From: Candidatus Methanomethylicia archaeon
GTDB lineage: Archaea; Thermoproteota; Methanomethylicia; Nezhaarchaeales; B40-G2
DNA length: 27,435 bases
Assembly: GCA_029259155.1 (NCBI GenBank)
Contig: JAPDJI010000031.1
Location: 1 to 27,435, forward strand
Direction: 5' to 3'
Part shown: in pieces, positions 1 through 27,435 of the stretch
Position numbering within the stretch: position 1 is the first letter of the stretch
Layout: every line of letters begins with the position of its first letter
Position numbers and translations under genes: made by a program
The notes under the pieces: model-generated
What the model saw: only the letters and a program-made list of their open reading frames with translations
Database searches by the model: none
Told to the model about the DNA's origin: nothing

Positions 1-2
1 GT

Positions 3-1007
3 AAAGGATGGAGGATTTTAGCGGTTAAGCTACCTGGCGTTGCAGGCCTAGTTGGTAGGGAGATTCAGCCGGGAAGGAGGCTGGGCACCGAGCTAAAGGA
101 CTATGCCGTCTTCTGGGGGGGTGTTCAGGGGATCTTCCACACCGATGAGCTGCCAGGCTACGGCGTGAGCCCAGAGGAGGTTGAAGCTCTGCGTGAAGAG
201 CTGAAGGCTGGTAAGCTTGACGCGGTGGTTTTCACCGTGGCTCCTTTAAGCAAAGCTGAGGAAGCCTTGAAGGCGGTGGTGGATAGAGCCAAGCAAGCTG
301 TTCAAGGAGTACCTGAAGAGACGAGGAGCGCTAATCCGGATGGTACAACCAAGTATAGTCGTCCAAGGCCTGGAGCAGCTAGGATGTATCCTGAGACTGA
401 TGTAAGGCCCATAACGATAACCGAGGAGAGGCTTAAGAAGATAAAGGAGGCGCTCCCAGAGCTTCCTGAACAGAAGTTTAAGCGCTTCGTTGAGGAACTG
501 AAACTTAACCCTGAGCTAGCTGAAGCCATGCTTAGGTCTAAGAAACTGGAGCTTTTCGAGAAAATAGTGTCACAGGTTAAGGTACCTCCGGTCCTCGTGG
601 CTTCAACCCTGGAGTATACCTTGAAGGGGTTGAAGAGGGAAGGTTTTGCGGTAGATACGCTTAGCGACGAGGTGTTAATGGAGCTCTTCAAGGAGCTTGA
701 AGCAGGGCACATGTCCAAGGAAGCTATACCGGATGTATTAAAGTGGCTTTTGAGCAATCCGGGGCTCGGTGTGGCTGAAGCATTAAGGTCGCTGGGTCTT
801 AGACTCCTTGCTTTAGATGAGCTTGAACGGATCGTGGAGAGTATAGTTGAGGATAACAAGGAATTGCTGGCTAGAAAGGGGGAGAGGGCGGTGAAGCCGT
901 TGATAGGGGAGGTAATGAAGCACGTTAGGGGGAGGGCGGACGGTAAAATAGTGAGCATGCTCGTAAGCAAGGCTGTTGAGAATAGATTGAAGAAGACCTC
1001 ACTCTAG
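3..1007 (+). CDS. gatE: Glu-tRNA(Gln) amidotransferase subunit E, 5'-truncated by the window edge
   Basis: Frame is open from position 3 (KGWRILAVKLPGVAGLVGREIQPGRRLGTELKDYA...GIFHTDELPGYG) and contains RPRPGAARMYPETD plus a GatB/Yqey-like C-terminus (LIGEVMKHVRGRADG). The start at 165 in the track is internal. Confidence 0.96.
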   Translation, partial: KGWRILAVKLPGVAGLVGREIQPGRRLGTELKDYAVFWGGVQGIFHTDELPGYGVSPEEVEALREELKAGKLDAVVFTVAPLSKAEEALKAVVDRAKQAVQGVPEETRSANPDGTTKYSRPRPGAARMYPETDVRPITITEERLKKIKEALPELPEQKFKRFVEELKLNPELAEAMLRSKKLELFEKIVSQVKVPPVLVASTLEYTLKGLKREGFAVDTLSDEVLMELFKELEAGHMSKEAIPDVLKWLLSNPGLGVAEALRSLGLRLLALDELERIVESIVEDNKELLARKGERAVKPLIGEVMKHVRGRADGKIVSMLVSKAVENRLKKTSL

Positions 1008-1856
1008 GATAACCACATCGTCTATTAATCCATCGCTGTCCCTATCAATCCCTTCGACCACCTTAACCATCAAGCCCCTATCATAGATATTGCCTAGTGA
1101 AAGCTCTGGTAGCTTCTCAGTAAAGGCTACTACGCTTGCCCTCGTTCCTTCAATTCTCTTTCCAGCCAGCACGAGGAGAGTTTTGTCCTCAGCGAAGGGG
1201 TTTGGCACCGTCTCCACGACCCCATTGACATCCTCTCCATAGACTCTCCCCGAAACTCTAGATACTATCTGGTTCTCCTTCTCCACGTCGAAGTAGATAG
1301 GTAGCTCCCTATTCACTCTCCAAGTAAGCATATTAACGGTAGGCCCGCCTATACTGATGAGGTTTTCCTCCAAATCGTCGTTGGTTATCTCGGTGTCGAG
1401 TTTCACCTTCATTCTGCTTCCACCTAGACCACCGAGAAACAACGCTAACTTCACAGCTAAATGTTGGTCTCTGGCTCTAGCCAGAAAGGGGCCATGTACG
1501 TCAGGGCTCCCCACCACTATGAGCCCTCCTTGTTCAAGTAAATGTCTAATTGGACTTGGCATAGGAGTTGGAGCCCTTTCAGCTCTTTCTCCCTTGAGCT
1601 TGATGATAAGCTCACTATAGACTGGAGCGTATCGCCTAGCGATCGCTCCTCTAACCTCCTCTACGCTCACTACTTTGATTAAGCCTGCCTTCTCAAGTTT
1701 ATCGATATGATAGTAAATTAGCTGTTCGTTTAAGCCCAGCTTCCTAGCGATCTCTTTAGGGTAGGATGGTTCTATGGCTAGTTCCTTAAGTATTTGTATC
1801 CTGATGGAGTTTGCGAGAGCCTTTACCTCATCGGAAGATAAGGTTTTGTAGCCCGT
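999..1856 (-). CDS. ArsR-type wHTH transcriptional regulator with a large C-terminal alpha/beta domain; start uncertain (candidate ACG at 1856)
   Basis: The frame of ORF 999..1670 stays open to 1889 and encodes KALANSIRIQILKELAIEPSYPKEIARKLGLNEQLIYYHIDKLEKAGLIKVV, a typical ArsR HTH. There is no in-frame ATG/GTG/TTG upstream of 1670. The C-terminal domain has NLISIGGPTVN and DRDSDG. Confidence 0.8.
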   Translation of the reverse strand, partial: TGYKTLSSDEVKALANSIRIQILKELAIEPSYPKEIARKLGLNEQLIYYHIDKLEKAGLIKVVSVEEVRGAIARRYAPVYSELIIKLKGERAERAPTPMPSPIRHLLEQGGLIVVGSPDVHGPFLARARDQHLAVKLALFLGGLGGSRMKVKLDTEITNDDLEENLISIGGPTVNMLTWRVNRELPIYFDVEKENQIVSRVSGRVYGEDVNGVVETVPNPFAEDKTLLVLAGKRIEGTRASVVAFTEKLPELSLGNIYDRGLMVKVVEGIDRDSDGLIDDVVILE

Positions 1857-1968
1857 CTCTTTACACCTATAGGAGATTTCTTTTACAGGTTAAAATTTCT
1901 TTTTAGTATTCCTTCTTTCTTCGTAAGAAGGTGGTCTGGTATCCATTTATTCTTCTTTTTAAGTAAAG

Positions 1969-1978
1969 CTTTATTAAG
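1969..1978 (+). promoter_or_regulatory. Probable TATA box of glmS
   Basis: CTTTATTAAG about 50 nt upstream of the glmS TTG, preceded by a purine-rich BRE-like stretch. Confidence 0.5.
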
Positions 1979-2025
1979 TTCATGTGAGGCCTAGCCCTTT
2001 GTCCGCAAAGGGGGCTTATCAAGGT

Positions 2026-3849
2026 TTGTGCGGCATTTTCGGATGTACGCTCATTAATGGCTCCGCAGCCATCATCATACATGAAGGGCTAAAGAAGTTA
2101 GAATATAGAGGATATGACTCAGCCGGGCTAGCTACCGTCCACGAAGGGAAACTTTACGTTAAGAAGGGTAAAGGTAAGATAGACGAGATACATAGAGTCC
2201 TGAACTTTGACGACCTTCCGGGACATGTAGGTATAGGGCATACGCGCTGGGCTACGCATGGCGCCCCCTCTCCTCAAAACGCACACCCTCACTCTGATTG
2301 TCATGGTTTGGTTGCGGTGGTCCACAATGGTATTATAGAGAACTTCCATCAGTTGAAGGAGGAGCTCGAAGCTAAAGGCCATGTATTCAAGTCCAGGACC
2401 GACACCGAGGTTATTTGCCACCTCGTGGAGGAAGGGCTTGAGGAAGGACTAAGCTTAAAGGAAGCTGTTAAACGGGCTCTTCTGAAGCTTTCAGGCTCCT
2501 TTGCTGTGGCTGTTGTTTCTCCGCTTGAACCAGATAAAATAGTATGTGCAAGGAAGGAATGTCCTTTAGTCTTAGGGCTTGGAGAAAATGGAACCTTTTT
2601 CTCCTCGGATCTACCAGCCTTGTTATGGTTAACCAATAAGGCTGTTTTCCTCTACGACGGCGACTTAGCGGTGATATCGCCTCAAGGGTATTCGGTGGAA
2701 CGTATAGAGAACGGGGAACCTGTCGATAGAGCAGTGGAGCTTGTCTCTTGGAGCCCCGAGCAAGCCGAGAAGGGTGGTTTCCCTCACTTCATGTTAAAAG
2801 AGATCTATGAACAGCCTCAAGCCGTTAGGAACACTCTACGTGCACCAAGGTCTTACTTAGAGAACATGTGTAGCGTCATAGAGGGGTCTTCGAAGCTATA
2901 CCTTGTAGCTTGCGGTACTTCCTACCATGCATGTCTAGCTGGAAGTTACATGCTTTCCCGCTTAGCAGCCATAGATGCTAAACCAATCTTGGCCTCGGAG
3001 TTTAGTGAATGGTGTGGAAACTTAATTGATGAAAAGACCACGCTGTTGGCATTATCTCAATCTGGCGAGACGGCTGATACCTTAGATGCGATTAAAATGG
3101 CTTTAGAAAAAGGTGCCAAGGTATTATCCATAACCAACGTCATGGGCTCCTCCATAACTAGGCTTTCACACGTCTATATTGGTACGCAAGCAGGGCCTGA
3201 GGTAGGTGTTGCAGCAACCAAGACTTTTACTTCTCAGCTAGCTATCTTAGCTCAGCTATCGTTGATGCTGGGTCTTCGCCGAGGCATTTTAGGAGCGGAG
3301 GAACATAGAGCCTTACAGGAAGCTCTCTTAAATGTGCCTAAGGTTATGGACTTCTGCCTGGGCAACGTGGGACAGCTGGTAAAGTCTATCGCGTTAAGGT
3401 ATGCCTACGCCCCTAGCTTCTACTTCCTTAGCAGAGGTGTCAATGTAGCTACTGCGCTTGAAGGGGCCTTAAAGCTTAAGGAGATCAGCTATATACATGC
3501 TGAAGGTTATCCTGCTGGCGAGTCTAAGCATGGACCCATCGCTCTCATAGAGGAAGGTTTTCCATGCGTCTTCATAGTACCTAAAGGCGAAGTTCGAGGG
3601 AGGCTCCTAGGAAACGTTATGGAGATGAAAACGAGGGGCGCAAGCATAATATCTGTGGCTGAAGAGGATGATGAAGAAGTTAAAGCCTTCTCGCAGGACT
3701 TCATAGGAGTACCCTCAGGCTTACCTGAAGTATTGTCACCTATCGTTTACGTTGTACCCCTACAGCTTCTAGCTTATTACGCAGCGGTGGCTAGAGGTAA
3801 CGACCCAGATAAGCCTCGTAACTTAGCTAAGTCTGTAACTGTGACCTAG
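2026..3849 (+). CDS. glmS: Glutamine--fructose-6-phosphate aminotransferase (isomerizing)
   Basis: TTG-TGC-GGC-ATT at 2026 gives M-CGIFG, placing the catalytic Ntn Cys at the N-terminus. Also LEYRGYDSAG, GHTRWATHG, HNGIIEN, SQSGETAD and PRNLAKSVTV. The GTG at 1984 is too far upstream. Confidence 0.97.
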   Translation: MCGIFGCTLINGSAAIIIHEGLKKLEYRGYDSAGLATVHEGKLYVKKGKGKIDEIHRVLNFDDLPGHVGIGHTRWATHGAPSPQNAHPHSDCHGLVAVVHNGIIENFHQLKEELEAKGHVFKSRTDTEVICHLVEEGLEEGLSLKEAVKRALLKLSGSFAVAVVSPLEPDKIVCARKECPLVLGLGENGTFFSSDLPALLWLTNKAVFLYDGDLAVISPQGYSVERIENGEPVDRAVELVSWSPEQAEKGGFPHFMLKEIYEQPQAVRNTLRAPRSYLENMCSVIEGSSKLYLVACGTSYHACLAGSYMLSRLAAIDAKPILASEFSEWCGNLIDEKTTLLALSQSGETADTLDAIKMALEKGAKVLSITNVMGSSITRLSHVYIGTQAGPEVGVAATKTFTSQLAILAQLSLMLGLRRGILGAEEHRALQEALLNVPKVMDFCLGNVGQLVKSIALRYAYAPSFYFLSRGVNVATALEGALKLKEISYIHAEGYPAGESKHGPIALIEEGFPCVFIVPKGEVRGRLLGNVMEMKTRGASIISVAEEDDEEVKAFSQDFIGVPSGLPEVLSPIVYVVPLQLLAYYAAVARGNDPDKPRNLAKSVTVT

Positions 3850-3886
3850 ACATTAATCGCTAGACTTAATCAACATCAAGGTTTTA

Positions 3887-4576
3887 CTACGTTGTGAGGA
3901 TAGCTAAGCTCCTTATCAAGTCAGCGGTATCTTCACATCTGTCGGCCACGTTCTCCATGCTATCCACCACGTCCTTTAGACACACAAGCCTAGAAGGACC
4001 GAGCTCATCACCGATAAGCAAAATTCTATGTAAAAGTTCCCTCCTCACATCGTCAATGTTCTCTTCAAGCTCTTCAACGCGATCGGCTTTCTCTAAGGCT
4101 TTCTTAGGATTATCTACAAGCTCCTTTACCGCCTGGGACGTTTCATCAACTATTTCAGTCAATCTATCTGCTATATCCTTAAGCCTCCTCAAGATCTCCT
4201 CGTCTTTGATCTTTAAACACATGAATGTTATCCTCGCTCCGGCTCCCTTAGCGTTTGAGGCTATATCATCCATGGTTAAGAGTAGCCTCGTTATTTCATC
4301 CCTATCTATTGGATGAAAGACTCCTACGGAAAGCTCCTTTATAATGTTCCTCTTTAAATCGTCAGCCTCCTTCTCGGCCTTAAAAATCTCATCGAAGCTT
4401 TTCTTAACTTCCCCTACGTTACTTTCACAGAAGGCATAGACCGTCTTCTTAAGGGCCTTCACGGTCACCACTACTTTCTCCATATGTTTTTCAGCCATCT
4501 CAAGGATCTTGCGCTCTCTACGTCTGCCGAGCCAAGCAAGGAAGTTTGTTGTTTTAAGGTTTGACAAGCTTATCAT
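3887..4576 (-). CDS. DUF47 / PhoU-like phosphate transport regulator family protein
   Basis: All-helical protein with duplicated ExxAD / ExxID motifs (EKEADDLKR, EENIDDVRR) and ENVADRCEDTAD. Confidence 0.88.
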   Translation of the reverse strand: MISLSNLKTTNFLAWLGRRRERKILEMAEKHMEKVVVTVKALKKTVYAFCESNVGEVKKSFDEIFKAEKEADDLKRNIIKELSVGVFHPIDRDEITRLLLTMDDIASNAKGAGARITFMCLKIKDEEILRRLKDIADRLTEIVDETSQAVKELVDNPKKALEKADRVEELEENIDDVRRELLHRILLIGDELGPSRLVCLKDVVDSMENVADRCEDTADLIRSLAILTT

Positions 4577-4894
4577 CCACCCTTGACTCTAATATGAAGT
4601 AGCGAAGGGGTTAAGTCTACGTCCGACAGAAGAATTTAAGTTTAACGGGCTAACATTTTCGACCTAAAATCTAATACGGACAACTCTTACTTTCCCCTCC
4701 AACATTTGTAGTGTGTTTTCCCTCATATAGGAGCATGGAGGATGAGCTGGAAGATTATTGTATTTGAGATGCCTACTTAAAGTGATGATTTCTTCTTGAC
4801 ATTTTAAGCTTCCTGAATATTCCTAGGGAATTAGTGCTTGTCGTGTAATCCATACATGGATCAGCTGAAAGCTTCCGTGCCCATAAATTTCTTT

Positions 4895-5899
4895 TTAGCC
4901 TCCTAGGTCTACGATATCCATTACCTTAGGACCTGTGCCTATGAGGGTTACTTTAACCTTGAGTTTATCCTCCACCTCCTCGATGAACCTCAAGGCTTCT
5001 TTACTGAGCTGCTCCTCGGATCTAGCTCCCTCTATTTCGGGAAAGAGGACATCTAGCTTGGTTATTGCCAGCTGCGTGGCTCCATTAAGTATGATAGCTC
5101 TCTTAGCGAGCTCAAAGTTGAAAGGAGCTGCTCTACGCTTCCTACCGGTAACAGTGGCCACTTCGCTCCACCCTCTCCTTTCGGCTTCCTCTTCTGGGAG
5201 CTCGCCGGGAAGAGGGCCACCGCCCACCCTCGTGACGTACGACTTGAAGACCACTAGAACTTCGTCAACCTTCGTTGGCCCTACGCCAACCTCGCTGCAA
5301 ACTGCAGCAGCTGTGGTGTCTCTAGCTGTGACGTAGGGGTAGGTTCCATGATAAAGCGAGAGGAAACAGCCTTGGGTGCCTTCAAGTAGAACATTCTTTC
5401 CTGAAGACAAGTATTTCTCTACTTCACCTGCCACATCGACCAAGTAGGGCTTAAGTTCTTCCACGTCCTTCGCTAACTTAGCTACCCTCTTCACCCTATC
5501 TTCTATGGCAGGTCCTACACCTTGTCCTGTAGTCTGCACCTTCCCAGCTAGGTAAGCGTTCTTTCGATCCCTCTCGATATGGTCTTCCTCTATGATGGAG
5601 CACTGCGGATCTAAGCCTACTCTTCCTTCAGTGCCTGTCAACTTAACTTCGTTTAGGAAGATGGTAGGGTTTACGTTAGCTCCTGCACCTATAAGTAGCC
5701 TACATCCTCCGTAGGTGAAGGCAGTAGACACCATCCTAAGCTTGATAACTCTACCATCCTCAAGGATCACGGTGTGGCCTGCGTTAACTGAGCCTACTCT
5801 TACTGCAAGGTCTAACCTGTTCTTTAGGGCTAGGTAAGAGATTATCTTTCCCTTTCCTTCGTCGCCGAAGAACCCGCCTACGACCACGGTCAGTGGCAT
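4895..5899 (-). CDS. purA: Adenylosuccinate synthetase (short archaeal type)
   Basis: GDEGKGK P-loop, NAGHT, EGTQG, GTYPYVT, TRVGGGP, TVTGRKRR, TKLD; 334 aa. Confidence 0.97.
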   Translation of the reverse strand: MPLTVVVGGFFGDEGKGKIISYLALKNRLDLAVRVGSVNAGHTVILEDGRVIKLRMVSTAFTYGGCRLLIGAGANVNPTIFLNEVKLTGTEGRVGLDPQCSIIEEDHIERDRKNAYLAGKVQTTGQGVGPAIEDRVKRVAKLAKDVEELKPYLVDVAGEVEKYLSSGKNVLLEGTQGCFLSLYHGTYPYVTARDTTAAAVCSEVGVGPTKVDEVLVVFKSYVTRVGGGPLPGELPEEEAERRGWSEVATVTGRKRRAAPFNFELAKRAIILNGATQLAITKLDVLFPEIEGARSEEQLSKEALRFIEEVEDKLKVKVTLIGTGPKVMDIVDLGG

Positions 5900-5938
5900 T
5901 GATCTCCCTGCTCTTTACACACGACTAGGCGTTAAAGC

Positions 5939-6619
5939 TTACTGCTTCTCGGTGAGGAAGGCTTTCTTAATCCTCAACACGCCGCTTCTTCCTTTCCACT
6001 CTTTGACGGCTTCTTCTATGACCAATCTTTTCCTATGAATTGGGCTATCTAGGACGAGGGTTTCAGCTTCTCCTCCTTCAAGGACTAAGCTTACACCGTA
6101 TTTTTGCTTCAGCTTTTTCAGCTTCTCCAAAACCTCTTCATCGAGCTTCCTACCAAGCCACTCTTCACCAAGCCCTAGTGCAGATACGGATACAAAGATC
6201 ACTTCATAGTTCAACTTTAAAAGCTCCCGTAGGTAGCTCTCTTCATCAACGCCCCAAAGCGGCGCGTAGAGCTCTAAACCCAACTTACTACACACTCGCT
6301 CAACCCTTTTACGTTGATACTGGCTCGCCACGGCTCCGCATACGACGGTATTTACATCGAGCTGTAAGAGGACCCTTTCCAGGTCTTCAACTTCCTCTTC
6401 CTTAACGCCCGAGGTCTCCCTCTTTACCAAAGAGATTCCTAAGGCTTCTGATAGTAAGTCCATCACATTGAGCGCTGCTGTATGATACATCCAGGAGTCC
6501 TCTCTCCTCGGCACCATGGTTACTAAATAGGTTACTTCCAGCCCGTTTTCTAATGCTAAGTGGAGAGCTCTCGTGGAATCTTTACCTCCCGTAAATAGGA
6601 CAGCTGCTTTGTCCGTCAA
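5939..6619 (-). CDS. PP-loop ATPase of the diphthine--ammonia ligase (Dph6) family
   Basis: LFTGGKDS, DSWMYH, GAVASQYQRKRVERVC, PLWG, EGGEAETLVLD. Confidence 0.88.
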   Translation of the reverse strand: MTDKAAVLFTGGKDSTRALHLALENGLEVTYLVTMVPRREDSWMYHTAALNVMDLLSEALGISLVKRETSGVKEEEVEDLERVLLQLDVNTVVCGAVASQYQRKRVERVCSKLGLELYAPLWGVDEESYLRELLKLNYEVIFVSVSALGLGEEWLGRKLDEEVLEKLKKLKQKYGVSLVLEGGEAETLVLDSPIHRKRLVIEEAVKEWKGRSGVLRIKKAFLTEKQ

Positions 6620-6654
6620 GTCTATAACCTAAAGCGTTTCTTTGGAAGCGAGCT

Positions 6655-6894
6655 ATGCGCAAGTCTAGGGAAGCTTACTCGCTTATAGAAGATTTACTGC
6701 AGAATAGATCCTCTTACTTCTCTAAGGGGGCTTTAAACTCTGAAGGACGTAAACTCGTAGCTAGGCTCCTTAAGATCATGGCTGAGCTTTCGCCTAGGCA
6801 CTTTGCTAGGCTTAAGCGGCTATATCCTTTTGCCGCTGAGGAAAGGTGGGTGGAGGTGCTAATTGAGCTGAGAGAGGAGTTACTTCAACTATAG
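6655..6894 (+). CDS. Small helical hypothetical protein (79 aa)
   Basis: ATG-started ORF filling the gap between two minus-strand genes, with a plausible composition and no recognised motif. Confidence 0.65.
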   Translation: MRKSREAYSLIEDLLQNRSSYFSKGALNSEGRKLVARLLKIMAELSPRHFARLKRLYPFAAEERWVEVLIELREELLQL

Positions 6895-7589
6895 GTGAAG
6901 CTTAAGGCTTCTATTCTAACTCCTTGAATAGACATGTGCCTTATGAACTCGCATACCCCTTCTATGCTACTCCAGTACATTTGAGGGACTTCAAGAAGCT
7001 CAGCTTCAGGGAATGCTTGTTTTAAAAGAGATCTTAGTTGATGTAGGTCCTCGGAGTTGAAACCCCATATCAATATCGTTTGCTTAAAAGGTGTTTTGAG
7101 GTCAGCTATGGTTTTAAAGGACACAGTTTTAAGCGCAGCTACTACCCGCGGCTTTATGCCGTAAGCGTTGTTAAGATACATGTAGATCTCCTCAGTCACC
7201 GAGGGTGCTCTTCCAGCTCCGAAGTGTTGTCTATAAAGTTCGAGCTGTTTTTCATTTAATAAGTAGCTTGTCCTCATAATGTTCGGTACCACTACATCCA
7301 CTAGCAGCTTCTGATCTAGCCAACTCTCTACTTGGTCTAGTGTCTCCTTTAAACCTATGTAGGGGATAGCCAAGAACACGGCCTCGCCATACTCTGCAGC
7401 TTCTATGTTAGAGCAGCCGATTAAGTCGCCGCTAGCTTCCCTTAACTCGCTCCGCAGCTTCTCGATGAAGAGCTGAGCCCTCTTAGGGTCTCTAGACCCT
7501 ACGTATACTAGCCACCCAGCCTTAGCATAACGTAGAGCTAAAGCACTACCTTCTCTCCCAGTGCCACCGATTATACCGAGCTTCCTCAT
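6885..7589 (-). CDS. F420-dependent NADP oxidoreductase (Fno/NpdG)-like Rossmann protein, divergent
   Basis: LGIIGGTGREGSALALRYAKAG...VGSRDPKRA, NIEAA, LAIPY. ATG at 7589 follows GGAGG/GAGG SD-like motifs; the TTG at 7652 is probably too far upstream. Confidence 0.78.
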   Translation of the reverse strand: MRKLGIIGGTGREGSALALRYAKAGWLVYVGSRDPKRAQLFIEKLRSELREASGDLIGCSNIEAAEYGEAVFLAIPYIGLKETLDQVESWLDQKLLVDVVVPNIMRTSYLLNEKQLELYRQHFGAGRAPSVTEEIYMYLNNAYGIKPRVVAALKTVSFKTIADLKTPFKQTILIWGFNSEDLHQLRSLLKQAFPEAELLEVPQMYWSSIEGVCEFIRHMSIQGVRIEALSFTYS

Positions 7590-7656
7590 TAACTGCGCCT
7601 CAACAACCTCCAATTTTAGTTGGGCTTGGGGGCTTATAGCCCTAGCTCTCAATGAT

Positions 7657-7720
7657 GGGCGTCAGTCCGCCCATCGACGTCATGTCTCTCTTCCTAAGAC
7701 CGTCGTCTCTTCATCCGCCC
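7657..7720 (-). ncRNA. C/D-box 2'-O-methylation guide sRNA (double guide)
   Basis: Minus strand reads GGGCG-G-AUGAAGA(C)-GACGACGGUCUU-AGGA(D')-AGAGAGAC-AUGACGU(C')-CGAUGGGCGGA-CUGA(D)-CGCCC. It has a 5-bp terminal stem, canonical size, both guides complementary to conserved rRNA segments, and a TATA-like TTTTTCAA about 25 nt upstream. Confidence 0.85.
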
Positions 7721-7793
7721 AGGAAAAATCGGTTTTTCTCCTTGAAAAAGTTTAGGTTTAACTTCTTTAACGCATCTTAAGGGGTTAGCGGCC

Positions 7794-8525
7794 TTGAAGG
7801 AGATGCTGAGGATAGCTGCTTCCTCCGATATTCATAGCCCCAAGAACCTCGACCTCTTTAGAGCCTCGGCCCACCGTTTAAAGGAGGCCGACCTCCTCAT
7901 TCTGGCTGGCGACCTTATCTATAAAGGCCGGGTCTCTGAGCTCGACCATGTCATAGAGGCTGTTACAGCTCATTTTTCCGGCCCTGTGGTGGCCTGCTTC
8001 GGCAATGAGGAGTTCGACGAAGTTAAGGAGGAGCTTAAAGATCGTTCACGTGGAGTTATAACTTGGCTCGACGATGAGGCTCTTACGCTAAACATCAAGG
8101 GCTACATCGTCGGCCTTATAGGTACGAGAGGCTGCCTCGATCAACCTACTTCTTGGCAGCTTAGAAACATACCTGGCATCAGGGAGCTCTACGAGAAAAG
8201 AGTGGGAACTGTGGATAGGTTGTTGGCTGAGCTGAAGGGAGACTTCAGGATACTCTTCTCACATTATGCTCTATTGCGTGAAACTTTGAAGGGGGAGAAC
8301 CCTAGGATTTGGCCTCAACTTGGGTGTTCTAGGATGATTGATGTTCTTAAACGTAGGAGGCCCTCCGTAGCTATCCACGGCCATGTGCACAACGGTAAGT
8401 TGTTAAAGACCAAGATCGATGGTACGCTAGTTCTCAACGTATCCCTGCCTGCTACCAATGAAATAGTGTTCTTCACTCTTCCCTCATATGAGGAAGGCCA
8501 GCCACCACTAACTTCCTTCTTCTAG
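7794..8525 (+). CDS. Calcineurin-like metallophosphoesterase with a C-terminal PIP-box
   Basis: SDIH, AGDL, GNEE, SHY and HGHVH metal-binding motifs; ends in QPPLTSFF. Confidence 0.88.
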   Translation: MKEMLRIAASSDIHSPKNLDLFRASAHRLKEADLLILAGDLIYKGRVSELDHVIEAVTAHFSGPVVACFGNEEFDEVKEELKDRSRGVITWLDDEALTLNIKGYIVGLIGTRGCLDQPTSWQLRNIPGIRELYEKRVGTVDRLLAELKGDFRILFSHYALLRETLKGENPRIWPQLGCSRMIDVLKRRRPSVAIHGHVHNGKLLKTKIDGTLVLNVSLPATNEIVFFTLPSYEEGQPPLTSFF

Positions 8526-8782
8526 CCACCAGCGACTGGCGGGAACAACGAGATGGTGTCCCCTTCCTTTAAGACGGTCTTGTTCCCTTCTAGGCCTTCA
8601 ATATCCTTCCCATTCACTAAAACCCTACACTCGGTCAAATCTTCTGCTAAGGCTTCTCCTCGTCGGCTAACCAACAGCTTCAATAAGTCCTCTACGCAAG
8701 CTCTTTCATCAACTTCAGCTTCCTCGTCTTTAACTCCTAGTTTTTCTCTTAGGGTAGCGTAGTACTCCACCTTAACCTTCAA
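8522..8782 (-). CDS. moaD: MoaD/SAMP-like ubiquitin-fold sulfur carrier protein
   Basis: MKVKVEYYATLRE, VLVNG, and C-terminal FPPVAGG di-glycine; divergent from a tungstopterin enzyme gene. Confidence 0.88.
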   Translation of the reverse strand: MKVKVEYYATLREKLGVKDEEAEVDERACVEDLLKLLVSRRGEALAEDLTECRVLVNGKDIEGLEGNKTVLKEGDTISLFPPVAGG

Positions 8783-8854
8783 ATTACCGCCACCCTTAAA
8801 CCCTCTAGCCTCCTAGCCTATTAATCGAGCTGAGGTATCGGCTGGAGGAGAGAG

Positions 8855-11359
8855 TTGGCAGGATACACGGGTAAGGTATTGCGGGTTGATCTCTCCACAC
8901 ATTCCCTAAGTGTAGAGGAACTTAACTGGAAGGTGGCCCATGACTTCGTAGGTGGCAGAGGATATGCAGCTAAGGTGCTTTATGATGAACTCGAACCAGG
9001 CGTTGACCCGCTAAGCCCTGACAATAAGCTAGTGTTTATGACAGGTCCCCTAACCGGTACCTTAGCACCTACATCGGGAAGATTCTGTGTATCCTCTAAA
9101 TCTCCTCTCACCAATACTCTTTTTGACGCGCAGTCAGGGGGGTTCTTTGGTCCTCAGCTTAAGAGGGCTGGCTTCGACGGGATCATAGTGGAGGGCTCAA
9201 GCGACAAGCCGGTATATCTTCTGGTACGTGAAGGGCAGGCTGAGCTCCACGAAGCTTCAGCTTTATGGGGCAAGACAACTCACGACACCGAGGCGTTGCT
9301 TAGACAGAAACATGAAGGTGCAAGGATAGCATGCATAGGCCCAGCGGGAGAGAACCTAGTCAGGATGGCGTGCATAGTAAATGACTTGCATAGAGCAGCT
9401 GGTAGAGGCGGTTTAGGAGCTGCCATGGGAGCTAAGAGACTAAAGGCCATCGTTGTGCAAGGAAACCTAAACATTCATCCAGCCAATCCTTACGCGTTTA
9501 AAAGGGAGGTTGAAAAAGCCTTAAAGGTACTTAGAGGACACCCTCTAACAGGTGATGGTCTAGGAAGGTATGGAACAGCTATCTTAACCCACCTTGTAAA
9601 TAAAGCAGGTCTATTGCCTGTAAGGAATTTTCAGTCGAGCTTCTTTAGTGATGCTGAGCTTGTTAGCGGAGAGTACATGAAGGAGAAGATCGTGGTAGGA
9701 AGGAAGGCTTGCTATGCTTGCCCTATAGCTTGTGGGAGGGTTTCTAAGATACAAGAGCCTCCCTACGGGCCGTTAGACACGGAGGGTCCTGAATATGAGA
9801 CTCTGTGGGCTTTTGGACCTAATTGCGGGGTCTCCGATATCGAAGCTATAGCTTACCTCAATGACCTATGCAACAAGCTAGGGTTAGACACCATCTCCAT
9901 GGGGTCTACCATGGCTTTAGCCATAGAGCTCTACGAGCGTGGCCTCTTGAAGAATGAGGCCTCGGAGGGGCTACATCTACGATGGGGCGACCCTTCATTG
10001 CTAATAAGGCTCGTGGAGATGACGGCTTATAGAAGCGGACTGGGCAACCTCTTGGCTGAGGGTTCTGCGAGGCTCGCCAAGATGGTGGGTGGAGGTGCTG
10101 AGGACCTAGCGATCCACGTGAAGGGTCTTGAGCTACCAGCCTATGACCCTAGAGGGGTTAAAGGCATGGCCTTAGCTTACGCTACTTCTAACCGTGGAGG
10201 TTGCCACTTAAGAGCATACATGGTCATGTCAGAGCTATTCAGCATACCTCGCTACTTGGACCCTGAGAGCTACGAAGGTAAAGCAGAGCTGGTTAAGAGG
10301 ATGCAGGACATATACGCTGTGATAGACTCTCTGATAATGTGTAAGTTCACTTCATTCGCCTTCTTCAGCACCCTCAGGTACGAGCCTACCATCTACGCTA
10401 GGCTGCTCACCACTGCTACGGGGATATACATGGATGAAGAAGAATTTCTGAGGGTTGGTGAGCGTATCTTTAATCTTGAACGACTCTTCAACATACGTGA
10501 GGGCTTCTCGAGAAGTGACGACACCCTGCCTGGGAGGCTCCTTAAGGAGCCCTTACCTGACGGGCCTTCAAGGGGACAGACCATAAATCTTGAGAGGCTG
10601 CTGGATGAATACTATGCGATTAGAGGATGGGATTACTTAGGTAGACCATCTGAAAAGAAGCTTGCGAGCCTAAACCTACCTCCACTCTATACGGGTCCTA
10701 GGCTTCAGGTAGCTATCGATGAAAGGTATCTGAGAGATGCCCTAAACATAGCTGAGAAGGCGTATAGAGGGGGTGCACAGATCCTCGAAGTTGGCACCCC
10801 GCTCATAAAGAGTGAGGGGCTTAAAGCGGTCAAGGAATTTAGAAGACGTTTTCCAGGAGCATTAATAGTGGCTGACCTGAAAACCATGGATACAGGCTGG
10901 CTGGAAGTGGAGCTAGCAGCTGAGGCTGGAGCAGATATAGTATGTGTCTTAGGGGTAAGCGATGACTACACGATCAAGGATGCAGTGGGTGCAGCGAGTA
11001 AGTATGGGGTTAAGGTCATGTGCGACTTAATGAACGTCCCTAACCCTATTGAGCGGGCGCAGCAGGTGGAGAGGTTAGGTGTTGACTACATCTGTTTACA
11101 TACAGGAATCTCAGCCCAGATGAGGGAGCGGGAGGTGGATAGGAGGATCGAGGTGATCCGGGAGATTGTTAATGCCGTTAAGGTACCTGTAGCAGTGGCT
11201 GGAGGGATACGAGCTGAGATGATACCTAAGCTTATTGAGGTTGGATGTCAAGTAATAATCGTTGGAGGCGCTATAACGAAGGCTTCCGACCCCTCTGAGG
11301 CTACGCGTAACATGTTGAGGATTATTGAGCAGGCATGGAGAAAGGCTAGAGAATCTTAA
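8855..11359 (+). CDS. Fusion of aldehyde:ferredoxin oxidoreductase (AOR/WOR family, aa ~1-610) and 3-hexulose-6-phosphate synthase (HPS/HxlA family, aa ~615-834)
   Basis: AOR motifs: GGRG, RAAGRGGLGAAMGAKRLKAI, CYACPIAC, EGPEYET, GLDTIS, YDPRG, NRGGCH, DSLIMCKF. HPS motifs from nt 10697: LQVAID, EVGTPLIKSEG, ADLKTMDTG, HTG, VAGGI, VGGAIT. SD GGAGG precedes the TTG and there is no stop between the domains. Confidence 0.93.
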   Translation: MAGYTGKVLRVDLSTHSLSVEELNWKVAHDFVGGRGYAAKVLYDELEPGVDPLSPDNKLVFMTGPLTGTLAPTSGRFCVSSKSPLTNTLFDAQSGGFFGPQLKRAGFDGIIVEGSSDKPVYLLVREGQAELHEASALWGKTTHDTEALLRQKHEGARIACIGPAGENLVRMACIVNDLHRAAGRGGLGAAMGAKRLKAIVVQGNLNIHPANPYAFKREVEKALKVLRGHPLTGDGLGRYGTAILTHLVNKAGLLPVRNFQSSFFSDAELVSGEYMKEKIVVGRKACYACPIACGRVSKIQEPPYGPLDTEGPEYETLWAFGPNCGVSDIEAIAYLNDLCNKLGLDTISMGSTMALAIELYERGLLKNEASEGLHLRWGDPSLLIRLVEMTAYRSGLGNLLAEGSARLAKMVGGGAEDLAIHVKGLELPAYDPRGVKGMALAYATSNRGGCHLRAYMVMSELFSIPRYLDPESYEGKAELVKRMQDIYAVIDSLIMCKFTSFAFFSTLRYEPTIYARLLTTATGIYMDEEEFLRVGERIFNLERLFNIREGFSRSDDTLPGRLLKEPLPDGPSRGQTINLERLLDEYYAIRGWDYLGRPSEKKLASLNLPPLYTGPRLQVAIDERYLRDALNIAEKAYRGGAQILEVGTPLIKSEGLKAVKEFRRRFPGALIVADLKTMDTGWLEVELAAEAGADIVCVLGVSDDYTIKDAVGAASKYGVKVMCDLMNVPNPIERAQQVERLGVDYICLHTGISAQMREREVDRRIEVIREIVNAVKVPVAVAGGIRAEMIPKLIEVGCQVIIVGGAITKASDPSEATRNMLRIIEQAWRKARES

Positions 11360-11366
11360 GCTCTAT

Positions 11367-13019
11367 CTAGCTTTCTTTGGGGCTTTGCAGCTTTCTTTCC
11401 CAGCAGGCCTTGATAAACCCTAAGTAAACTGGAGATGGTTTTCCAGGTCGAGAGCGAAACTCAGGGTGGGCTTGGGTTCCCAGGTAAAATGGATGATTGG
11501 GGAGTTCTATGAACTCTACACGCCGTTTATCTGGGCTATAACCGCTAAAGACGAGACCTTTACGCTGCAATAAGCTCCAGTAGGCAGGGTTTACCTCGTA
11601 GCGATGTCGATGTCTTTCAAAAACCACTGGCTGGTTATATAGCCTGTATGCTAATGTTCCAGGTTCAAGTATACTTGCTTGAGCCCCCAGCCTCATAGTC
11701 CCTCCCATTCTATTGACTCCTGCCTGTTCAGGTAGAAGGTCTATTACTGGGTGAGGGGTATGAGGGTTGATCTCAGTGCTATGGGCTTCCTTAAGTCCAG
11801 CCACATTTCTAGCGAACTCTACCACTGCTAGCTGCATTCCGAAGCAAATCCCCAGGTATGGGATGCCTCGTTCACGTGAGTAGCCTGCCGCCATTATTTT
11901 TCCTTCCGTCCCTCTAGGCCCAAAGCCTGGAAGTACCATCACTCCATCGAAGGCTTCAAGCCTCTCTAACTTTGAAGGCTCTTCCTCGAACTCCTCGGCT
12001 TCAATGAACTCTGCCTTAACCTGAACCCCTATAGCAGCTCCTGCGTGTTTAAGGGCCTCATTGATGCTAATGTAGCTATCAGCTAACTTAGTATACTTGC
12101 CGCAGAGAGCTATCTTTACTTCTCCCCTAGGTTTCTTAAAGCTCTCCACTATGCTTGTCCAGCTTTCCCATCTTGGAGGATTGGGAGCCAGCCCAAGCTT
12201 ACTTACTATGTAGTCTCCGAAGCCTTGTTTATCAAGGATGACTGGCAGTTCGTAGAGGCAGTCGACGTTGTAGCTGGTAAACACGGCCTGAGCCGGTACG
12301 TTGCCGTAGAGCGCTATCTTGCGCCTAGCTTCTTCATCTATAGGTTTAGGCGATCTAGCCACTATAATATCGGGTTGAATACCGATCCTTCTTAATTCCT
12401 GAACGGAATGTTGTAAAGCTTTGGTCTTAAATTCCCCGGTTACGTCCAGTATGGGTACTAGGGCTACATGGATGAATATGGCGTTGCCTTCTCCTTCTTC
12501 CAGCCTCATCTGCCTTATGGCTTCCAAGAAGGGAAGGCCCTCTATGTCACCTACTGTTCCTCCCACCTCCACTAAGACTACGTCAACCCTAGCGCTTTCG
12601 CCTACGAGTCTTATCCTTCGCTTTATTTCGTCGGTGATGTGGGGTATTATCTGGACGCATTTACCTAGGTATTCTCCGCGACGCTCCCGTTTAATGACCT
12701 TCCAGTATACCTGCCCCGTGGTTATGTTATTGAGCTTGCTTAGGTTTACGTCTAGAAAACGCTCGTAATGTCCCAGGTCGAGGTCGACTTCTCCTCCATC
12801 CTCTGTTACAAAGACCTCACCATGCATGTAAGGATTCATGAGCCCAGCGTCGAAGTTTATGTAAGGGTCGATCTTTACAGCTGCAGCTGTAAATCCTCTT
12901 GCTTGAAGAATTTTCCCTGTGGAGGCTGTTATAGCTCCTTTGCCAACTGAGCTTAGAACTCCTCCAGTAACAAAAACGTATTTGGCTCTATGCTTAAGTT
13001 CACCTTGAGCTGTCGGCAC
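11367..13019 (-). CDS. pyrG: CTP synthase
   Basis: KYVFVTGGVLSSVGKG, KIDPYIN, GGTVGDIE, PGFG, GICFGMQ, RHRHRYEVN, HPEF. Confidence 0.98.
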   Translation of the reverse strand: MPTAQGELKHRAKYVFVTGGVLSSVGKGAITASTGKILQARGFTAAAVKIDPYINFDAGLMNPYMHGEVFVTEDGGEVDLDLGHYERFLDVNLSKLNNITTGQVYWKVIKRERRGEYLGKCVQIIPHITDEIKRRIRLVGESARVDVVLVEVGGTVGDIEGLPFLEAIRQMRLEEGEGNAIFIHVALVPILDVTGEFKTKALQHSVQELRRIGIQPDIIVARSPKPIDEEARRKIALYGNVPAQAVFTSYNVDCLYELPVILDKQGFGDYIVSKLGLAPNPPRWESWTSIVESFKKPRGEVKIALCGKYTKLADSYISINEALKHAGAAIGVQVKAEFIEAEEFEEEPSKLERLEAFDGVMVLPGFGPRGTEGKIMAAGYSRERGIPYLGICFGMQLAVVEFARNVAGLKEAHSTEINPHTPHPVIDLLPEQAGVNRMGGTMRLGAQASILEPGTLAYRLYNQPVVFERHRHRYEVNPAYWSLLQRKGLVFSGYSPDKRRVEFIELPNHPFYLGTQAHPEFRSRPGKPSPVYLGFIKACWERKLQSPKES

Positions 13020-13052
13020 GTTTACATGTCAGGTGTTCGACTATATTTGCTT

Positions 13053-13289
13053 TTACACTGCTTTTCTTCTTCCACGTCTACTCGTGACTTTAAGTTTATC
13101 TCCATACTCTGTGGCTATTTCTGGATCTTCTCTCTTGATGTGGTCGATGATGACGCTTTGGACCAACGTGCTTATCGACTTTATCTGGCGCTTAAGCCTT
13201 AACTCCTCTATGTGTTTAGCGTAGTACTTCTCTAGGGCCTCATAAATGTCCTCGGGTATAGTTACGGTAGTCCAACCTCTCTTCGGCAT
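13053..13289 (-). CDS. Small ribbon-helix-helix-like DNA-binding protein
   Basis: MPKRGWTTVTIPEDIYEALEKY has the RHH strand-helix pattern. ATG at 13289 is preceded by SD AGGTGA, with a TATA box TTTATATA at 13323-13330 (minus). Confidence 0.72.
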   Translation of the reverse strand: MPKRGWTTVTIPEDIYEALEKYYAKHIEELRLKRQIKSISTLVQSVIIDHIKREDPEIATEYGDKLKVTSRRGRRKAV

Positions 13290-13322
13290 AATTTTCACCT
13301 AATCTTTAAATTATGTTAGTAC

Positions 13323-13330
13323 TATATAAA
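13323..13330 (-). promoter_or_regulatory. TATA box for the RHH gene (and possibly pyrG)
   Basis: Consensus TTTATATA on the minus strand, 34 nt upstream of the ATG. Confidence 0.65.
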
Positions 13331-13440
13331 GTATTTTGTGTATTTCTGTAGAACAGGTATACTTCAAAACTTGCACAAAAAGCCTAAGATAGCATCAACT
13401 TAAATATTTTGGCGTTAAACGACGCCTTGCGTGGATTACT

Positions 13441-14202
13441 TTGGAGATCGTTTTTCTCACCTTAATAGCTTTCATTGTAGGCTCGTTTTCCTCTATGCTT
13501 GGTGTAGGAGGGGGTTTCATCTATGTCCCCTTCCTACACTTGATGTTGTCTTTACCTCTAGGATTGGCGGTAGGGTCTTCCAAAGTGGCGGTCATGTTTA
13601 CAGCGTTATCGGCCTCGCTATCTTACTTACGTAAGGGCCTGGTTAAGCTTAAGGTCTGTGCTTTAATGCTTTCAGCCTCTATTCCAGGTACTATACTGGG
13701 AGTATACCTCATCGATTTCATTGATCCTAAGCCTGTAAAGGTGATCTTTAGCATCGTGGCCATATATGCCAGCATTCAGATGATGGGCTTAGGACGTCGA
13801 GTCTTCAAGGTGAAAGCTTCGCGTAAGCTTCCTCTTTCTCTACCTTTTTCTTTTGCGGCTGGCTTGATAGCTGGCTTGACGGGTATCGGAGGAGGCTTCC
13901 TCTTTACGCCTATTTTAAACCTTGTAGTTGGGTTATCCATGCACTTCTCGGTGGCTTCCTCTATGTTCCTGATATTTTTCACTTCCCTCGCAGCCTCAAT
14001 CAACCATTTTCGGTTAGGACATGTACACCTATTCTACGCTGCTCCGCTTGTAGCTGGCGTCTTGTTTGGAGGCTTTATGGGAGCTAAGATCGTAGTGAAG
14101 GTTGAGGAAAGAAAACTTAAACAGGCCTTCTCCTTTGTGCTTCTCTTCGTGTCCTTACTAATGCTTCTCAGCTCCTTAGACTTGGTTTTAATGCTTCCAT
14201 AA
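13441..14202 (+). CDS. TauE/SafE (TSUP) family membrane transporter
   Basis: About 8 hydrophobic segments with duplicated GVGGG / GIGGG motifs followed by P. Confidence 0.9.
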   Translation: MEIVFLTLIAFIVGSFSSMLGVGGGFIYVPFLHLMLSLPLGLAVGSSKVAVMFTALSASLSYLRKGLVKLKVCALMLSASIPGTILGVYLIDFIDPKPVKVIFSIVAIYASIQMMGLGRRVFKVKASRKLPLSLPFSFAAGLIAGLTGIGGGFLFTPILNLVVGLSMHFSVASSMFLIFFTSLAASINHFRLGHVHLFYAAPLVAGVLFGGFMGAKIVVKVEERKLKQAFSFVLLFVSLLMLLSSLDLVLMLP

Positions 14203-14236
14203 CCTTAAAGTTTAGGCTGGCTATCTTTAGGATTGA

Positions 14237-15115
14237 ATGAGATTAGCTGAAGCAGTGAGGGCTCTAAAGCCGAGCGACGTAAATGTATTGAGAGCGTTAG
14301 CAAAGGCTTCACGCAGCTACCGCTACGTCCCTCTAGATGTCCTACAGGAAATGCTACGCGTTTCCCCTTCCGTCCTCGAGAAGAGGCTTTCGTTCCTTCA
14401 CAGGCTAGGGTTGATTAGGAGGTGGATAGGCCAATATAGAGGCTATGAGCTTAAATCCATAGGTCTTGACGCTTTAGCTCTTTATACCCTTTCGAGGAGG
14501 GGTTTCATCGAAGCCTTAGGCCCTAAGTTAGGAGTTGGAAAGGAGGCTGAAGTTTACGAAGCTATCACGCCTAGTGGCGAGAGAGTGGCAGTAAAGTTTC
14601 ATAGAGCTGGGCGTAGAAGCTTTAAGCATGTAAGGAAGGTTAGGACCTACTTAGCCGGCGTGAAAGGCTCTGTGAAGACAGTTGCTCCATTGATAGCTGC
14701 TAAGAGGGAATTTGAGGCTCTTGAGCTCACTCACCATGAAGGAATAGCGGTCCCCAGACCTATAGTCAGGGTGAGACATGCTGTTGTAACGAGCTTCATA
14801 GAAGGGGAGCTTCTCTATATGTGTAGAGAGCTTCCCAATCCTTCCGGCCTGCTTTCAACGATACTGGATAACGTGGTTCAAGCTTATAGGAAGGCTGGGG
14901 TTATACATGGTGATTTAAGCGAATATAACGTCGTAGTGACTCCAAGCCTATCTCCTCTAATAATAGATTGGCCTCAATGGGTTCCTTCAAGCCACCCCTT
15001 AGCTTTTAAGCTCCTGATCAGGGACATCGAATATGTAGCCTCCTTTTTTAGGAGGAGGTTTAACGTAATGTTTGACTTGTCTGAGCTCTATAAGAAGCTG
15101 GGCCAAGAGGTGTAG
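14237..15115 (+). CDS. rio2: RIO2-type serine kinase/ATPase (wHTH + RIO domain)
   Basis: N-terminal wHTH (YRYVP...GYELKSIGLDALAL), GVGKEAEVY, VKFHR, IHGDLSEYN, IIDWPQ. Confidence 0.93.
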   Translation: MRLAEAVRALKPSDVNVLRALAKASRSYRYVPLDVLQEMLRVSPSVLEKRLSFLHRLGLIRRWIGQYRGYELKSIGLDALALYTLSRRGFIEALGPKLGVGKEAEVYEAITPSGERVAVKFHRAGRRSFKHVRKVRTYLAGVKGSVKTVAPLIAAKREFEALELTHHEGIAVPRPIVRVRHAVVTSFIEGELLYMCRELPNPSGLLSTILDNVVQAYRKAGVIHGDLSEYNVVVTPSLSPLIIDWPQWVPSSHPLAFKLLIRDIEYVASFFRRRFNVMFDLSELYKKLGQEV

Positions 15116-15117
15116 GC

Positions 15118-17148
15118 ATGGCGGAGCAGGGATGCATCGTTGGTGTGGATATCGATCCTGGCAGCAGTCCGCTTTCCTCCAAGGCTCCTCGTTTCTCTAT
15201 GGCTGTGCTGAGCTCCAACGGCTCATTGCTATCTAAAGCTGAGGGTGTAGGGCTTCGAAGCTTAATTAGGAGGCTTTGGAGGCTTAAGCCGACCATACTT
15301 GCCGTGGACAACATATACGAGATAGCTAAGGACTTTAAAGACCTAGTACGCCTCCTGCGTACGCTACCTGAAGGACTTAAACTTGTTCAAGTAACTGGAA
15401 CCCCCCGTGACCCTAAACCTTTAACTGAAGTTGCGGCCTCCTACGGCCTTAAGATACCGGCAAAACCTACACCTCTACAAAGCGCAATCGCTGTAGCTAA
15501 ACTAGCTCTAATGGGAGCAGGCTTTGAAGTAAAGGTCTTTGAGCCTGAGACTAGGATAGTGATCTCTAGGGCGAGGAGTTATGGTGCTGGAGGTATGAGC
15601 TTTGACCGCTTTAAGAGAGATGCTAGGTCGCTTGTCTTACAGGCTACGCGTGAGCTCTGCGAGGAGCTTAGATCGAGAGGGTTGGACTACGATCTTTTTA
15701 CGAGAGGGTCTCGGAGAGGGTTTGATAGAAGCTTAGTAGTGGTGTATGCTCCCAAAGGAATGTTAAGAGGGGCGGTTAAATCTATTGAGGAGAAGGGGGT
15801 GAAGGTAAAGGTCTTTGAACCCTCCTCCGAGGAAATTCGTTTCATTCCGAGGGAAGGCTCTGACCTTATTCGGGCTAAACAGGGGAGGTACCTTATTATC
15901 GGTGTTGATCCTGGAATGGTTACAGGCTTAGCTATACTGGACCTGCGTGGAAGGCCTTTACTGTTGGTCAGTAGGCGTTCAATGGATAGACTGTCTATAT
16001 CTCGTCTTATCCTGGACTACGGGTCCCCCCTCATAGTAGCTTCCGACGTGAATCCTCCTCCAACTTTAGTAGAGAAACTTTCATCGATGCTGCGGGTTAT
16101 CCTCCATTATCCTTCATATTCGCTCACGGTCGAGGAGAAACGTAGATTAACCATGGAGGCCGAGGAGAACTATGGCATTAGGGTTAAGGATAGTCATCAA
16201 AGAGACGCGTTAGCTGCTGCTTTAAAGGCCTATATGCACTACAAAAATAAGCTTGAACAGGTAGAGGCTCACCTAAGGGCATCTGGCTTAAAAGTACCTC
16301 TTGACGAAGCCAAAGCTCTGGTGATTAAAGGCCTTAGTATACAAGAAGCTTTGAGGAGGCTGGTTAAGACGGAGGCAGAGGAGCCTCCTTCACCGCCTTT
16401 TACGCCATCTACATCAAGCAAGGTCAAGGAGGAGATTAAGGCTTTACAGGAGAAGCTGTTGAAACAACAGAACTATATAGATAAGCTTGAAGCTGAACGT
16501 GAACGTCTCTTAAACAGGGTCGAGGAGTTAACGAACAAGGTTGAAGAACTTGAACAAGCATTATCTAGGCAGCGGAGTGAACAGGCCTTAAAGATTAAGG
16601 AGACCATGGAGGTCAAGAAGCTTGAGGCTCAGGTCGAGAGCCTCAAGGCCTTATTATCAAAGATAGAGGCTGAACTCTCCTCCTTGCAGGATGAGGTAGC
16701 TAAGTGGAAGGAGTTTACAATAAACTCCTTAAGAGGGATTTATAGGCTGATAAAACCTATCAACGCTCTTACACCTTCAGGCGTAGCTGAGGCCGTTAAG
16801 GAATACTCTATAGGAAGAGGCGACTTGGTCCTGATACGTGATGCGGCTAGCGGAAATAGAGAAGCTGCTGAAGCTTTAGTTAAGTTACGTGTAGCTGGAG
16901 TAATTTCGTTAACTCCCATACCTCTAAGCGCTAAGGAAGTATTCATTAAAGGCTCTCTGCCGTTTCTCGAGGAACCTGAGCTTGAAGTTAACTGGCTTAG
17001 AGGGCTTCCTTTCCTGCCTGCTGAGCCGCTGGATAGATTGATGAAGCAAGCTAAGGAAAAAGTCGAAGAGGAAAGCAGAAGGCTGGCTAGGTCTTCGCTA
17101 TCTAAGGTTCTTGAAGAGTATAGGCAAGAACGCTTGACGAAAACTTGA
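15118..17148 (+). CDS. DUF460-family protein: RNase H-like domains plus a long coiled coil
   Basis: IVGVDIDPG, ILAVDNIYE, IIGVDPGMVTGLAILDL, IVASDVNP, HQRDALAAA, heptad-rich region at aa ~435-535, and terminal LEEYRQER. Confidence 0.85.
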   Translation: MAEQGCIVGVDIDPGSSPLSSKAPRFSMAVLSSNGSLLSKAEGVGLRSLIRRLWRLKPTILAVDNIYEIAKDFKDLVRLLRTLPEGLKLVQVTGTPRDPKPLTEVAASYGLKIPAKPTPLQSAIAVAKLALMGAGFEVKVFEPETRIVISRARSYGAGGMSFDRFKRDARSLVLQATRELCEELRSRGLDYDLFTRGSRRGFDRSLVVVYAPKGMLRGAVKSIEEKGVKVKVFEPSSEEIRFIPREGSDLIRAKQGRYLIIGVDPGMVTGLAILDLRGRPLLLVSRRSMDRLSISRLILDYGSPLIVASDVNPPPTLVEKLSSMLRVILHYPSYSLTVEEKRRLTMEAEENYGIRVKDSHQRDALAAALKAYMHYKNKLEQVEAHLRASGLKVPLDEAKALVIKGLSIQEALRRLVKTEAEEPPSPPFTPSTSSKVKEEIKALQEKLLKQQNYIDKLEAERERLLNRVEELTNKVEELEQALSRQRSEQALKIKETMEVKKLEAQVESLKALLSKIEAELSSLQDEVAKWKEFTINSLRGIYRLIKPINALTPSGVAEAVKEYSIGRGDLVLIRDAASGNREAAEALVKLRVAGVISLTPIPLSAKEVFIKGSLPFLEEPELEVNWLRGLPFLPAEPLDRLMKQAKEKVEEESRRLARSSLSKVLEEYRQERLTKT

Positions 17149-17153
17149 TCGCG

Positions 17154-18371
17154 TTAACATATAGGTATTCTTCCATAGGCCAGGTCTTCACAGAACTTAT
17201 CTATATTGCTTAATTCGCTCTCTATGACCTCCCTTACCTGAGCTTTAACGTCCCTCATTCTAACTCCAGGCTTCAATACGAGTTGAGCCACAGCTACTCT
17301 AGGTTTATCGATGGGTTCACCTATCCTACTAAGTAGCCAAACATATACTTCCTTCAACCCTGGGACTTTCATGTATATCGACTCGGCCATATGATGTGTG
17401 AGCAAGTTGTAGATCTTGCCTACGTGTGATACAGGGTTCTTTCCAGCAGCGGCCTCTGAGCTTACAGGTCGGTTTAGAGGTATTACCCCGTTGACCCTGT
17501 TGCCTCTACCGACCTGCCCACAGTCAGCGCCGTCTGCTGAAATACCTAGTACCGTTAAGTAAACTCCTCCTACCCCTCTCCCTCTTTTGTCGAGGGTATT
17601 TAGCTCAACTTTTACGTTGTCGAAGTAGGAATTTTCCTTCACGAACTCCTTGATACTTTCTAAGACCTCTTCTTTACGTTTGAAATAAGTATCTTCGCTG
17701 TCTATGAAGCGGTCGACGAAGGCCATAGCTACGGTGAGTTCTACTTTATCTCCGCGTCTAAAGCCCATCACCTTAACATCTTCGCCCGTCTCAGGGTGCC
17801 TTTGCTTAAATTCCTTTGAGTTTAAGAAACGTTCCACTTCAAAAACCAGTTTCTCGGTCTTAGTGAGTGGAGCGTAGCCTACGGCGGCTGAAGTATCGTT
17901 AGCCCCAAGTACCTTCCTGCCTTTACTTCTCCTCTTAAAGATGTCGGTTAAAGCTTCTGAGCCTTTCTTGATCTCGATCTGGTACCTCATGTGTTCTTCA
18001 GGGTCAACAAACCTAAGGTTTTCCTTAATCCACTGTTTTGCGGCATTTACCACTATTTCCCCAACGGGGATTACGTCTTCATCGACGTTGAAAGTGGCTC
18101 GATCCCCGAACACCAATAGCATGGGCTTCTTTACGGTTCCTCCGCCGAACCTTACTTCAACTTCACCTGCTGCCAATAGCCCTTTGTCTAAGTTATGGTG
18201 CATGATAGTGCCTACTTTCTTAACGTATTCTTTAGATAGCTCCACGGAGGCCCGGTTCATGATGGAGTCACATATGTAGTCAGGGTGCCCAAGCCCTTTT
18301 CGTTCGACGATCTCTACGCGCTGCTCTTCCACTGATGGTTGCTTTAAGCTCTCTACTATGACGTTGCCCAT
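17154..18371 (-). CDS. mat: Archaeal-type S-adenosylmethionine synthetase
   Basis: EIVERKGLGHPDYICD, HHNLDK, ANDTS, GEDVKVM, GQVGRGNRVNG, EAAAGKNPVSHVGKIYN. Confidence 0.97.
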   Translation of the reverse strand: MGNVIVESLKQPSVEEQRVEIVERKGLGHPDYICDSIMNRASVELSKEYVKKVGTIMHHNLDKGLLAAGEVEVRFGGGTVKKPMLLVFGDRATFNVDEDVIPVGEIVVNAAKQWIKENLRFVDPEEHMRYQIEIKKGSEALTDIFKRRSKGRKVLGANDTSAAVGYAPLTKTEKLVFEVERFLNSKEFKQRHPETGEDVKVMGFRRGDKVELTVAMAFVDRFIDSEDTYFKRKEEVLESIKEFVKENSYFDNVKVELNTLDKRGRGVGGVYLTVLGISADGADCGQVGRGNRVNGVIPLNRPVSSEAAAGKNPVSHVGKIYNLLTHHMAESIYMKVPGLKEVYVWLLSRIGEPIDKPRVAVAQLVLKPGVRMRDVKAQVREVIESELSNIDKFCEDLAYGRIPIC

Positions 18372-18384
18372 GGGGAGGCCTCCG

Positions 18385-18618
18385 TCAACGTCTAGTTAGA
18401 GTTATCCAGAGGATGTTATTGCCTCTTATGAGCACCTTTCCATACTTAACTGCTGCGTTGGATTCTGAGTCATCCACTTCCTCGGCATCTGTTAAGATTA
18501 AGTTCATGTAGTTGTCACAGCGTTCAAGCTTACCTCTACAGGTCCTTCCATCCTTCAGCTTAACTAAAACTTCCTCATTAAGGTTCCTTGAAAGGAGCTT
18601 GAGAGGCTCCGTCTTCAC
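18385..18618 (-). CDS. Sm-like archaeal protein (SmAP/Lsm)
   Basis: Sm1 motif VLVKLKDGRTCRGKLERCDNYMNLILTDAEE and Sm2 motif VLIRGNNI; directly upstream of mat; SD AGGAGG. Confidence 0.95.
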   Translation of the reverse strand: MKTEPLKLLSRNLNEEVLVKLKDGRTCRGKLERCDNYMNLILTDAEEVDDSESNAAVKYGKVLIRGNNILWITLTRR

Positions 18619-18644
18619 TTGCTCGCTACCTCCTTCCTCGTTGT

Positions 18645-18664
18645 GCCTCCACTGCAGTGGAGGC
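18645..18664. repeat. Perfect 20-bp palindrome GCCTCCACTGCAGTGGAGGC
   Basis: Read directly; lies between the minus-strand TATA-like TTTAAATA (18672-18679) and the lsm start. Confidence 0.9.
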
Positions 18665-18809
18665 TAAGGCTTATTTAAACCTAGGGCCTCCTAAGCGCCT
18701 CTTGCTCAAACGAGTTTTCCTTGAGATAAGCTTATAGTCAGGTTCCGCGCTATTACCTCGAGCCTCATCATTCATGGCGGCTCGGAACTAGGGTGAAGGA
18801 GGATAGTGT

Positions 18810-20099
18810 TTGACTAGAACGCAAATAGACATAGCTCGAAGCGGCGGTGTTAGTGAGGAAGTTAAAAAAGTGGCTATGTTAGAGGGGGTTCCAGAGGATT
18901 GGTTAGCTCAGCGTGTAGCTAGAGGTACTGTTGTGATACTTAAGGGCTCTACACGAAATCCTAAACCGGTGGCTGTAGGTGAGGGTTTAAAGGTTAAGGT
19001 TAACGTAAATGTGGGGACTTCTCAAGACCTATGCGACCCTAAAATGGAGCTTGAAAAGGCTAAGCTCTCTGTCAAGTATGGTGCAGACACTGTTATGGAC
19101 CTTTCAACCTCTGAGCCTATAGCGGCGGTTAGAAGGCTCCTACTTAATGAACTTGAGGTCCCCGTGGGCACTGTGCCTATCTATGAGGCAGCGATAAAGG
19201 CGGTCGGAAAAGGGGGAGCTGTAGTCGACATGAGTATGGACGACATGTTTAACGCCATCGAGGAGCATGCGAAGGACGGCGTAGGCTTCATGACAATCCA
19301 TGCCGGTGTAACGAAGCATGTGGTGGAGGGGTTAAAGGAACACCCTAGATTAACAGGTATTGTTAGCAGGGGAGGAGCTTTTCTAGCTGCCTGGATTTTA
19401 CATAATGAGCAGGAGAACCCGCTATACGCTAACTTTGATTATCTGCTTGAGATGGCTAGGGAGTACGATTTTGCTATAAGTCTAGGCGATGGGCTTAGAC
19501 CAGGTTGTCAAGCGGATGCTCAAGACTGGGCACAGATGAGTGAGCTTCTCGTTATTGCTTCGCTGGTCAAGAAGGCTAGGAGAGCAGGTGTTCAAACTAT
19601 TGTAGAAGGACCGGGCCACATGCCTCTCGACCAGATAGAGCCAAACGTTAAGGTATCTAAGCAGCTAACGGGCAATGCTCCTCTCTATACGCTTGGCCCC
19701 CTCGTAACTGATGTAGCGCCTGGCTATGACCATATAGCGCTCGCCATAGGCGGAGCGGTGGCAGCAGCTGCTGGTGTAGATTTCTTATGTGCTGTTTACA
19801 GGTCGGAGCATCTAAGCCTACCTCTCCCTGAGGATGTTAAGGATAGCGTAATTGCTACAAGGATAGCGGCGCATGCAGCCGATATCGTTAGGATAGGTGA
19901 TCGTGCTCTCAAATGGGATTACGAAATTTCTAAGGCTAGAGCGAAGCTGGATTGGAGGTCTCAGTTTAAACTAGCCATGGACCCTGAAGAGGCGGAGCGT
20001 ATACATAACAGGGTTCCATCGCGTAGCGGTGCATGTTCAGTATGCGGCAAGTACTGTGTCTTCCTAGTGTTATCCCGCTACTTGAGCTCTAAAGGTTAA
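18810..20099 (+). CDS. ThiC/BzaAB-family radical SAM enzyme (phosphomethylpyrimidine synthase or 5-hydroxybenzimidazole synthase paralog)
   Basis: KVNVNVGTS, ADTVMDLS, GTVPIY, VSRGG, SLGDGLRPG, EGPGH, APGYDHI, EHL, and C-terminal CSVCGKYC (CX2CX4C). SD AGGAGG precedes the TTG. Confidence 0.9.
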   Translation: MTRTQIDIARSGGVSEEVKKVAMLEGVPEDWLAQRVARGTVVILKGSTRNPKPVAVGEGLKVKVNVNVGTSQDLCDPKMELEKAKLSVKYGADTVMDLSTSEPIAAVRRLLLNELEVPVGTVPIYEAAIKAVGKGGAVVDMSMDDMFNAIEEHAKDGVGFMTIHAGVTKHVVEGLKEHPRLTGIVSRGGAFLAAWILHNEQENPLYANFDYLLEMAREYDFAISLGDGLRPGCQADAQDWAQMSELLVIASLVKKARRAGVQTIVEGPGHMPLDQIEPNVKVSKQLTGNAPLYTLGPLVTDVAPGYDHIALAIGGAVAAAAGVDFLCAVYRSEHLSLPLPEDVKDSVIATRIAAHAADIVRIGDRALKWDYEISKARAKLDWRSQFKLAMDPEEAERIHNRVPSRSGACSVCGKYCVFLVLSRYLSSKG

Positions 20100-20361
20100 G
20101 GTAGTCATTAATCCCTGCTTGTCCTTTACCCGTTAGCCTCCACTGATGGGGAGGCTTCCCCTCCCTCTTCACGATACCCTCTTTTTCAAGGTTTCTCAAC
20201 TGTAGACGAACTGTAGCGTAGCTGAGCCCTGTTCTACGGGCTATTTCCTTGGCCGTTAAGCTTTCGCGCCTCAACGCCGAGATTATGATACTTCTAGCTT
20301 CAATACCTCTCTTCACGTTTCTTATCACTCTGAGATAAGCCCTTGGCTCCACCGAGTTCAA
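20089..20361 (-). CDS. Small winged-HTH DNA-binding protein
   Basis: LTAKEIARRTGLSYATVRLQLRNLEKEGIV HTH followed by wing WRLTGKG. Confidence 0.85.
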   Translation of the reverse strand: MNSVEPRAYLRVIRNVKRGIEARSIIISALRRESLTAKEIARRTGLSYATVRLQLRNLEKEGIVKREGKPPHQWRLTGKGQAGINDYLNL

Positions 20362-20364
20362 GGA

Positions 20365-20907
20365 TTACACCTTAACGCATAGGGTCATTAAGTCAGGTAT
20401 TCCTTCGAGGTCTAAGATGGTTTCAACTTTAAATCCTGATATCTTAAGCCGCTGCCTGAACCTTGAGCTTCCTTCAGCTTTTTTAAGGAACGTGATGAAA
20501 GCTTTCCCTCCTCTGTTTAAAACTCTAAAGGCTTCCTTTAACCCTTTAACGGGGTTGCTCAGGTTCTGTAGTACGGTGATGAGAAATACTGCCTCGAAGC
20601 TTTCATTCTTGAATGGTAGAGCTTCGGCATCGGCAACCACGAGCATTACACCCTTATCAACTCTATGCTTTGCTACTTCAAGCATGTTACGTGAAATATC
20701 GACGCCGACCGCTAGATGGTCTATCTGAGCTAGTTTTTCTAATAGAAGTCCTGTACCACATCCTACGTCGAGGACCTTAGCCCCCAAATCTGGGTTAACG
20801 AGACTTAAAGCTATGACGTGTTTCTTCAGTTGCTCAGGGAAGTAAAGTTCATCGTAGAACCTGGAGGCTTCATCATAATGCTTTACGACGCTTTTCTTCC
20901 TAGACAT
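20365..20907 (-). CDS. Class I SAM-dependent methyltransferase
   Basis: VLDVGCGTG, GVDIS, ADAEALPF, FRVL. ATG at 20907 is preferred because the 20952 start abuts the divergent cyaB start and leaves no room for a promoter. Confidence 0.88.
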   Translation of the reverse strand: MSRKKSVVKHYDEASRFYDELYFPEQLKKHVIALSLVNPDLGAKVLDVGCGTGLLLEKLAQIDHLAVGVDISRNMLEVAKHRVDKGVMLVVADAEALPFKNESFEAVFLITVLQNLSNPVKGLKEAFRVLNRGGKAFITFLKKAEGSSRFRQRLKISGFKVETILDLEGIPDLMTLCVKV

Positions 20908-20952
20908 TGTGTACGTTAAAATTAAAGCTTTGAGGCTAAATATAAACGTCAT

Positions 20953-21498
20953 ATGCGCATAGAGCTTGAAATAAAGATCCCTGTCGCTTCTCTAGAAGGT
21001 TTAGAGAGTTCCTTAAGCATTTTAGGCGCTAAGCTTCTCTCAGACGAGGAGCAAGTAGACGTTTACTTTCAACATCCATGTAGAGACTTAGCTTCCACTG
21101 ATGAAGCGTTAAGGGTGAGGAGGGTTAATGGAGCTGTCTGGTTAACCTATAAGGGACCTAAAATTGGCACAGCATACAAGGTTAGGCGTGAAGAAGAGGT
21201 TATGGTTTCAAGCTTCGAATCCATAATTAGCTTACTGCAACTCTTAGGGTTCAGAGAGGTGGCCGTACTTAAGAAACGAAGGATGGTATATGAAGTAGAA
21301 AGACTTAGGGTCTATTTGGATCATGTGGAGGGTCTAGGCTCCTTCGTGGAGGTGGAGGCTTTAACAACCGAGGACCAGGAAAGAACCATGCTAGAAGCTA
21401 AGTTAAGGGAACTTGCTGAACGCCTTAATCTTCCTCTAGAGAAGGCTACGACCAAATCCTATATGGAGCTTTACTTAGAGAAAGGTGGAGTAGGTTGA
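20953..21498 (+). CDS. cyaB: CYTH-domain protein (CyaB-type class IV adenylate cyclase / triphosphate tunnel metalloenzyme)
   Basis: ExExK (ELEIK), DVYF, ALRVR, LTYKGPK, LDHVEGLGSFVEVE, SYMEL. Confidence 0.9.
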   Translation: MRIELEIKIPVASLEGLESSLSILGAKLLSDEEQVDVYFQHPCRDLASTDEALRVRRVNGAVWLTYKGPKIGTAYKVRREEEVMVSSFESIISLLQLLGFREVAVLKKRRMVYEVERLRVYLDHVEGLGSFVEVEALTTEDQERTMLEAKLRELAERLNLPLEKATTKSYMELYLEKGGVG

Positions 21499-22292
21499 TA
21501 ACCGACATACTCGAGAAGCTTATGAGAAGGGAGATAGATGTACGTGAAGCTGAAGCATTAATTAGACAGGCTTTGCTTAGAACTGAAGTCCTAGATAATC
21601 TCGTAAGGCTTGATGTAGGTAGGGAGTTGAGGAGAGCTGTACCTGAAATTATACTGGCTAAAGGTAAACCCGTAGAGCTCCTGGTGAAAACAGCTTTGAA
21701 GCTAGCTTCACTCTCTGGAAGAGCTATCGTTAGCAAGGCGAAGAAGATACATGCGGAAGCTATTGCAGCTAAGGCTGGGAAGGATTTTGATGTGGTTTTT
21801 CATGAAAAAGCGAGCATTGTGGTTGTTAGGCATCGAGGCCAAGAGTTTCCTAAGGTAGGAGGTAAGGTAGGTATCATAACTGCTGGGTCGGCTGACGTGA
21901 AGGTTGCTGAAGAGGCGAAGGTGATAGTTGAAGAGTTTGGCTGTGAGGTATACGGAGCATATGATGTGGGAGTTGCAGGTCTTCATAGGTTGATTGAACC
22001 TTTATCCAGAATGCTTAAAGAAGGTGTGGATGTACTTATAGTAGCTGCTGGAAGGGAGGGGGCATTACCAGCTGTTGTGGCTGGCCTTGTCGATATTCCA
22101 GTTATAGGTCTACCTGTTTCCACAGGTGAAGGTATGGGGGGGTCAGGTGTAGCGGCATTACTTTCAATGCTTCAAAGTTGTAGTCTAGGGCTAGCCGTGG
22201 TCAATATTGATGGTGGGGTAGCTGCTGGAGTAGTGGCAGCGTTGATCGCGCGTCGGGCGGCTTTGAAGCGTCATCGGGAAGGAGGAGATTAA
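21495..22292 (+). CDS. larB: LarB-like (PurE-fold) nickel-pincer cofactor biosynthesis carboxylase/hydrolase
   Basis: RLDVGRELRRAVPEII, TAGSAD..VAEEA, DVGVAGLHRL, AGREGALP, PVSTG, MLQSCSLGLAVVNID. Confidence 0.88.
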   Translation: MITDILEKLMRREIDVREAEALIRQALLRTEVLDNLVRLDVGRELRRAVPEIILAKGKPVELLVKTALKLASLSGRAIVSKAKKIHAEAIAAKAGKDFDVVFHEKASIVVVRHRGQEFPKVGGKVGIITAGSADVKVAEEAKVIVEEFGCEVYGAYDVGVAGLHRLIEPLSRMLKEGVDVLIVAAGREGALPAVVAGLVDIPVIGLPVSTGEGMGGSGVAALLSMLQSCSLGLAVVNIDGGVAAGVVAALIARRAALKRHREGGD

Positions 22293-23071
22293 GTGTAATC
22301 CAGTATCTTTTTGCCTTCAGGCTTCTTCTTCAATAACTCCCAGCAGGCTTTAGGGTCTATACGTGTGAAGTTGAAACCTAGTTGCCTAGCTAATGTTAAG
22401 CTTTCCTTCGTGATAGATGGTCCAGCTATTATACCTCTGACCTTTCGTGGGGTTCTAGCCCTCAAGGTGTCGACGTATCGCTTAAGTTGTAAGACAGCAT
22501 CTTTTCCAATCTTGACTCTCTTGAGCTCTACGACTACTAGGTTTCCATCTTTATCCTCTCCTACGAGATCGGCAAACCCTTCAAACCCATCTAGCGTCAT
22601 GGTTTTCTCTACGCTGAGAGGTTTAAAGCCTGATTCAACTAGCTCGGGCCTTAGTAAGATGGCTTTGCGCATGTCCTCTTCAGAAGCGTACAGTATGAAA
22701 TCCTCCTCGTCGACTAGGTTCGTGGATGCCAAGAAGTATACTTGAATTAAAGACACGGTCAACTCTTCAGGGGGCCTACGACGTATAGACACTAGGTTCA
22801 ATCGTTCTTTGCTTTCCACTACGTTGAGGAGGGCTCCTGGAGGCATCCAGTTTACAGGCTCATAGCCCTTTGATCTATGCACCATGAATGAGCCGTCAGG
22901 CTTACTTATGATTATTCTATCGCCCAACCCTAAGCTTGAGGATGCTCTACCGTAATATGAAACCCCACACCTCCCGATGAGCACTAATACCTTTCCCTCC
23001 TTCACCGCGTGCTTAATGATGGCCGAAGCCTCGCTAAGAGAAGGATTGATCAGTACTTCCTGTTCATCCAC
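22289..23071 (-). CDS. nucS: Mismatch-specific endonuclease NucS/EndoMS
   Basis: YYGRASS, KPDGSFMVH, PVNWMPPG, ADLVGED..GNLVVVELKR, AVLQLKRY (RecB-like nuclease motifs). Confidence 0.95.
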   Translation of the reverse strand: MDEQEVLINPSLSEASAIIKHAVKEGKVLVLIGRCGVSYYGRASSSLGLGDRIIISKPDGSFMVHRSKGYEPVNWMPPGALLNVVESKERLNLVSIRRRPPEELTVSLIQVYFLASTNLVDEEDFILYASEEDMRKAILLRPELVESGFKPLSVEKTMTLDGFEGFADLVGEDKDGNLVVVELKRVKIGKDAVLQLKRYVDTLRARTPRKVRGIIAGPSITKESLTLARQLGFNFTRIDPKACWELLKKKPEGKKILDYT

Positions 23072-23226
23072 ACCTTAAGCCTCCTCTAAAGAGTCGGCGC
23101 AGAGATTAAATATCCTTTAAAGAGGGGCTGGGCAGGGCGACTACGCATCCATTAACGCTTGGACAAGACATTAGCAGCACGATTCGCGAAATAATAGATA
23201 GCATCTTCAATCTCTTCCAGGACTCT

Positions 23227-23418
23227 ATGCTCTACTTCCTATCGAAGCTTCTAGGGATTGTGATATTAGTTGCGAGGGCGTCTTACATCATTCTAGGTTT
23301 GCTAGGGCTTTTCCTATGGCTAAGCCATCTTTCCCCTTACCGAGGGAAGGGGATGGTTTTCGGATCAATAATAATGGCTATAGTGGCTGAAGTAGCGGCG
23401 AGAATTTTTCTAGTTTAA
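23227..23418 (+). CDS. Small two-TM membrane protein; frame is open upstream to 23110, so the real protein may be longer
   Basis: Two hydrophobic segments separated by SPYRGKG. The in-frame upstream sequence DISSTIREIIDSIFNLFQDS is amphipathic and protein-like. Confidence 0.65.
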   Translation: MLYFLSKLLGIVILVARASYIILGLLGLFLWLSHLSPYRGKGMVFGSIIMAIVAEVAARIFLV

Positions 23419-24272
23419 CCCTTGAAGTAACGATAGGAGGTTTCTAGGGCTTCCCAGTAGCTTTCAGGATTTCCTATATCTAGCCTGACATCCTCAGGAT
23501 GTAGTTCAATGGCGTATACTTTCAGCCCCCAGTCTATTAACTTCTGTATACCGTCTGTAAGCTGTATTTCTCCTCCTTTGCCTGGAGGGAGTCTTTCAAG
23601 TGCTTTGAAGATCACCGGGTGGAAGATATATATTGGCATTATTGCGAGCTTGCTAACAGGCCTTTCAGGCTTCTCTATTACTACTTCAACTTCATACACT
23701 CCGTCTTCTATCTGTTTTCCTTTGACTATCCCGTATTGCCTAGGGTCCTCTACTTCTTGTACGATGAACGCGGCATCGGCTTTGTATTCTCCATAAACCT
23801 TCAATAAACGCGTTACATGACTATTGGTAGGAGAGAAGATATAGGTGTCACCTGCATGGACCAGAAACTCCTCATCTCCTATGAAAGGCTCTGCTCTTAG
23901 CACTGCGTCGCCAAATCCCTTAGGGTGGGGTTGATTTATCCATATGATCGTTGAGTCCTCTAGTTTATTGTAGAAGCTTTCAAGGTCATCGGCTAGCTCG
24001 GCTTTACCCTTAGCCCTCAGCATAGCTACATACTCGTAGTCCTGAGTGAAGTGGTCTTCTATAGCCCTCTTACCTCTGCCTACGATGAAGCAAAACTCCC
24101 TAAAACCTATATCATAAAGTTGTTCGAAGACCATTTGTAGAAGAGGCTTTAAACTTAGGTTTCCATTACTATCTTTAGCGAAAATTGGGAGCATTTCCTT
24201 AGGCTGCTCCTTAGTAACTGATAGTAGCCTTGTCCCAAGTCCAGCAGCAGGTATGACTGCTTTTCTAATCAA
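23415..24272 (-). CDS. galU: UTP--glucose-1-phosphate uridylyltransferase (GalU-type)
   Basis: KAVIPAAGLGTRL...PKEMLP, GRGKRAIEDHF, QPHPKGFGDAV, EKP, GGEIQLTD, DIGN. Confidence 0.9.
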   Translation of the reverse strand: MIRKAVIPAAGLGTRLLSVTKEQPKEMLPIFAKDSNGNLSLKPLLQMVFEQLYDIGFREFCFIVGRGKRAIEDHFTQDYEYVAMLRAKGKAELADDLESFYNKLEDSTIIWINQPHPKGFGDAVLRAEPFIGDEEFLVHAGDTYIFSPTNSHVTRLLKVYGEYKADAAFIVQEVEDPRQYGIVKGKQIEDGVYEVEVVIEKPERPVSKLAIMPIYIFHPVIFKALERLPPGKGGEIQLTDGIQKLIDWGLKVYAIELHPEDVRLDIGNPESYWEALETSYRYFKG

Positions 24273-24370
24273 TAAAGTTCCCTCGTCAACCTAGGCCGAG
24301 CTAATTTCATATATAAACTTTAAAAATACTTGGAGTGTAGGTCGAGGAACGAACGGATGAGGTTTAAGTT

Positions 24371-25720
24371 ATGAACCGCTCTTTACCGGTCATAGGTGTT
24401 GTAGGTACAGGCTACGTAGGACTATGCACAGCAGTAGGTTTTGCAAGTCGAGGCTTCAAGGTTATCACTTCTACCTCGGATAAACTTAAGGCTGACCTCA
24501 TCAATAGCGGGGAACCACCTTTCTATGAACCTGGACTTAAAGAATTGCTGAGTGAAGCTGTGGCTTTAGGAAACTTGAGATGTACTCTTGATAGGGAAGA
24601 GACGGTTCTTGAAAGCGATATTACTTTCATCACTGTCGGCACTCCGAGTCTTCAAGACGGGAGCATAGACCTTAGCCTCGTGGAGGCCTCTGCAAGAGAC
24701 ATAGGTAAAGCTCTAGCTCGTAAGAACAAGTACCACATAGTGGTTGTGAAAAGCACGGTGATCCCTGGCACCACGGTAAACCTAGTTAAGCCCACCATAG
24801 AGGAACTATCGGGTAAGCGGGCTGGCATAGACTTCGGCTTAGCCATGAACCCTGAGTTCTTAAGGGAAGGCTCTGCATTGTATGACACTTTCAACCCTGA
24901 TAGGGTCGTGATAGGCGAATTCGATAAACGTTCAGGAGATGTCTTGGAGGAGCTCTATAATTCCTTTTACTCTGGAAAGGTACCTATTATAAGGACTAAT
25001 CCCTTCACGGCAGAATTGATAAAGTACGCCAATAATGCTTTCTTAGCTCTTAAGATAAGCTTCATAAACACCATAGCCAACATATGTGAACGCGTCCCTG
25101 ATGCCGATGTGAGAGATGTAGCTAAGGCTATAGGCATGGATAGGCGCATCAGCCCTCTTTTCTTGAATGCTGGCGTCGGTTTTGGCGGTAGCTGTTTCCC
25201 TAAGGACCTTAAGGCCTTGATCGCGTACTCGAAGAAAGAGGGATATGAACCCACCCTACTTGAAGAAGTGTTGAGGGTTAATGAGAGACAAGCTATATGG
25301 ATCGTCGACACCGCCGAGAGAAAACTAGGAAATCTTTCAGGTAAAGTAGTTGCTGTTTTAGGCTTAGCATTTAAGCCTGGCACAGATGATATGAGAGAAG
25401 CTCCTTCAATAAGGATCGTAAAAGAACTACTAAGAAGGGGGGCTTACGTGAAGGCCTACGACCCGGCGGCTATAGGTAATGCCAGGAAAATATTTGGCGA
25501 TAAAGTAAAGCTATGTAAATCTATAATTGACTGTATTAGGGGCTCTGACTGTTGTATGATTGTGACTGAATGGAATGAATTTAAAGGCCTAACGCCGTCT
25601 TTCTTCAAGGAGAACATGAGGAGACCCTTCATTATTGATGGTAGACGCATATACGACCCTAAGCTATTCCGATCAGAACTTGAATTTGAGGCTGTTGGGC
25701 TCGGAGGGAAGTCTACTTGA
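24371..25720 (+). CDS. ugd: UDP-glucose/GDP-mannose family 6-dehydrogenase
   Basis: GTGYVG, VGTP, KSTV, NPEFLREG, AELIKYANNAFLA, catalytic GFGGSCFPKD, GLAFKPGTDDMRE. Confidence 0.93.
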   Translation: MNRSLPVIGVVGTGYVGLCTAVGFASRGFKVITSTSDKLKADLINSGEPPFYEPGLKELLSEAVALGNLRCTLDREETVLESDITFITVGTPSLQDGSIDLSLVEASARDIGKALARKNKYHIVVVKSTVIPGTTVNLVKPTIEELSGKRAGIDFGLAMNPEFLREGSALYDTFNPDRVVIGEFDKRSGDVLEELYNSFYSGKVPIIRTNPFTAELIKYANNAFLALKISFINTIANICERVPDADVRDVAKAIGMDRRISPLFLNAGVGFGGSCFPKDLKALIAYSKKEGYEPTLLEEVLRVNERQAIWIVDTAERKLGNLSGKVVAVLGLAFKPGTDDMREAPSIRIVKELLRRGAYVKAYDPAAIGNARKIFGDKVKLCKSIIDCIRGSDCCMIVTEWNEFKGLTPSFFKENMRRPFIIDGRRIYDPKLFRSELEFEAVGLGGKST

Positions 25721-26736
25721 AGATTGAAGGCTTGAAGGTCCTCGTCACTGGTGGAGCAGGTTTCATTGGTAGTCACTTGGTGGACCGTTTAGTAGATCTT
25801 GGTTGCCAGGTCATTGTTCTTGATAACTTAAGTACAGGCAAGCTTGAAAACATAGCTCATCATCTTTCATCTAATGGTAAAGTTAAGTTAGTTAGGGCTG
25901 ACATTAGGGATGTGGAACTTGTTAATAAACTCGTGAAGGACTGTCAAGTGATCTTCCACGAGGCTGCCGTAGTAGGGGTAAAGAGGTATGTGGAAAACCC
26001 GATCAACGTCATTGAAGTGAATGTACTCGGAACCCGTAATATACTTGATGCCGCTCGGAAATATGATGTAAAACGCCTTATTTTAGCGAGCACATCTGAG
26101 GTTTACGGAAAAAATATTAAGACCCCGCTTAAAGAAGATGATGACAGAGTTCTTGGTCCTACTTACATCGATAGATGGTGTTACTCAACCTCTAAGGCCT
26201 TAGACGAACATTTAACTATAGGTTACTATAGGCTATATGGTTTGAAATCTGTAATACTTAGGTACTTCAATGTTTTTGGTCCCAGGCAGGAGTGTAGCAC
26301 CTATGGAACCGTAATTCCTAGGTTCATAGCTCAGGCACTGACTAACAGGAACTTAACAGTATTCGGTAACGGACAGCAAAGCAGATGTTTCACCTACATA
26401 GATGACATCATAGAGGGAACTGTTAAGGCTGCTGAGGTTGATGAAGCCGTAGGCAAAATACTAAATCTAGGTTCCAATACCGAGACGAGGATTATAGATT
26501 TAGCAAACCTTATCATCAAACTTGCGGGTGTTGAGGGTAAAGTTAAGCCCATTTACATACCTTATGAAGAATTCTATGGAAAATGGTATGAAGACCTTCC
26601 GAAAAGGACTCCAGATGTGAGTGAAGCCTCTAAAGTCCTAGGTTACTATCCTAAGGTGGACCTCGTTGATGGCCTCAAGAAAACCATTGAATGGTATAGG
26701 AAAAACCCTAGTCGTCTTAACGAAATAATTTCTTAA
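25717..26736 (+). CDS. NAD-dependent nucleotide-sugar epimerase/dehydratase (extended SDR; possibly UDP-glucuronate decarboxylase or epimerase)
   Basis: TGGAGFIGSH, ASTSEVYG, YSTSK (YxxxK), RYFNVFGPRQ, RCFTYIDD; TTGA overlap with ugd. Confidence 0.9.
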   Translation: MKIEGLKVLVTGGAGFIGSHLVDRLVDLGCQVIVLDNLSTGKLENIAHHLSSNGKVKLVRADIRDVELVNKLVKDCQVIFHEAAVVGVKRYVENPINVIEVNVLGTRNILDAARKYDVKRLILASTSEVYGKNIKTPLKEDDDRVLGPTYIDRWCYSTSKALDEHLTIGYYRLYGLKSVILRYFNVFGPRQECSTYGTVIPRFIAQALTNRNLTVFGNGQQSRCFTYIDDIIEGTVKAAEVDEAVGKILNLGSNTETRIIDLANLIIKLAGVEGKVKPIYIPYEEFYGKWYEDLPKRTPDVSEASKVLGYYPKVDLVDGLKKTIEWYRKNPSRLNEIIS

Positions 26737-27293
26737 CCAGCTTTTCTCTCAAGCTCTCTCAAGACTGTTATGATACTTCCATCGAGCACCTTGGCTCTAT
26801 AAGCCTTTAAACCTAATTTGCGGCCAAGATCGATATCATCAGCTCTATCCGTCAGAAACACAGCTTCTTGAGGTCTCACCTTCCATCTGGACAACACTTT
26901 AAGTAGCTGCTCCTCTCTTTGTAAGGATTGCTCTCTTCCTACTATATGATCAAAGATATTTTCAATACCCATTAGATTGAGAGCTCTCCTTAGAGTTCTC
27001 TCGCTTTGCATCGACACAACCGCTAACCTGGCTCCTTTATTTTTAAGTTGCCGCAATACCTCAAGGACCTCTCCACTATAATAAAGCTTGTCGACAGCTT
27101 TCTCCTCGGCTTCCTCTATGAGTCTCAATACGTGAGCTACTTCAAGTCCCTTTTTCTTCCTCTCATGTATCCACATAAAGATAGTTTCGTTTTGATTAAG
27201 CTTGCCATAAAGCTTACTTACCTTTGCACGTAACTTTTTCCAATCAATGGGCAAACTGGCTAGGGTTCCATCGAAGTCAAATATTAGATTTAA
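26733..27293 (-). CDS. HAD-superfamily phosphatase; start uncertain (motif I lies upstream of the TTG at 27254)
   Basis: The in-frame extension reads (L)NLIFDFDGTLASLPIDW with the DxDGT nucleophile motif; also VVSMQ (motif II) and FLTDRADD (motif IV). SD AGGAGG lies 8 nt upstream of TTA at 27293. Confidence 0.82.
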   Translation of the reverse strand, partial: LNLIFDFDGTLASLPIDWKKLRAKVSKLYGKLNQNETIFMWIHERKKKGLEVAHVLRLIEEAEEKAVDKLYYSGEVLEVLRQLKNKGARLAVVSMQSERTLRRALNLMGIENIFDHIVGREQSLQREEQLLKVLSRWKVRPQEAVFLTDRADDIDLGRKLGLKAYRAKVLDGSIITVLRELERKAG

Positions 27294-27433
27294 GGTCCAA
27301 CCCTCCTTAAAACTAGAACACCGTCAACATCGCATTTTAAAGCCTCATCAACGTCCCCTATAAGTGAACGAGATAGAACAAGAATATCTGCCCTTAAGTT
27401 TTCATTAGTAATTGCTTTAATCGCTTTTCTTTC
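27290..27433 (-). pseudogene. Fragment resembling the N-terminal barrel of homocitrate/isopropylmalate/citramalate synthase (AksA/LeuA/CimA family), ending prematurely; runs off the window edge
   Basis: Frame reads ERKAIKAITNENLRADILVLSRSLIGDVDEALKCDVDGVLVLRRVGP-stop. The first ~41 aa match my recollection of the early part of the DRE-TIM domain, where full enzymes continue for hundreds of residues. Confidence 0.6.
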
Positions 27434-27435
27434 TT

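Follow-up and report, generated by a model that had tools for sequence, protein, structure and literature searches.

A conserved archaeal gene joins an aldehyde:ferredoxin oxidoreductase to a predicted 3-hexulose-6-phosphate synthase and probably removes formaldehyde where it is made

[quoted passage not shown] Many archaea run the ribulose monophosphate (RuMP) pathway backwards to obtain pentoses, with one formaldehyde released per pentose. The gene forms a single uninterrupted frame of 834 aa, as an earlier note on this DNA had claimed and as the open reading frame listing and translation bear out. A GGAGG sequence at 8844-8848 lies six bases upstream of its TTG start, while scans with sigma-70 promoter and terminator models, which are ill-suited to archaea, returned sites no more numerous than in shuffled sequences.

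8855..11359, + strand: AOR-HPS fusion gene, 834 aa, TTG start, stop codon at 11357-11359

The fusion is not an assembly artefact. That assembly or gene calling had joined two separate genes might be suspected from database entries giving the HPS part alone as a protein of 231-234 aa (P0124 and P0125), but the contig of P0125 itself carries a continuous frame of 850 aa (L013). Moreover, the junction is bridged by a 1110-nt contig from an independent sequencing run (X6, not marked as a possible source of the window), which spans positions 10300-11010 with 2 differences and 0 gaps and thus provides the junction-spanning sequence called for by the earlier note. The GC content across the junction is even (0.47-0.54), which speaks against an artefact, and the same frame is found in 59 clusters of 803-859 aa and in dozens of genomes. 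The earlier note had also left room for two separate genes in related organisms, where the frame stays continuous in many other assemblies. The independent contig, the many assemblies and the GC profile together refute the artefact explanation, to which we assign next to no probability. Run X1, possibly the source of the window, covers the whole stretch.

The N-terminal half belongs to the AOR family, with 278.9 bits for AFOR_N against a cut-off of 29.8 and 510.8 bits for AFOR_C against a cut-off of 27. All motifs named in the earlier note are present in the translation, namely, CYACPIAC (residues 286-293), EYET (313-316), GCH (449-451) and MCKF (495-498) in the AOR half, LPPLYTG (608-614) at the joint, and GTPLIK (647-652), DLKTMD (674-679), AGGI and VGGAIT in the HPS half.

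8870..9463, + strand: AFOR_N domain, residues 6-203 (Pfam PF02730, 2.9e-83)
9509..10678, + strand: AFOR_C, domains 2 and 3, residues 219-608 (Pfam PF01314, 3.4e-153; a second scan gave the same coordinates)
9710..9733, + strand: CxxCxxxC motif with C286, C289 and C293, three predicted [4Fe-4S] ligands (from the translation; invariant in 53 fusions)
10340-10342, + strand: C496, predicted fourth cluster cysteine (from the translation)
10352..10384, + strand: insertion specific to the fused clade, residues about 500-510, just past the fourth cysteine (from the alignment of fused and plain AORs)

E313 and H451 lie in the AFOR_C part, as do the stretches that bind the pterin. Residues C286, C289, C293, C496, E313 and H451 all align to 1aor and are at least 97% conserved among 143 sequences (75 fused and 68 plain AORs); we take them, by assumption from the 1AOR literature, to be the cluster ligands and the catalytic Glu and His. 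This half is thus predicted to bind both a tungstopterin and a [4Fe-4S] cluster. The structure model matched 1aor_A with a TM score of 0.97 and an rmsd of 1.7, indicating an AOR fold. A formaldehyde:ferredoxin oxidoreductase (FOR) type for this half did not survive comparison: 1aor outscores the FOR structure 1b25 both in bits (598 versus 346) and in identity (47% versus 36%), and membership of the FOR subfamily was rejected on this ground. At a 90%/10% threshold, only one insertion and one residue set the fused clade apart from plain AORs. Positions F504 and T506 fall on gaps in 68 of 68 plain AORs, and E510 is found in 100% of fused versus 3% of plain sequences. The same genome also encodes a FOR-like paralogue (L008) and three further AOR paralogues, which could handle formaldehyde unfused and in that respect speak against a need for the fusion.

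Upstream of the fusion gene lies a small gene on the opposite strand, probably a cofactor-maturation accessory of AOR-family genes.

8522..8782, - strand: MoaD/ThiS-like small protein, 86 aa, GG end, divergently transcribed (Pfam ThiS, 6.7e-18)

Such a MoaD-like gene adjoins 9 of 12 fused loci versus 14 of 68 plain AOR loci, and its presence at the latter rules it out as a hallmark of the fusion. For a bound tungsten or molybdenum bis-pterin cofactor, the neighbour is circumstantial evidence.

The C-terminal barrel is predicted to be a true HPS. It scored 210.8 bits against NCBIfam RuMP_HxlA (TIGR03128; cut-off 200) over residues 617-823, and 214.8 bits in the genome scan, in addition to a Pfam OMPdecase match at residues 615-819 (7.1e-36). 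The barrel begins at residue 615, which corresponds to nucleotide 10697, precisely where the earlier note had placed it.

10679..10696, + strand: very short joint, residues 609-614, PPLYTG, leading from the AOR fold into the opening strand of the HPS barrel
10697..11356, + strand: HPS domain, residues 615-834 (TIGR03128, 210.8 bits; 231 bits to 9lj9)
10874..10891, + strand: HPS active-site motif D674-x-K676-x-x-D679 (aligned to KGPDC and HPS structures)

Besides the DxKxxD motif, the HPS active-site positions are E645, D724, H749, I752 and A782. Residues E645, D674, K676, D679 and H749 are invariant in 53 aligned fusions, and D724, I752 and A782 sit where the KGPDC variants E112D/R139V/T169A, solved with ribulose-5-P, are changed. 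The complete HPS barrel described earlier therefore stands, with HPS-type residues and a score above the TIGR03128 cut-off, and both halves of the protein keep their defining residues. Grouping with 3-keto-L-gulonate-6-phosphate decarboxylase (KGPDC), which the earlier note had named as a possible objection, was rejected, the barrel falling below both KGPDC/UlaD cut-offs (101.9 versus 250 and 83.7 versus 294). Two other identities were discarded: Fae-HPS (PRK13307; 167.9 versus 274), which matched in the HPS part only, the protein having no Fae domain (PF08714), and HPS-PHI (NF041755; 219.3 versus 500), which again matched in the HPS part only, with no C-terminal SIS/PHI in the chain.

The six-residue joint is kept in all 53 aligned members. 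A model of the full-length protein reached a pLDDT of 91.4 and a pTM of 0.90, with a pLDDT of about 89-90 at the joint, which suggests that the two halves are packed in a fixed arrangement. HPS active sites of this superfamily form where two subunits of a dimer meet. Predicted as two separate chains, residues 1-608 (AOR) and 614-834 (HPS) gave a score of 0.00, which, with no controls run, counts neither way.

The earlier note had proposed looking for this architecture across archaeal genomes and building an AOR-family tree. The architecture was found in 67 among the 120 protein clusters listed, 59 of them in the 803-859 aa range mentioned above. Within the class of the window, about 40 of 62 genomes carry it, including 4 of 4 in the host's own family, 10 of 10 in the sister family (one copy broken by a contig end) and 26 of 32 in a further family (f4); outside the class, 18 of the 301 genomes sampled from an Asgard phylum have it too, and its carriers include cultured Methanosuratincola relatives. 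The fusion has thus been kept across long evolutionary distances. A 50%-identity library widened this range little: among its best 150 matches, just two, P0025 (832 aa) and P0243 (600 aa), have alignments that run on from the AOR half across the joint, and a further match of 992 aa covers the barrel only. In the AOR tree, 75 of 75 fused domains formed one clade versus 72 plain ones (SH-like 99), and a second method recovered the fused clade with an SH-aLRT of 98 (31 fused versus 35 plain AOR domains), consistent with a single origin of the fusion. The tree of HPS domains, which has a backbone with weak support and places the fused ones in three groups, neither confirms nor rejects this origin.

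The gene content of the host genome, which is 94% complete and on whose completeness the following absences rest, links the fusion to pentose synthesis. PHI, about which the earlier note had asked, is encoded as a separate gene on another contig (C13); across the class, 57 of 62 genomes have it, including 35 of 35 high-quality ones. Glucose-6-phosphate dehydrogenase, transketolase and transaldolase were not found in the host, which leaves reverse RuMP as the one way to pentoses found there. The fusion is the only HPS-like match (E<=1e-20) in 24 of 32 f4 genomes, two closed ones included; since 19 of 32 genomes of that family have transketolase N-terminal domains, however, reverse RuMP cannot be taken as the sole source of pentoses throughout the clade. 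The earlier note had further wondered whether the genome lacks a stand-alone HPS or Fae. No Fae was found, but a second HPS is present, fused to an RraA-like domain (P0239, 437 aa), and the fused HPS need not be the housekeeping HPS in this organism.

Fae-HPS fusions occur in eight genomes of the class, and the seven of these that were searched for AOR-HPS were all without it; conversely, none of the AOR-HPS genomes of the class had a Fae-HPS fusion. This mutual exclusion lends comparative support to the earlier description of the protein as an analogue of Fae-HPS. As for the methanopterin independence in that description, one of four molybdopterin-enzyme candidates scanned in the genome is FwdB/D, so the host itself is probably not free of methanofuran/methanopterin chemistry. 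In 8 of 10 sister-family genomes the fusion occurs alongside a stand-alone Fae, so that Fae and AOR-HPS are not strict alternatives.

On balance, we favor a role in reverse RuMP pentose synthesis coupled to on-enzyme oxidation of formaldehyde, with formate and reduced ferredoxin as products. The gene product would be a bifunctional enzyme. Fructose-6-P would be converted to hexulose-6-P by the separate PHI, and the HPS half, working in the pentose-forming direction, would cleave hexulose-6-P into ribulose-5-P and formaldehyde. The AOR half, about six residues away in the chain, would then oxidize formaldehyde to formate, two electrons passing through its [4Fe-4S] cluster to ferredoxin. Such an oxidation would both clear a toxic product and pull a cleavage whose equilibrium favors condensation. 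In sum, fructose-6-P would yield ribulose-5-P together with formate and 2 reduced ferredoxin, and the sequence would correspond to the oxidative pentose phosphate pathway with ferredoxin as electron acceptor. Because the AOR half is nearest to broad-spectrum AORs and not to FOR, we infer formaldehyde as its substrate from the partner domain only; the direction of the reaction, channelling and the fate of formate are inferred as well.

The same resemblance could mean that the AOR half keeps its usual broad role, for example on aldehydes from amino-acid or sugar fermentation, the HPS link being regulatory or structural, or that the barrel uses another aldehyde/sugar-phosphate pair. This would agree with the top structural and sequence matches, which are the broad-spectrum AORs 1aor and 9mqx, and with the few differences between fused and plain AORs at the 90%/10% threshold. 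We nonetheless hold it to be quite improbable, given a barrel above the HPS equivalog cut-off with HPS-type residues, a fused clade with its own insertion next to the cluster/pterin region, and two ties to RuMP chemistry, namely, the Fae-HPS exclusion and the PHI-like double-SIS genes that adjoin the fusion in one Hodarchaeota locus and one Hadarchaeia locus.

Another alternative is a response to formaldehyde stress, in which HPS would fix and AOR would oxidize free formaldehyde in parallel, the fusion ensuring only co-expression with no hand-over between sites. RuMP enzymes and AORs have each been proposed as formaldehyde detoxifiers in three MAG papers (PMC8065059, PMC9723716, PMC11291895), and the fusion is accompanied by a second HPS in the host and by a stand-alone Fae in members of the sister family. 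On the other hand, a six-residue joint kept in 53 of 53 aligned members is more than co-expression needs, the presence of PHI together with a single HPS-like match in 24 of 32 f4 genomes points to a biosynthetic role, and the exclusion of Fae-HPS fits a partner that takes the product of HPS itself. A stress module is in our view unlikely.

The module could also be mainly reductive, the AOR half converting formate to formaldehyde with reduced ferredoxin and HPS trapping it on ribulose-5-P, which would serve formate assimilation or return salvaged pentoses to glycolysis as fructose-6-P. Acid reduction is known for AOR-family enzymes whose aldehyde product is drawn off, and condensation by HPS is favorable. 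Trapping would fit with the shortness of the joint and with the confident modelling of the protein as a single body, and the transketolase domains of family f4 make regeneration of the acceptor conceivable in those genomes. Acid reduction by ferredoxin is however uphill, and transketolase was found in 0 of 4 genomes of the host's own family and 1 of 10 of the sister family. With neither transketolase nor transaldolase found in the host, the RuMP cycle could not regenerate its ribulose-5-P acceptor there, and with no other pentose route found, HPS has to work in the pentose-forming direction at least part of the time. The formate-assimilation module suggested by the earlier note is thus weakened in its cyclic version, which is unlikely in the host genome, and we think it improbable that the reductive direction prevails. 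A broader proposal, to which we likewise give little weight, is that an internal path joins both sites and that the protein works as a reversible, ferredoxin-coupled formate/hexulose-6-phosphate module, oxidative in most hosts and reductive where transketolase is present. The oxidative mode would be an 'oxidative RuMP shunt' supplying ribose precursors, reduced ferredoxin and formate for purine C2 and C8, and the reductive mode, in transketolase lineages, would be a compact way of assimilating formate whose C1 step needs neither methanopterin nor folate nor ATP.

In the favored, pentose-forming reading, formate may go to formate-dependent purine enzymes. The host genome encodes a PurP-like gene, above the Pfam cut-off, and a PurT-like gene, and the fusion gene itself sits between purA and pyrG. 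None of the four molybdopterin-enzyme candidates in the genome reached the Fdh-alpha cut-off for formate dehydrogenase (the best scored 366.6 versus 666 and is equally similar to PhsA), and neither Fhs nor McrA was found.

As in Fae-HPS of methanogens (PRK13307), which occurs in relatives of the host as frames of 413-448 aa, HPS is fused to an N-terminal partner that takes, or in AOR-HPS would take, formaldehyde, but the partner in Fae-HPS is a small hydro-lyase joining formaldehyde to tetrahydromethanopterin with no redox step, whereas that of AOR-HPS is a metallo-oxidoreductase of ~610 aa. The Methanosarcina Fae-HPS enzyme has reportedly been characterized biochemically. HPS-PHI of Thermococcales (NF041755; 9lj9) is the closest named relative of the HPS half (55-58% identity, 231 bits to 9lj9), yet its partner is the next enzyme of the pathway, a C-terminal SIS domain, and not a formaldehyde sink; in the host, PHI is a separate gene. 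Its reverse-RuMP role in pentose synthesis is said to have been described by Orita in 2006. The HPS-RraA-like fusion (PRK07028), present in the same genome (P0239, above) and common in the sampled genomes of the Asgard phylum, differs by a C-terminal RraA/aldolase-like partner with no redox center. Stand-alone AORs (1AOR of Pyrococcus furiosus, 9mqx, 9g7j and 8c0z) share 47-48% identity, TM scores of 0.96-0.97 on target length and the same cluster and catalytic residues, but have no C-terminal barrel and lie outside the clade of fused domains, which is marked by the insertion past the fourth cysteine. Pyrococcus furiosus FOR (1B25), which oxidizes formaldehyde in vitro, has the same family and fold as the AOR half but is more distant, and the host has its own FOR-like paralogue.

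The literature search found no paper describing an AOR-HPS fusion, in agreement with the earlier note, which knew of no characterized example; supplementary tables of MAG papers may list the gene. In public records, the fusion is named after either half or split into two. Formaldehyde disposal in archaea without Fae-HPS has so far been handled by suggestion only, several MAG papers proposing an unlinked AOR for this purpose (PMC8065059, PMC9723716, PMC11291895). A conserved gene fusion provides direct genomic evidence for a link between RuMP and AOR, and singles out one AOR clade as the probable oxidizer of formaldehyde. Since its carriers include cultured Methanosuratincola relatives and Asgard archaea, the idea is open to laboratory testing. 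If reversible, the module would be of interest to designers of synthetic formate assimilation. If the proposed function is true, the protein would parallel the oxidative pentose phosphate pathway while yielding reduced ferredoxin, and it would be the first member of the AOR family to be physically tied to a sugar-phosphate lyase.

[quoted passage not shown] GGAGG lies six bases 5′ of the start codon.

8855-11359, plus strand: AOR-HPS fusion gene, single open frame of 834 codons, TTG start
Fusion residues 6-203: AFOR_N (Pfam, 2.9e-83)
Fusion residues 219-608: AFOR_C (Pfam, 3.4e-153)
Fusion residues 615-819: OMPdecase (Pfam, 7.1e-36)

The alignment to 1aor reaches residue 611, the end of the AOR fold, and the first strand of the barrel (residue 616) aligns to residue 2 of 3ajx, leaving a joint of only about six residues. 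A full-length AlphaFold2 model built from 53 fusions (mean pLDDT 91.4, pTM 0.90) retained a pLDDT of about 89-90 at this joint. The model suggests that the two halves may be held in a fixed arrangement.

GC content is even over the junction. Sequencing run X1, a possible source of the window DNA, covers the whole stretch, junction included, and a 1110-nt contig of run X6, which unlike X1 is not marked as one, spans 10300-11010 with two differences and zero gaps, providing the bridging data proposed as a check in the earlier note. The fusion is no artefact, and the wide recurrence of the same frame is more telling in this respect than the GC or contig evidence. Two short stretches (10599-10633 and 10863-10896) are common to unrelated contigs in all four runs compared; since they coincide with the highly conserved AOR C-terminus and the DLKTMD region, this sharing probably comes from relatives in the same samples.

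When clusters of proteins 458-1460 aa long were searched with residues 590-834, the architecture proved to recur across archaea, with AFOR domains and the barrel together in 67 of the 120 clusters listed (59 of 803-859 aa and 8 shorter fragments). Sources included Nezhaarchaeota/Nezhaarchaeales, Thermoprotei, Methanomethylicaceae, Hodarchaeota, Promethearchaeota and Thermoplasmata. Named species genomes with full-length matches, all in uninterrupted frames, comprised Methanomethylicota, Methanosuratincola, Thermoprotei, Hodarchaeota and Hadarchaeia records, and full-length matches also occurred in bins labelled Bathyarchaeia and Nanohalarchaeota. In addition, 401 genomes of the window's own phylum were surveyed for frames that run from the AOR end into the barrel.

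Fae and AOR-HPS by family in the window's class (62 genomes; counts describe the sample and carry no hypothesis test, relatives not being independent)
Own family: Fae 0/4; AOR-HPS 4/4
Sister family, same order: Fae 8/10, stand-alone, 174-210 aa; AOR-HPS 10/10, one cut by a contig end
f4, with Methanosuratincola-like sequences: Fae 0/32; AOR-HPS 26/32 (one cut, the other 25 frames no shorter than 795 aa)
Three other families: 8 genomes with Fae-HPS fusions (413-448 aa); AOR-HPS 0/7 (those of the 8 in the fusion survey)

None of the AOR-HPS genomes among these 62 carried a Fae-HPS fusion, and PHI, the isomerase interconverting fructose-6-P and hexulose-6-P, was present in 57 (35/35 of the high-quality ones). 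At E<=1e-20, 24 of the 32 f4 genomes, two closed genomes among them, had no HPS-like match besides the fusion; one additional f4 genome had the HPS part alone. Across the 401 genomes, AOR-HPS also occurred in a few other families, and more divergent fusions of 823-831 aa were found in two further ones. Among 301 genomes of the phylum of the Hodarchaeota genome, 17 had the joined form and one more a two-piece form, while most others had HPS fused to an RraA-like domain. In one Asgard-phylum genome, about 6.4 kb separates two same-strand pieces of the fusion's C-terminal region (G649:C1:1043480-1043872 and 1050305-1050721), which suggests that the gene carries an insertion.

No description of the fusion was found in the open full-text literature searched, in agreement with the earlier note, and no mention of it was found in passages of PMC11291895, PMC7143981, PMC9723716, PMC8065059, PMC4725937, PMC6946796 and PMC10547907. 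An unlinked AOR has been proposed to oxidise formaldehyde in organisms with RuMP enzymes (PMC11291895, PMC9723716, PMC8065059). Public records name the fusion for one half or the other. For example, P0124, P0125 and P0122 (231-234 aa) hold the HPS part alone, starting inside the joint, and are called 'DUF561 domain-containing' or hypothetical; on the contig of P0125 the frame is unbroken at 850 aa (L013:5956-8505), so the fusion is split or misnamed in some annotations.

Variant architectures were also observed. A longer form of 998 aa comes from a bin with the label Nanohalarchaeota (L021:425-3418), with P0242 (992 aa) as a further example; its AOR part (10-596) and HPS barrel (787-996) are separated by an additional stretch of about 190 residues, and since two OMPdecase stretches are found by Pfam, a second, degenerate barrel may exist. 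Two further multi-barrel HPS architectures (P0038 and P0041, 968-970 aa; P0132 and P0135, 393-395 aa) were seen: one type combines two or three OMPdecase stretches and a SIS domain on one polypeptide, and another consists of tandem barrels of about 395 aa nested among Asgard-type fused HPS domains. In Hodarchaeota, a cluster at L019:1118-5783 contains AOR-HPS (837-aa frame) and three other genes, and a double-SIS neighbour occurs in Hadarchaeia.

L019 3616-3912: ThiS/MoaD-like gene
L019 3931-4617: very divergent OMPdecase-like gene, 229 aa
L019 4629-5783, opposite strand: double-SIS PHI-like gene
L025:3220-4431 (Hadarchaeia): 404-aa double-SIS protein, immediately 3′ of a divergent AOR-HPS fusion

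RuMP_HxlB is the best family for both PHI-like neighbours (Hodarchaeota 143 bits, Hadarchaeia 122 bits), each below the cut-off of 160.

The oxidoreductase half is AOR-type, and a FOR-type assignment was not borne out: it scored 619 bits against 9mqx (48% identity), 598 against 1aor (47%), 567 against 9g7j (44%) and 547 against 8c0z (46%), versus 346 against the FOR 1b25 (36%). Compared with the model, these four solved AORs gave TM scores of 0.93-0.97 and FOR one of 0.91. Fused and plain AORs alike keep the cluster cysteines, E313 and H451. Own-genome AORs include four further full paralogues, one of them FOR-like (492.7 bits to 1b25 versus 399 to 1aor).

As for the C-terminal half, its assignment to HPS and not KGPDC held up, with NCBIfam RuMP_HxlA at 210.8 bits (cut-off 200) and KGPDC models far under theirs (101.9 versus 250, 83.7 versus 294). 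The barrel is 55-58% identical to HPS/PHI of Thermococcus and Palaeococcus and scores 231 bits against the solved HPS/PHI 9lj9. Residues E645, D674, K676, D679 and H749 are invariant among the aligned fusions, and D724, I752 and A782 occupy the three positions changed in the KGPDC E112D/R139V/T169A variants, which were crystallised with ribulose-5-P. Judged by sequence, the barrel is a genuine HPS.

The AOR-family tree suggested earlier was built with FastTree from 75 fused domains, four own-genome paralogues and the 68 plain AORs of highest similarity in species genomes; partial sequences, any row with an X, identical duplicates and rows repeating the window protein were left out. One branch separated all fused domains from plain ones (SH-like 99). 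IQ-TREE on a thinned set reproduced this split (31 fused versus 35 plain, SH-aLRT 98), and the divergent fusions nest within the fused clade, a pattern consistent with a single origin. An insertion that follows the cluster's fourth cysteine marks this clade, with F504 and T506 on gaps in 68/68 plain AORs; 100% of the fused sequences have E510, against 3% of the plain ones. An HPS-domain tree (149 rows, keeping 15/57 HPS-PHI and 36/73 HPS-RraA rows) recovered the same three groups of fused sequences with a weak backbone, and thus adds nothing to the one-origin case.

Around the fusion, the window carries purA, a diphthamide-synthase gene, an F420-type oxidoreductase, a metallophosphoesterase, a divergent MoaD/ThiS-like gene and convergent pyrG. 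The MoaD-like gene adjoins the fusion in 9/12 fused loci and a plain AOR in 14/68, so the association is with the AOR family in general. Part of the local gene order is common across the class: a DUF460 gene (15118-17148) and pyrG, within 13441-17148, also lie a few kb from the fusion in Methanomethylicota loci (L013, L014, L016).

The best reading, on comparative and structural rather than biochemical grounds, is that the HPS half would cleave hexulose-6-P to ribulose-5-P and formaldehyde, and that the attached AOR-type domain would oxidise this formaldehyde to formate, reducing ferredoxin. In the organism's own genome (1.55 Mb, 47 contigs, 94% complete), glucose-6-P dehydrogenase, transketolase and transaldolase were not found, so that reverse RuMP is the sole pentose route identified. 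By family, transketolase N-terminal domains were seen in 0/4 own-family, 1/10 sister-family and 19/32 f4 genomes. The expectation of PHI without other HPS or Fae stood in part: a separate PHI gene is present (189 bits, cut-off 160) and Fae was not found in the 94% complete genome, but the genome encodes one more HPS, which is joined to an RraA-like domain (P0239, 437 aa). The distance from this HPS to a PurP-like (DUF1297) gene is about 2.6 kb, and both genes are on the minus strand (G000:C3:56120-56734 and C3:59313-60050).

Reductive running, in which AOR-HPS would fix formate, is conceivable as chemistry; as a cycle it fits this genome poorly, since the apparent lack of transketolase and transaldolase would leave a RuMP cycle without means to regenerate its acceptor, and we consider it improbable. 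The genome also has a PurT-like gene and FwdB/D, whereas Fhs, McrA and a clear formate dehydrogenase were not found in the same 94% complete assembly. At G000:C1:500-2242, a 580-aa protein joins a FwdD-like part (residues 5-123) to FwdB (152-571; 590 bits, cut-off 327.8). A formate-dehydrogenase-like molybdopterin enzyme lies in two pieces at G000:C22:581-2594, the N-terminal piece (2349-2594) having one in-frame TGA that could be selenocysteine or a break.

Coupled cleavage and oxidation is weakened mainly by the non-FOR character of the oxidoreductase half, by the other AORs, the FOR-like enzyme and the further HPS encoded in the genome, and by the sister family retaining both the fusion and stand-alone Fae. 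Possibly, two formaldehyde detoxifiers simply share one chain, or an ordinary AOR is tethered to HPS for other reasons; both are less well supported than coupled cleavage and oxidation. Taken together, this fusion of two well-known enzyme families is real and conserved, with a clear and testable proposed function, and in that role it resembles known fusions that join HPS to a formaldehyde-handling partner. The formate/formaldehyde couple lies below ferredoxin and the HPS equilibrium favours condensation, so that on-the-spot oxidation would both detoxify formaldehyde and pull pentose synthesis.
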